From assembly GCA_038734945.1 (NCBI GenBank), contig JAVYOA010000002.1, forward strand, positions 186,001 to 250,000: a stretch of DNA of 64,000 nt. Reading direction: 5' to 3'. Numbering within the stretch: the first letter of the stretch is position 1; the number at the start of each line of letters is the position of its first letter. The stretch comes from Fervidicoccaceae archaeon. Lineage in GTDB: Archaea > Thermoproteota > Thermoprotei_A > Sulfolobales > Fervidicoccaceae. The position numbers were made by a program, and so were the translations under genes. The notes beneath the pieces are model-generated. The model had not been told where the DNA came from, ran no database searches, and saw only the letters and a program-made list of their open reading frames with translations. Positions 1 to 64,000 of this stretch are shown in pieces.

Positions 1-1
1 T

Positions 2-328
2 AGGGAGATAACAAAGGGAATAAGCGATGTTGAGGGGGATTCGAGAAAGGGTGTGAGGACTGTTGCTGTTAAATATGGAAGCAGGACCGCCTCATTGCTG
101 GCTTTTCTCTTTTTCCTGGCAGCTATCTCCCTCTCCCCTCTCCCATTTCTCCTGGGCCTAACAAATTTTCCATATTTGATCTTAGTTTCGATAACTGATG
201 CCATGCTTTTCTATTTATCTTTGTTGCTTGTGAAGTTTCCTGATAGGAAAACGGCTAAGATGGTGAAAAACAGAGCACTAATAGCCATGGCAGTTGGCCT
301 CTTGGCTTTCGCTTTGGGCTCAATTTAG
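2..328 (+). CDS. UbiA-family prenyltransferase, likely digeranylgeranylglyceryl phosphate synthase (3' part, truncated by window edge)
   Basis: Frame is open from base 2 and reads REITKGISDVEGDSRKGVRT (second Asp-rich UbiA motif), followed by hydrophobic helices. Confidence 0.85.
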   Translation, partial: REITKGISDVEGDSRKGVRTVAVKYGSRTASLLAFLFFLAAISLSPLPFLLGLTNFPYLILVSITDAMLFYLSLLLVKFPDRKTAKMVKNRALIAMAVGLLAFALGSI

Positions 329-331
329 AAC

Positions 332-763
332 TTATATCTCAATTTCCACATGTGCTGCCGAGCTCATTGGAGGTTCGCTATCCTTTATCTGGGATATTAT
401 GAATTCGTTTGGATCACTCATTGCTTCATCCATACCCAGTACTGCTTGAAGAATATCTTCCTCAGATGGAGGTTTCCCGCTAGCAATGAGGCGGCCATTA
501 ACATAAATTGAGGGAATTTCGGATGTCAGTGGAAATGAGCCTGCACTCAGATTGATGTAAGTGCTTTCCACTTCCACATCAATGAGATAGCTGATTAGGA
601 GCTTTTTTTTAGCTTCAAGAACAGTCATGAGAGCTTGAGAGCTCGCCTCGCTCCAGTCCATTATAATTGCTATTTTTGGAGAAACCTCGCCTCTAAAGCC
701 TTCCGATGGAATGGTGTGGCGAGCAGTTTTCAATTGTCCAACCACCTTCTGAGCAAGAAGCAT
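332..763 (-). CDS. Hypothetical protein, possible thioredoxin-like fold without CxxC
   Basis: 143-aa ORF; PSIYVNGRLIASGKPPSEEDI resembles the C-terminal half of a thioredoxin/glutaredoxin fold. Confidence 0.55.
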   Translation of the reverse strand: MLLAQKVVGQLKTARHTIPSEGFRGEVSPKIAIIMDWSEASSQALMTVLEAKKKLLISYLIDVEVESTYINLSAGSFPLTSEIPSIYVNGRLIASGKPPSEEDILQAVLGMDEAMSDPNEFIISQIKDSEPPMSSAAHVEIEI

Positions 764-853
764 AACTTCACTATGAAAGATCTCAGGTTTCTTCTAGTTT
801 TAAAAGGGAAAAGACACATTTTTTAAAGAAAAATAAAAAAAGGCTTTGTGCTG

Positions 854-1189
854 TTAATTTGTTTTATCCGATGAAATGAGCTCCTTAAGCTTCTTGTATT
901 CCTCAAGAAAGAGCTTACCCTTCTCTGTAATGTAGACCTTGCTGTCAATAATCAAATGTCCTTCCCTTTCAAGTTGCTTGAGATATTTCATCATTATCTT
1001 ATAATCCAGTAGGGCCCTGTTTGCTAGATGTGTCAGTTTTATGCCATCACTCGGTATTGATGAAAGAATGTCATATATTATTTCCAAATAATTACGTTTC
1101 TGTCTGAGCGGTATTTGCGAGCTTTCCACAAAGTTGATCCTTCTTTCCTCCATCATGAGACCCCTCATGTTTTTGTAACAGTAGCTCAA
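854..1189 (-). CDS. Winged-helix transcriptional regulator
   Basis: KRNYLEIIYDIL...LTHLANRALLDY...KYLKQL...YITEKGKLFL is a typical small archaeal wHTH; true start may be a downstream ATG. Confidence 0.85.
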   Translation of the reverse strand: MSYCYKNMRGLMMEERRINFVESSQIPLRQKRNYLEIIYDILSSIPSDGIKLTHLANRALLDYKIMMKYLKQLEREGHLIIDSKVYITEKGKLFLEEYKKLKELISSDKTN

Positions 1190-1204
1190 TTACAGATTGT
1201 GTTC

Positions 1205-1231
1205 TACATAGATATAAAAAATATCAATGTA
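1205..1231. promoter_or_regulatory. Inverted repeat over the TATA box of the wHTH gene (candidate operator)
   Basis: TACATAGATAT-N5-ATATCAATGTA, 10/11 complementary, overlapping minus-strand TTTTTATA. Confidence 0.5.
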
Positions 1232-1266
1232 CATGGTATTTTTCACAATAAGTAAAAGTAATATAT

Positions 1267-1698
1267 TTATATTTTCTCTAGAAAATCAAGCGAATAGGCT
1301 TTCTCCGCATCTTCCCTTGTAACTTTCACTCCTCCACTTTCCATTCTTGTTGCCGAATCTAAAGGTACAAGCCTCCATCCCTGCTTTCTATCGAAATATA
1401 CTGCTATTAATCCAATTGCGTTTGAGCCTGCCCTCTTTACCCATTCCAGAACCTTCTCGACCTGATGCTTTTCTATGTAAACAGCATTACTGCTTCTTCT
1501 CGTTTTCACTTCAATAACGAGGATCCTGTTGTTCTTTGCAGCTATTATGTCAGGCTGATAGGTTTTCTTTGCCTTGGCTCCGCTTGCTGGTGCCCTTATT
1601 GTTGCATAACCCATATCCCAGAGCTTCCTGACCAGATCCCTCTCCTTCTGAAATCCCCTTCTTCTGTTCTTTCTGTGATAGTCGCTCATTTTTTTCAC
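1267..1698 (-). CDS. hjc: Holliday junction resolvase Hjc
   Basis: RRGFQKERDLV, RAPASG, PDIIA and IEVK motifs. Confidence 0.95.
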   Translation of the reverse strand: MKKMSDYHRKNRRRGFQKERDLVRKLWDMGYATIRAPASGAKAKKTYQPDIIAAKNNRILVIEVKTRRSSNAVYIEKHQVEKVLEWVKRAGSNAIGLIAVYFDRKQGWRLVPLDSATRMESGGVKVTREDAEKAYSLDFLEKI

Positions 1699-1717
1699 AC
1701 TATAAAATAATTTTATG

Positions 1718-2083
1718 TTATTTTTGTTCCTGTTCTCTCTTTATCATTTCCTCTACTATATCATAGCCATATATAGCTTTAAGCTGCTCTCTTCCTTCCT
1801 TTGTAATCATTCTTGGAGACCATGGAGTTGATAAGTCTAACTCTACCCTAACATCTTTTGCCTCTGGGACTCTGTTCCTTATTTCGTCCTCCACGGCAGA
1901 AGATAAACTAGTCATTAGGGGACAAAAGGCTGTTGTTAGACCTAATCTTATGAAGACGTCTCCCTCGTCGCTTATTTTCAGTTCATAAATCAGGCCAAGA
2001 TCGTAGACATTGACAGGTATTTCAGGGTCGTAGACTTGCCTCAGCGCCTCTATGACTTTCTTTTCCAATTCTTCCTTATTCAT
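1718..2083 (-). CDS. Metal-sulfur cluster assembly factor (DUF59/SufT)
   Basis: VYDPEIPVNVYDLGLIY...LTTAFCP...PWSP. Confidence 0.92.
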   Translation of the reverse strand: MNKEELEKKVIEALRQVYDPEIPVNVYDLGLIYELKISDEGDVFIRLGLTTAFCPLMTSLSSAVEDEIRNRVPEAKDVRVELDLSTPWSPRMITKEGREQLKAIYGYDIVEEMIKREQEQK

Positions 2084-2148
2084 GGTATAACTCCGAGAGT
2101 TTGCTTATCTCTTAAAATAATATATCTTAAATTTATATTTAAATCGGC

Positions 2149-2619
2149 TTATTCTTTGGATATCTCATCAAGAACTTGTGCAAGAAGCCCCCTAACTTTG
2201 TTGATCTTCTCCTGCAGTTTGCTTATTTTCTCTTCAGCCTCCTTTAGTTTTTTCTTAGTATCATCTTCCTCATGAGAGAGGTGAACGTTGGATAGCTCTA
2301 GGATTCCTCCGCTAGCTTTAATCTTTTCATAGGTTTCCTTCACTAGCCTGGATGCCTCAGTCTTTCCACTCAGATGATTTCTAATTGTGACCTCACTCCT
2401 GCCAAGCTCATCTGCAATTTTCTCTACTGTATATCCCCCTCTTTCTCTTGCCAATGAACCTGCTGCCACTACAAGTGAGTCGAGCCAGGTTAATCTATCC
2501 TCTGATGTTCTAATTTTCTCCAATACATCCTCTCTGAGGAGGGTCCCGATCAGTAGAGCGAGCTCAAGCTTCCTAACTTCTTCCTTACCCATCGGCTTGA
2601 GAGGTATGCTCTCGCTCAT
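2149..2619 (-). CDS. Predicted HTH transcriptional regulator (COG1318-like)
   Basis: RLTWLDSLVVAAGSLARER...IADELGRSEVTIRNHLSGKT plus C-terminal coiled coil. Confidence 0.8.
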   Translation of the reverse strand: MSESIPLKPMGKEEVRKLELALLIGTLLREDVLEKIRTSEDRLTWLDSLVVAAGSLARERGGYTVEKIADELGRSEVTIRNHLSGKTEASRLVKETYEKIKASGGILELSNVHLSHEEDDTKKKLKEAEEKISKLQEKINKVRGLLAQVLDEISKE

Positions 2620-2732
2620 TCTATTTCACACCCCCAAAAATCCTTTTTTAACTTTATTTAGTAGGTTATAACCTATAAAGATTTTTCTGAAAGAAATTTC
2701 AGTCTAAATAATTTAGGGAAAATAGAAAGAAA

Positions 2733-2948
2733 TCATTCTGATTTTTTCATTTTTCTTTTCAGCAATATGAGAGATAGTGAGGGGGTCATTACTAAGAGAA
2801 TTGCTCCCAAAATAAAGAGAAAAAAGCCAGGTGTTTCATTTAAACCAATTATAACTGAAATTCCTATGAGAAAGAAGGCGATGAGAAAGAAAGGGATCTG
2901 AAGGAGAAAAAAATCTCTAAGTTGTTTTTTTGCCTTTTCTCTACTCAA
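2733..2948 (-). CDS. Small two-helix membrane protein
   Basis: Two hydrophobic stretches and basic termini; likely TTG start at 2948 overlapping the upstream stop. Confidence 0.6.
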   Translation of the reverse strand: MSREKAKKQLRDFFLLQIPFFLIAFFLIGISVIIGLNETPGFFLFILGAILLVMTPSLSLILLKRKMKKSE

Positions 2949-3756
2949 TTTTACCACCAAGAACTCTAACAATTTCTAGCAATCTTTCCTTAATTTTAAC
3001 AATATCTTTCTGAAGATCCTCGGCACTGTTGGAGGAGATCATTATCTGGACTACTATGTAAGGTTCTCCTTCCGTTCCTCTTGGATGGGTCTTTATATAT
3101 GCCCGGGGAAAATCCCTGACTAATGAGTTGAGATATGGCGCTATTGCTGATTCCATTATCCCCCTTATTCCAAGGGTTTCCTCTGTAACAAGATTTCTAT
3201 TCCATACAGAGAGCTTAGGCTCAATCCATTTCTCGAATATTGAAGTCATTTCCTTGGGAACACCAGGCAGGGAAATAATATAGGAGTTTCTAGCTTTGAG
3301 GAGCATACCAGGAGCAGCTCCAACAGGATTTTCCAGAGGAACAGCGCCTCTGGGCATTTTTGCCATTTTCAGTCTTTCCTCTGTCAACTCCTTCCCCAAC
3401 TTATCATAGTAAGATTTGACCATCTGAAGAGCTGAGTCATTTATCTCAAGCGGAAGAGATAGTGCTCTGGATATCATTGTGAGTGTTGAATCATCATATG
3501 TTGGTCCGAGTCCTCCAGTTGTTATGATTACCCCCACACCTTTTTCTATGCCCCTAATCAGCTCTTCCTTGAATTCTATATAGTCATCTGGAACAACGAT
3601 TACTCTTCTGACAGCATAACCCAGAAAAGTCAGTTTTCTTGCTAGCCAGCTCGCATTTGTATTCTGTGTGAATCCTGTGAGTAGCTCTGTTCCTAGGTTT
3701 ACTATCCAAGCGTTAAAATTTGCTGGAGGTTCTTCGAAGTTGAGCGTATTCTTCAC
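2941..3756 (-). CDS. CinA-like molybdopterin-binding domain protein (NMN deamidase-related)
   Basis: [41 protein letters not shown]. Confidence 0.9.
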
Positions 3757-5060
3757 CCTTTAAGGAGGAGAAGATCATCCACATGAGTAACATCTTTAAG
3801 TGTGTATCCATACTTCCTCTCAAGAAAGGCCCTTCTAAGCTCCTTGACATCTGCGGATACCTTATCTGGATCCTCCTTCAATATCAGTATTCTCTTCATC
3901 AGGTTTGCTATCTCGATCATTTCCCCTTTTCCCATTCCATACCTCGTCATTTCCTGAGTACCGAGTCTTATTCCGCTGGGATTCTGCACAGCATCTGGAG
4001 GATCGTTTGGAAGCAAGTTCTTGTTGGTAATTATGTTTGCCCTCTCCAGGAGCTCAGCGCACTTCGCTCCTCCCCCTTGCTTAGAGACATCAATCACCAC
4101 CTGATGGCTCTGCGTATAGCCGAGGTTCTCTCCAAGAACCTTGAACCCCTCTTCTGCTAGTGCCTCAGCAAGAGCTCTAGCATTGTCCACTATTGCAGAA
4201 GCATATTCCTTTCCAAACTCCATCATTTCCAGATGGGTCACCAATGTAGCTGGGATTCTGTGCAGATGATGATTGCTGAGGAAGTAGGGAAAGATTGTCT
4301 TGGAGACTGCCTTGTAGAGGGATTCATCGCTAAATGCTATCAATCCTCCTTGTGGACCGGGGTATGTCTTATGCGTGCTAGCAGTCACCACGTCTGCTCC
4401 TTCCTTCAACGGATTTCTCCATTTTCCTCCTACTATCAATCCAAAAATATGAGCGGCATCATACACGACTTTAATGCCCTTTTCCTTTGCAGCCTGTGAT
4501 ATCTCCTTCACTGGATGGGGGAATAGATACATGCTTCCGCCAAGCACGACGAACTTGAAGTTCTCCTCTCGCAGCATCTTAACTGCTTTGTCCACATCCA
4601 CATTCATCCTCTCCTCATCATATGGCATGTAGACTTGTGTCATGCCTAGTGCTCCAAGTGTGCCGAACTTCGTGTGGCTCACATGGCTCCCGGCTTGAAC
4701 GGGGGCTATGAGTGCTCTGTCCCCCGGATCCCCTAGAACTCTGAACACAGCAGCGTTAGCTATTGTTCCGCTAATTGGTCTTGTCTCAATGTACTGAGTC
4801 TCGAGAGATTTTCCTATCATTTCTGAGAGCATTATTTCTAGGTCATCAATATACTTTGTTCCCTGATAGTACCTCTTTCTCGGTTTCCCCTCAGCATACC
4901 TGCTCATGAAGTCACTTAGGTAAACAGCCTCTGCCAGCTCGCTCATGACGTTCTCGCTTGCTATTAAGTTGATTGACTCCTTTCTTCTCCATCTGTTGTT
5001 CAAAGCAACTTTTGAGACAACATCATCAAGAATTTTTCTTGTGTCAAACAATATCCTCAC
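3753..5060 (-). CDS. glyA: Serine hydroxymethyltransferase
   Basis: [23 protein letters not shown] (PLP lysine), SGIRLGT. Confidence 0.97.
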
Positions 5061-5130
5061 CAGATACAGTTTAACAAATTATTAATAAAATAAAATAAGT
5101 ATTTTCATCTGTTCTGAAATTGATACAGTG

Positions 5131-5583
5131 CTATTCACTGCTGCAGTCAGGCTGAGGGACATCGATGTTCTTTATGGGTTTTCCCTCCCTTGTAGGAGGG
5201 GCAAGCCAATCTACAACTTCATGAATTCTTGGATGAACCACTGTTACAATAACGGGACCCAATGGTGATTCATTCTCATTGCTCACAAACGAGATCCTAC
5301 CAGCTGCTAGTGCCTGTTTGTGCATGAGAAAAGTGAGCGTGTCCCCATGGATCCCGCTCAATAAATACTTTCTGGCCGAATCGAGGATCCTCTCTCTTCT
5401 GAGCATGCTATGTAGCTTAGTTAGTGATGATAGGCAGGGGGAGGTTGCTAGAGCAACCCTTCCCATCTCTTCGCCCTCAATTCTTACGTCTGTGGAAGTT
5501 ATTATGGATTCTATCAGTTTCAGTATCACTTCTTCCTTCTCAGTTGGTTTTACAGGTACTTCCACGCGGACTCTGAATTGCAT
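5131..5583 (-). CDS. DUF54/UPF0201 RNA-binding domain protein
   Basis: VKPTE...LRRERILDSAR...HKQALAAG...SPLGP...WLAP. Confidence 0.88.
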   Translation of the reverse strand: MQFRVRVEVPVKPTEKEEVILKLIESIITSTDVRIEGEEMGRVALATSPCLSSLTKLHSMLRRERILDSARKYLLSGIHGDTLTFLMHKQALAAGRISFVSNENESPLGPVIVTVVHPRIHEVVDWLAPPTREGKPIKNIDVPQPDCSSE

Positions 5584-6128
5584 TTTTCTATCCTCTCCAT
5601 GTTTTTTTCTAGAGCGATTTCAACATCCCTTTTTGTACCTTCGTTAATGATGAGTGTATCGCACAGCGCCAAGACAGTCCCAAGTCCAAAGGAGAGCTCC
5701 TTCATGTCTCTCTGGAGAAACTCCTCGAACTTCATTGGATCTCCTGGCCTGTTTCTCTCCCTGATCCTCTGGAATCTAAGCCAAGGAGGAGAGTATAAGG
5801 CAACAACATGAATGCAGTTCCAAACTCTTCCGAAATATTTTATTTCATGTATGCTTCTCACTCCATCTATAACAATGGGGGGTTCAGTATCCTTGATCCT
5901 CTCTATCAATAGAGCAGCCACGCCTGCTGGACCGTATTTGCTCCTTATCTCCTCAGCTATTCTTAGCATGTTCTCCTGTGTTTTTTCGACTCCTCTCTCA
6001 TCAGCAATTTCTCTAACCACATCACCCATGCTGAATGATTTATATCCTTTCTTCCTCAGATATGATGTTACGATAGATTTTCCTGAACCAGGCATCCCAG
6101 CCACAAGGACAACAGCTTTACTGCCCAT
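5550..6128 (-). CDS. P-loop kinase, archaeal dephospho-CoA kinase-like (UPF0200)
   Basis: GMPGSGKS, SMGDVVRE, IDGVRS, RDMKELSFG; usual partner of DUF54. Confidence 0.88.
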   Translation of the reverse strand: MGSKAVVLVAGMPGSGKSIVTSYLRKKGYKSFSMGDVVREIADERGVEKTQENMLRIAEEIRSKYGPAGVAALLIERIKDTEPPIVIDGVRSIHEIKYFGRVWNCIHVVALYSPPWLRFQRIRERNRPGDPMKFEEFLQRDMKELSFGLGTVLALCDTLIINEGTKRDVEIALEKNMERIEKCNSESAWKYL

Positions 6129-6220
6129 GTAGATCTTCCTCATGTGAGCAAGGGAGAGAGCAAACATTCAAGAGCTGGATTTATGCGAAGAGTTAAAAAA
6201 TTTTGACATGAGGAGGGGTG

Positions 6221-6499
6221 CTACTGCTTTCTAGGGGGTGTGCGAGGACGAGAGGGAGTTGGTTCAAGATCTTCATAGCTCTCCTCATGTTCCTGGTAAG
6301 TATCATCTCCAAATTTAAGAAGCCTTTTTTTCTCTGCATATTCTTTTAGAATGTTCTCATCTAGGTCATACAGCCTCCTATCGTCAACATCGATTCCTTT
6401 GCTACGAAGGAAATCCAATAGGTCGTCCAGCAATCCAGCACTGAGAATTATCTCTATTATTTCATCCTTAGAATGAATTTCGCTCATTATTTTCACCAT
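6221..6499 (-). CDS. Hypothetical protein
   Basis: 92-aa ORF filling the gap between flanking genes; no family recognised. Confidence 0.6.
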   Translation of the reverse strand: MVKIMSEIHSKDEIIEIILSAGLLDDLLDFLRSKGIDVDDRRLYDLDENILKEYAEKKRLLKFGDDTYQEHEESYEDLEPTPSRPRTPPRKQ

Positions 6500-6645
6500 C
6501 CGAATTCAGCAATGCGAACTTGCCGACTAGAAAAAGGAATCTCTTGCTCAAGGTTTATTAAATTTATTAAAGTTAGTCAAACATAAACTTTCCTCTGTAG
6601 TAGAGTTTTTCTAATCTATCTAGCTCGTTTGAACTCCTCAGCCCG

Positions 6646-7107
6646 ATGGTGATATGTTTGGCCAAGTGCAGCAGAGCAAGACTAATTGAGAACAAATTTG
6701 TATGTGAGGATTCTCAAGAGAGAATAGAGTTCCTGGATGGACTGTACAGGACTAAGAAAGGATCAATGAAGGTTTCCGATGAGGAAGGGAAAGAGCTGGA
6801 CTGGCTGGAGATAATGCGCATCAGGTCTAAAAGTGATGCCAATTCATGGATAATTTTTTCGGTTTATTATGACCTTAGAGAGAGGGGGAGAAGCGTGAGA
6901 GAGGGTCCTTTTCCCAATACGCTGGAGCTAGTTTCTGAGGGAAAGCCCTTCGCTCTTGTTTTTGTCGTTGAGGAAACCATAAAGTTCAAAGTGAAAGTTC
7001 TATCCGATTGGCTCGATCTATCGAGAAGGTTTGGAAGAGAAGTAATTATAGCTATAGTTGATAAGCATGGAGATGTGTCCTATTACACTATGGAGAGATT
7101 CTCATAG
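6646..7107 (+). CDS. tRNA-splicing endonuclease, probably the structural (non-catalytic) subunit
   Basis: FSVYYDLRERG...AIVDKHGDVSYY; catalytic Tyr/His/Lys context not evident. Confidence 0.82.
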   Translation: MVICLAKCSRARLIENKFVCEDSQERIEFLDGLYRTKKGSMKVSDEEGKELDWLEIMRIRSKSDANSWIIFSVYYDLRERGRSVREGPFPNTLELVSEGKPFALVFVVEETIKFKVKVLSDWLDLSRRFGREVIIAIVDKHGDVSYYTMERFS

Positions 7108-7194
7108 CTCTCCATTTATTATGGTTTGTCTCCTAGAAACCTTCTCTCCATCAATTGTTAATTCCCTTCCCTGTATAGCATGATTTTCAGAATT

Positions 7195-8343
7195 CTAATC
7201 GTGCTTGGAAAACAGAAACAGCTTTTTCCTAACTATGAGATCAATTTCCAGGAGATCCCTCTCTAACAGAGGAAGGGTTAAAGCGTTTTTGTCAGTTACT
7301 TTTCCCTCTTCCTGGTTTATTTTCAAAGATTCTATATAGAAAGGTGGATGGATCCTCATTCTCAGGGAGCTCAGAGACGTGATGGGGTTTGAAATTTCTG
7401 CTTTGATTCTCCAACCTCCTTCCTGCTCCGCAATCTCCAGATTTCTCACTAACAAGCTGGGGGGATCTATCCTGACATCCGGTGCGATATCTGAGCAAAT
7501 TGGGATAGGAAAGTCAATTAGAGATCTAAGTCTATGAATTAGGGAGAATTCAGGAATGTGTGAAAATGTCATATATGAGGGGGCTCTGGTTTCGATTATT
7601 ATTTCCTTTCCCTCATCTCTGACGAGAATTCCCTCTGAAGATGCAGCTGTAAATGTTCTAAATGGCATGTTTACTGAGATGAAGTTACTAACTATGCTTT
7701 CATTCAGTCTGTCGCTTACAACGGCGTAGGGCTGTATCCAATAAACTCTTGGATTAACTACGCTTTTTCTTATCGATAATTCTATGTTGGGGTCTACGTA
7801 GTACTCTTTTTTATCTGTATCGGAGAGAAGAAGAGCATTTTCACATAACCAGATTGGAGCCCCCCAATAAGCTGTTTGAAGACAAGAACCTAAGTTTTCT
7901 GCAGAAGCCCACTGAGGAAGTTTTGGACCTTCGGTTCTTTTTTCTCCATCTATTGCGCTTATGCTCTTAGAATCGCTCTTCTTGAAAATAGATCTTCCTT
8001 CTCTCTTTATAAAGAAGAGCTTGTCATCAAACCTAACTGCTGTCCAGGTTTTATAGATATTCGGAAAATAGAGATAGTCAGTATCTGAGGAGCAATTAAA
8101 GTTAAATTTTGCTCTGTTAGGTCTCCAGCCTGTATTTCTTAGAGGATCTTCCTCCTCCAGCCACACTCTTTTGTCCCCATCACACTCTTCAAGAAACTCT
8201 ATATGATCGCCATTCCAATCAACTATACCGCAGATACCTTTGCTGGTTAGCTTTTTCACTATGAGGTTTCCTTCATATGGGTTTCTTCTAATGATCTTCA
8301 GAAGCTCCCTGAAGCCAAGCAATGGATCTTTTTCATTTTTCAA
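7195..8343 (-). CDS. Hypothetical protein
   Basis: 382-aa uninterrupted ORF, family not recognised. Confidence 0.7.
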   Translation of the reverse strand: MKNEKDPLLGFRELLKIIRRNPYEGNLIVKKLTSKGICGIVDWNGDHIEFLEECDGDKRVWLEEEDPLRNTGWRPNRAKFNFNCSSDTDYLYFPNIYKTWTAVRFDDKLFFIKREGRSIFKKSDSKSISAIDGEKRTEGPKLPQWASAENLGSCLQTAYWGAPIWLCENALLLSDTDKKEYYVDPNIELSIRKSVVNPRVYWIQPYAVVSDRLNESIVSNFISVNMPFRTFTAASSEGILVRDEGKEIIIETRAPSYMTFSHIPEFSLIHRLRSLIDFPIPICSDIAPDVRIDPPSLLVRNLEIAEQEGGWRIKAEISNPITSLSSLRMRIHPPFYIESLKINQEEGKVTDKNALTLPLLERDLLEIDLIVRKKLFLFSKHD

Positions 8344-8453
8344 CTATAAACCCTCCTAGACTGTGAAGTGCGCATTCTCTTAAAAATTTGTCCTACTTTC
8401 CTTTCAACATCAGGCTATTGTTTAAAAAAAGTTTTTATTGCTGGAGCTTAGAC

Positions 8454-8906
8454 TTAGCTTTTCCTTTTTATCTTTTCGGCTTCCAGCTCACCCAGGCAAG
8501 ATCCCATGTTTTTAAGCAACTCCACCAAGTATCCCAGTCCTTTCTGAACTTTGGGATCTCTCATTTCTTTCAGAAGTCCTAAAATGCCCAGGCGGGGAGC
8601 CTTCTGGGGTGATGATGAGGAAACCGTGCTTAGGAGGCATAGTGCTGTATCCTCTGTATTCTCTTTCAAGTCAGCTATCTTGTCCGAATTCAACCTCCTG
8701 GAGGCCTCAAGCATAGCTCCAAGCAGGACTCCCAGCCTAAGAAGGCTCGTATCAGCCTGCATCCCGGAAAGCGCCTTCTGTGAGTCGGATAGCATTTCCT
8801 TCAGCATTCCCAGAATACCAGATTTCTTTAGCTCTACAGCTATTTCCAATAGATCCTTAATGGCTTGAATTTCAATTTCATTGGAATCGGATTCCATGAC
8901 TATCAC
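8454..8906 (-). CDS. DUF1641 domain protein
   Basis: LGILGLLKEMRDPKVQKGLGYLVELLKNMG; directly downstream of an SQR-type gene. Confidence 0.88.
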   Translation of the reverse strand: MIVMESDSNEIEIQAIKDLLEIAVELKKSGILGMLKEMLSDSQKALSGMQADTSLLRLGVLLGAMLEASRRLNSDKIADLKENTEDTALCLLSTVSSSSPQKAPRLGILGLLKEMRDPKVQKGLGYLVELLKNMGSCLGELEAEKIKRKS

Positions 8907-8909
8907 CTA

Positions 8910-10091
8910 TCAAAATTTAAATCTATCAAGCCAACCCTTGTAGAAGCCACGCTTCACCAATCTCATTGCAAAGTTCTCAGCGATATTGTAGCAGTTGCTC
9001 CAATCATATTTCTCTCCTTTGAGCTCAATTTCACAGAGGCCGAGAAAACCCTTATCACCGCAATAAGCTACACATGCTACTGGATGAATTTCATGTATAT
9101 CCTCCACTCCGTACTGCTCATTTAAGAACAAGGTGGCTGCTTTATATGTTGCAGTGTCAACGAAGACTCCAGCAGTTCCAAGCCCGACTGGAGGCATTGA
9201 ATGCTCCCCTGTCAGGAAAATGTTCTCATGTTCAGGGTGTCTGAAATCCTTTGTCCTCGCCTTCACGAATCTTTTGTCTTCATCAAACAGAAATACAGGA
9301 TCTTCGAGAACTTTTGGAGGCCTTGGAGGGGGAACTTTTATCAAGAGATCATAATTTTCCTCATAGTTCCTAGTTATTACTAGTTTCCTTTCATCATCAA
9401 CCCTCTCAATCCCATCGTGAGTTTTTATTTCAATTTGATGCTTTTCAAAATACTTCTGCCAGAGATTGCCTATATCCTTCCCTAGAGCCCATGAAATGTC
9501 TCTTCCATCATGGATTTTTGGACTAAGTATTAGGATCTCTGCCTTAATTCCTCTTACCTGGAACTTGTGTCCAAGAACTGTTGAGAACTCCATTGGATAT
9601 ATGCCACATCTGAAAGGCAGTTCTGGAACTGTCAGCACAACTTTTCCTCCTCTGAAATTCCTTATGGCCTTGTTCAGCTCCAGAGCACTTTCCGGTTCAT
9701 AGTTATGAAAACCAGCTCTCTCATATCCAGGTATAGCATCCCATCCATTCCTCAAGCCGAGAGTAACAAAGAGATATTCGTAGTCCATCGTTCTTCCATC
9801 ATTTAGATGAACGCTGTTCTTCTCTGGATCAATTTTTGTGGCTTCACCCTTCACAAACTTTACGCCATAGCTCTCTAGAGAATAAAGCGGGGCTCTTGTC
9901 TCATCGATGGATATCCCCTCCAGAGCTATATCCATCCAAAGGGGAGGCATGTAGTGCCATTCATCCCTGTTTATTACCACGATGTCCATGTCCAGATTGT
10001 GCTTCCTCTTGGCATCAGCCAGCGCAAGAGCAGCAACTACTCCACCAGCTCCTCCTCCCAGAATAACAATTTTCTTTGACAATCTCATCAC
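8910..10091 (-). CDS. Sulfide:quinone oxidoreductase-like FAD-dependent oxidoreductase
   Basis: GGGAGG FAD motif, FRCGIYPMEF and a C-terminal Cys (PVACV). Confidence 0.88.
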   Translation of the reverse strand: MMRLSKKIVILGGGAGGVVAALALADAKRKHNLDMDIVVINRDEWHYMPPLWMDIALEGISIDETRAPLYSLESYGVKFVKGEATKIDPEKNSVHLNDGRTMDYEYLFVTLGLRNGWDAIPGYERAGFHNYEPESALELNKAIRNFRGGKVVLTVPELPFRCGIYPMEFSTVLGHKFQVRGIKAEILILSPKIHDGRDISWALGKDIGNLWQKYFEKHQIEIKTHDGIERVDDERKLVITRNYEENYDLLIKVPPPRPPKVLEDPVFLFDEDKRFVKARTKDFRHPEHENIFLTGEHSMPPVGLGTAGVFVDTATYKAATLFLNEQYGVEDIHEIHPVACVAYCGDKGFLGLCEIELKGEKYDWSNCYNIAENFAMRLVKRGFYKGWLDRFKF

Positions 10092-10488
10092 CCTTCATAT
10101 TTGGATTCGATTAATAATATAAAAAATTACAGTGTGAATATGATAGCTGGAGTCGTGCAATCTTTAAAGGAGTTTAATTTTGTGAAGTTTTTCAAGATTT
10201 TTTACGCTTCACTTTCCCTTCAATCCTGTATGGGTTCTCGGTGCTATTCCTAGAATTAACTGTTTTTTGGGGCTGATGACCGCTTCCCGCGAAATACATT
10301 TAAAAGCAGTTAGACAGAGTATTTCTAAGATAATCCCGGTGGTATTACCTAGGGAATTGCCCGTTTTAGTGCGATTTTTGTTTTTAATTCTAATGAGTGC
10401 TCAATGGTAATATAGAGCTGTTCTTGGTAATACTGTTAGCATAACTTCTAATTATTATATAGTATATTATGCTAGTTTTGGTGATATC

Positions 10489-19567: not shown

Positions 19568-20560
19568 TTGAAATATGTGAATATTGGGAAAAGTGGAATA
19601 AAAGCGAGCGTTATAGGCCTTGGGTTCTGGCAACTTGGATCCAAGCTATGGGGGAAGGGAGGGAATAATAAAGAGAGAGCATTGAAAATCATTCAGAGAG
19701 CTGCTGAGCTTGGAATAAACCTATTTGATACTGCTGAAATATATGGCATGGGTGAATCGGAGAGAGTGCTGGGCTATGCGATTCGGAATCTGAGCCTCAA
19801 GGAGAGCGCAATCATCGTTTCTAAAATAGCAGGCTTCAGAGTTGAAAGAAAAGACATTGAAAAGAGCATTAAAATGATTAATTCCAGAATTGGGAGAGAA
19901 GTAGACATAATTCTTCACCATTGGCCTCCAGATAGAGGGAAAATATGCAATGTAGTCCAAGCTCTGGAGCAAATAGTTAAGGAGGGAAAGGCTCACTACT
20001 ACGGTCTCTCCAACTATGGTGATGAGGCTCTGAGATTTGTGCTGAGCTGCACAAAAAGCTTGGAGCCTGTTGCGGATGAGCTTCAGTATAGTCTTGGCTA
20101 CAGAACCATAGAGAGAGGGACAATGGAACTGCTGAAGAAAAACAACATTTCTCTAATAGCCTGGAGTCCTCTCGCCAAAGGAGCGCTTGCTGGAGCAACA
20201 GCTAAAAGCATTGTTCAGAGGGCAGACCCTGTTTTCAACGAGATAAAGAAAGAAGCTGTGTTGAATGAGGTGTTGGAAAACCTCGCTAGAAAGAGGGGTG
20301 TAACCAGAGCTGCTATTTCACTATCATGGATAGTATCAAAAGGAGGGATCCCTATTCCTGGAACCATGAATGAGAGAAGGGTTGAAGAATATGCTGCTGC
20401 AGGAGAGATCGAGCTAAGCGCTGATGAGATAGAAGCTCTAGATAGAGCTTCATCCAAGTTTGTGAACTTATGGGGAAATAATTATCTTCAGCCAAGGCCT
20501 ATTGTGAGTCTTCCCAAGGCTCTTCAAGCTCTCCTAGTAAATCTCATGAGAGGAATTTAG
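19568..20560 (+). CDS. Aldo/keto reductase
   Basis: IGLGFWQ, FDTAEIYG, HWP, GLSN, AWSPLAKG, PIPG; start moved to TTG 19568 because the longer ORF overlaps the tRNA. Confidence 0.93.
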   Translation: MKYVNIGKSGIKASVIGLGFWQLGSKLWGKGGNNKERALKIIQRAAELGINLFDTAEIYGMGESERVLGYAIRNLSLKESAIIVSKIAGFRVERKDIEKSIKMINSRIGREVDIILHHWPPDRGKICNVVQALEQIVKEGKAHYYGLSNYGDEALRFVLSCTKSLEPVADELQYSLGYRTIERGTMELLKKNNISLIAWSPLAKGALAGATAKSIVQRADPVFNEIKKEAVLNEVLENLARKRGVTRAAISLSWIVSKGGIPIPGTMNERRVEEYAAAGEIELSADEIEALDRASSKFVNLWGNNYLQPRPIVSLPKALQALLVNLMRGI

Positions 20561-20564
20561 CTTC

Positions 20565-21458
20565 CTATTTTTCCTCCTTCTCCTTTTCTTCTCTTTCCTC
20601 TAGCTGCCTCTTGAGGTTTCTGAATATTAGGGAGAAGAGCTCAAAAGAGTATTTTTGATCCTGCATTGATCCTTTCTGAGCATAATTCTGTAGCTCCAAT
20701 ATAACGACCTTTTCTTCTTCTCCCTTCTTTTCTTCTTCTCCCCTTCGACTCTCAAGGGATATCTCTTCGAGCAATCCCTCGGAGGGATCAAATATTAATG
20801 TTGGCAGTTCTGCCATTGTTTGCTCCTGACTCTTCGCAATACCACCAAGCGAAATTACAGGCAAATTGTTCTCCACGCTCCTCGACTCCAATAGCTTTTT
20901 CAGTTTCTTGTCAAAGACTGGCTCTACTCTTGGAAAGCCAACAAGAACGGTGGAGCCAAGTATTGTGAGTCCCCTTGCTATTTCAGGAAACAAAATATCT
21001 CCCTCAATCATTATCCCATATTTCTCTTTCAGATCGAAGTACTCTAGCGTTCTTCCCTCCGAAAAGCCAAGCGTCCTGTCGAGAGGACTCAGGACTATTT
21101 TTCTGTATCTCCTCATGAAGGATCCTGCCGGAGAAATAATAAATGAGGTGAGAAAAACTTTTGGTCCGGCCCTCTCGATTATAGGTCCAGCTATAATGAA
21201 TATTCCGTTTGCTACAGCAAGTGTGGAGAGAAAGCTTGCTGTTGGACCAGAGGGTATTCTCTCTGCATGATTCCTTATTATGGATTTTATCTGAGCTGGG
21301 CTGAAGAAGGAGAAAATAGGTCCGACATTTATCATTGATGGTAAAATTATTGCTTTTGCTCCTCTTTGCTTAGCCTCCTGAACAACTTTCTTGGTCTTCT
21401 CAAAGTTAACTTTTTTCGACATAAGCTTTAAGGACATGTGCGCTATTGCTATTCTCAT
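20565..21458 (-). CDS. Carbon-nitrogen hydrolase (nitrilase-fold) protein with degenerate catalytic residues
   Basis: Nitrilase layout with YRK and RSVEN, but ILPS and MIEGDILFPE replace xxPE and ICYD. Confidence 0.82.
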   Translation of the reverse strand: MRIAIAHMSLKLMSKKVNFEKTKKVVQEAKQRGAKAIILPSMINVGPIFSFFSPAQIKSIIRNHAERIPSGPTASFLSTLAVANGIFIIAGPIIERAGPKVFLTSFIISPAGSFMRRYRKIVLSPLDRTLGFSEGRTLEYFDLKEKYGIMIEGDILFPEIARGLTILGSTVLVGFPRVEPVFDKKLKKLLESRSVENNLPVISLGGIAKSQEQTMAELPTLIFDPSEGLLEEISLESRRGEEEKKGEEEKVVILELQNYAQKGSMQDQKYSFELFSLIFRNLKRQLEEREEKEKEEK

Positions 21459-21463
21459 TTTCT

Positions 21464-24400
21464 CTATTCCTCCATACCTTCCACTCGTTTTATTTCTTCA
21501 TATAGCTCAGCAATTACATCCAAATAGTTTATTCTCCCCTCGCTTATTTTGTCCATCTTGTTTTCCAGGGCTCTCGTCCTCTCTTCACTGACCATCTCTT
21601 TAAATTTCTCAATCAAATAATTAAAAATATTTATGCCTAGCTCCGTTGGAATTAGCTTTCCATGCTTTTTGCTCTCGATGACATATCTTCTTTCCTGAAG
21701 CTTTGATATGATAGTAGCATATGTGCTTGGCCTTCCTATTCCCCTTTCCTTCATCATAGCCACAACCTCTCCCTGTGTATATAGAGGTAATAGCTTCTTC
21801 CTGTAGTATTTAATACTGCTTACTTCAAATTCACCCTCAGCAAAAGGAGTCTCCAGCTTTAGTGTCTGATACATTTCGAGGAATCCGTGCTCAATAATTT
21901 TGTTAGTAAGTACTTCCCTCTCCTCTCTGATCTTATTGAATTGTATTTCTACTCTCTGACGAATAACTTCCGCATGCTTCATTTGAGACGCAATGAATCT
22001 TTTGAAGATGAGGTCATAAAGCAGCAAGTGTCTATTCGTTGGTAGCTTCACGAATTCTATTTCTCCCTCCTCAATAAGTCTTACAAGCTCCTCTCTACTG
22101 AATGGCTTTGTAGGTCTAATTGCCTCATGAGCCCCTCCCTCCCCCCATGTTCTTGGAACGAAGCTATCCTTCCATTTTTCCCCCTTTACCCTCTTCAGAT
22201 ATTCTCTCGCTATTTCTATTCCAGAGCTTGATACCCTGGTGCTATCTGTCCTGTGGTAGGTAATGAGCCCTAGCTCGAAGAGATCTTGGGCAAGCTTCAT
22301 AACTTCTGATGATGAAAATCTGAGGATCCTGTTGGCCTCAGAAATTAATGTATCCGTTGTGAATGGGGGAGGGGGGGATAATTTCACCTTTTCCTCATTG
22401 ACGATCCTTACTTGAAGCTTTTCTCCTTCTCCTTTTTCAAGTCTATCCTTGACCAGGAATTCAAAAGTTCTCATTTTCCCGCTTATATTAACGTCAACCG
22501 AGCAAACTAGCGATGTGCTCTTCAGGTAATTGTTGTATCGTTCAACTATCCAGCCTAGAACCGGAGTTTGCACTCTCCCTGCAGACAGATTCCTGTTCTC
22601 TCTGCAATTCGACATCCCTTTTTTCCTGCATAGTTCGATCCAAAAATCTGTTTGAAGCTTACGGGAAAGAGAGAAACCTATCCACCTGTCCTCAATGCGT
22701 CTGACTATTTGTGCCTTCACAAGTTTTTCATCGATAAGCCTCTCATTTTTCAAAGCCTCCAAAATTGCCTTCCTAGTAACCTCATGAAACTCTATTCTCC
22801 TAATCTCCCTGCTCAGTGGCCTCAGAAGGGCTGCAACATCCCAGCCAATTTTCTCTCCTTCTGCATCAGGATCTGTGGCTATAAGTACCTTATCGTATTC
22901 TGTCACAATATCTCTTAGAGCTCTGATTGTTTCATCTTTGTCGAAAATGTTAGTATTGTTGCAAATTGGGCATGATGTTAATTCTTCTACAAACTGATGT
23001 CCACATTTTCTACATTTCTTTATTGTCGAGTAAACTGGAATGAATATTTTTCTGCTATCATCATAGAGAACTCCGTAGAGTTCCTTCTTTAGCTTAGCAT
23101 ATTCAGCAACATCACTTTCAGCCCTGGGGACAAGATCGAGAATGTGTCCTTCGGTTGAGGTTATTGATAAGCTGATATTTCCTATTGAGACCTCGTAGAT
23201 TCTTCCTCCGCTCGGAAGTATTCTTATGCTCGGTTTTCCAAAAAAGGAAGCTATAGTTCTCGCCTTGTTCGGAGATTCAACAATCATTATGGCTGTCTTT
23301 ACAAGCTCTCTTATTCTTGGAGCTTCCCTGCCTTCAAGCGTATCAATGAGCTTCTTTCTATCCCTATCCACCTCCTCAATTGTTCTCTGAAGCTTCTCCT
23401 CTCTTAGCTGGAGAAATTCGAAGTTATCTATATAGAAGGAGAGGATCCTCTGGAGGGAGAGGAGCAGAGGTAATTCGGAAGAGTCAATGAGCGTTATAGC
23501 CAGGCCCTTTGTGAGACCTCCAGCATAGAGCCTGCTAGTCCTTCCAGTTGCCTGAATGTAAGTTTTGGCATCTGGCATGATCAAATAGGTAATATCGCGG
23601 TGCTTCTCAATGAAAATTTCCCCACTTTCCCTCAAAGCCCGCAGGACCCTTTCATCCTTGAAAGCTTCTCTAAGAAAGTCCTTCGCCTGGTTTAGCTGTT
23701 TTCGAATACTTTCAAGCTCTGCACTCAATTTTGAATCCGAGGAGAGCATCTGCAGTGCGGATGGAGAGAGCCTTCTAATTATCTTTCTCAGGGGAACTAG
23801 TATTTTTTTAGCCTTATATGAGATTGCTGGAATTTCTGACTCAGAGATTATAGAGAGCAACCTTAATGCATTGAAGGGGTGCGCCTCTTTTAGATCCAGA
23901 GAAAACTTGAACCTAGGCGGAGAGGTAAATACAGCATACCTTATCACAGCAGGAAGATCGAGTCCTCTGACCATGACTCCATAGTAGGTAGCTACTCCAA
24001 CCAGGACGTCTAGCTCGCCTCTCTGAAATGCGCTGAGAATTCTGTGGGATTTTGAGTGAAAAGATTCAGCCTTTATTCCCTTTTCCCTAAGCCTATTTAC
24101 CAGATCTTCAGCATAGCTCACTCCCATGTCTGAAGGAACAAATATTAGTCCTCCTTTCCCAAGCCTCATCACGAGCTCTGCTACTTTTTCCTCCAAGTTG
24201 GACTTGTCTACTATTTCATAGAAATCATCAACATTCCTGAATAGCTCTGTTCTTCCTCCTATCTGAAAACCGAGGAGTTCCCTGAAGAGCAAAGCCCTGG
24301 ATCCCCTAGCCCTCCCAGTAGCACTGCTCACTATCAGATTGCTCTTTATTCTCTTCTTTGCTCCATCTAGTTTGTTCAAAATTTCATTCAGCCTTTTCTC

Positions 24401-25183
24401 ATCTTCATCATTTCCATGACCAGAAGCGATCTTCCTTTTGAGCTTGATGGCTTCCATCGCAAGCTCTATCTCCTCACTGCTGAATCCCACTACATGGAGA
24501 GTGCTATCAATGCTCTTCTTGCTTCGAAGAACCGAATCCACGTCATCTATGAATATTAAATCGAAATTATAGGATGAAAGGTTCTCGCTTCTCGATATCA
24601 TGAATTTTGATGTTGTTATCAGTATGGAGAAGCTGCCGTTATTTAGCCTTTCCAAAGCAGCCTTTTTCTCCGACTGCTTCAGACTTCCATGGAGGCAAAG
24701 TATCCTATCACTATCAACAGCATTGATTTTGTTGTTAAATGCTGATAGCTTCTCGCACATTTGAATTACAAGTGGTGTTGTGGGAAAAACAAGATAGCTT
24801 TTTTTGCCCTTCATGGCAAAGTAGAGAGCCAAGAGGAGGCCAAATGCTGTTTTTCCTATCCCTGTTGGAGCTATGATTGAAAAGCTCCTTTTCTCGAAAA
24901 CTCTCCTTGCCCATGCTAGCTGGGAGCTCCATGGAGGAAAGCCGAGAGCTCTCTCAAATATTGATTTGAACTCGTCAGTTTCTTTCTCCACCAAGAGCTT
25001 TTCCCTAAGATTTTTTATCGTTCCTGCTTCTTCCAGAGCTTTGAAGAGATCCTCTGGCTTCAGCTCCGAGTAAATGCCTGGAAGGCATTTCTCACAGGCA
25101 AGTCCCTTGTTCAGCCTATCATCAGATATTGGTCCTCCACAGTTTGGACACTGCTTCAGATATATCCCGAGCCCTTTTGGCAT
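21464..25183 (-). CDS. rgy: Reverse gyrase
   Basis: N-terminal Zn finger, APTGIGKT, DDVD, QATGRTSR, ESPNKA, DPDAEGE, SAGRVQTP, ITYHRTDS, GIGRPSTYA. Confidence 0.98.
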   Translation of the reverse strand: MPKGLGIYLKQCPNCGGPISDDRLNKGLACEKCLPGIYSELKPEDLFKALEEAGTIKNLREKLLVEKETDEFKSIFERALGFPPWSSQLAWARRVFEKRSFSIIAPTGIGKTAFGLLLALYFAMKGKKSYLVFPTTPLVIQMCEKLSAFNNKINAVDSDRILCLHGSLKQSEKKAALERLNNGSFSILITTSKFMISRSENLSSYNFDLIFIDDVDSVLRSKKSIDSTLHVVGFSSEEIELAMEAIKLKRKIASGHGNDEDEKRLNEILNKLDGAKKRIKSNLIVSSATGRARGSRALLFRELLGFQIGGRTELFRNVDDFYEIVDKSNLEEKVAELVMRLGKGGLIFVPSDMGVSYAEDLVNRLREKGIKAESFHSKSHRILSAFQRGELDVLVGVATYYGVMVRGLDLPAVIRYAVFTSPPRFKFSLDLKEAHPFNALRLLSIISESEIPAISYKAKKILVPLRKIIRRLSPSALQMLSSDSKLSAELESIRKQLNQAKDFLREAFKDERVLRALRESGEIFIEKHRDITYLIMPDAKTYIQATGRTSRLYAGGLTKGLAITLIDSSELPLLLSLQRILSFYIDNFEFLQLREEKLQRTIEEVDRDRKKLIDTLEGREAPRIRELVKTAIMIVESPNKARTIASFFGKPSIRILPSGGRIYEVSIGNISLSITSTEGHILDLVPRAESDVAEYAKLKKELYGVLYDDSRKIFIPVYSTIKKCRKCGHQFVEELTSCPICNNTNIFDKDETIRALRDIVTEYDKVLIATDPDAEGEKIGWDVAALLRPLSREIRRIEFHEVTRKAILEALKNERLIDEKLVKAQIVRRIEDRWIGFSLSRKLQTDFWIELCRKKGMSNCRENRNLSAGRVQTPVLGWIVERYNNYLKSTSLVCSVDVNISGKMRTFEFLVKDRLEKGEGEKLQVRIVNEEKVKLSPPPPFTTDTLISEANRILRFSSSEVMKLAQDLFELGLITYHRTDSTRVSSSGIEIAREYLKRVKGEKWKDSFVPRTWGEGGAHEAIRPTKPFSREELVRLIEEGEIEFVKLPTNRHLLLYDLIFKRFIASQMKHAEVIRQRVEIQFNKIREEREVLTNKIIEHGFLEMYQTLKLETPFAEGEFEVSSIKYYRKKLLPLYTQGEVVAMMKERGIGRPSTYATIISKLQERRYVIESKKHGKLIPTELGINIFNYLIEKFKEMVSEERTRALENKMDKISEGRINYLDVIAELYEEIKRVEGMEE

Positions 25184-25324
25184 TAAATTTCATTCCTCCA
25201 GCTATTCAGATTAAGACCGGGGATATATTTGACCTTATACTCCTAAATAAACGAGCATTCTTTGAAAAAAGAGTAGATGGAGAAGCTTAAAAAACCCACT
25301 TTCAGATAGAAAATGATGACCGCT

Positions 25325-25384
25325 AGATGATGTGGAATCCGGGAACTGAGCAATGATGTTTTATTTATTCGGTCGCTTCTGATG
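25325..25384 (+). ncRNA. Box C/D guide sRNA (probably tRNA-targeting)
   Basis: C ATGATGT (25327) - GGAATCCGGGAA - D' CTGA (25346) - C' ATGATGT (25353) - ...TTCGGTCGCTT - D CTGA (25379). Confidence 0.82.
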
Positions 25385-25463
25385 CGGTCCTTCTCTTCGA
25401 AGTTTGCGAAGGGATATGGAAGCTTTTTAAAAAACCTGAGGAGGTAATATATAGCAGAGCAAG

Positions 25464-27185
25464 GTGTGCGTTTTGAGAAAAAACAGGCAGCCGAGCAGAA
25501 TAAGAACTGTTTTCAAGGATCCAGTGCACAACATAATTCCAGTGAATGAATATGAGTACACAATACTGCAGCATCCTATACTCAATAGGCTCCATGGAAT
25601 AAAGCAGTTAGGATTCACATTTTATGTGTATCCCCAAGCAAAGCACTCCAGATTCGAGCACTCCATAGGAGTAATGCACATAGCTGGAAGGATAGCAGAT
25701 GCTATTGAAGCGAATTCGCCTGACAAGACAGATGCTCTGCTCAGAAAGAGGAGCACATACCAGGACTTTAAGCAGATTGCTAGACTGGTTGGACTTCTTC
25801 ACGACGTTGGGCATCTCCCATACAGTCATATCACAGAAATGCTGGTATCTGAAGCGGCATCCAGGGGAGAGACCTCAGAGGCCTTTGAGAGGGTGCTGAA
25901 GGAATCGAAGGAGAGAGGATTGAAGCTTCATGAGTATTACTCGTGCTTATTCGCTGAGAAGCTGACCAATGAGATAAAAAAAGAGAAGGATCACGGCAAG
26001 CTTTCGAGATATCTTCTCTCCGCATCACATGTTCTATGCAGATCGAAGTACGGTGATCCCATTCTCTCTCCTGCTGGCATTGAGACCATAGCAAAAATAA
26101 TATCTGGAGATATACTTGATGCTGATAAGATAGATTATTTGGCAAGAGATGCTTACAACACAGGATCAACTTATGGCATAATTGATATAGAGAGAATAAT
26201 AAGTGGTCTGGGGCTAGCGCTATATGACAATGAGCTTGTCCTCTCTGTTCCATCCAAGCTTCTTAGCTCCATCGAGGAGCTCTACTATGCTAGATATATG
26301 ATGTACAAGTGGGTCTACTTCCATCACAAAGTTATTTCACTGGATTTAACATATAGAAGCCTCCTTTCTGAGGTCTCAAAGAGGTGGAGTGCAATAAGGA
26401 AAAAACTGTGCCGACTCTTTCCGAAAATTCCTTCGAATTTCTGGGACCTCTTCCTTCCTGAAAGTATCTGGAAGTCCTCTGTGAAGTATGGGTACAGGAT
26501 AGATGATAGCTTCATAGATCTCATCTTCAAAGTCTCCGCCTCGAGCACCATGCCTCAGCTTTCCACGCTGTCAAGGGGAATACTTGACAGAAGGCTACCA
26601 CTTTTCTCGGTGCTAAAAAGGGAGGAGGATCTCATTTCAGCAATTAACAGCATATCCAAAGAGGAGGGAAGAGATATTGATGCTCTTTCCACTCTGGACT
26701 CTCTCTCCGAGGTCTTCTCTCTTCTTATCAGAGGAGGAGAAAATGCTTGCTCCAAGCTAGCTGAAAGCTTTCTCAGCGAGGATCATGACTGTTGCAGCTC
26801 AGCTATTTTACCAAATGAGAAGCTCTCCTGCATTGCTGAGAAATATATTGAGAAAGAATTGGGACACACCCACTTCAGAACTCGAAGTTTGCGTGTATAT
26901 GTTTCTCCTCCAATCTCACTGCAGGGGGAAATTGGGAAGATAATTCTATCTTCCGATAAGCAGATGATACCAATATTGAGATCCTCTCTCATTCTGAGGG
27001 AGATCATGAGGTTGGGTTCAAGACCTCTCGTTTATGTTTATTCCGAAGAAAAGCTGGATGAGAATGAAAAGAACTCTGTCAGAAAGCTAATAGGAGAATT
27101 TCTAATAAATCTGGAGCGTGGTCTTCGAGAGGGGAAATGGAGGGATGAGGATCCTACTGAGAACTCTGGGGTGCGCACTAAATAG
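25464..27185 (+). CDS. HD-domain phosphohydrolase (COG1078, SAMHD1/dNTPase-like)
   Basis: DPVH, RLHGIKQLG, HSRFEHSIG, LLHDVGHLPYSH, DADKIDYLARD, VYFHHK. Confidence 0.93.
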   Translation: MCVLRKNRQPSRIRTVFKDPVHNIIPVNEYEYTILQHPILNRLHGIKQLGFTFYVYPQAKHSRFEHSIGVMHIAGRIADAIEANSPDKTDALLRKRSTYQDFKQIARLVGLLHDVGHLPYSHITEMLVSEAASRGETSEAFERVLKESKERGLKLHEYYSCLFAEKLTNEIKKEKDHGKLSRYLLSASHVLCRSKYGDPILSPAGIETIAKIISGDILDADKIDYLARDAYNTGSTYGIIDIERIISGLGLALYDNELVLSVPSKLLSSIEELYYARYMMYKWVYFHHKVISLDLTYRSLLSEVSKRWSAIRKKLCRLFPKIPSNFWDLFLPESIWKSSVKYGYRIDDSFIDLIFKVSASSTMPQLSTLSRGILDRRLPLFSVLKREEDLISAINSISKEEGRDIDALSTLDSLSEVFSLLIRGGENACSKLAESFLSEDHDCCSSAILPNEKLSCIAEKYIEKELGHTHFRTRSLRVYVSPPISLQGEIGKIILSSDKQMIPILRSSLILREIMRLGSRPLVYVYSEEKLDENEKNSVRKLIGEFLINLERGLREGKWRDEDPTENSGVRTK

Positions 27186-28437
27186 AGGAGATAGTCTGGT
27201 AATTAGGGATAGCTTGGAGAGGGCTGGCCACTCCTTTGTGGATGATCCGCATCAAGCAGATGTAATAATAGTGAATACATGCGCAGTTAGATCTGACTCT
27301 GAGCAGAAGAGCCTGAAGCTTATCTCGCGACTGACCTCGGAGAATCCAAAAGCTAAGCTCATAGTTACTGGCTGCTTAGCTGAAGTCAGCCCATATTCCA
27401 TTTTGAGGCTTTTTCCTGAAGCTTCTTTGATTTCACCATACCGAGTTGGTGAAGTTGTTCACGTTTTGGACAATGGTCAGAGGCTTCTCCTTGGATACAG
27501 CAGCGAGAAAAGGGAGCTTATGCCGATATCTGTCATGGGAGCAATTGCTATATTGCCAATAAATGATGGCTGCCTGGGAAACTGCAGTTTCTGTGTAACA
27601 AAGAAAGCTAGGAGGATTCTCTCCAGCAAGCCTCCCTCACTTGTGCTGCACTCAATAAGAGATGCTGTCAAGAAAGGTGCCAGAGAGATCCAGCTTGCGA
27701 GCCAGGATGCCGGAGCCTATGGAGTGGATCTCGCGGGGAAAAAGCTGCTTCCAGAGCTAATAGAAGCAGTTGATAGAGAGGTTCCAGGAAAGTACATGAT
27801 AAGAATAGCTATGATGAACCCCGATACTATCCGAGACATAATTTGGGAAGTTGTGGATATGTACAGATCAGAACATGTGTTCAAGTTTGCCCACATACCA
27901 CTTCAAAGTGCTGATGACAGTGTTCTAAAGCTAATGAACAGAAGGTATACACTCCAGGATTTCATGGGTCTTGTGGGCATCTTGAAAAGGGAAATACCCG
28001 GAATAACAATCGCAACGGATATACTGATTGGACATCCTGGTGAGGATGACGCTGCTTTCAAGAAGACGCTGGAAATTGTTAAGAGTGGCCTGCTCGATAG
28101 AGTTCATATAGCTCAGTATACACAGAGGCCGTTCACGTACTCGAGCAGGATGCAGCAGGTCTCTGATGGCGAAAAGAAGAGTAGAAGCAAGCTTCTGGCA
28201 GAGGTGCATTCCAAAGTTGCGCTCGAAAAAATGAAGTCATACATTGGCAGAGAAATTGAAGGATTTATTGTTGAGAGGAGCACGACAAAACAAACGTTGA
28301 CTGTTAGGAGCAAAAACTATACAAGCATAGTTGTGCCAGATACTGGAGAATATGCTTTGGGAGATGAAGTTGTTGTCAGAGTTGAGGAGGCAACGCACTT
28401 TGATCTCAGGGGGGTAATTGAAAGGAAAGTAGAGTAG
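27145..28437 (+). CDS. MiaB-like tRNA methylthiotransferase (t6A37 MtaB/CDKAL1 type), radical SAM with TRAM domain
   Basis: TLGCALN, NTCAV, TGCL, GCLGNCSFC, HIPLQS, TDILIGHPGE. Confidence 0.93.
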   Translation: MRILLRTLGCALNRGDSLVIRDSLERAGHSFVDDPHQADVIIVNTCAVRSDSEQKSLKLISRLTSENPKAKLIVTGCLAEVSPYSILRLFPEASLISPYRVGEVVHVLDNGQRLLLGYSSEKRELMPISVMGAIAILPINDGCLGNCSFCVTKKARRILSSKPPSLVLHSIRDAVKKGAREIQLASQDAGAYGVDLAGKKLLPELIEAVDREVPGKYMIRIAMMNPDTIRDIIWEVVDMYRSEHVFKFAHIPLQSADDSVLKLMNRRYTLQDFMGLVGILKREIPGITIATDILIGHPGEDDAAFKKTLEIVKSGLLDRVHIAQYTQRPFTYSSRMQQVSDGEKKSRSKLLAEVHSKVALEKMKSYIGREIEGFIVERSTTKQTLTVRSKNYTSIVVPDTGEYALGDEVVVRVEEATHFDLRGVIERKVE

Positions 28438-28457
28438 TATGATTGAGGTCTCTTACT

Positions 28458-28943
28458 TCAGCTCTTTGGCTTCAGCTCATCGGCAATTTTCTTGGCCTTC
28501 TTAATGCTTCCAACAGTTTTCAGGGGGAATATGAGCATTTTTGAACTTCGGTCCTTCCCTGCCAAATAGAAAGAGGCTATCAGCTGGTCTACCACTTCTC
28601 TTCTGCTTCTCAATATACCAATTTTTCTCTGCTCATCGTAGAATATGAGCGAAATATGAGAGAAGGATAGAAAAGGCTCCCCATAGAGCTTTGAAACAGC
28701 TTTTCTTATTCTCTCCTGTATTTCTTCCCTTCCTATATTCTCCTGCGATATAACTGAGAAAACTACGTATCTCTTTCGTATTCTTTTCTCCAACTTGAAC
28801 GGATGTACTCTGGTACTAGTACGTTCTATAAATTGAAATCTATTGGTTTTTTTCTTAATTTTTCTAATTTCAAGGAATAGCGCTGCTGATATGACTAGAT
28901 TAACAGCGATAGCAGCAGAAAGAACAAATGTAGATGTATCCAA
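28458..28943 (-). CDS. rnp2: RNase P protein Rpp14/Pop5 with N-terminal hydrophobic helix
   Basis: RKRYVVFSV...GILR...GSIKKAK; next to Rpp30; likely TTG start at 28943 after GGAGGG. Confidence 0.85.
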   Translation of the reverse strand: MDTSTFVLSAAIAVNLVISAALFLEIRKIKKKTNRFQFIERTSTRVHPFKLEKRIRKRYVVFSVISQENIGREEIQERIRKAVSKLYGEPFLSFSHISLIFYDEQRKIGILRSRREVVDQLIASFYLAGKDRSSKMLIFPLKTVGSIKKAKKIADELKPKS

Positions 28944-28945
28944 CT

Positions 28946-29584
28946 CTATTTTCCCTCCTTTCCAAAGTGCTTCGAATATTTGCTGAGAACCCATTCTAGC
29001 TTGCTCCCGTCCATTATTGAGAGAGCCATCTCCCTTGTTAAGCCTGTTTGAACCAACATGCTAAGAACGATCTTTGGGTGGGCCAACTCGCTCAGCTCCC
29101 TTGCCCCGCTATAGATAACCATTCCTATGGAGTATTTTACTGAGTATTTCGTTAAATATGAGAGCCACCAAACGTTTCGTAAGTCATCCTGGATGCTGGA
29201 TAGGCTGAAACCAAGGAGGCTCCTTCCAACCTTCAAAAGCTTTGCTTGATTCGAATCAAGATATTGTGCTAGTTTTGGAGAAATCTCCACGATATGGATC
29301 CTGCTGTCTCTGCTGAAAACTCTCAACGCTCCTGCTCCATTTGCCCGGGCTATATTGAGAGCATCGTTTTTCCTTATATTGTGAAGAATTTCTTTTGCCT
29401 CTGCCTCGGTGGAGGCAGAAACAGCTCTCACGGGAAAAACTGAGATTTCCTCTGAACTTATGTTAGAAGGAAGAGATGAATAGTCCACTCCTACTGCTCT
29501 ATAGCCAAAGAGTTTTTCTGCTTTTAATATATCATTGAGATCCTTCGGGCTCCTGGGGGTCACATATGCATCTAAAAGGAGCAA
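28946..29584 (-). CDS. rnp3: RNase P protein p30
   Basis: Position in rpl15e-DUF54-rnp3-rnp2 operon; SGARELSELAHP motif. Confidence 0.8.
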   Translation of the reverse strand: MLLLDAYVTPRSPKDLNDILKAEKLFGYRAVGVDYSSLPSNISSEEISVFPVRAVSASTEAEAKEILHNIRKNDALNIARANGAGALRVFSRDSRIHIVEISPKLAQYLDSNQAKLLKVGRSLLGFSLSSIQDDLRNVWWLSYLTKYSVKYSIGMVIYSGARELSELAHPKIVLSMLVQTGLTREMALSIMDGSKLEWVLSKYSKHFGKEGK

Positions 29585-29588
29585 GATA

Positions 29589-30020
29589 TTATCTCCCTTT
29601 CAGCTTTTCATTGAGGAATTCATCGATCGATTGAACTGATGAGAATCTTATTACTACCTTAACAACCTCATCGCTGTCGCTAATGACAAGCTTGTTTTTG
29701 AGCAGCATATGCTTGCTGAATCTTAGATGCAGCCTCTTTTCATCTTCTATTCTGCTGGATTTAGTAAGAAGGAGAATGTTTTTTGAATAGTCATCAATCG
29801 ATTCAAAAATATACTCAGCAACATGTTCGGGATCAGCTAGAGATTGAATTCTCATGAGGGTTATTTCATTTCCATGGTGTCCCCTTGATCTGATTTTCTG
29901 GATCTCGGCTCTTTCTCTCTCTAGAGGGGGGAGAAGAGCTAACATACATCTCTCCACTTTTGCCTCGTCTTCGGTCATGTGCTTAATTGCTGAAATTTCT
30001 ATTGACAATACTCTCTTCAT
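29589..30020 (-). CDS. RNA-binding domain protein (COG1325, exosome-operon associated)
   Basis: HMTEDEAKV, GHHGNEI, LHLRFSK. Confidence 0.88.
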   Translation of the reverse strand: MKRVLSIEISAIKHMTEDEAKVERCMLALLPPLERERAEIQKIRSRGHHGNEITLMRIQSLADPEHVAEYIFESIDDYSKNILLLTKSSRIEDEKRLHLRFSKHMLLKNKLVISDSDEVVKVVIRFSSVQSIDEFLNEKLKGR

Positions 30021-30079
30021 TTGGAAAGCCCTTCTCTCTAAAAATATGTGGAGAAGAAATTAAAAAGGTAGGGGATTAT

Positions 30080-30757
30080 TCACTTGATATCTCCGCCGTG
30101 GAACCTCTCCAGAACATCTGCAGGCGCTATGAGCCTTGCTCCTCTGCTTGCCTCATGTCTCTTCTTCTTCTCTCTCTCCTTTTGCTTCTTCTTGAACTTG
30201 TATGCTACCGTGTTCTTCAGTCCTCTGCTCTTTCTGAGACCCCTCATTTTCTTGCCTGCACTTGTCAAGGCCCTGAAGGCTCTTCCACGATTGCTCGGTT
30301 CTGCTATCCATTTTAGCTGCGGGTCATTTTTTATTGATGGGTGATTCGGATCTACGAGGATTACCTCATACCACTTGCTCTGCCCGTCTTCTCCCACATA
30401 GTAGCTATTCAGAACCTCCATGTTCGGATACTTCTTTGCTGCCCTCTCCTCGGCAATGAGCCTCAAGCTCTTAGCGACAGCGTAACCATAAACTCCGTAC
30501 CTCTTTGGTCTCCTTCCCTTGTTAGGTCTAGGTCTCCTCTGTCCCCCCTTTCTGACTCTGACTCTCACAACTATTATTCCCTGCTTAGCTTTATAGCCAA
30601 GAGCTCTTGCTCTGTCCAGCCTTGTTGGCTTGCTAATTCTTATGACCTTTACCTGTCTTCTCCATCTTATCATTCTCTCTCTGAGAACTCTGCCAAATTC
30701 TCCTGCATATGGCCTCTTCCACTGCAGTGATATGTAGTGATATGCGGACTTGGCCAT
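30080..30757 (-). CDS. rpl15e: 50S ribosomal protein L15e
   Basis: [39 protein letters not shown]. Confidence 0.97.
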
Positions 30758-30858
30758 TTGATATGCACCAACGATTAAACAGCTATCTAGTAGTTTTTCA
30801 AAAGCGTTTATAAGGTTAACAGGGGATGCGAAGGATATTCCAATTCGTGAGCTCTCCT

Positions 30859-31539
30859 TTATCCCATAGCGGACGTTATGTTCATGAGCTCTGGTCCTGT
30901 TGTTGTTCCACCTATGAGAATTCCGCTATTGTTCATGACTATTCCAACCTTGACAAAGCCAACTCCTTCATTGACTGTTGCATGTACTGTAGTGACCTTG
31001 AGCTCATTGCTTATCATCAGAGCTTCAGAGTCATTTATCATTGGATGTATGAATGCTAGCTTATCGTTCGTCACAATCATTGAGCCAACTATTGGAAGAC
31101 CTAGGTAGGACCTCCTGAAAACGGTCAAGCCAAGCGAGGATGATATTTCCTTCTCAGCATCCTTCTCAAATGAATCGGAAATGTATGCTGCCTTATTGTT
31201 CACTGAAATTAAATTACCCAATGCCGTGTGCTTAGTTTTAATAATAGCAATTCTTATGGATCCTTCAAGAACTTCTTTCAGGGAATCGAGCTCTTCCTGC
31301 TTTATTATATCTGGAATCAATAAGCAGGAATCATTTCCAGCAACCAGCACTCCGATTATGTGCATCCCTGCAATGGTTGTCTCAACCGGATCAACCTGAA
31401 GCGTATCAGCTATTGCCCTCTTTGTGGCCTTGGAGATGTTAGGAGGAACAAGTGCTATCTTGTTGTTAGCAAAAAGAAAGACACCTATGTTCGGGTTTCT
31501 ATATATGTTGAGCTTTGAAATATTCATGAATGGTAACAC
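30859..31539 (-). CDS. eif6: Translation initiation factor 6
   Basis: [30 protein letters not shown]. Confidence 0.95.
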
Positions 31540-31623
31540 CGTTGCCGTAGGAAATTCTCAATTGGCTATAAAATAATGATATGAAACGTATAAATATAGT
31601 TTTTTGATTTATTATATTCCCTT

Positions 31624-31953
31624 TCACGCAGAAGATTGCTTGCTCTCTTCCTTGATCGGCTCCGGAAGTGTTACTTTGACAAGTTTGGGGATCCTCACCG
31701 TCTTCCCATCCTTTGTCTTTATTTCCTCCGATTCTTCAATTGATATAAGCACTTTTACCTTCCTTGGAGGTTTCTCAATCCCTCTTTTCCAGATGAGTTT
31801 GTTCAGCTTCTCATCAATGAGCACTCGCTCTGCATGGGTTCTCCTCTTTATCAGATCCCTCAAATATCTCACTGCCCGTGCTGCTCTCTTTGTTCTTCTA
31901 GTTGTGTATACCTTTGATAGATTAAGAGTTAGCTCCAGCCTGTTGCCCTTCAT
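31624..31953 (-). CDS. rpl31e: 50S ribosomal protein L31e
   Basis: RTKRAARAVR...LNKLIWKRGIEKPPRKVKV. Confidence 0.95.
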   Translation of the reverse strand: MKGNRLELTLNLSKVYTTRRTKRAARAVRYLRDLIKRRTHAERVLIDEKLNKLIWKRGIEKPPRKVKVLISIEESEEIKTKDGKTVRIPKLVKVTLPEPIKEESKQSSA

Positions 31954-31967
31954 TACCAGCTTTCACC

Positions 31968-32123
31968 TCATACCTTTAGCTTTGTTCTCCTCCAATTCCT
32001 CCTCTTAAAATTGAATCTAACTTTTCGCAGGGTTTTCACAGATACCCAGACAGGAATGGGTTGGTTTGATTTCAGTGCCTTAGCCAGCCTTAACTTCTTT
32101 CCAAGAGGCTTGTAATGAGCCAT
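31968..32123 (-). CDS. rpl39e: 50S ribosomal protein L39e (absent from ORF track, 51 aa)
   Basis: Manual translation [51 protein letters not shown]; canonical position before rpl31e. Confidence 0.96.
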
Positions 32124-32141
32124 AAATTAAACACCCCTGGT

Positions 32142-32492
32142 CTATTCCTTCTCCCTAATTTTTATATTATAATCCTTTCTGGATCGGGAATAGATGTCCT
32201 GAAGGATTTCCCTGAGCTGCTCATCAGATATTGGCTCAGAAATTCTGCCGCTCTGAGCTAGCAATATCAGCTGCTCCTCTATAAGCTGGGCTATCTCTGG
32301 TCGAACTAGCTTCACATTATTAAGCCTGTTCCTTGCCTCAGGCGTCAAAATTTTCCTCAGGATCTCTTGCTTTTGTGCCTCGAGCTCTGCTCTTCTCCTC
32401 CTTTCTTCCTCCGCACTCATTCTTCTCTGGAGCTCCAACAGCTTTCTCCTCTGAATTTCAGCCAGTTCCTCGTCGTATTCCTCTTCTCCCAC
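32142..32492 (-). CDS. PDCD5-like DNA-binding protein
   Basis: [19 protein letters not shown]...[10 protein letters not shown]. Confidence 0.93.
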
Positions 32493-32553
32493 TTTTCTAC
32501 ACCCTTATTATTGCATCTTTTGGCAGTATTGAGCTATTAAACTTCGCCTCTCT

Positions 32554-33030
32554 CTATTCAAAATATCTTTTCAGCTCGGGATTCCTCTCTACTAGCTCCT
32601 TCATTATCTCCTTGCTTATTCTATCGAGCATTGAAATTGCTGTTGGTGTGAGCTTTCTTCCGGCTCCCGGAACTCTCATCACCAAACCAGCAGATTCCAG
32701 CTGCTTCAAAATGTTTCTTATGATTGACCTGGATGCCCTTCTGAAGTGTGGGGGACTGCTTCCAAATCTCTTCCTTCCTCCATAGATAACGCTGAATGTA
32801 CCTATTCCCACCGGCTCAGCTGACCTATATAGCTTCCTTAAAATCGATGCTGCTCTTACATACCACCAATCTTCCTGGACTGGAGGAAATTCCTTGCCGC
32901 TCCCGGTTTTAACGAATCTTGCCCAATCTGGAGGAAAGATCTTGCTTCCATATTCTTCCTTCAGCCTTACAGCTACTCTCCTTATCAACTCGTCAGCAGG
33001 CACTTGCATAACTGAAACCATTTCTTTCAC
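32554..33030 (-). CDS. rps19e: 30S ribosomal protein S19e
   Basis: PPDWARFVKTG, WWYVRAASILRKLY. Confidence 0.97.
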   Translation of the reverse strand: MKEMVSVMQVPADELIRRVAVRLKEEYGSKIFPPDWARFVKTGSGKEFPPVQEDWWYVRAASILRKLYRSAEPVGIGTFSVIYGGRKRFGSSPPHFRRASRSIIRNILKQLESAGLVMRVPGAGRKLTPTAISMLDRISKEIMKELVERNPELKRYFE

Positions 33031-33113
33031 CTTATGTGCTACCTACTGTTTCATGCAGCACGGGTTTACTTGCTGTTCAAGGTTTTTATATTTTAATACT
33101 GCTTGAAATTGAG

Positions 33114-33797
33114 TCATTCCCCAAAGGCTCTATCCCCAGCATCTCCCAGGCCGGGAACTATGTAGCCCTTCTCATTGAGCTCTGGATCAACATCTATTGT
33201 GTATATCATGGAGCTGGGATAAGCCTCGAGGAACCTCCTTATTGCTAGCTCAGTTGATATGACGTTAGCAAGTATTATCCTTTTTGGCTTTGCCCCCCTC
33301 CTCATCAGCTCGTTCATAACTGCTATAGCTGTTGAACCTGTGGCGAACATTGGATCGGCGATTATCAAATTATCATCTGAGTTTATCTTTGGAAACTTCA
33401 CATATTTTATTTCTATGTTGAACCACTTGTCAGAGCTCATTCCAAGCTCTTCAACTCTTCTGGCACTGACTACTCCCTGCCTTGCTCCGGGTATTATCTT
33501 TATCATTCCCTCAACCAGGGGCATTGATGCTCTTAGCACCTGAACTATCACTACATTATCCATGTCAGGTATCCTGATGCCAGATGCTTTAACTCCGAGG
33601 GGAGTTTCCACAGTGGTTTGTTCGAGTGGAAAGTCTTCCACAATCCTGTAGGCGAGAAATATTCCTAATCTTACAAGACCTCTTCTGAACTCAATTTGCT
33701 TTGTGTTCTTGTCTCTCAAGGTTGTTAGAATTGCTTTTGCCAGAGGATGAGTTACAAATTTTACCCTTTCATCAAATTCTATTCTCAAGTCAAGCAC
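33114..33797 (-). CDS. upp: Uracil phosphoribosyltransferase
   Basis: LRDKNT, VLRAS, DPMFATGST, YIVPGLGDAGDRAFG. Confidence 0.96.
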   Translation of the reverse strand: MLDLRIEFDERVKFVTHPLAKAILTTLRDKNTKQIEFRRGLVRLGIFLAYRIVEDFPLEQTTVETPLGVKASGIRIPDMDNVVIVQVLRASMPLVEGMIKIIPGARQGVVSARRVEELGMSSDKWFNIEIKYVKFPKINSDDNLIIADPMFATGSTAIAVMNELMRRGAKPKRIILANVISTELAIRRFLEAYPSSMIYTIDVDPELNEKGYIVPGLGDAGDRAFGE

Positions 33798-33966
33798 CTT
33801 TCTTTTTTTGAGAATCAGGCATTATAAGATTTCTCATTGCTTCAGCCATTGTTTTTATAAATATGAAGGAGTTAATGCAGATGCTTAACTTAATGTATTC
33901 GAGCTCAAAATACACAACTATATGCTAACGAAAACAATATGAAAGGAACATTTGCATCTGAAAATT

Positions 33967-34425
33967 TTATCTGCTCTGTGATACTATTAGCTTGGCTGCC
34001 TCTGGGTCGTATTCCCAGTTCTGAGGTAGAACTCCCTTCCTCTTGTAATAGGTTGCCAGTCTCCTTATTTTGGACTCGACCTCCTGAAGCCCTTTCTTCA
34101 CGTTTTCATCCTTTGGATGTTCGGACAGATGCCTCCTTATGTTTACAGCCCTTCTCATCAGATTGTAGAGGTCCTCAGGAATGGGGGGAAGCAGCTTTTT
34201 TTCCTTCAGTATCTGGGTTATTTTTTTGTTCGTAATCGATTTCACGAGTGGTATTCCATATTGGTCTCTCAGAATTATTCCTATCATTGATGGAGGGTAG
34301 CCCCTTCTTGCCAATTCAGCAACGAGCTCCTCCACTTCCTCTGGCTCCAAGCGAAGCCATTTAGGCACTCCCACCCTGACAGGACGCATGCTGTGAGATT
34401 TTCCCTTTTCTCTCGATTTGTTCAT
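33967..34425 (-). CDS. rps15: 30S ribosomal protein S15 (S13e/uS15)
   Basis: [33 protein letters not shown]. Confidence 0.97.
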
Positions 34426-34492
34426 AGCATCTCAGCCCTTAAAGCATCTGCCAAAAAATTGGCCTTTTGAGATTATAAGCATTCTGATCGCG

Positions 34493-34711
34493 CTGACCTA
34501 AATTCCGCACTAAAGTGCAGGGTTCCTTGGGAGGCTTAGAGCTGCATTCTTAGCGAAGAATTGGTTAAGCTCTGCACAAGGTCTTATAGAATCACCTCTA
34601 CCCTGCATAATGCAGAGCTAATGGAAATGCTATCCTTCAGAGTTTTTGGAACATATAGAGCTTAAAACCTTACCACACCCTCTCCGTCCTAAAGAGAGGA
34701 AGCTTTCAGTC
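34493..34711 (-). mobile_element. Non-autonomous IS200/IS605-family element (MITE-like) with putative omega-RNA scaffold remnant
   Basis: Minus strand begins TTGC|GACTGAAAGCTTCCTCTCTTTAGGACGGAGAGG and ends GGAACCCTGCACTTTAGTGCGGAATTTAGGTCAG; both ends resemble the cleaner copy at 50222-50266; no tnpA/tnpB ORF. Confidence 0.68.
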
Positions 34712-34734
34712 GCAAGATTAAAAAGAAACGTGTT

Positions 34735-35154
34735 TTAGAGGAGCTCCGATGGCGAGAAGAAGATTCTGTATTCTCTCTCAAAGCTCTCCTTCGAATCTGA
34801 AGCATGTACTACGTTTTCCTGTATGTCCAAGGCATAGTCTCCTCTGATTGTACCAGGAGCAGCCTTCCTACCGTCCGTTGAGCCTATCATCAGCCTAACA
34901 ACATCGATCGCCGAATCTCCCTCAAGAACCATAACAACTACTGGTCCTCTGGTAGCAAAATCAACCAGATCCTTGAAGAATGGCTTCTCCCTATGGGGTG
35001 AATAGAGGGATTCTGCCTGCTCTCTGGACATCTTCAGCATCTTCAGAGCAACAATTCGGAAGCCTTTTCTCTCGAATCTTGATATGATCTCCCCTACAAG
35101 CTTTCTTTCCACTGCATCTGGCTTGATCATGAGAAAAGTTCGCTCAAGCGCCAT
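34735..35154 (-). CDS. ndk: Nucleoside diphosphate kinase
   Basis: [23 protein letters not shown]. Confidence 0.97.
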
Positions 35155-35160
35155 GGAAAT

Positions 35161-35349
35161 TTACCTCCCTGCTTGAGAGGCCCTAGCTGTCCACTTGAGC
35201 TTCTCTGGCTTTCTGTTCATTACAATCATGTTCTTGTAGCATTTCCTACTACAGAACCACTGCACGCTTCCGTCCAATCTGACAAACATGAAACCTGTTC
35301 CCGGAGCAATCTCCTTCCCGCAGAATGAGCATTTTATGAGTTTGGGCAT
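35161..35349 (-). CDS. rpl24e: 50S ribosomal protein L24e
   Basis: CSFCG..IAPGTG...FCSRKC...KWT. Confidence 0.96.
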
Positions 35350-35366
35350 CTAGCAACTACCTCCTC

Positions 35367-35606
35367 TCATTTTCCTGAGAGCCTTCTTGCCTCTCTCTCT
35401 GTTTCCCTTAGTATCAGGATATCTCCTATCCTGACAGGACCCTTTACGTTCCTAGTGAGTATCCTTCCCTTGTCCCTTCCTTCAAGAACTCTGACTCTGA
35501 CCTGAATGATCTCTCCAGTAACCCCAGTCCTGCCTATTATCTGTATGACTTCAGCTGGATAGCCAAATTCTTCTATTACAGCGGATCTTTCCTCCTTCAA
35601 ACTCAT
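35367..35606 (-). CDS. rps28e: 30S ribosomal protein S28e
   Basis: GRTGVTGE...[20 protein letters not shown]. Confidence 0.97.
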
Positions 35607-35694
35607 TTTTGCTTTACCTCGTCAATCATTCCTAGGTTTATCCCTCAGATTATAAATTTTGAGGTTATGAAAAAATTGTGTTGATTTTTTCCTC

Positions 35695-36078
35695 TCAGCT
35701 AGACTTTGACTTGAGCTCGCTTACCTTAGATATTAGATCATTGAGCTCCTGCTTGGCTTCTCCTGGCTCAAGAACAGCGACAGCAGCAGATTGAACTTCG
35801 ATACCAGCGGCTTCTCCCAGCCTCTTCTTGCTAGGAACGTAAACGTATGGTATCTTCTTCTCCTCGCAAAGCAGGGGAAGATGGGCAACTACTTCAGGAG
35901 GATCGACGTCCTCTGCAATAACTACGAGCTTGGCAACTCCCCTTTCAACAGCCTTTGTTGTCTCGTTTGTCCCCTTCTTCACCTTCCCTCCCGAGGACCT
36001 TGCTTTTTCGACTAACTTGTATGCCTGTTCTGCAAGCTCCGGTGGAACTTGGAATCTCACATAGAAAGGTTTTGACAT
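35695..36078 (-). CDS. rpl7ae: 50S ribosomal protein L7Ae
   Basis: [26 protein letters not shown]. Confidence 0.97.
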
Positions 36079-36196
36079 GGTCTATTCATCTCCCTCTCTC
36101 ATTATTCGAGGGGGCTTATTTCATCCCCAAAGAGGCTATGTCGAAATGGGGTTTATTAGTTTAAGCTTGCACTGGATCACTAAAATGAGAGAAATT

Positions 36197-37960
36197 TCAT
36201 TCGTGAGTGTAGATGAAGGTTGCTACTGGAGATAGGGATTTCAGGACAGCAAATCCGATTCTCACAAGTTGAACATTTTTTCCAAGGAAATTCCGCAGCT
36301 TTTCTCCATCCTCCACTGCCCCCTCCCTGTAGTCTGGGCTTTTACTATTACTTTTTTTATTAGTATCAAATATTGTTGCCAGCTTTGCATTCTTCTTCTG
36401 CACCCACTGAACAATGCTTAGCTCCTTTTCCCTAGCATATGAAAGCTCCTTGGATATCATCACCAGCTTTCCACCATCTATTCTGTAGTTTCCAAGCTCC
36501 ATTAGTCTGAGCTCTCCATTCCTCTCCTTCAGAGCGTATTCATAGTCTTGTTTCGATATCAATATTCTATCGCCCGAACAAACGGTGAATTCTCTGCTAC
36601 CCAGCTCTGCCCTATCAGGATGATAGGGGATCCTGGTTGTGATGCAGCCTTCCTCTTCCCTGTTCTCTATTATCAGCTCAATTGGCTCCTCAACGAACAT
36701 CAGTCTAGGAGATACCGGATCGATTATCTTCCTGTTCTCCGATGCTAAATTTGCGAAGCTTATGCTTGCGTCGGATTGCTTAGCTCCAACGGTCATTATC
36801 ACGCTTCTAATTGCCTCTGCTTTTATTCCTCTCTCTCTCAGACCCATTATGGTTCCGAATCTCGGATCATCTGGGCCTGAATATGCGCCTCCGCTCTCCT
36901 TTAATATCTTCTTTATCTGGGACTTGCTCATTATGAATTCTTCCAGCCTGAGCCTTCCAAGGTGAATGGCTACTGGCTGCCTCCAGCCAAGATGATCAAA
37001 TAGATGTTTCTGCTTCATTGTGTTCTGAAGGTGCTCCTTTCCTCTAATGATGTGGGTTACTCCCATGAGATAATCATCGACAGCACTAGCAAAGTTGTAG
37101 GTTGGCCAAACGATGTATTTTGATCCTACAATTGGATGCGGATATCTCTCGGTATTGATAATTCTGAACGCTACCCAGTCTATTAAGCTCTTATCGCTAT
37201 AGCTCAGATCGGTTTTAACTCTGAGCACTGCCTCTCCTTCCTTATAGTAACCGGAAAGCATTCTCTCAAAAAGCTCCAAGTTATGCTCAGGAGGCTTATC
37301 TCTGTTTGGATGGATTTCTCCTTTGCTCAGCATTTCCTCATAGTTCTCCTTAGTGGTATCGTCGACAAAGCCTCCTCCTCTCATGATGAGCTCTTTAGCA
37401 ATTTTATAATATATGGGAAGCCTCAAGCTCTGGATATATTCCTCATCCCACTTTACGCCTAGCCATATTAGATCCTCCCTTATCTGCCTGTAAGCATCAA
37501 CCATTGGGGTCTTTATCCTTGGATCTGTGTCTTCAAATCTCAGGATGAACTTCCCGTTGTACATCCTAGCATATTCGTAACTCAAAATTGCTGGCCTCGC
37601 ATTTCCCAAGTGTATGACAAAATCAGGGTTTGGAGCGAACCTTGTTGTTATTCTCTCAAATTTATCAACATCTGGCAAGGGAGGCAGCCTCTTTGCTTCC
37701 TCCTTCTTTTCCTGTTCGAGTTTGATCTCGGGAAACTCGCTCCTGAGCATCTCCTCCTGCTGCTGTCTGCTCATGGAGTTCACTTTCTCAACAGCTCTAG
37801 ATACAATTTCCACCACTTCCCTAGCCCTAGTCTTCAGCTCTGGCTTTTCTCCGAGAACCTTTGATACGACTGCACCAGTTTGGGCTTTTCCTTCATGCTT
37901 TATAGCATTTATAAGTGCATGCTTCAGTGCTATTCTCTCCAGTCCATCCCCTTCCTCCAT
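36197..37960 (-). CDS. gltX: Glutamate--tRNA ligase
   Basis: RFAPNP, HLGN, LRFEDTDP, PTYNFA, THIIRGKEH, MSKS. Confidence 0.96.
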   Translation of the reverse strand: MEEGDGLERIALKHALINAIKHEGKAQTGAVVSKVLGEKPELKTRAREVVEIVSRAVEKVNSMSRQQQEEMLRSEFPEIKLEQEKKEEAKRLPPLPDVDKFERITTRFAPNPDFVIHLGNARPAILSYEYARMYNGKFILRFEDTDPRIKTPMVDAYRQIREDLIWLGVKWDEEYIQSLRLPIYYKIAKELIMRGGGFVDDTTKENYEEMLSKGEIHPNRDKPPEHNLELFERMLSGYYKEGEAVLRVKTDLSYSDKSLIDWVAFRIINTERYPHPIVGSKYIVWPTYNFASAVDDYLMGVTHIIRGKEHLQNTMKQKHLFDHLGWRQPVAIHLGRLRLEEFIMSKSQIKKILKESGGAYSGPDDPRFGTIMGLRERGIKAEAIRSVIMTVGAKQSDASISFANLASENRKIIDPVSPRLMFVEEPIELIIENREEEGCITTRIPYHPDRAELGSREFTVCSGDRILISKQDYEYALKERNGELRLMELGNYRIDGGKLVMISKELSYAREKELSIVQWVQKKNAKLATIFDTNKKSNSKSPDYREGAVEDGEKLRNFLGKNVQLVRIGFAVLKSLSPVATFIYTHE

Positions 37961-38325
37961 GCCTGCTCAACACCTTTGCCTGATCCTCTGTATTAAAAAC
38001 AGAATATATTTCTCTGATTCAGAGGCATATCTTGCTGAACAAGACTAATAACCGTTTCCAACCATAAATTTCTGCAGTTTTTGCTAACATGTTTTTCTTT
38101 CTTCTCCAAGCTTCACATTAGCTATTATCACTCTGAATGAAAGTCATGGAAATTTTTCCAGCTAAATAATCTCTGGGCTTTCCACACAGCTTCCCAGGCT
38201 GATTCCAGACATCCTGCAGAGACTAAAAAACTCAACATAGAACAGACTTCTCATACTCAAACGGAGAGGCTGATTTCTCTGCCAATTTCAGTTCATACAG
38301 CTTCAATGAAGTATTTTGGAAATAA

Positions 38326-39324
38326 TCATTTTCTCCTCTTAATGACAAGATACGCTATGTCCCTAAGGAGAACTAGATAATCATCTTCAGCAAATCCCTT
38401 CAAGCTTTCCAGATTTCTCAGCGCCTCCTCAACAAGCCCTTCAGCTTTCCTCCTTGCATACTCGAGAACACCGAGCTTCTCCATGATCTCAGCAGCTTCT
38501 CTATACTTTTCTCTTTCCAGATCCTTTTTTCCAAGGACATTCTCGATTGTTCTCCTATCATCACCGCTTGCCAGCTCGAGTGCCCTCAGAACGAGAAGAG
38601 TCTTCTTCCCTTCCCTCAGATCGCTATAAACAGGCTTTCCTGTCTCCTCCTCTTTTCCATAGATTCCCAGTATATCATCTACTATCTGGAAGGCCAAACC
38701 GAGATTCTTTCCGAACTCTGATATCTTCTTCAGCTCCCTCTCTTCTGCTCTCCCCAGAACCGCTCCTATATATGTTGATGCCTCAATTAGGGCAGCGGTT
38801 TTTTTGTATATCATTTCCATGTACTGCTCCTCACTCACTCGATCGATTTTCTCGAACATCATATCAAGAGCCTGCCCCTCAGCAACAGTTATGGATGCCC
38901 ATGCTAGCTTTCTTGAGGCTTCAATGCATCTGTAGTTGCTCAATCTCTGTGTGCAATAAGAGAGGGGAACATGGAGGCTAAGGGAGAAAAGAAGATCTCC
39001 AGCCAAAATTGCCACTGGAACACCGTAAAGCTTGTGAACTGTCGGAACACCCCTTCTATATTCATCGTTGTCCATTATATCGTCGTGAATTAGAGTGAAA
39101 TTGTGAAATAGCTCAACTCCAGTAGCAAAGGGTAGCAAATTCTCCTCGCTTGCCCCAAAGGCAAGACCGCTAGCAAAAACTAGGGCTGGTCTGAGCCTCT
39201 TCCCTCCTGCTCTAAATATATGAAAGGAGGCACTGTAGAGCTCCTCTGGATCCCCTTTTATGCTGAGAGCGGTGTCATTGACCATTTTTGCTACTTTATT
39301 GAAGAATTCTCCAAGCTCAATCAA
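38326..39324 (-). CDS. Geranylgeranyl diphosphate synthase (polyprenyl synthetase)
   Basis: GGKRLRP, IHDDIMD..RRG, GQALD, KTAAL, FQIVDD; likely TTG start at 39324 after GGAGGG. Confidence 0.94.
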   Translation of the reverse strand: MIELGEFFNKVAKMVNDTALSIKGDPEELYSASFHIFRAGGKRLRPALVFASGLAFGASEENLLPFATGVELFHNFTLIHDDIMDNDEYRRGVPTVHKLYGVPVAILAGDLLFSLSLHVPLSYCTQRLSNYRCIEASRKLAWASITVAEGQALDMMFEKIDRVSEEQYMEMIYKKTAALIEASTYIGAVLGRAEERELKKISEFGKNLGLAFQIVDDILGIYGKEEETGKPVYSDLREGKKTLLVLRALELASGDDRRTIENVLGKKDLEREKYREAAEIMEKLGVLEYARRKAEGLVEEALRNLESLKGFAEDDYLVLLRDIAYLVIKRRK

Positions 39325-40453
39325 GCTTCTTTCCCTCCATTTTATGTTTTTTTCCAATGAAATTAACATTTTCATTGTAGCTCCTTGAAGAAACGGATAT
39401 CTCCCTCTGTGAAAGCCAGGAAAGTATTTTTGGTCCAAGAACTACTGGCACTTTCTTCAAATCGTCAATGCTCCTTGCTCCAACCAAGAACATAACTCTC
39501 TTCAGAAGATAGATATAGCCAGACACGAGGTCCCTGAGCTCCTTATCGGAGAAAGCAACTGCTTTCAATGCTGGGAGGGCAAATCCTGCAAGGTCAGCGC
39601 CAAGAGCCAGCGATTTTGCAACATCCAGGCCGCTCCTTATCCCTCCGCTGGCTATTATAAAAAGATCTTCCGAAACGCTCCTCGCCTCTAGTATTGAGAT
39701 TGCTGTGGGTATACCCCAGGAAGCAATCTCCTGAATTCCCGGAATTTCGATCCTTTCTCCTTTCTTCTTTCTTCTGATTATCTCGACCTTTACCCAATTT
39801 GTTCCTCCAGCTCCCGAGATGTCGAAGATCTTTACTCCAGCTCCAGCCAGCATGCTGACAGTCTCCCTTGACATTCCACTCCCAGTTTCCTTAACTATTA
39901 TGGGCACTTGAAGAGAATCTACGACCTTTTCTATTTTCTCCAATATTCCCCTTAGGTCTGTGTCTCCCTCGCTCTGAAAGACCTCCTGAGCAGGATTCAG
40001 GTGAATAGCGAGAGCATCGGCCTCTATCATTTCAACTGCTCTTTCAGCTATTTCCACAGCTCTATTTCCAAGCTGCTGAGCGCCTATGTTTGCTATGACT
40101 GGTACGCTCCTTGCCTCCTCCCTCACAACCTTGTAGGTCCATGCAAGCTCCGAATTTTCCAGGGCAGCCCTCTGGCTTCCCACTCCAATAGCTATCTTGA
40201 GTTCTTCAGCTATTCTTGCTAGGTTCCTGTTTATTTCTCCAGCAGCATGATGCCCTCCAGTCATTCCTGTTATCATGAGTGGAGAGCTTAGGCGCTTTCC
40301 GAGGAATGATGTTGAGGTGTCCACTTCATGAAGGCTCATCTCTGGTAGGGATCTGTGTATGAGATTCACTTCTCCAAAGAGGGTATCTCCTGCTTCAACA
40401 TCATCCGAGAGAGCGATGATTATATGATCCAATTTCCTCTCAGCAGTGCCCAT
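39317..40453 (-). CDS. fni: Type 2 isopentenyl-diphosphate delta-isomerase
   Basis: RKLDH, MTGG, GSQR, HLNPAQE, VKETG, GAGGT, SGGIRSG. Confidence 0.96.
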   Translation of the reverse strand: MGTAERKLDHIIIALSDDVEAGDTLFGEVNLIHRSLPEMSLHEVDTSTSFLGKRLSSPLMITGMTGGHHAAGEINRNLARIAEELKIAIGVGSQRAALENSELAWTYKVVREEARSVPVIANIGAQQLGNRAVEIAERAVEMIEADALAIHLNPAQEVFQSEGDTDLRGILEKIEKVVDSLQVPIIVKETGSGMSRETVSMLAGAGVKIFDISGAGGTNWVKVEIIRRKKKGERIEIPGIQEIASWGIPTAISILEARSVSEDLFIIASGGIRSGLDVAKSLALGADLAGFALPALKAVAFSDKELRDLVSGYIYLLKRVMFLVGARSIDDLKKVPVVLGPKILSWLSQREISVSSRSYNENVNFIGKKHKMEGKKLD

Positions 40454-40530
40454 ACAATCACCATTTCTCGCAACATATAGCGCTTTAGTTGTTAAATTTA
40501 AATGTTTTTATGAAGTTCACTGGAAAGCTC

Positions 40531-41322
40531 TCATATTATCCTTGTACCCCTCACATCAGCTCCAAGAAGTGCTCCCAGCACTCTTTCCTCAATTCTTCCA
40601 TTGATTATAAGGACTTCTGGTCTTTGAGATAGAGATGAGAGATAGCTGTAGATCTTCATAATTTTCCCCAACAGCCCGCTAGTCACATCAACTGTTCCGT
40701 TACTCGTGAAGCTTATTTCACTGATGATTTTGGGTATGTCCTCGGCTCTAATTGTCTCAATCAAGGTTAAAGGGTTCGAAGGATTTCTCATAACGCCATC
40801 CACATCTGTAGCAAAAATTATCCTATCGGCTCCGATTCTGCTTCCCATCATGAGAGCCAGATCATCGCCTGATATGATCTTGGGTTCGCATCCCCTTTCT
40901 CCAAGCACAACATCTCCAAATGTAACTGGCAGCAATCCTGCATCAGCAGCCTCATAGAGAGGCTCGAGGGAACAGTTGAACCTTGATTCTCTGCAGGAGT
41001 AAAGGCACATGCTGTGGGGAGGATAGGTGACTGCTCTGAGCCCAGCTCTTAGCAAATGGGTCATCACAATGCTGTTGAGATTCATCATGGCAGAGGAAAT
41101 GCCTGGAACGGAAGTTGGGTGAAGCTTCCCATGCTTATCGATCTCGCTCTTGGCAGCTACATGCCCAAAGGATCCACCTCCGTGGACAACTAAAATTAAA
41201 GCACCTTTATCTTGAGCCTCTTTCATCCTTCTCGCCAGAGATTGAATGATTTCCTCTCTTGCTGTGTATGCCTTGGCCTTATCAGTTATCAGGCTTCCTC
41301 CAAGCTTAAGAACAACTTTCAT
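40531..41322 (-). CDS. ipk: Isopentenyl phosphate kinase
   Basis: KLGGSLITDK, HGGGSFGH, ISGDD, DVDGV, DVTSG; upstream of fni. Confidence 0.9.
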   Translation of the reverse strand: MKVVLKLGGSLITDKAKAYTAREEIIQSLARRMKEAQDKGALILVVHGGGSFGHVAAKSEIDKHGKLHPTSVPGISSAMMNLNSIVMTHLLRAGLRAVTYPPHSMCLYSCRESRFNCSLEPLYEAADAGLLPVTFGDVVLGERGCEPKIISGDDLALMMGSRIGADRIIFATDVDGVMRNPSNPLTLIETIRAEDIPKIISEISFTSNGTVDVTSGLLGKIMKIYSYLSSLSQRPEVLIINGRIEERVLGALLGADVRGTRII

Positions 41323-42095
41323 TTTTTTCTGCCACCCCCTATTCTGTAGAAGCACAGGGCTGATGGAGTGTCAAAAGAGTAAACCCCTTGTCTCATCGTT
41401 GGAACGCCATACATATAATGAAAAAGGGAATTTATGCCCCTCTCTGAAAGATTCCTCTTCTCCTCATTTTCCTCCAGGATTGATTCATAGTGATCAAAAA
41501 GGAAAAGGGAGTTCATTTTGGCTATGAGATCCGCCATCCTCTGCTCCAAAACAGGGGCATTTCCAATTCTCAACCTTTTCTTTGGGTAAACATCAATGGG
41601 AGGAGTGCTTATTTCCCTCAACTCAGAGGCTGAAAAGAGAAGAGATATCTTCTTCCTCGTGGCAATGGAAAGAGATTTACCAAGATTCCTGAAAAAGCCC
41701 AAACGCTCAGATAGGATCCCCTCAACTATCTCGTCCTTATCCTCATCCGAAAAGCTCTCCTCATAGTACTGTGAGGTTAGATCTATCAGCTTGAGAAGAG
41801 AGGAGACAAGCATTGATGGGATGAAGCAGCTGTGCTCCGTCTCCACATATACCCTGAGGAGAAAGGAATCGGGAAGGGCTTCCTTCACGATAACGTTCAT
41901 GGCATTTCTCAGCTGGCGAAGCGCTTCTCTACAAATTTTCCCCTCTATTTTTACTGCCCTCTTTCCAGATCTCGAAATATTCAGTTCCACTGCGAAAAAT
42001 GCTGAAGTTTTGTATATGAGGATGTGAGGATCCCTATCGGGGACTGGAACAAATAGAGGCAGATATAGGCTTTCCAAACTTTTCATCAATATCAC
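41319..42095 (-). CDS. Hypothetical protein in the mevalonate kinase position, probable degenerate GHMP fold
   Basis: Translationally coupled between amrB and ipk; lacks PxGxGLGSSA. Confidence 0.7.
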   Translation of the reverse strand: MILMKSLESLYLPLFVPVPDRDPHILIYKTSAFFAVELNISRSGKRAVKIEGKICREALRQLRNAMNVIVKEALPDSFLLRVYVETEHSCFIPSMLVSSLLKLIDLTSQYYEESFSDEDKDEIVEGILSERLGFFRNLGKSLSIATRKKISLLFSASELREISTPPIDVYPKKRLRIGNAPVLEQRMADLIAKMNSLFLFDHYESILEENEEKRNLSERGINSLFHYMYGVPTMRQGVYSFDTPSALCFYRIGGGRKK

Positions 42096-42958
42096 TTTCT
42101 AAGGGAAAAGCGAGCAGAGAGATACCCAACCACTGCATCCCTCTCTCCTGTCACATCCCCGGATGTTGCATATTTGAGTAGCTCCGCTCTGCCACCGAGG
42201 ATTCTTGAGAGGTGCATTAGAACCATAACCCCACCAGGACCACACATTGAGACATCGTTCTTCACAATATGCTCGAAGAACTTTCTAGTATCTCCTTGTG
42301 CTATCTTCTCGAATGTTTCCAGATCTTTTTTCATGACAAGATCGTGGGGTTCGTAGTGCGACATATCTGTGCTAGCAATGAATATAGCGTCTCTGCCAAG
42401 CTTCTTTACTCCCTCCAGCAGCTCCTCAGCAAGGGCCTCAGCAGTCCTCGGAGACTGCTCCTTCATGGCAATAGGAAGGATCCTTGGCGCTTCACTATAG
42501 ATGAACTGAATGAAGGGGAGCTGTACCTCAATGCTATGCTCGTAGAGATGGGCGCTGAACTCTGGCAGAGCTACCCTGGAGTTGGCTATCATGTAATCCC
42601 TCAGCTCAACATCTACTTCAACCCTTCCAAGAGGTGTCCTCCAGTACTTCCATGGAGCAAGTGATACGCTGGGACCTAAGCCTGTGTGGTTTGGACCTAT
42701 TATGATTATGGTCTGCGGCTTCTTCTCCCTTGAAAGAGATAGGTACGTGTGGGCTGCCACAGGACCAGAATAAAGATATCCAGCATGAGGCGAAATATAT
42801 CCTATTGATGCTCTCTCAGTTCCAGCAACCTTCTCTGGAAGATTGCCTGGACCTATAGGATGAAGAAATGCCCTCCTTATCTGCTCTTCAAGCGAGCTTC
42901 TCCTCAGCTCATAGAATGTTCCAGCAGCTACGGGTTCCCGCTCTGGCTCAACTGTCAA
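42092..42958 (-). CDS. amrB: AmmeMemoRadiSam system protein B (MEMO1 family)
   Basis: [39 protein letters not shown]. Confidence 0.93.
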
Positions 42959-43617
42959 GCCTTTCCACCAATTTTTGTTTCGAAGGCATCGGGCGACTCA
43001 GGAAGATCTGCATTTGGAAGCAGCTCTCCCCTCTCTCTCAGAACCTGACGCGTCAGAATCCAATAGAGAAGGGCAAGGCTCCTTCTTCCCTTGTTGTTGG
43101 CAGGAATTACGAGATCTATTCCCTCTATCCTGTTATCAGTATCGCTGAAAGCTACTACAGGAATTCCTATTCTGAAGGCCTCTGTTATAATCTGCTGATC
43201 CGCCCTAGGATCTGTTACAAGAACCAGCTCTGGTTCCATGTAGTACTCCAAATGCGGGTTGGTGAGGATCCCTGGGATGATTCTGCCAGTTATGCTCTTT
43301 GCCCTTGTGTACTGAGAAAACTTCTTGACGGATTGATGCCCGTACTGCCTAACGCTGACTGCTACTACCTTTTCTGGCTCGTATCTAGCTATCATCTTGG
43401 AGGCAACTCTCAGCCTCTCATCTATCTTCCTCACATCCAGCACATAGAGACCATCTGGTCTTATTCTGTAGACGAACTCCCTTATTGCCTTGTTGCAGAC
43501 ATACGTTCCTATATGCACTCCCGCTGCAAGGTACTGATCAATTGGTACTAGAAGCTCGAGAGCATGGGACTCTATTTCACTCTTCATCTTGCTTTCTTCA
43601 TTTGACAATGGAATCAC
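42955..43617 (-). CDS. rpsB: 30S ribosomal protein S2
   Basis: [29 protein letters not shown]. Confidence 0.97.
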
Positions 43618-43814
43618 CTCATGGGCTTGAACTTTATCACTTGATCTATCAACTCAACATGTGAGATGAGGGTTCTTCTGCAGCAATACCTCGTAACTCC
43701 CAGATCATCGAGCACCTTGTCTGGGTCTTCTCCATTCTCAACCCTCTGCTTGAATGGCTCCCAAAGATGCCCTATGGGCTTTCCGCATGTATAGCATCTC
43801 ACCGGAATAATCAA
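43614..43814 (-). CDS. rpoN: RNA polymerase subunit Rpo10 (RpoN)
   Basis: [11 protein letters not shown]...RYCCRR. Confidence 0.97.
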
Positions 43815-43820
43815 AATTCA

Positions 43821-44222
43821 TCACCTGTAGGACTTCTGCCACCTTCTTCTGGCGCTGTACCTCATGTACTTTTCTGGCTCGGTCTGTCTCGGATCCCCAG
43901 CAAGCATTACCCTGTCATACTCGAGAAATATTCGTTTCAGCTGCTCGCTCTCAAAGAACTTCACAAGACCTCGGGATATAGCAGTCCTCACAGCATCAGC
44001 CTGAGCCATTACTCCTCCTCCATTAACTCTAACAACAATATCAACCTTTCCCCTGAGCTCACTTCCAAGAAGCATTATTGGCTCCATAACTTTGTTTCTG
44101 AAAAGCTCTATTGGATGCAGCTCAAGAGGAATTTCGTTTATGTAAACCCTTCCCTTTCCTTCCTTTATTAGAGCTCTAGCAACCGCAGTCTTTCTCTTTG
44201 CTGCTGAAAGGACAAACTTCAT
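43821..44222 (-). CDS. rps9: 30S ribosomal protein S9
   Basis: KRKTAVARA, GGGVMAQA, QKSYR. Confidence 0.97.
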   Translation of the reverse strand: MKFVLSAAKRKTAVARALIKEGKGRVYINEIPLELHPIELFRNKVMEPIMLLGSELRGKVDIVVRVNGGGVMAQADAVRTAISRGLVKFFESEQLKRIFLEYDRVMLAGDPRQTEPEKYMRYSARRRWQKSYR

Positions 44223-44680
44223 GCTTTTACACCCCATCCTAGAGCTCTTGCGAGCTCACCAACAGTTATTCGCTTGGATTTCAGCTTTGAGGAATCTGCC
44301 TCCTCTAGCCTCAAGAAATTCCTTCCCTCCAGCTCTTTGGGAATGCCTATATAAACTTTCAGGTTCTTATATGCTTCCTTCCCTCTTGGCTTATTTGGAA
44401 GCATGCCCTTCACTGTCCTCTTTACTATACCAGATGGAGTTCTTGGCCTCCTCATTCCCTGCTTTTCGGGATTTCTGAAGGTCCTCACCTTCCATAGGTT
44501 TCTGTATCCCTCAACAACCCTCTTCATGTCGCCGCTCAGAACAGCCTTTTCAGCATTGACTACTGTAACCTTCTTTCCCTGAAGCAGCATCTTTGCTATT
44601 GTGGAGGCCATTCTCCCCAATATTAAGCCTGAAGCGTCTATGAAAACTTCCTCTTCCTTTGCCTGCATGCCTATCACCAT
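44219..44680 (-). CDS. rpl13: 50S ribosomal protein L13
   Basis: ILGRMAS, VVNAEK, RTVKGMLP, LKVYIGIP. Confidence 0.96.
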   Translation of the reverse strand: MVIGMQAKEEEVFIDASGLILGRMASTIAKMLLQGKKVTVVNAEKAVLSGDMKRVVEGYRNLWKVRTFRNPEKQGMRRPRTPSGIVKRTVKGMLPNKPRGKEAYKNLKVYIGIPKELEGRNFLRLEEADSSKLKSKRITVGELARALGWGVKA

Positions 44681-44682
44681 TG

Positions 44683-45060
44683 CTACTTGATTATTTTGAT
44701 CCTTGATCCTTTCAACTGCGAAGCAATTTCCTGTGAGCTAGCAGTTTCTCCAAGTAAAAGGATTCTGCATCCTGCACTGTTCAATTTCTCAAATGCTTTC
44801 TGCGAAAAGCTCTCAGCAATAACAGTAATTTTCTTCTCAATCTTACCAGCACCGAGGACTTTTCCAGGAACAATAATTACCTCTCCACTGCTTGAATACC
44901 TGTTTATCTTAGACAGATTAACTGCAATTCTCCTTCTCCTTGGAGAGCTGAGGAGCTCTGCAACTCTCTCCCATAGGCTTTGACCTGTTTTAGCAGAGAG
45001 GCCTCTCAGTCCTCTTATAACCTTTCTCCTGTGTAAGTTCGTTGTTCCCGTCCTGCTCAT
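44683..45060 (-). CDS. rpl18e: 50S ribosomal protein L18e
   Basis: AVNLSKINRY, VPGKVLGAG. Confidence 0.96.
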   Translation of the reverse strand: MSRTGTTNLHRRKVIRGLRGLSAKTGQSLWERVAELLSSPRRRRIAVNLSKINRYSSSGEVIIVPGKVLGAGKIEKKITVIAESFSQKAFEKLNSAGCRILLLGETASSQEIASQLKGSRIKIIK

Positions 45061-45905
45061 TATGCCTCACTCTCTATTTTGTTCAGTATATCCTCAAACT
45101 GCTTCAGCTTCTCCCTCAGTACCGAGAGGGAGAGCCTAATAATTGTCTGAGGGGAAAGGGATCCTGTTGACTCCAGCCTTAGAATCCTCTCATTATCAAG
45201 ATAATTAACCTTAATGCATCCCCTGCATTCCTTCTCCTCGCAGAATCTCAGAATGCTTGTATTCGAAAAATTTTCAATCTTTATTTCCCCCTTCTTTTTC
45301 CTCGAGATCTCCTCCGCGAGTTCTTGACTGAAGCTTGATATGCACTTTAGGCAGGCTGTGCTATCCTGGCAGTAGGATAAATCATATTCTACCAGGGGAA
45401 TAGATAGGAGGAGTGAAAGCGAGACTGGACTCCACTTTATGTGCTCCTTCCCTCTTCCTAGCCTTAGCTCGAGCTCTACTGCTATCTTCTGCCCTTTTCC
45501 AAGAACTATTATGGGGATCTCAGGTATGGCTGGATAGACTTGGGGATCCTCGAGCCTTATGTCCCTTGCATAAACTACCTTTTTTTCGCTGTCCTGATTT
45601 GAGACCTCGAGATAAGCCCTTGTATAGCATCCCTCGCACTGAGGGCACTCCATGCATTTCTCCGGTGAGCCATACTTCTCTATTGCCTCCTCGCTGTGGA
45701 ATGGAATCATCGCTAATCTGTGAGCAAGCACCTCGTCATGGAGAATTGAGTTATTCTCCAGAACCAGCACGCTGTCGACAGCCATTGTCGGGACCTCCTC
45801 TATCATCAGCCTTCGCACAGCTGAGAGCAGCTCAGTCGGAGCTCCCACCACTCTTAGCTCAGCAGTTTCTCCCTTTACTGAAACGCTCTTGATTTCCATA
45901 GACAT
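45060..45905 (-). CDS. rpoD: RNA polymerase subunit Rpo3 (RpoD)
   Basis: RRLMIEEVPTMA, NNSILHDEVLAHRLAMIP, GRGKEHIKWSP, ESTGSL. Confidence 0.96.
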   Translation of the reverse strand: MSMEIKSVSVKGETAELRVVGAPTELLSAVRRLMIEEVPTMAVDSVLVLENNSILHDEVLAHRLAMIPFHSEEAIEKYGSPEKCMECPQCEGCYTRAYLEVSNQDSEKKVVYARDIRLEDPQVYPAIPEIPIIVLGKGQKIAVELELRLGRGKEHIKWSPVSLSLLLSIPLVEYDLSYCQDSTACLKCISSFSQELAEEISRKKKGEIKIENFSNTSILRFCEEKECRGCIKVNYLDNERILRLESTGSLSPQTIIRLSLSVLREKLKQFEDILNKIESEA

Positions 45906-45923
45906 GACCTTTTGAATGCTCTC

Positions 45924-46334
45924 TTAGACTCTCCTTCCTCTTCTTCCTCCAGGTCTCCTTGTGGAGTCGTGCGGTATGGGAGTAACGTCCTCTATTCTCC
46001 CTATTATGAAGCCAGATCTTGCCAAAGCCCTTATTGCTGCCTGCGCTCCAGGTCCTGGAGTTTTAAGTCCATGTCCTCCGGGTGCTCTAACCTTTATGTG
46101 AATCGCCGTTATGCCTCTCTCCATAGCCAACTGTGCAGCTCTTGAGGAGCTTATCATTGCTGCATATGGAGAGGGCTTCTCCCTGTCAGCCTTAACAACC
46201 ATGCCGCCTGAAACTCTTGAGGCAGTCTCTGCTCCAGAGAGATCGGTAATATGAACTATTGTGTTGTTCAAGCTTGAGTAGATATGTGCTATACCCCACT
46301 TTAGCTCTCTAGAAGAAAGCGCCATTGCTCTCAC
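45924..46334 (-). CDS. rps11: 30S ribosomal protein S11
   Basis: [33 protein letters not shown]. Confidence 0.97.
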
Positions 46335-46837
46335 CTCGCCTCCTCAAGCATCTTTCTGAACGGACTTCCGGGAAGTATCTCGACAAGATCCTCCTCAGCC
46401 CTGCTTACCAAGTATCCGGGACTTGTAACCCTCCTACCTGCAATTCCAATGTGACCATGAACTATGAGCTGTCTAGCCTGATATGGAGTTCTTGCCAAAC
46501 CCTTCTGATATACTATTGTCTGAAGTCTCCTGTTGAGGATCTGCTCAACTGAAATTGAAAGGAGATCATCCAGCGTTGACCTCTCTCCAACTATTCCCAG
46601 AGCCACAAGCCTTCTTATGAGCCCCTCTTCCTCAGCCTTTCTTGCAGATTCAGGCAGTGCCTGAAGCTGCCTTGCCCTGTGCCTGATCTTCCTGGCCATT
46701 GTCTGGGCTATCCATATTTCCCTCTTGTTTCTCAGGCCATATTTGCCCATGATTCTCATTTCTGTTTCAAGTCTTGCCTTATCCCAGGGATGCCCAGGAC
46801 CACTCCACTTTTTCCTGAGCTTTCTCGGATCGCCCAC
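46331..46837 (-). CDS. rps4: 30S ribosomal protein S4
   Basis: [28 protein letters not shown]. Confidence 0.97.
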
Positions 46838-46842
46838 TCAGA

Positions 46843-47328
46843 TCACCCCTGCCCTCCAGGCTGCTGCTTCTTGCCCTTCTTTGAAACTCCCACCGTCACT
46901 CCGAGCCTTCCAGTTGTATGGGTTCTCTGTCCTCTAACCTTTAGGCCCAGAGCATGCCTAATTCCCCTCCAGCTCTTGATCTTCTTCTCCCTCTCTATGT
47001 CCTGCTTAACCCTGAATATTAGCTCTGAGCCAATCAGATGGAAATCCTCCCCAGTCTCTATGTCCTTTCTCCTGTTGAACATCCAGGAAGGAAGGAGCTT
47101 TTCTTCGTGAATGCTCGAAATGGCTCTTTCTATTCGCTCTATTTCCTCATCGCTCAAGAAGCCAGTCCTCTTCTCTGGATCTATGTTCAGCCTCCTGAGG
47201 AGAGTGAAAGCAGTTGTATAGCCTATGCCCTTAATTCCAGCAAGGCCGTAGGCTAGCTTCTTCCTTCCATCAAGATCCGTGCCAGCTACCCTGACTATGT
47301 AGCGGAATCCCTCCTGTTCTGCAGACAT
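46843..47328 (-). CDS. rps13: 30S ribosomal protein S13
   Basis: IKGIG, WRGIRHALGLKVRGQRT. Confidence 0.97.
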   Translation of the reverse strand: MSAEQEGFRYIVRVAGTDLDGRKKLAYGLAGIKGIGYTTAFTLLRRLNIDPEKRTGFLSDEEIERIERAISSIHEEKLLPSWMFNRRKDIETGEDFHLIGSELIFRVKQDIEREKKIKSWRGIRHALGLKVRGQRTHTTGRLGVTVGVSKKGKKQQPGGQG

Positions 47329-47509
47329 GTGAAATCTACGCTCCTGTGAATTCTTTATACATAACCATCAGCTTGAGTATGCGCTTAAGTTATATGGAGT
47401 AAAGGGTTTTTATATTTGATTTTTGCTGCTATCAACATTTATTTAACCTTTCCATAAAAATCAAAAAAGATCTTTTTTTCCTCATAACAAAAAAGCAGCT
47501 GAGAAAGCA

Positions 47510-48883
47510 ATGTCTGGGAAGAAGCTAAGAGTGAGCAAAGAGGAAGTGCTGAAGGGAAGCATATACAAAACAATGATTAAGCTTGGAATACCTCTTGCGC
47601 TCTCGGAAATGGTTCAGGTACTCTATGATTTGGCAAACGTATTCTGGCTTGGAAGGCTTGGAAAGGAGGCAGTTGCAGCTCCATCTGCATCCTGGCCTCT
47701 CATCTCCACTTTCATGGCTGCAATGAGTGGATTGCTCGCTTCGGGAATTTCGCTTGTTTCTCAGTACAAGGGGGCTGATGATGTGGAGGGAATGAAGAAG
47801 AGCGTTGGGCAGGTATACTTCTTGGGGATAGCTGCCAGCATTGTCGCGAGCATCCTAGGCCTTCTCAGCATTCCGCATTTACTCAGAGCAATAGGAATAC
47901 CTGATGACACTTTTCCCTATGCCCTCTCATACTCTAGAATATTCTTCATAAGTACCATATTCATTTCGCTCTGGGAGAGCTTCAGAGCAGTTGTATCGGC
48001 AAGCGGCAATACAGTACTTCCAATGAAGCTGAATGCCTTCGGTATAGCCATGAATGCTTTGCTGGATCCCTTTCTAATATTGGGCCTCGGGCCTTTTCCA
48101 GCTTTAGGAGTAGAGGGAGCAGCAATTTCAACGCTGATCTCCAGATTCATTGTCTCAATAGTGTCGCTCAGGATAATAACAGGAGGATCAATTGGTGTGA
48201 GGCTTGAGAGGAAATATATGAGGCCGGACAAGCAGATGCTGAAGCTAATGCTCAAGATCGGTGCTCCTCTATCTCTCTCCTGGCTCATGGACGGGCTTGG
48301 ATTCACCGTGCTCACCTCTATAATAAGCATGGAGGGCAGCACTGCCCTAGCAGGATGGGGAGTTGGGGATAGGCCAATGAACCTTCTTCACTTTGCAGTG
48401 ATAGGTTTCATAGGAGCCACGAGCATAATGGTTGGACAGAGCCTTGGAGCAGGGCTTCCAGATAGGGCTAGAGAAATAGCAAAAAAGGCTCTAGTCATTG
48501 TCTCAATAGTAGGTTTGCTGGGAGGAATCGCATTTGCAGCTTTTGGAAGATCGATAGCTCTCTCCTTCATAGATGATCCCGATGTTGTTGAAGCTGCAGC
48601 AGAGTTCTTCCTATATATGGGGCTCACGATAGTTTTCTTCGAGATAATACAGCTGATGGGGGCCGTAGCACAAGGCAGCGGACACACCAGGTTCATGATA
48701 TTCATAAGCTTAGTCAGAATATGGCTTATAAGAAATCTCCTAGCTTATTTGCTCGGACCTGGCCCCATTGGGATGGGAATTAGGGGAATATGGATAGGAA
48801 TGTCCCTGAGCAATGTGATTTCCGGAATATTTGCTCTAGCCTGGATAGTAAAAGGAAATTGGTGGAGAGCAGTAATAAAGTGA
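47510..48883 (+). CDS. MATE-family efflux transporter
   Basis: Multiple hydrophobic helices; SQYKGA, LDPFLI, GVEGAAIST, GQSLGAG. Confidence 0.93.
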   Translation: MSGKKLRVSKEEVLKGSIYKTMIKLGIPLALSEMVQVLYDLANVFWLGRLGKEAVAAPSASWPLISTFMAAMSGLLASGISLVSQYKGADDVEGMKKSVGQVYFLGIAASIVASILGLLSIPHLLRAIGIPDDTFPYALSYSRIFFISTIFISLWESFRAVVSASGNTVLPMKLNAFGIAMNALLDPFLILGLGPFPALGVEGAAISTLISRFIVSIVSLRIITGGSIGVRLERKYMRPDKQMLKLMLKIGAPLSLSWLMDGLGFTVLTSIISMEGSTALAGWGVGDRPMNLLHFAVIGFIGATSIMVGQSLGAGLPDRAREIAKKALVIVSIVGLLGGIAFAAFGRSIALSFIDDPDVVEAAAEFFLYMGLTIVFFEIIQLMGAVAQGSGHTRFMIFISLVRIWLIRNLLAYLLGPGPIGMGIRGIWIGMSLSNVISGIFALAWIVKGNWWRAVIK

Positions 48884-48891
48884 AAGATCTT

Positions 48892-49995
48892 TTACTTGAG
48901 AACTTTCTCTCTGATCTCATCGATCCATTGAGAAGATAGGGACTCGTAGAATGCCTTCAGCAGCTCAACCGAGTTGTGGAGATCTCTCAGATCCAGCAAT
49001 TCTACCTGGCTGTGAATGTACCTTGTTGGTATGCTTATCGTCCCAGCAGGAACTCCCTCCTTGTTGAGCTGAATAGCTGAGGAGTCAGTTGTTCCTCCCG
49101 TGAGAACCTCTGCCTGGTAGGGGATCCCCCTGCTTTTAGCAACAGATATGAGCCTCTCAAGAATTTTTGGATGCGTGAGAAGGCCAGAACCGCTTCTTCC
49201 ATCAACAATTTTTATTGCAGGACCCTGCCCTATCTTCGCAACAGCCTCATGCTCCTCGACATCTGGAACATCGTTGGCAGTTGTTGTATCGAGTGCAATG
49301 GCTATGTGTGGAGATATCTGGAAGGCGCTCGTTTTTGCTCCCTTCAAGCCAACCTCCTCCTGAACCGTGGCTACGAAGTAGAGAGTAACTTCCTTAGGCT
49401 CAGACTCTATGAATGCCTTTAGAGCAGCAACAAGGCCAACCCTGTCATCTAGAGCCTTCCCAGTCACTCTGTACTCTGTGAGAGATACAAGCTCCTGGTC
49501 AAATATAATCCTGGAGCCCTTCTCAACTCCAAGAGATAGAGCCTCATCCCTGGAAGAAGCCCCAATGTCTATGAAGAGCTTGTTCATCTCAATGACCTTC
49601 TTCTCCTCCTCTGGAGTTATCAGATGAGGAGGCTTAACTCCTATGACACCTTTTATCCATTTCCCGCTGCTTGTCCTCACCCTTACTCTGCTGCCTGGGA
49701 GCACCCTCTCATTCCATCCCCCTATTGGAGAGAATCTCAGAAAGCCCTTATCATCAATGTGCTTCACTATCAAGCTTATTTCATCCATGTGAGCAGCTAT
49801 CATCAGCTTCCTGTCCGATTCACCTCTCTTCAGAGCTATAACGTTTCCCATGGAATCAATCCAGAGCTTGTCGGAGCTATCCCTCAAATCCTCTATCAGA
49901 ATGCTTCTTACCTCGTCTTCAAGGCCGCTTGGGCCATTTGCATCTGCATATTTCTTTAGGAGAGAGAAGTATTCACTATAGTTAAACTGTTTCAT
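48892..49995 (-). CDS. M42-family metallopeptidase (TET aminopeptidase)
   Basis: AHMDE, GKALDDR, VQEEVG, GTTD, PTRYIHS; start likely ATG 49995. Confidence 0.95.
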   Translation of the reverse strand: MKQFNYSEYFSLLKKYADANGPSGLEDEVRSILIEDLRDSSDKLWIDSMGNVIALKRGESDRKLMIAAHMDEISLIVKHIDDKGFLRFSPIGGWNERVLPGSRVRVRTSSGKWIKGVIGVKPPHLITPEEEKKVIEMNKLFIDIGASSRDEALSLGVEKGSRIIFDQELVSLTEYRVTGKALDDRVGLVAALKAFIESEPKEVTLYFVATVQEEVGLKGAKTSAFQISPHIAIALDTTTANDVPDVEEHEAVAKIGQGPAIKIVDGRSGSGLLTHPKILERLISVAKSRGIPYQAEVLTGGTTDSSAIQLNKEGVPAGTISIPTRYIHSQVELLDLRDLHNSVELLKAFYESLSSQWIDEIREKVLK

Positions 49996-50076
49996 CCAAA
50001 TCATCCTCGCTCTATTTGATTTTTTCGGGTAGATTAAATTTTTATTCTTATTTCGTGAAATCATCCACAGAGAAAT

Positions 50077-50162
50077 GCCGGGGTGCCCGAGCGGACTAAG
50101 GGGCTGGCCTTGAGAGCCAGTTCCCCATTGGGGGAGCGCGGGTTCAAATCCCGCCCCCGGCG
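50077..50162 (+). tRNA. tRNA-Ser(TGA)
   Basis: GCCGGGG/CCCCGGC acceptor, CTGGC-CT TGA GA-GCCAG anticodon arm, long variable arm, G73. Confidence 0.96.
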
Positions 50163-50221
50163 CCTAGACTCCTCGTGAACCTTGCGATTTCTTCCAAGGA
50201 GCCAATAAACTTGTCTCTAGG

Positions 50222-50262
50222 CTGACCTCCTCCCCGCCCTAAGGGGCGAGGCTTTCGGGATT
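50222..50262 (-). mobile_element. 41-bp minimal IS200/IS605-type palindrome element
   Basis: Minus strand TTAC|AATCCCGAAAGCCTCGCCCCTTAGGGCGGGGAGGAGGTCAG: target-like tetramer, one imperfect GC hairpin, TCAG end. Confidence 0.8.
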
Positions 50263-50274
50263 GTAAAAAGCTAT

Positions 50275-51033
50275 TCACTGGGAAGGTATTGTGGTTCTTG
50301 CCTCTGGATAGATCTCCAGGACTTTTCTAACTATTTCCTCCTGTATTAATGGAAGCTTGGATGCGTTTACAAGCTCCAAAACAACATCGAAAGCATACTC
50401 GTTTTTCCCGGCCCTCATGAGTATCTCCGGATCTGATGCCAGCTCCGGCCTTACGAGAGATGCTATCTCCCTAAGCCTATCTATAACTTCCACTGGATTC
50501 CTGCTCTGTGGAAGGAGAAAGGAAATGATATGAATCGATCCTATGTGCGTAGTTCTGTTAACTATTATTGAGGATGCAAGCTTTGTATTAGGAATAAATA
50601 TTCTTTCCCTCTTTGCGCTCTCCAGAACTATTCCAGATTCTTTTTCCTCTATGACCCTGCCATACTGTCCATCAACCTCTATCCAATCTCCCAACTTGAT
50701 CAATCCAGTTCCCCTCACAGCATACTGCGCTCCCCAGTTTCTCAGAGAATCGGAGAATGCTATTATGAGAGCGAGCCCAACAAGAAGGAGAAGGGTGGTT
50801 AGTATAGATGCCTCAGGAGATATGATTGCAATTGCGATTAGAGCTGCAACAAGATATATGATATACCTGATTACATCCTCTATCTCCTTCCTCACTCTCC
50901 TATCCATGGATCCAGCAACCCTGTCAAGTATGCGGGATATGTACTTGGTAAGGAAGTATATTGCTAATACGAAGGCTCCTGCGGCGAGCAGCCTCAGGAG
51001 GAGGAGAACAACAGGGCTTTCAAGCAGGCTCAA
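50275..51033 (-). CDS. MscS-family mechanosensitive channel
   Basis: Three N-terminal TM segments, IKLGDWIEVDGQYGRV, IFIPNTKL; TTG start after GGAGGTG overlaps the HAD stop. Confidence 0.9.
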   Translation of the reverse strand: MSLLESPVVLLLLRLLAAGAFVLAIYFLTKYISRILDRVAGSMDRRVRKEIEDVIRYIIYLVAALIAIAIISPEASILTTLLLLVGLALIIAFSDSLRNWGAQYAVRGTGLIKLGDWIEVDGQYGRVIEEKESGIVLESAKRERIFIPNTKLASSIIVNRTTHIGSIHIISFLLPQSRNPVEVIDRLREIASLVRPELASDPEILMRAGKNEYAFDVVLELVNASKLPLIQEEIVRKVLEIYPEARTTIPSQ

Positions 51034-51689
51034 GACTTTGCACCTCCATTCAAAATATTCTCCAAATATGCATGAGCACTGCATAGATCGCTGGAAATAT
51101 GTGTTGCATACCTCTCCAGTCCATTGGGGATGTTCCCCCTGTCTATGAGAATGAATATATCGGTCTCGAAGTGCATGCAGAGGTCTGGAAGGGAGTCACC
51201 TATACCTATGCTGGGCTCCCTTTTCATTTTTCTTGAAACCTCCCTCTTGCAAACGGGACATCTAATGCACCAGGGGGTTTCTATTATGTTGCTTCTGAGC
51301 AATACTCTTCCAGTTATCTTATTACTTTCATCGACATCCAGTATGGGGGCATGTATTTTAACTCTATTGAGAAAGCCCATATTTGATAGTATCGCCTCAG
51401 CCACCTGCCTGTATGATAGCGTAACAATATTTACCTCAAAGCCCCTCTTTATGAAAGATTCGATGATTTCCTTTGAGCAAGGGCTCATCCTCGTCTTTCT
51501 TGCTGCACTTAGCACATCATCCATTCTTCTTCCAGCTAGAATTGAAGCTATCTTTCTTGACTTCTCCTCTTCAGGTATAGGGAGCTTTAGAATCTCCAGA
51601 GTCCTTCCCATCAGACCTAGCTCCCTATCTATGACCTGTATGCTCCTCTCCTCAGTCAATGTCATGTCGAGATCGATGAACACGCTCAT
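51030..51689 (-). CDS. HAD-superfamily phosphatase (SerB/IB-like)
   Basis: DLDMT motif I, IVTLS motif II, GDSLPD motif IV. Confidence 0.88.
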   Translation of the reverse strand: MSVFIDLDMTLTEERSIQVIDRELGLMGRTLEILKLPIPEEEKSRKIASILAGRRMDDVLSAARKTRMSPCSKEIIESFIKRGFEVNIVTLSYRQVAEAILSNMGFLNRVKIHAPILDVDESNKITGRVLLRSNIIETPWCIRCPVCKREVSRKMKREPSIGIGDSLPDLCMHFETDIFILIDRGNIPNGLERYATHISSDLCSAHAYLENILNGGAKS

Positions 51690-51693
51690 TTTC

Positions 51694-52374
51694 CTATCCC
51701 CTCGCTCCTTTCAGAATATCCATGAGCTTCTTGAGAATCTCTCCGGATCTGCTCTTCTTGACAGCTATCTCCACAATGTCCCCCCTCACTATCTCTCTGA
51801 TATCCTTCTCTCTACCGTCGCTTAGGGAAAAAGCAGCTATGCTCTTCACACCATCCATCTTCGGGATCTTCTCAAATATTGAATCGATTAGGGAAATTGA
51901 GTTCACAGGTCTCAGTACTATGAAGTTCATGCTCATGCTTCTAGGGAGAACAAGCTCAGTTGGCCTATCGATTGAGAGAAGGGCTTTTACCTCATTCACA
52001 ACTGAATCGACTGGGCTGAGAACAAAATCTGATCCGCTGCTGTACAAAAGCTCAACATTCATAGGATTATTTGCAAGAGCTATAACGAGGGGGACTGAGT
52101 AGTGCTTTTTTGCCCTCTCAACAATGCTGGCATTTAGCGCATCAGAGTCGGTCAGCGAGAAGAGGGTATCCGCAATTCTTATTCCAGCATTTTCCAGTGT
52201 AAGGCTTTCAGTCAAAGGGCCGTGGACTGCTCTTCCAGAAACTAGCTTGCTCATCACCTCAGCAACCTCAGGTGAGCGCTCAACAGTGTAGATGATTCCG
52301 CTGGGGTCAGACTCTCTTATTGCCTTCAGAATGAACATAGAGAAGTGAGTGGATCCTATTACAATGTGCCTCAA
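51694..52374 (-). CDS. TrkA/RCK-N nucleotide-binding domain protein
   Basis: LENAGIRIADTLFSLTDSDALN, GSDFVLSP. Confidence 0.85.
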   Translation of the reverse strand: MRHIVIGSTHFSMFILKAIRESDPSGIIYTVERSPEVAEVMSKLVSGRAVHGPLTESLTLENAGIRIADTLFSLTDSDALNASIVERAKKHYSVPLVIALANNPMNVELLYSSGSDFVLSPVDSVVNEVKALLSIDRPTELVLPRSMSMNFIVLRPVNSISLIDSIFEKIPKMDGVKSIAAFSLSDGREKDIREIVRGDIVEIAVKKSRSGEILKKLMDILKGARG

Positions 52375-53108
52375 GGAATCTCAGCCTCCACAGCTTTCAT
52401 CTTCATCTCAGAAAGCATTCTCTCTTCTTCCATCCTCGACAGCTTTCCATCCTTCACAGCTCTTCTGAGTATTGTTTCAGCTACCTCATACGCCATTTCA
52501 GTTAGCATCGGAAGGGGCTTCATATCGTGATCCTTGTAGCCAAGATGCCTCTCAACAATCCTGAATCCGCTTCTGAATATATCTATTACTATTCCTATGT
52601 CAACACCCCAGCCAAGCTCCCAATCAACTGAGGAGAAGGCATCTCTAGTTCCCGCAATTTCTCCGCTGAGAGGCTGAGAGAGCTTTGCGAGCTCTGGATA
52701 GAACATCCTGAGAAGGGGCTTAGCTACAAGTTCTGTCACCCTACCTGATGCCCTCTCGAAGGTTCCCTTAACGAAGTCCGCCTCCCCCCTTCTGAGGGGA
52801 TCTATGAGCTTCTCAATGAATTCAACAGAGAGATTCTTGATGTCTGCATCAAGGAAAGCAATTATGTCTCCCTTCGAGAAGTAGAAGCCATCCCTCATGG
52901 CAACGCCCTTTCCAGGATATCTCAGAAGGCTCTGATAGACTACCCTAGCTCTATTTCTCCTAGCTATCTCTGGAGTGCCATCAGTGCTCATTCCATCTAC
53001 AACTATTACTTCTCTAACTCCCTGAACCTTTCTAGCTATCTTTATCGAGCGAGAAATGAACCTGGCTTCATCCTTAGCTGGAAAAACTATGGAGATGTCC
53101 ATCTTCAA
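52371..53108 (-). CDS. GT-A glycosyltransferase, glucosyl-3-phosphoglycerate synthase (GpgS)-like
   Basis: GKG, FLDAD, GRVTELVAKPLL, QPLSGE, WGVDIG, HDMKPL..L..MA. Confidence 0.85.
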   Translation of the reverse strand: MKMDISIVFPAKDEARFISRSIKIARKVQGVREVIVVDGMSTDGTPEIARRNRARVVYQSLLRYPGKGVAMRDGFYFSKGDIIAFLDADIKNLSVEFIEKLIDPLRRGEADFVKGTFERASGRVTELVAKPLLRMFYPELAKLSQPLSGEIAGTRDAFSSVDWELGWGVDIGIVIDIFRSGFRIVERHLGYKDHDMKPLPMLTEMAYEVAETILRRAVKDGKLSRMEEERMLSEMKMKAVEAEIP

Positions 53109-53186
53109 TCCTGAATATTCTGGATAGAAGAAGAAATTAAAAGTTTAGGAAAAAAAGTTATGATATAGTTTTATAAATTAATTCTT

Positions 53187-56100
53187 TTACTTTGAGGGGG
53201 CAGCTGTAGTTGCAAGAGATTTCTTGAGGGTGCTGTAGACAACGAACGTTATGGCTATTGCAACGAGCACTAATATCAGGGTTATTATGCTGACATACAG
53301 AGCATTGCTGGCATTGCTGGAGGCACTTGCTGCTGCTGATGAAGCGTTGGCTGCTGCGCTTGAAGCGCTCTGTGCTGCACTCACAGCACTATCGATCTTG
53401 GAGCTCAGAGCATTGACTGCAGAAGCTGCAGTGCTTGCTGAGTTCGCTGCGTTCTGTGCATTGGTTGCTGCGCTCTGTGCTGCGCTGACAGCTGTGTCGA
53501 TCTTTGAGCTCATGCTGCTAACCTGCGTTGATATAGTGCTTAGCTGGGATGCCAAGTTATTCACAGCAGTATTAATTGTTCCGACCTGCGTGCTTATCTG
53601 ATTGACTGTTGCTGCCATTGAGTTGAGGCTGTTCTGAAGTCCTGAAACAGCTGTTCCCACATTGCTTATAGCGCTATTTAGGCTCTGAACTGCTGAGTTG
53701 AGGTTATTCTGCAGCGTTGTGAGCTGAGATGAGACTGAGCTTATTGCGCTGCTGAGGCTGCTTGCTGCACTGTTAACTGCATTAGTTATGTTGCTCACTG
53801 CTGCATTGACATCCATCACAGTGGCAAGCTTTGTGAGGTTGTTGATTACATAGACGTAGCCTGGATCTGTTGAGTTTATAGTCGTTCCAAGGGCATAGGC
53901 GAAGGATATAGCATAGGCTCCTGGCTCAAGCACTGGGATATAGAGTCCCAGTGTGCTTGTGAATGGACTGACGAGCAGACCATTAGCATTAGCGCTCCAT
54001 CTCTCAACGTTTGTGGTTAGGGCCATCACTGCATCGGTTCCATTGAACAGCACTGACAGTATTGAGACTCCTGGAGTGAATCCTGTTCCTATCACTCTGA
54101 CTATTCCAGGTCCTACTAGGACTGGAGCAGCGTTTGTGTTGAGATCAAGCAGCAATAGCTTTGGAACAACATTCACTGGAGAGTTGTAGAATGCTGTTGT
54201 GTTGAAGAACTGCAGTGTTAGGGTTCCGAAGGATGCTCCAGTAGCTGTAATACTGTATGAACCCTGAGGAACGGTTGGAACCACGAAAGTGGCAGAAGCT
54301 GCACCTGTACTGTCAGCAGTTGCTGTTGCTATTGGTATTGAGCCGAAGTATATTGTAACTGTTTCACCTGGGTTAAGTCCGTTGAGGAACACGCTTATCT
54401 GATCTCCAACGTAGTCACATCCACCATTGTACACAGCACACTGATCGCAGAACTTCAAGCCTGTGTACTGCCCGCATGGACAGACTGTTAGCGTGGCATT
54501 GTTGTATCCAGCATAAGCATTTGGAACAGTCTTTGGCAATCCTGTGAGCGGGTTGACTATCTCAAAGTATCCTTTTGATCCAATTATGATGGCAGCTGAG
54601 TACTCATATCCCCATGCATCCCTTCCCCATATGTAGTGAGCTCCGAATGGTATGTTTGTGCTTGGAAGAGTTACCGTAAATGTTAAGTTGCCATCCTTTC
54701 CGAGCGTTACTGTTGCAAGTATTACTGTCCTATCAAGTGAAACTGTTAGTGTGTTCTTCCCGCTGTATCCCCATGCTGCTCCTGGACCGTATCCATATGC
54801 TGTAATTGTCAGTGTGCTTCCTGGAAGTGCCGATGTTGGAGTTACTATGAGAATTGGCCTCACTAGATAGTAGGTGTTGGGGAATGGAAGATATGTCATT
54901 CCTGTTGGTGTCATCGTGACGGTGAGCTGATCATTGTAGGTTGTTGCATTTAGAGGAACTGTTACGGATACGCTTATTGACCATGAGATGCCAGCATCTG
55001 TGAATGAGGGGATTGAGGCTGATGCTGCTCCATTGCTGAACGTCAGAGTGCCTGTAAAGGTCTTCACTGTACCAGTATCAGTGTTGTTATATGTTACTGT
55101 GTAGGTGCTGTTTGTTGGAACAAATGAAAATGCATCGAGCTCCATCTGTATGAGGTTGGTGTAGTTGTAGAATATTACCTGGTAGAGGAAAGTGCCTGTA
55201 GCTGAACCTGTTGCGTTAGTTATACCCGTACTCGTTACATTGAACAGTAGAGCAGACACATTGGCATTTATGCTACTATCCCAAGTTGTGTTTACTGCCT
55301 GGGAGAAGATCTGAACCGTTGGGGATGCTGAGAGGTTGTAGAGAGCAAACATTACTGCTGTAGCATTGTACAACATACCGGTTATTTCGTATGTATATCC
55401 TCCGCTCGTGAAGTCGATTTTCAGTGTCTCAGTCTTTGTGTAGGACTGCGCTGCCGTCTGCTTCTGATATGCCCAGCTACCTGCTATGTTGAAAGTTGCT
55501 GTGACAGTTGCGTGTGTTCCCACATCGTTGTATATGGTTGATGAGGATATCGTTAGAGTGTCAGTACCGAATTGAACGTTTGAATGTGAGGCCGTCTCGG
55601 TCTTAGATATTGGAGTCTCAACCACGTTAAGCGTGTATAGCCCTGCAGTCATGTTTGTTGGGAATACGTTATATAAGTTGCTAAATGTCCAGTATCCTGT
55701 GTTGTCAGTTTGTTTGGGAGAGCTCAGTGTTGTGAAGTCGAAGTAGTAGAAGACATTTGTGAAGTTGGTGTTTGTGAAGTTCACTCCTGCTATGTTTACA
55801 TTTGGATCAAAGCTGTATCCTGTGAGAGTTATGCTAGTTAGGTCAGAATCAATTCCGTTACCGTTGTTCGGAGTGATTAGTAGGACAGGAAGTATTGTAA
55901 TTGTCCCTGGTTTTGCATAATCGGTATAATTTAAACCAGCTACATTATAGAAAGTGACGCTATATGTTCCTCTTGGTATTCCAGTTGTTGAATTGAGGCC
56001 TGAGTTTGGACCTGAAAGAATCAACGTTGTAGTATTTGTACCATCAGTTTTAACGGTTAGAGGTGTGGAGAAGACATATTGCCATGTAGAGGGCCCTGTA

Positions 56101-56615
56101 AATAATAGACTGTAGATTATTGAAGAAGGGGTGGCTCCATATATGTTAACTGTAGCATTTATTGGATTTCCATTCTGATCAACAACAGCTGTCTGAATTG
56201 GTGTGATAACTATCTTTGGATACACTTTTAGGGATGTAGAAGTATTTGTGAAGGGTCCTGTTAGGAGTATGTAAACTGCTGGTGGACTTGTTAAATTAGG
56301 CAATGATAGGGGTAGGGTCAGAGTTATTGTGTAAGTTCCTGTTGTAGGGGCATTGAACGTCTGAGATGCCCACACGGTTTTCCCAGCAGTATCGTTAGCT
56401 AACTCAACTGTGTAGCCTCCAGCTAAATTGACTTGAATTGTTACTGTTATTGGCTCTCCAGGATATGCGTTTCCATCTGAAGCTGTTCCTGTAGCGCTTA
56501 CTATTGTCGCTCCTCCTGTTGTTTGTGCTGTAGCAGTAGGTATGGTTAATGCTCCCACCAACAGAATTGGTAGGAGTGCAAGTACTATTAGCTCAATTTT
56601 TTCCGTATATTTCAT
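53187..56615 (-). CDS. S-layer / cell-surface glycoprotein with coiled-coil stalk and C-terminal membrane anchor
   Basis: Signal peptide, Thr/Asn-rich beta-type body with many NxS/T sequons, Ala/Ser heptad stalk, C-terminal TM helix and basic tail. Confidence 0.88.
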   Translation of the reverse strand: MKYTEKIELIVLALLPILLVGALTIPTATAQTTGGATIVSATGTASDGNAYPGEPITVTIQVNLAGGYTVELANDTAGKTVWASQTFNAPTTGTYTITLTLPLSLPNLTSPPAVYILLTGPFTNTSTSLKVYPKIVITPIQTAVVDQNGNPINATVNIYGATPSSIIYSLLFTGPSTWQYVFSTPLTVKTDGTNTTTLILSGPNSGLNSTTGIPRGTYSVTFYNVAGLNYTDYAKPGTITILPVLLITPNNGNGIDSDLTSITLTGYSFDPNVNIAGVNFTNTNFTNVFYYFDFTTLSSPKQTDNTGYWTFSNLYNVFPTNMTAGLYTLNVVETPISKTETASHSNVQFGTDTLTISSSTIYNDVGTHATVTATFNIAGSWAYQKQTAAQSYTKTETLKIDFTSGGYTYEITGMLYNATAVMFALYNLSASPTVQIFSQAVNTTWDSSINANVSALLFNVTSTGITNATGSATGTFLYQVIFYNYTNLIQMELDAFSFVPTNSTYTVTYNNTDTGTVKTFTGTLTFSNGAASASIPSFTDAGISWSISVSVTVPLNATTYNDQLTVTMTPTGMTYLPFPNTYYLVRPILIVTPTSALPGSTLTITAYGYGPGAAWGYSGKNTLTVSLDRTVILATVTLGKDGNLTFTVTLPSTNIPFGAHYIWGRDAWGYEYSAAIIIGSKGYFEIVNPLTGLPKTVPNAYAGYNNATLTVCPCGQYTGLKFCDQCAVYNGGCDYVGDQISVFLNGLNPGETVTIYFGSIPIATATADSTGAASATFVVPTVPQGSYSITATGASFGTLTLQFFNTTAFYNSPVNVVPKLLLLDLNTNAAPVLVGPGIVRVIGTGFTPGVSILSVLFNGTDAVMALTTNVERWSANANGLLVSPFTSTLGLYIPVLEPGAYAISFAYALGTTINSTDPGYVYVINNLTKLATVMDVNAAVSNITNAVNSAASSLSSAISSVSSQLTTLQNNLNSAVQSLNSAISNVGTAVSGLQNSLNSMAATVNQISTQVGTINTAVNNLASQLSTISTQVSSMSSKIDTAVSAAQSAATNAQNAANSASTAASAVNALSSKIDSAVSAAQSASSAAANASSAAASASSNASNALYVSIITLILVLVAIAITFVVYSTLKKSLATTAAPSK
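53365..53513 (-). repeat. 105-bp-period tandem duplication in the S-layer stalk
   Basis: GCGCTCTGTGCTGC...CGATCTT.GAGCTCA at 53365 and 53470; SSKID(T/S)AVSAAQSA twice, 35 aa apart. Confidence 0.8.
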
Positions 56616-56713
56616 GACACGGATTTACCTCCGTCGTTTTCAAATAATAGTTGAGAAGGGTATTTAAGAAGTGTGTGTTTTTTTGTATACAAAAAGGAAA
56701 TAGCAAAGAAAAA

Positions 56714-57600
56714 ATGCTTTCAATTGAGAAAATAGCATTTTGTCCCCTAGCCTCTGTGTGCCTAGAGAGAAGCCTAGGAGGCAACAAAGTTTATTTGAGG
56801 ACTTGGTCCTACTCCTGAATGTACAGCTAACTGGAGAACAATCGTCATGACTTCGGTGAGAATGCCTCTTTTGAGCTAGAAAAAATAATCGTGCAGGTTG
56901 AGAAAAAGATCAACGAAGCTCTATCGAGTAATGAGAAGATCGAATATCTATCATTCGTTTCAGATGGAGAGCCTATACGCAATAATAATCTTGGAAAGTT
57001 TTTCTGAAAAGCTTTGGGATCCCAATAGCATTCTATTGAATTCTTTCTTCGTCTGAAAAAGATGGAAAAGGATGATGAGAAGAGCAGTTCTTGTTTCTCT
57101 CGTAATAGATGCAATTAGAGAAGAGTTTTAAGAAGAATAAGTAGACCGCACAGAGATCTAAGCCTGAATGCCATACTAAAAAGGATATAACAGGATCCTT
57201 CTCACTGAAACAATGCTGATAGAATGGAATTGAGCATAAAATGGGTTTGAGAGAATATTAGAGCTCCTCAGCAATCTGAGAAGTCATTATGGTGCCCACA
57301 TAGCTGTTCCTACGAGACATTATGGAGAAAGGTGGTTATGGCTCAAAAGGAGAAATTGAGAAATAAACATATCAATCTCTCGTAGAAGATGGGAAGAGGG
57401 GATCTAGCTTCAAATAGGCTATAATAGAATGTTTTTGATTGTTGATGAGAAGAATATGTTCTGAACATAGTATCGTTTCATCTAATGAGGAAAGAAGCTT
57501 TGGTGGAGTCCTAAAAAAGGTAAATGCTGAGTGGAGTTGTTGAAGATCTCCTGACAAAGAGAGAATGTGGAAACGAATATTTTGGGAAAGAAATAATGCT
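56714..57600 (+). pseudogene. Degraded radical SAM (COG0731-like Fe-S oxidoreductase) gene
   Basis: Fragments across frames: IAFCPLAS..LERSLG, TWSYS*MYS*L (ruined CxxxCxxC), KIEYLSFVSDGEP, ISRPHRDL, LTETML, AHIAVPTR; 3' end approximate. Confidence 0.8.
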
Positions 57601-57715
57601 TGGAAGAATATCGAAAGCCAATTCTAACCTACAAATCTTTAAAACTTATTATAAAATATCTTCAAAATAAAGTTTTTAGTCTAATGCTGTGTAAAGTATC
57701 AAGAAGCTGGTTGTC

Positions 57716-58297
57716 ATGTCAGATAGGGAGAGGAAGAGAAGATTTCTCGCTATCTCCGAGGATGTTATAGTGGAAGCAATGAACGTTGGAGAGAGAGTTG
57801 GAATTCCGTTCACCGCACTTATAGAGAACATATTGAGCGATGTTCTGAGAATAATGAAGTACAAGCCAGAGATATCAAGCGCAATAGCATATGCAGATTC
57901 GATGGACGATATTCTCAGACTCGGAGGTGTCGTCCTACCTTGGGAAGTGGTTAAAAAGGTCATAGAGAACATGAGCGAAGAGGAAAGGAAGGAGATGATG
58001 GATGAGCTCTACAGAATGTCCTCCTGGTACGCAGAGCTTGCCAAGGTCAAAAGGGGTTCCTCCCTCCTCGAGCTCAAGAACACAATATCGATATGGATCC
58101 CCTCGGCTAATCTGGACATAGCAGAGGAGGACGGAAGCTACAAAATAATTGTTTCATTTAGAGACTCGCAGTCCTCGCTTCTGGACTTCGCTGAGAGAAT
58201 AGTTGAGGGACTTCTAAAGGGCTATGGTCTCAAGATGATTGGGAAGGAAAGAAAGTCATCTCTTCTAGTATTCAAGGTGACTGGTTTCTATGAGTAG
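57716..58297 (+). CDS. Hypothetical protein, RHH-like N-terminus plus V4R-like domain
   Basis: RRFLAISEDV N-terminal strand-helix pattern; overlaps the next gene. Confidence 0.7.
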   Translation: MSDRERKRRFLAISEDVIVEAMNVGERVGIPFTALIENILSDVLRIMKYKPEISSAIAYADSMDDILRLGGVVLPWEVVKKVIENMSEEERKEMMDELYRMSSWYAELAKVKRGSSLLELKNTISIWIPSANLDIAEEDGSYKIIVSFRDSQSSLLDFAERIVEGLLKGYGLKMIGKERKSSLLVFKVTGFYE

Positions 58298-58790
58298 AAG
58301 CAGAAGAACTGTAGCTGTGGAGAAGGAGCTCGTTGAGGAGCTCTCCAGGTATGCAAGGGAGAGGGGGATGAGCCTGGCTAATTACATAAGATCAATATTT
58401 TCCTCAGCAATTCATGCTGAGAGGGTTGGCTTCTATCCTCCCAATCTTGTTAAAGAGGCCCTTGGATATGAAATGCTCAGGAGGCTCGGCTTCATATTGG
58501 TACCCCCCTCTCTGCTTGAAGGTAGATCAATCGATGAGCTAGATGGGTTTGGTTCCAGTGTTGGAAGGGCCCTGCTCGAGCTGACTCCTGAGGCGAAGGA
58601 CATATTTGAGAGCTATGCCCTCAGCTTGAAAATTGCTTTTCCAAAGGGGAACTCAATTCTCCTACCTCCATTGAAGGGATCAGCAGCAAGGCTCAGAGCT
58701 CTGCTGATTGGAATGGCGAAGGGACTGGGATTCAGGGTAGAGGAGGATGGGGAGATCGCTGTCATATATCTTGATGGCTCTTCTCGCTGA
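58290..58790 (+). CDS. Ribbon-helix-helix domain protein with C-terminal ligand-binding-like domain
   Basis: RRTVAVEKELVEELSRYARERGMSLANYIRSI. Confidence 0.75.
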   Translation: MSRSRRTVAVEKELVEELSRYARERGMSLANYIRSIFSSAIHAERVGFYPPNLVKEALGYEMLRRLGFILVPPSLLEGRSIDELDGFGSSVGRALLELTPEAKDIFESYALSLKIAFPKGNSILLPPLKGSAARLRALLIGMAKGLGFRVEEDGEIAVIYLDGSSR

Positions 58791-59790
58791 TGATGCTCAG
58801 TGCCTCTGATGCTGTAACAATTTCAGCTCCATATAGGGACTTCATCATCTGGAGGCCTCTGCTCTGCCCCTCCTCGCTTATTGCCTCCACCAGCTCTCTT
58901 GGAACAATGATCCTGTAGCCTCTGTAGAAGGCATCAGCAGCAGTGTGCAATACGCATATATCGGTGCTTATTCCAGTGAGGATCAGAGAATCGACTCCTA
59001 GCTCCCTCAGCAGAAGATCGAGATCTGTCATGAAGAATGCGCTGTACCTCCTCTTGTAGACAATGAAGTCCCCATTTTTTGGTTTAAGCTGATCAACTAT
59101 CTCTGCCCCCTCGCTTCCCCTCATAGCATGCTCTCCCCATACTATCAGCTCACGATCGATGCTTGGAATGTGGGAGTCCACGGCATATATTATGGGGACT
59201 CCAAGGCTCCTGGCATTTTCCAAGAACTGGGCTAGGGGATCCACTATCTTGAGAGCCCTTTGGCTTCCGAGCTTTCCTGTGACGAAGTCCTTCAGCATGT
59301 CGATGACAAGAACAGCTGTCCTCCCCTTCCGCTTCTCCTCATACAGCGATACTTTCTCTATGTTTCTTTTTTCCCCTTCCTCTGGCTCCCCCACCGATGT
59401 CCATGCCTTCAGTATTTCCCTCGCAAGTATATCTGTTACAAGCCTTCCACTCATCGCGAGAACATTAGCATCATTCCAGAGCCTGGCTCCTCTGGCTGTT
59501 TCCGGGTCATTGCAGAGGGCAGCTCTTACCCCCCTCACTTTATTTGCCATTATGGATACTCCTGTTCCCGTATAGCATATAACTACTCCCCAATCAACCC
59601 TTCCTGAGGATACTAGCTCTCCAACCTCCCTTCCAACATCGGGCCATGGCTCCCCCCTGCCTGTTTTGAGGGAACCTACTTCAACTACATCGAAGCCATT
59701 TGATCTGAGAAAATCAACTGCAGCTCTGGCTGCAGCATAGAGATCATCGGATCCAACAGCAACTCTTCTTCCAAGGGGCAATTTGCGCAC
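58762..59790 (-). CDS. Fusion of RpiB/LacA/LacB sugar-phosphate isomerase and isochorismatase/nicotinamidase-family cysteine hydrolase
   Basis: N-half: GSDD, ICYTGTGVSIMANKVRGVRAA, NDANVL; C-half: VIDMLKDF, DSH, WGEH, KRRYSAF, GISTDICV. Confidence 0.92.
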   Translation of the reverse strand: MRKLPLGRRVAVGSDDLYAAARAAVDFLRSNGFDVVEVGSLKTGRGEPWPDVGREVGELVSSGRVDWGVVICYTGTGVSIMANKVRGVRAALCNDPETARGARLWNDANVLAMSGRLVTDILAREILKAWTSVGEPEEGEKRNIEKVSLYEEKRKGRTAVLVIDMLKDFVTGKLGSQRALKIVDPLAQFLENARSLGVPIIYAVDSHIPSIDRELIVWGEHAMRGSEGAEIVDQLKPKNGDFIVYKRRYSAFFMTDLDLLLRELGVDSLILTGISTDICVLHTAADAFYRGYRIIVPRELVEAISEEGQSRGLQMMKSLYGAEIVTASEALSIISEKSHQDI

Positions 59791-59791
59791 C

Positions 59792-60529
59792 TCAATCGGC
59801 GGGAATGCTCAATCCTCCATCCATTATCAAATTTGATCCGGTGAATCTTGGAGATGATTTGCTCAGCAGAAAGGCAACAGCCTCTCCAACATCCCATGAG
59901 GGTCTTGGCTCAGCAGATCCCAGCTTGATCTCCAGATCCTCTGGTGATGAGGGATCATGCGATGTTGGTCCTGGGGAAACGCTGTTTACCCTAACGCCAT
60001 ATTTCAACATCTCCTTGGCCAGCCTCTTCACCAGCCACAGCTGCGCACCCTTGGTAGCTGCATAAGCTGCGTTTCCCGCAACTATTGTGGAGGGGGAAGC
60101 TGCTATAACAACTATGCTCCCCTTTCTTTCCCTGAGATCCTTCAGCAGCTCCTTAACCGAGATGAATAGTCCCCTGATGTGAAGGAAATACGCCTTGTCC
60201 AGCGTATTTAATTCAAGGCTATCCAGCTCCTCGAGAGAGAAAAAACCTCCCGCATTGTAGACGAGAGCATCTATTCCAAGTAGAGCATTCCTAGCCTCCC
60301 TAAGTGAACTGACAAGGGATCTCTCATCCATAGCATCTGTTCCAATGGCTATGCACTTCACCTTCAATTCCTCTGCCTCCCTGCAAATTTCGTTTAGTCT
60401 ATCCATGCTTCTTGAGAGGAGAGCCAGATTCCAGCCTCTTGAGGCGAGGGAAAGAGCTATTGACCTTCCCATTCCAGTTCCCACGCCTATTATTACTGCA
60501 TTTCCTCTTCTTTCCATGCACCACACCAC
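59792..60529 (-). CDS. Short-chain dehydrogenase/reductase
   Basis: GVGTGMG, NAG, YAATK, VNSVSPG, MDGG. Confidence 0.93.
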   Translation of the reverse strand: MVWCMERRGNAVIIGVGTGMGRSIALSLASRGWNLALLSRSMDRLNEICREAEELKVKCIAIGTDAMDERSLVSSLREARNALLGIDALVYNAGGFFSLEELDSLELNTLDKAYFLHIRGLFISVKELLKDLRERKGSIVVIAASPSTIVAGNAAYAATKGAQLWLVKRLAKEMLKYGVRVNSVSPGPTSHDPSSPEDLEIKLGSAEPRPSWDVGEAVAFLLSKSSPRFTGSNLIMDGGLSIPAD

Positions 60530-60559
60530 CTCTTCATTTTGCTGATATGCTATTTCTAT

Positions 60560-61168
60560 TTAACGCACTCCTCCAAGCTCTCTCTCTAGCTGCTCTAGAA
60601 AGGCCTTAACAAAAAGAGCTCTTTCATTGGCAATTTTCCTCCCCAATTCAGTATGCATTTCCTCTGGGAGCTTCAATATCTTCTCTCTGAAGTGCTCTAT
60701 GCTCTCCTCAATTGTCCTTCCCATTTCTCCTGCATATTGGAAAACTCTGGCCACTCCAACAGCTCCAAGTGCATCAATTTTATCGGCATCGCTCAATATC
60801 TTAGACTCAATGCTGCTTTGCTCCCTTTTTTCAGAGAAGCTGTGAGATGAAATTGCCTCGAGAACTCTCTTTACCTTTCCTTCTTCTACTCCCATTCCCC
60901 TAAGGATCTCCCCTGCAAGTGCAGCGCTTTCCTCAGCATGATTCCTGCTGCTCTTCCTCCTCGATGAATCATGCAGAAGGCAAGAGGCTCTGAGAATGAA
61001 CTCGCTGACCTCATCTTCCTCTGCTTCAGCAATTCTGAGAGCAATAGCTAAAACTCTCTCTATATGCTCTATGCCGTGAGTTCCATGCCTTGGATAGATC
61101 AGCTTGGCAATCCTCTCTATCCTCTCTATTTTATTCCTTTCATCCTCGCTCATTTTCCTCAGCATCAT
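60560..61168 (-). CDS. HD-domain hydrolase (COG1418-like)
   Basis: HGIEHIERV, LLHD, HSFS, DADKIDALGAVGVAR. Confidence 0.92.
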   Translation of the reverse strand: MMLRKMSEDERNKIERIERIAKLIYPRHGTHGIEHIERVLAIALRIAEAEEDEVSEFILRASCLLHDSSRRKSSRNHAEESAALAGEILRGMGVEEGKVKRVLEAISSHSFSEKREQSSIESKILSDADKIDALGAVGVARVFQYAGEMGRTIEESIEHFREKILKLPEEMHTELGRKIANERALFVKAFLEQLERELGGVR

Positions 61169-61587
61169 GTCTCCCCCATTACAGTTACAACAATTTCCCT
61201 CTCGCTCCTTGGACCGTCGAGCTCAAGGAAGAGAATGTTCTGCCATGTTCCTTTTCTCAGCTTACCATTTTCCACGGGAATAGCTCTGGAGCTTCCAATG
61301 AATGAGGATGCTATATGAGAGGAGGCATTGCTATCAATGAGATTGTGCCTATATTCAGCATCTCTTGGAAAAATCTTTTCCACAAAGTTCACTAGGTCTT
61401 CAAGAAGCCCAGGCTCGTTCTCATTGAGAACTATCGCTGCAGTTGCATGAGGTGCAGTAACTAGACAGATTCCCCTCCTTATCTTGCTCTTCGCAACGAG
61501 CTCCTCCACTTCTTTGCTTATGTCAATGATCTGAATTCTTCTGCTAGTTTTCAGCTTTATGCTGAAGTTCTCAACTGAAAAGGTCAA
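61165..61587 (-). CDS. yjbQ: YjbQ/UPF0047 family protein
   Basis: HATAAIVLNENE, NASSHI, GTWQNILFLELDGPR. Confidence 0.92.
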   Translation of the reverse strand: MTFSVENFSIKLKTSRRIQIIDISKEVEELVAKSKIRRGICLVTAPHATAAIVLNENEPGLLEDLVNFVEKIFPRDAEYRHNLIDSNASSHIASSFIGSSRAIPVENGKLRKGTWQNILFLELDGPRSEREIVVTVMGET

Positions 61588-61644
61588 GCTTATCCCCAGG
61601 GCAATGATATTAACTTTTCAGAAGAAAAAGGCTTTGGTGTCTGG

Positions 61645-62316
61645 ATGGAAACAGATAGAAAGGATTTTTTGATTGGCAATTTGAAAATCGTGAGGATTCC
61701 CCACGGCATTTTGAGGACTAATAGCTATCTGATCTACTCAGCTGGGAGAAAAAGTGCCATTCTCATAGATCCAGGGGAAAATTCCAATGCTGTAGAGGAG
61801 GAGGTAAAAAGAAGCGGGCTTGAAATAAAAATGATTGCCCTGACTCATGGACACTTTGATCATGCATGTGCAGCTGGAGAATTAGCCAGAAGTCACGGGG
61901 CAAAAATAGCGATGAGCTCGAGGGATCTATTCTTTCTGGATCTGGATAGAAAGGCCATGGAGAGCTTTGGCTTAAAAAGCTCCAGCTGCTCATTCTGGGC
62001 TGATATTGACCTATCGAATGAAAATGATTTGAGTGTGGAGGGGTTGAAAATGAGAGTCCTGAGAGTTCCAGGCCACTCTCCAGGAAGCGTTTCTTTCCTA
62101 ATTAACGATGGAGAGGCCTGCTTGACAGGGGATACGCTCTTCAGAGGTTTTGTGGGCAGGACTGATTTTCCAGGAGGGAGCGAGGATGAGCTTAAGAAGA
62201 GCCTAAGAACTTTAGTTGATTTGCTGGGAGATCAGGCGCTCATCTTGCCTGGGCATGGTCCTGAAACATCAATGAAGAATGAGAGAAAATGGCTTCTCGA
62301 ATGGATTGGATATTAG
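61645..62316 (+). CDS. MBL-fold metallo-hydrolase (glyoxalase II-like)
   Basis: THGHFDH, PGHSPG, TGDTLF, PGHG. Confidence 0.93.
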   Translation: METDRKDFLIGNLKIVRIPHGILRTNSYLIYSAGRKSAILIDPGENSNAVEEEVKRSGLEIKMIALTHGHFDHACAAGELARSHGAKIAMSSRDLFFLDLDRKAMESFGLKSSSCSFWADIDLSNENDLSVEGLKMRVLRVPGHSPGSVSFLINDGEACLTGDTLFRGFVGRTDFPGGSEDELKKSLRTLVDLLGDQALILPGHGPETSMKNERKWLLEWIGY

Positions 62317-62328
62317 GAGGGGAAACAG

Positions 62329-63045
62329 ATGTCGAGCATTCCAAGAATTGTTATCATGGAGGCATCTCCAAGAAAATATGGCAACTCTGCAAAGCTAGCA
62401 TATGTTGCTGAGAAGGGGGTGATTGATGAGGGTTGCTCAGCTGAAATTGTCTGGATAGCTGATCTGAGCATAAAGCCATGCATAGGATGCGTTTCAGATG
62501 ATATAATGGAGTGCAAGTTTCCATGCGTTATAAATGATGACTTCAACTCCTTTGCGCAGAAGCTCATATCTTCAGAGGGAATAATAGTCTCCACTCCAAT
62601 ATACTGGTACATGGTTCCTGGACAGCTGAAAATTCTTCTGGACAGGATGACAAGCCTAGAGAACATGCTCCTTCACTCTGGAAGAAGCCTGCTCGATGGA
62701 AAGGTTGCTGCCTTCATTGCTACTGGAAACGATGCCGGGACATCCATGGCAATTTCCTATTTGATGGATGTCTTCAATAGCTACGGATGCCACATACCTG
62801 CTTGGGCCCTTGCATATCACCACTCCTATGATGATGTTCTTGAAAATGGATTTGCTGTTATCGATGCTTACAATATAGGAAAGAACGTGTGCAGGCTATC
62901 AAAGATATTGAGGAGCGTTAAAGATGATCCCTGGTACACCTTCGATGTTGATGTTGAGGAGCTGAGAAAATTTGCTAGGAAGAGAGCAGAGTCTCAGAAA
63001 GGAGAGCTGCTAGAAAACAGGAGGAGGAAAATCAATGGAGAGTAG
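62329..63045 (+). CDS. Flavodoxin-family iron-sulfur flavoprotein
   Basis: SPRKYGNS, PCIGC...CKFPC...DD, STPIYW. Confidence 0.9.
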   Translation: MSSIPRIVIMEASPRKYGNSAKLAYVAEKGVIDEGCSAEIVWIADLSIKPCIGCVSDDIMECKFPCVINDDFNSFAQKLISSEGIIVSTPIYWYMVPGQLKILLDRMTSLENMLLHSGRSLLDGKVAAFIATGNDAGTSMAISYLMDVFNSYGCHIPAWALAYHHSYDDVLENGFAVIDAYNIGKNVCRLSKILRSVKDDPWYTFDVDVEELRKFARKRAESQKGELLENRRRKINGE

Positions 63046-63499
63046 GGAGAGACCCTACATAGGGGTTGGAGCCGTTGTGTTTGATTCCAGGGGCAGGATT
63101 CTGCTGGTCAGGAGGGGATATCCTCCACAGAAGGGGAAGTGGGCAATCCCAGGCGGGCATCTTGAGCTTGGAGAAACTATTTTCGAGGGAGCGAGGAGGG
63201 AGCTTCTCGAGGAAACAGGATTGGAAGGAGAGCCAAAGTGCATAGTAAATCTTGATGAGCTGATTGTGAGGGATTCCAATGGAAATGTGAAGAAGCATTT
63301 CGTTCTCATAGATGTTCTCTTTGACAGCATCTGGGGATCTCTGAGAGCTGGAAGTGATGCAGTTGAGGCTAGGTTCTTCGATATAGAGGAAATAAAGGAG
63401 AGCGCTGAGGTCTCCTTCTCCACAAGGACCTTTCTGAGAAAGCTTCTGAACAATGAGCTATACTGCATAGAAACCTATGTCAACCAATATGCTGAGTAG
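63035..63499 (+). CDS. NUDIX hydrolase
   Basis: PGGHLELGETIFEGARRELLEETG Nudix box. Confidence 0.94.
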   Translation: MESRERPYIGVGAVVFDSRGRILLVRRGYPPQKGKWAIPGGHLELGETIFEGARRELLEETGLEGEPKCIVNLDELIVRDSNGNVKKHFVLIDVLFDSIWGSLRAGSDAVEARFFDIEEIKESAEVSFSTRTFLRKLLNNELYCIETYVNQYAE

Positions 63500-64000
63500 T
63501 TCTCACTCCCCCCCCCCCACCAACACTCTCTAATTCTGTGCGCTTTATTGTCACAACTATTATACCATCGCGCTTCTCAACATTCCAATTCCCCTCATTG
63601 CCAAGAGCTGCTGAGCTTATCCCTCTGAAAAGCATGTATAGGAAATCCATGCTTTCCTTGTGATCTATTGAGAGGTTTATTATGAGCCTTTTTTCCTTCT
63701 CGTTTCCCCACTCTGGAAATATGTTCGTTTCTCCTACAAAGAGTGTTGCTAATCTCTCTATCAGTACAGCAGGATCATTCTGCTTGAATCTCGCACGCGC
63801 AACTTCATATATGACCTTGCCCAGCTGCTCCACGTCCTCGAGAGGAATTCTTGGTGGCTGAAGGCGAAAGCCCATGGTCTTAAGCGTGTCAAACAGAATC
63901 AAGTCGAGAGCTATATTTTCTGGCTCGTTTATCTTTGCCTTGTAGAGGAGGAGATAGGTTTCAAGGGCCTTATTTGTCAAATTATACATGCTCATGTTTC
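63480..64000 (-). CDS. Hypothetical protein (probably 5'-truncated by window edge), similar in layout to 58290-58790
   Basis: Frame open to window end; MSMYNLTNKALE resembles the end of an RHH domain. Confidence 0.65.
   Translation of the reverse strand, partial: NMSMYNLTNKALETYLLLYKAKINEPENIALDLILFDTLKTMGFRLQPPRIPLEDVEQLGKVIYEVARARFKQNDPAVLIERLATLFVGETNIFPEWGNEKEKRLIINLSIDHKESMDFLYMLFRGISSAALGNEGNWNVEKRDGIIVVTIKRTELESVGGGGGVRTTQHIG

Follow-up and report, generated by a model that had tools for sequence, protein, structure and literature searches.

A protein-less IS200/IS605 element upstream of rps15 in a Fervidicoccaceae archaeon is probably a decaying relic of a stand-alone omega-RNA gene

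Introduction

What is the sequence that separates ndk from rps15 in an archaeon of the Fervidicoccaceae family, and does it encode an RNA acting on the neighboring ribosomal protein gene? A preliminary description had proposed that this spacer harbors a protein-less IS200/IS605 element that may express a stand-alone TnpB guide RNA (omega-RNA) aimed at the rps15 promoter. This proposal raises distinct questions, which concern the origin of the sequence, the RNA that it could specify and the target of this RNA.

The window, i.e. the whole stretch of DNA that was analysed (64,000 nt), corresponds to G000:C2:186001-250000, G000 being a host genome of 1.34 Mb in 9 contigs. The DNA runs that contain window DNA are labelled as hot-springs metagenomes. 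The nearest named relatives of rps15 come from MAGs designated Fervidicoccaceae archaeon (93% aa identity) and Thermoprotei archaeon (91%).

Results

Location and anatomy of the element

The ndk-rps15 spacer (34426-34734, 309 bp) houses an element of 219 bp, whose features and neighbors are as follows.

33967..34425, minus strand: rps15 (Ribosomal_S13_N and Ribosomal_S15 domains), downstream neighbor of the element, on the same strand
34493..34711, minus strand: entire non-autonomous IS200/IS605 element (PATE/MITE) of 219 bp, delimited by alignment with tnpA+tnpB copies and relatives
34712..34715, minus strand: target/TAM position, TTGC (family consensus TTAC)
34679..34711, minus strand: left end GACTGAAAGCTT, then subterminal hairpin CCTCTC-TTTAGGACG-GAGAGG, homologous to GAAAGCC and the hairpin of tnpA-linked left ends
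34699-34694/34684-34679, minus strand: arms of the left-end hairpin, CCTCTC/GAGAGG
34660..34669, minus strand: TATA-like stretch GGTTTTAAGC, putative promoter toward the scaffold, counterpart of the GGTTTATAAGC box that precedes tnpA in full elements
34493..34637, minus strand: omega-RNA scaffold homologue, about 145 nt (model R1, non-circular profile and family covariation)
34611-34615/34603-34607, minus strand: helix P1, within the scaffold
34568-34573/34538-34543, minus strand: outer P3 helix AGAGCT/AGCTCT, within the scaffold
34546-34561, minus strand: inner P3 hairpin ATTCTT-CGCT-AAGAAT, within the scaffold
34505-34520, minus strand: right-end hairpin CTGCAC-TTTA-GTGCGG, within the scaffold
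34493-34498, minus strand: scaffold terminus GGTCAG
34720-34728: T-rich tract between the ndk stop codon and the element
34735..35154, minus strand: ndk (nucleoside diphosphate kinase), upstream neighbor of the element, on the same strand

Read on the minus strand, TTGC (34715-34712) is followed by the element, from 34711 (GACTGAAAGC...) to 34493 (...GGTCAG). The element is too short to encode a protein, the list of open reading frames containing none of at least 40 aa inside 34493-34711. It carries subterminal imperfect palindromes at both ends and lacks terminal inverted repeats. Its flanks, TTGC and CGCG, do not form a target-site duplication. The sequence of the left-end hairpin stem is unlike CGCCCC/GGGGCG but its pairing is retained. 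The tetranucleotide immediately 5' of the 34493-34711 element is not TTAC, the target of the family, and the first base of the element is also altered (GACTG versus AACTG). The TTGC found at this left junction presumably results from one A>G change that occurred after insertion.

All the sequence features listed in the preliminary description are present, including the minus-strand TTGC, the TATA-like stretch, the hairpins and the GGTCAG end. The inner helix that it had placed at 34569-34574/34537-34542 also exists, one base away from these coordinates, at which 5 of the 6 pairs form.

Homology with elements carrying tnpA and tnpB

A search of the element's own genome revealed a second copy on another contig (G000:C9:324490-324692, 78% identity, E 9e-39). 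Furthermore, the left part of the 219-bp element matches the DNA located immediately upstream of a Y1 transposase (tnpA) gene (E 3.7e-7). This genome contains two full tnpA+tnpB elements (C2 ~417578-419400 and C6 ~192-2010), hereafter IS_C2 and IS_C6, and 17 further tnpB-linked copies were found in other genomes of the order. The left ~75 nt of the 219-bp element correspond to the left end of full elements up to just before the tnpA start, including the GGTTTATAAGC box, which reads GGTTTTAAGC here. Its right 145 nt correspond to their last 145 nt, which overlap the 3' end of tnpB and finish with ...GGAGGTCAG. Examination by eye of the deletion join indicates that the tnpA ribosome-binding region (GGATAGC) is fused to the scaffold start (CAT.CC), possibly through a CCAT microhomology. 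Hence, tnpB-carrying parents, which the preliminary description had suggested looking for, were found in the same genome, as two elements sharing the same ends and internal scaffold, and its view of the sequence as a protein-less IS200/IS605 derivative holds.

The scaffold homology does not depend on protein-less copies. A profile built exclusively from 19 tnpB-linked scaffolds, which makes the test non-circular, matches the 219-bp element over positions 10-153 of 154 (E 1e-11) and ends at the right-end boundary. Similarity stops at GGTCAG in 16 of the 17 tnpB-linked relatives and at GGTCAT in the remaining one. The left end directly follows TTAC in all 11 relatives in which it could be detected, with the junction TTAC|AA(A)C(T/C)GAAAGCC or close to it. 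In the genome under study, TTAC also precedes the left end of IS_C2, IS_C6, the C9 copy, C2:334040 and C2:307497, as well as three sites occupied by elements of 41 bp, one of these sites being a tandem pair.

One of these very short elements lies in the window.

50222..50262, minus strand: terminal-only member of the family (41 bp), in which the start of the left end, a single hairpin and the tail of the right end (GGAGGAGGTCAG) are retained

It follows a TTAC (50263-50266) and neighbors a tRNA-Ser gene; an identical copy is found at G000:C9 ~173554-173594. The hairpin at 50236, which the preliminary description had compared with the right-end hairpin of the 219-bp element, belongs to this 41-bp element.

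The 219-bp element is absent from the ndk-rps15 spacers of both genomes of the same genus (G001 and G002). These spacers are alignable with that of G000 only at the promoter block and are too diverged for a precise reconstruction of the empty site. Were the sequence no mobile-element relic at all, it could be a structured spacer of ancestral origin or owe its complementarity to chance; the fold of the single sequence, only modestly better than that of shuffled sequences (z -1.78), would be consistent with this. The probability of such an origin is nevertheless practically nil: it is refuted by the homology with tnpA- and tnpB-linked ends and scaffold, by the profile match, by the absence from congeners and by the second copy on another contig. 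The tnpB-bearing parent of the particular subfamily in which P1 is CTGCA-TTA-TGCAG was also searched for in metagenome contigs, which gave no exact match (22-mer, and 35-mer with one N).

Structure of the omega-RNA scaffold

Seven helices were read from an alignment of 25 sequences: P0, P1, P2, outer P3, inner P3, P5 (the right-end hairpin) and P6, which pairs ACCTCC with GGAGGT beside the element end. Model R1 was built from these helices and scores 34493..34637 at 101.9 bits, the 219-bp element being itself a member of the seed alignment. In a model-fitted alignment of 27 matches, 89.0% of the cells pair, versus 38-56% when the partners are slid by 1-3 columns. Double changes affect 27 of the 39 pairs (shuffle mean 14.2), and none of 500 shuffles attains the observed value on any of five measures. 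These figures lean toward structure, as the structure itself guided the alignment and as the sequences are related. Covariation affects all five pairs of the local hairpin P1. Moreover, the inner P3 hairpin has a wholly different sequence in the 219-bp element and in the C9 copy but is paired in both. Such compensated hairpins argue for fairly recent selection on the structure of the RNA, or of the single-strand DNA.

Not all the pairings visible in a single copy are family features. The preliminary description had proposed an outer stem joining 34516-34523 and 34600-34607. Its perfect complementarity stands, in this copy as well as in the C9 copy, but the family gives it no support: 56.6% of its cells are paired among the 27 members versus a shuffle mean of 55.7%, a value reached by 153 of 500 shuffles. 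This long-range 8-bp stem was therefore rejected as a family feature, since it pairs no better than shuffles and its 5' arm forms P1 instead. When RNAalifold was applied to the eight own-genome copies in their raw MAFFT alignment, the consensus was weak (-7.2 kcal/mol) and partly wrong; the helices of the 25-sequence alignment supersede it.

No curated RNA family covers this scaffold, since Rfam scans detected only two tRNAs in the whole window at gathering thresholds and, with E values up to 10 over 34380-34800, only a chance snoRNA-like match (14 bits versus a gathering score of 65). In about 3% of each of two metatranscriptome runs from a single study, a sample too thin to bear on expression, no read mapped to 33800-35400. 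Altogether, model R1, the covariation within the family and the profile from tnpB-linked copies agree with the claim that the element retains a TnpB omega-RNA scaffold, and 34493-34711 is, as far as can be judged from its sequence, the relic of a stand-alone omega-RNA gene.

Conservation state of the copy

If this copy were fully active, it would be transcribed, load the resident TnpB, be excisable and have its TTGC empty site cut, which would guard it beside an essential gene. Several observations are in keeping with such activity. Two intact tnpA+tnpB elements reside in the same genome, and the GGTTTTAAGC variant of the TATA-like box is also present in a high-scoring protein-less element of another genome (G144, L149). 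The scaffold keeps 29 of 39 pairs, versus 32-39 in tnpB-linked copies, 34 in the C9 copy and 22-27 in the other four protein-less copies of the genome. Inner P3 retains only 3 of its 6 family pairs, but the copy forms its own shifted 6-bp hairpin there, which is intact. In two further DNA runs (X5 and X6), contigs likewise contain the occupied site, whose junction again reads TTGC in X6.

Other observations argue against activity, which we regard as unlikely. The left junction is TTGC|G here and TTAC|A in the 11 relatives, so that the joint left by excision would carry TTGC, one transition away from the TTAC of all these relatives. P2 keeps only 3 of 5 pairs, and AATTTA stands in place of the conserved GGAGGA ahead of the right end, so that P6 retains 4 of its 6 pairs. 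The scaffold shares only ~70% identity with its counterparts in the resident tnpB elements. Furthermore, no empty site was found in the G001 and G002 spacers or in contigs of runs X5 and X6. Since TTAC has become TTGC, the first base is altered, P2 is weak and GGAGGA is lost, the 219-bp copy is probably decaying or immobilised and its present-day activity is doubtful. However, the qualifier "decaying" fits uneasily with the compensated hairpins, which argue for fairly recent selection. The third position of the IS608 target is recognised through a non-Watson-Crick contact; by analogy, TTGC might be tolerated by TnpA and TnpB.

Cognate TnpA and TnpB

The full elements encode a TnpA that is an intact ORF with a Y1_Tnp domain (E 7e-39), and intact TnpB ORFs with OrfB_IS605 and Cas12f1-like TNB domains. 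In the 17 TnpB sequences compared, the D of GxDxG, the D of NAD and a glutamate located ~48 residues past the canonical RuvC-II site are invariant, and the position of the canonical RuvC-II glutamate is occupied by Gly in all of them. This pattern matches the "RuvC-II rearranged" class, as it is presented by Altae-Tran et al. (2023, PMC10691335). Since the candidate D, E and D residues are invariant, the cognate TnpB is predicted to be an active nuclease and not a dead repressor, a prediction that depends on the predicted alternative glutamate.

The closest TnpB (90% identity) is encoded by G068, a genome from another family, which suggests that the full elements of G000 arrived horizontally. 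A weak TNB-domain match located in the window itself (G000:C2:200083, window position 14083) was discarded as a TnpB; it corresponds to a zinc ribbon opening an ORF of 345 aa that looks PLP-enzyme-like by eye.

Guide position and rps15 promoter

The position of the guide, relative to the promoter of rps15, is as follows.

34473..34492, minus strand: guide position, 20 nt flanking the right end, CGCGATCAGAATGC followed by TTATAA (reads CGCGATCAGAATGCTTATAA), overlapping the rps15 TATA box (34473-34478)

The "probable TATA box" that had been noticed in the guide position is conserved upstream of rps15 in congeners, AATGCTTATAATCTCAAAA being identical in G002 and CTTATAATC being retained in G001, about -53 from the rps15 ATG. 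A TATA-like box is also found at a similar distance from rps15 in more distant relatives. The element sits 14 nt upstream of this box and leaves the promoter intact. It is because it landed at this distance that the box falls within the 20-nt guide.

According to Meers et al. (2023, PMC10055086), in what they describe of such elements, the omega-RNA guide corresponds to the DNA flanking the right end, the TAM (transposon-adjacent motif) corresponds to the TnpA target site, and TnpB requires this motif 5' of its target. In the occupied locus, however, the 5' side of the cis target is GGTCAG, the element's own end, and not TTAC. The 16-nt guide has a single perfect match in the genome, which is itself; genome-wide, the best other matches are three with 2 mismatches in 16 nt, none of which follows TTAC. 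Since the guide is by construction the right-end flank in this transposon family, the overlap brings no evidence of aiming. The reading of this guide as "aimed" at the promoter is thus not supported: the guide is this flank by default, and TTAC is absent 5' of the target. The overlap between guide and promoter is an accident of insertion position and not a regulatory target.

It follows the same lines that a stand-alone guide RNA sending TnpB, as a nuclease or as a roadblock, to the rps15 promoter, where it would regulate or threaten rps15, is extremely unlikely, even if the guide position overlaps a conserved TATA box and the RuvC-II site of the cognate TnpB is non-canonical. Nuclease-dead relatives of TnpB, the TldR systems, are known to repress promoters; they are not mobile, their RuvC sites are dead and their promoter target is flanked by a TAM. 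They share with the locus studied here a TnpB-family guide RNA complementary to a promoter. Unlike them, the present system has invariant TnpB catalytic candidates (the two D and the alternative E in all 17 sequences, as expected for an active nuclease), a target without TAM and a lineage-specific insertion, absent from the spacer of G001 and G002 and hence no conserved regulator there; a promoter repressor of the TldR kind was rejected on these grounds. Moreover, the only perfect target lies in cis beside GGTCAG instead of TTAC, no other close genomic match has TTAC, and a guide identical to the flank is the default in every family member.

The element could also have been co-opted for a role in cis and now serve rps15 expression instead of TnpB: transcription from the retained tnpA promoter would enter the rps15 region, or the structure of the element and a T6 tract would shield rps15 from ndk read-through. 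It is oriented as ndk and rps15 and contains a TATA-like box. In addition, the expected start site of rps15 is immediately preceded by a GCCAA-TTTT-TTGGC / T6 motif (34449-34463), which G001 and G002 lack. We nevertheless consider co-option very unlikely, as rps15 retains its own conserved TATA box and a Shine-Dalgarno-like GGGCTGA, as in the element-free congeners, and as the arrangement is that expected from random insertion 3' of TTAC.

Orphan scaffolds across the archaeal order

G000 carries eight full-length R1 scaffolds, all included in the seed alignment, of which two are tnpB-linked and six protein-less. Across the order, model R1 (E <= 1e-6) matches 68 of 151 genomes, with 337 matches, 150 of which were listed. 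The TnpB protein (E <= 1e-40) was found in 41 of the 151 genomes, and in none of the seven genomes of the window's own family apart from G000. Hence, scaffold-bearing elements outnumber cognate tnpB genes across the order, in data that include short-read MAGs, which lose repeats.

Five genomes (G001, G002, G006, G042 and G144) together contain 88 R1 matches at E <= 1e-5. Inspection by eye found a TNB-domain match adjoining six of them, which corresponds to truncated open frames of 54-164 aa in five cases. The sixth neighbor is a 388-aa open frame in G042, located beside a weak match of 31.8 bits that was taken as another TnpB family. No full-length cognate tnpB was found beside any of the 88 R1 matches of these five genomes. 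For instance, G042 (98% complete, 90 contigs) has 39 R1 matches, no match to the Y1 transposase, and a best protein only 26% identical to the cognate TnpB (P0001). The gene-less layout, i.e. TTAC, left end, TATA-like box, scaffold and GGTCAG, recurs in G001, G006, G042 and G144. Full elements may nevertheless exist in these genomes, since short-read MAGs lose repeats. That gene-less scaffold elements would be the main and longest-lived form of the family in this order, their orphan omega-RNAs having a life of their own, for example as guides or small RNAs, seems quite unlikely to us.

Discussion

Origin and possible mode of maintenance

Our analysis indicates, with good confidence, that the element is a non-autonomous deletion derivative (PATE) of an IS608-like IS200/IS605 element, probably decaying or immobilised, whose overlap with the rps15 promoter is accidental. 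It would have arisen by the loss of tnpA and tnpB, which would have fused the left end and tnpA promoter region to the right end and the ~145-nt scaffold that normally overlaps the tnpB 3' end. TnpA acting in trans would excise such elements and insert them 3' of TTAC. Transcription initiated at the retained tnpA promoter would traverse the scaffold and continue past the right end, and the resulting omega-RNA, with the flank as its guide, would load onto TnpB supplied in trans by the two full elements. TnpB would then cut the TTAC-flanked empty site left by excision, and recombination with a sister copy would restore the element, which would amount to selfish retention. For such elements, we infer transcription, TnpB loading, cleavage of the empty site and restoration by analogy with described systems. 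For the copy studied here, the reading as a relic of such a device is rated well above that as an active device, and the reading as a promoter regulator is rated very low.

Comparison with known systems

IS608 from Helicobacter pylori inserts 3' of TTAC; it has an AAAG tetranucleotide just 5' of its left-end hairpin, and its right end, TCA(A/G), lies ~10-12 nt after the right-end hairpin. The family described here similarly inserts 3' of TTAC, with GAAAGC for AAAG and a right end in TCAG for TCA(A/G). It differs by the cleavage at TCAG, by GAAC/AAAC before the right-end hairpin and, for the present copy, by TTGC instead of TTAC.

The element also resembles the PATEs of Geobacillus stearothermophilus, which, as described by Meers et al. 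(2023, PMC10055086), are protein-less, have ends like those of tnpB-bearing elements of the same genome, rely on TnpA in trans, and have a guide corresponding to the right-end flank and a TAM corresponding to the TnpA target site. In the terms of that preprint, PATEs "often encode omega-RNAs", which need TnpB in trans, and a homing model is put forward (Meers et al. 2023, PMC10055086). In contrast with the Geobacillus PATEs, the 219-bp element is archaeal, its scaffold family is not in Rfam, its cognate TnpB has a rearranged RuvC-II, and its tnpA promoter region is joined directly to the scaffold.

Among archaea, the PATEs of Haloquadratum walsbyi likewise lack a transposase and a target duplication, carry near-terminal palindromes and are presented as IS605-type transposons minus their internal part (Dyall-Smith et al. 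2011, PMC3119063). One of these haloarchaeal PATEs, HqIRS71, keeps an extended terminal segment including C-terminal coding sequence, and the 52-bp "terminal-only" PATEs, attributed to repeat-mediated deletion, are comparable to our 41-bp elements (PMC3119063). That work predates omega-RNA and, in its account of these elements, makes no claim about an RNA; it also concerns another host phylum and another sequence family (PMC3119063).

Since PATEs (2011) and PATE omega-RNAs used in trans (Meers et al.) are both published, the element is of a known kind. The novelty is confined to three points: the scaffold family, which is archaeal, undescribed and supported by covariation; the fusion of promoter and scaffold; and the surplus of orphan scaffolds. 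None of the papers found in literature searches describes this scaffold family.

Significance

The locus itself matters little: it is a relic of a selfish element next to rps15, and where it inserted accounts for the promoter overlap. If the excess of orphan scaffolds is no assembly artefact, its consequences could be broader. Orphan omega-RNAs could pre-arm any incoming TnpB and thereby bias or blunt invasions, or they could be exapted small RNAs. Under the same proviso, the guide at this locus could act as an "addiction" guard, loss of the element leading to a cut in the promoter of an essential gene. The family provides a clean archaeal example of omega-RNA genes outliving their nuclease, together with a covariation-supported scaffold model that is absent from Rfam. 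Hence, the persistence of protein-less omega-RNA elements is now testable in a defined family, characterized by TTAC as target, GGTCAG as end and the rearranged RuvC-II site of its TnpB.

Terminal-only elements and neighboring features

Besides the 219-bp protein-less element between ndk and rps15, the genome of the window (G000) carries 41-bp elements reduced to their termini:

window 50222-50262, minus strand: 41-bp terminal-only element, TTAC at 50263-50266
G000:C9 ~173554-173594: 41-bp terminal-only element with the same sequence as the window copy
G000:C1:84277-84355: tandem pair of 41-bp terminal-only elements
G000:C9:150283-150321: 41-bp terminal-only element

They consist of the start of the left end, one hairpin and the right-end tail (GGAGGAGGTCAG), and TTAC directly precedes every one of these sites. 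The copy in the window adjoins a tRNA-Ser. These elements resemble the 52-bp, core-deleted PATEs of Haloquadratum, as described in PMC3119063. They may be (i) mobile units or (ii) products of hairpin-to-hairpin deletion, site by site.

Three other features were found in the window:

34449-34463, minus strand: motif with a T6 run (GCCAA-TTTT-TTGGC), placed after the rps15 TATA box and ahead of the expected start site
19429-19535, plus strand: 107-nt tRNA (Rfam, 46.4 bits)
14068-15105, plus strand: 345-aa ORF with an N-terminal zinc ribbon (CxxC...CxxC)

The motif, a putative stop that could act on read-through coming from the 219-bp element or from ndk, was not found at the equivalent position in the two same-genus genomes. 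The tRNA, not reported by ARAGORN, is probably an archaeal tRNA containing an intron. The zinc ribbon-bearing ORF gave a weak, sub-threshold TNB-domain match; judged by eye, its remainder reads like a PLP-dependent threonine-synthase-like enzyme.

Cognate TnpB and its distribution

The cognate TnpB family, listed with L007, includes the following gene:

L006 1363-2673, minus strand: tnpB of G000:C2

In all 17 aligned sequences of this family, the canonical RuvC-II Glu position is a Gly (motif VGYP) and a Glu lies ~48 residues further on, in V-x-E-x-x-TS. This family is of the 'rearranged catalytic site' type. The omega-RNA scaffold corresponds to the final ~40 codons of the cognate tnpB.

Scaffold matches were detected in 68 of the 151 genomes of the order, as against 41 of 151 for the cognate TnpB. 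G042 carries 39 scaffolds, yet a Y1 transposase search gave no match there and none of its TnpB proteins exceeds 26% identity with the cognate one; G144 carries 24, its tnpB being only C-terminal stumps (<=164 aa). Part of this excess (G042, G144, G001, G002, G006 and order-wide) may come from repeats lost during MAG assembly.

A close relative of the G000 protein was found in a genome of another family:

G068:C4:45903-47210 (L041): TnpB with 90% identity to the G000 copy

Within the family to which the window belongs, 0 of 7 genomes besides G000 match this TnpB at E <= 1e-40. This pattern suggests that the full element was transferred horizontally, and recently.
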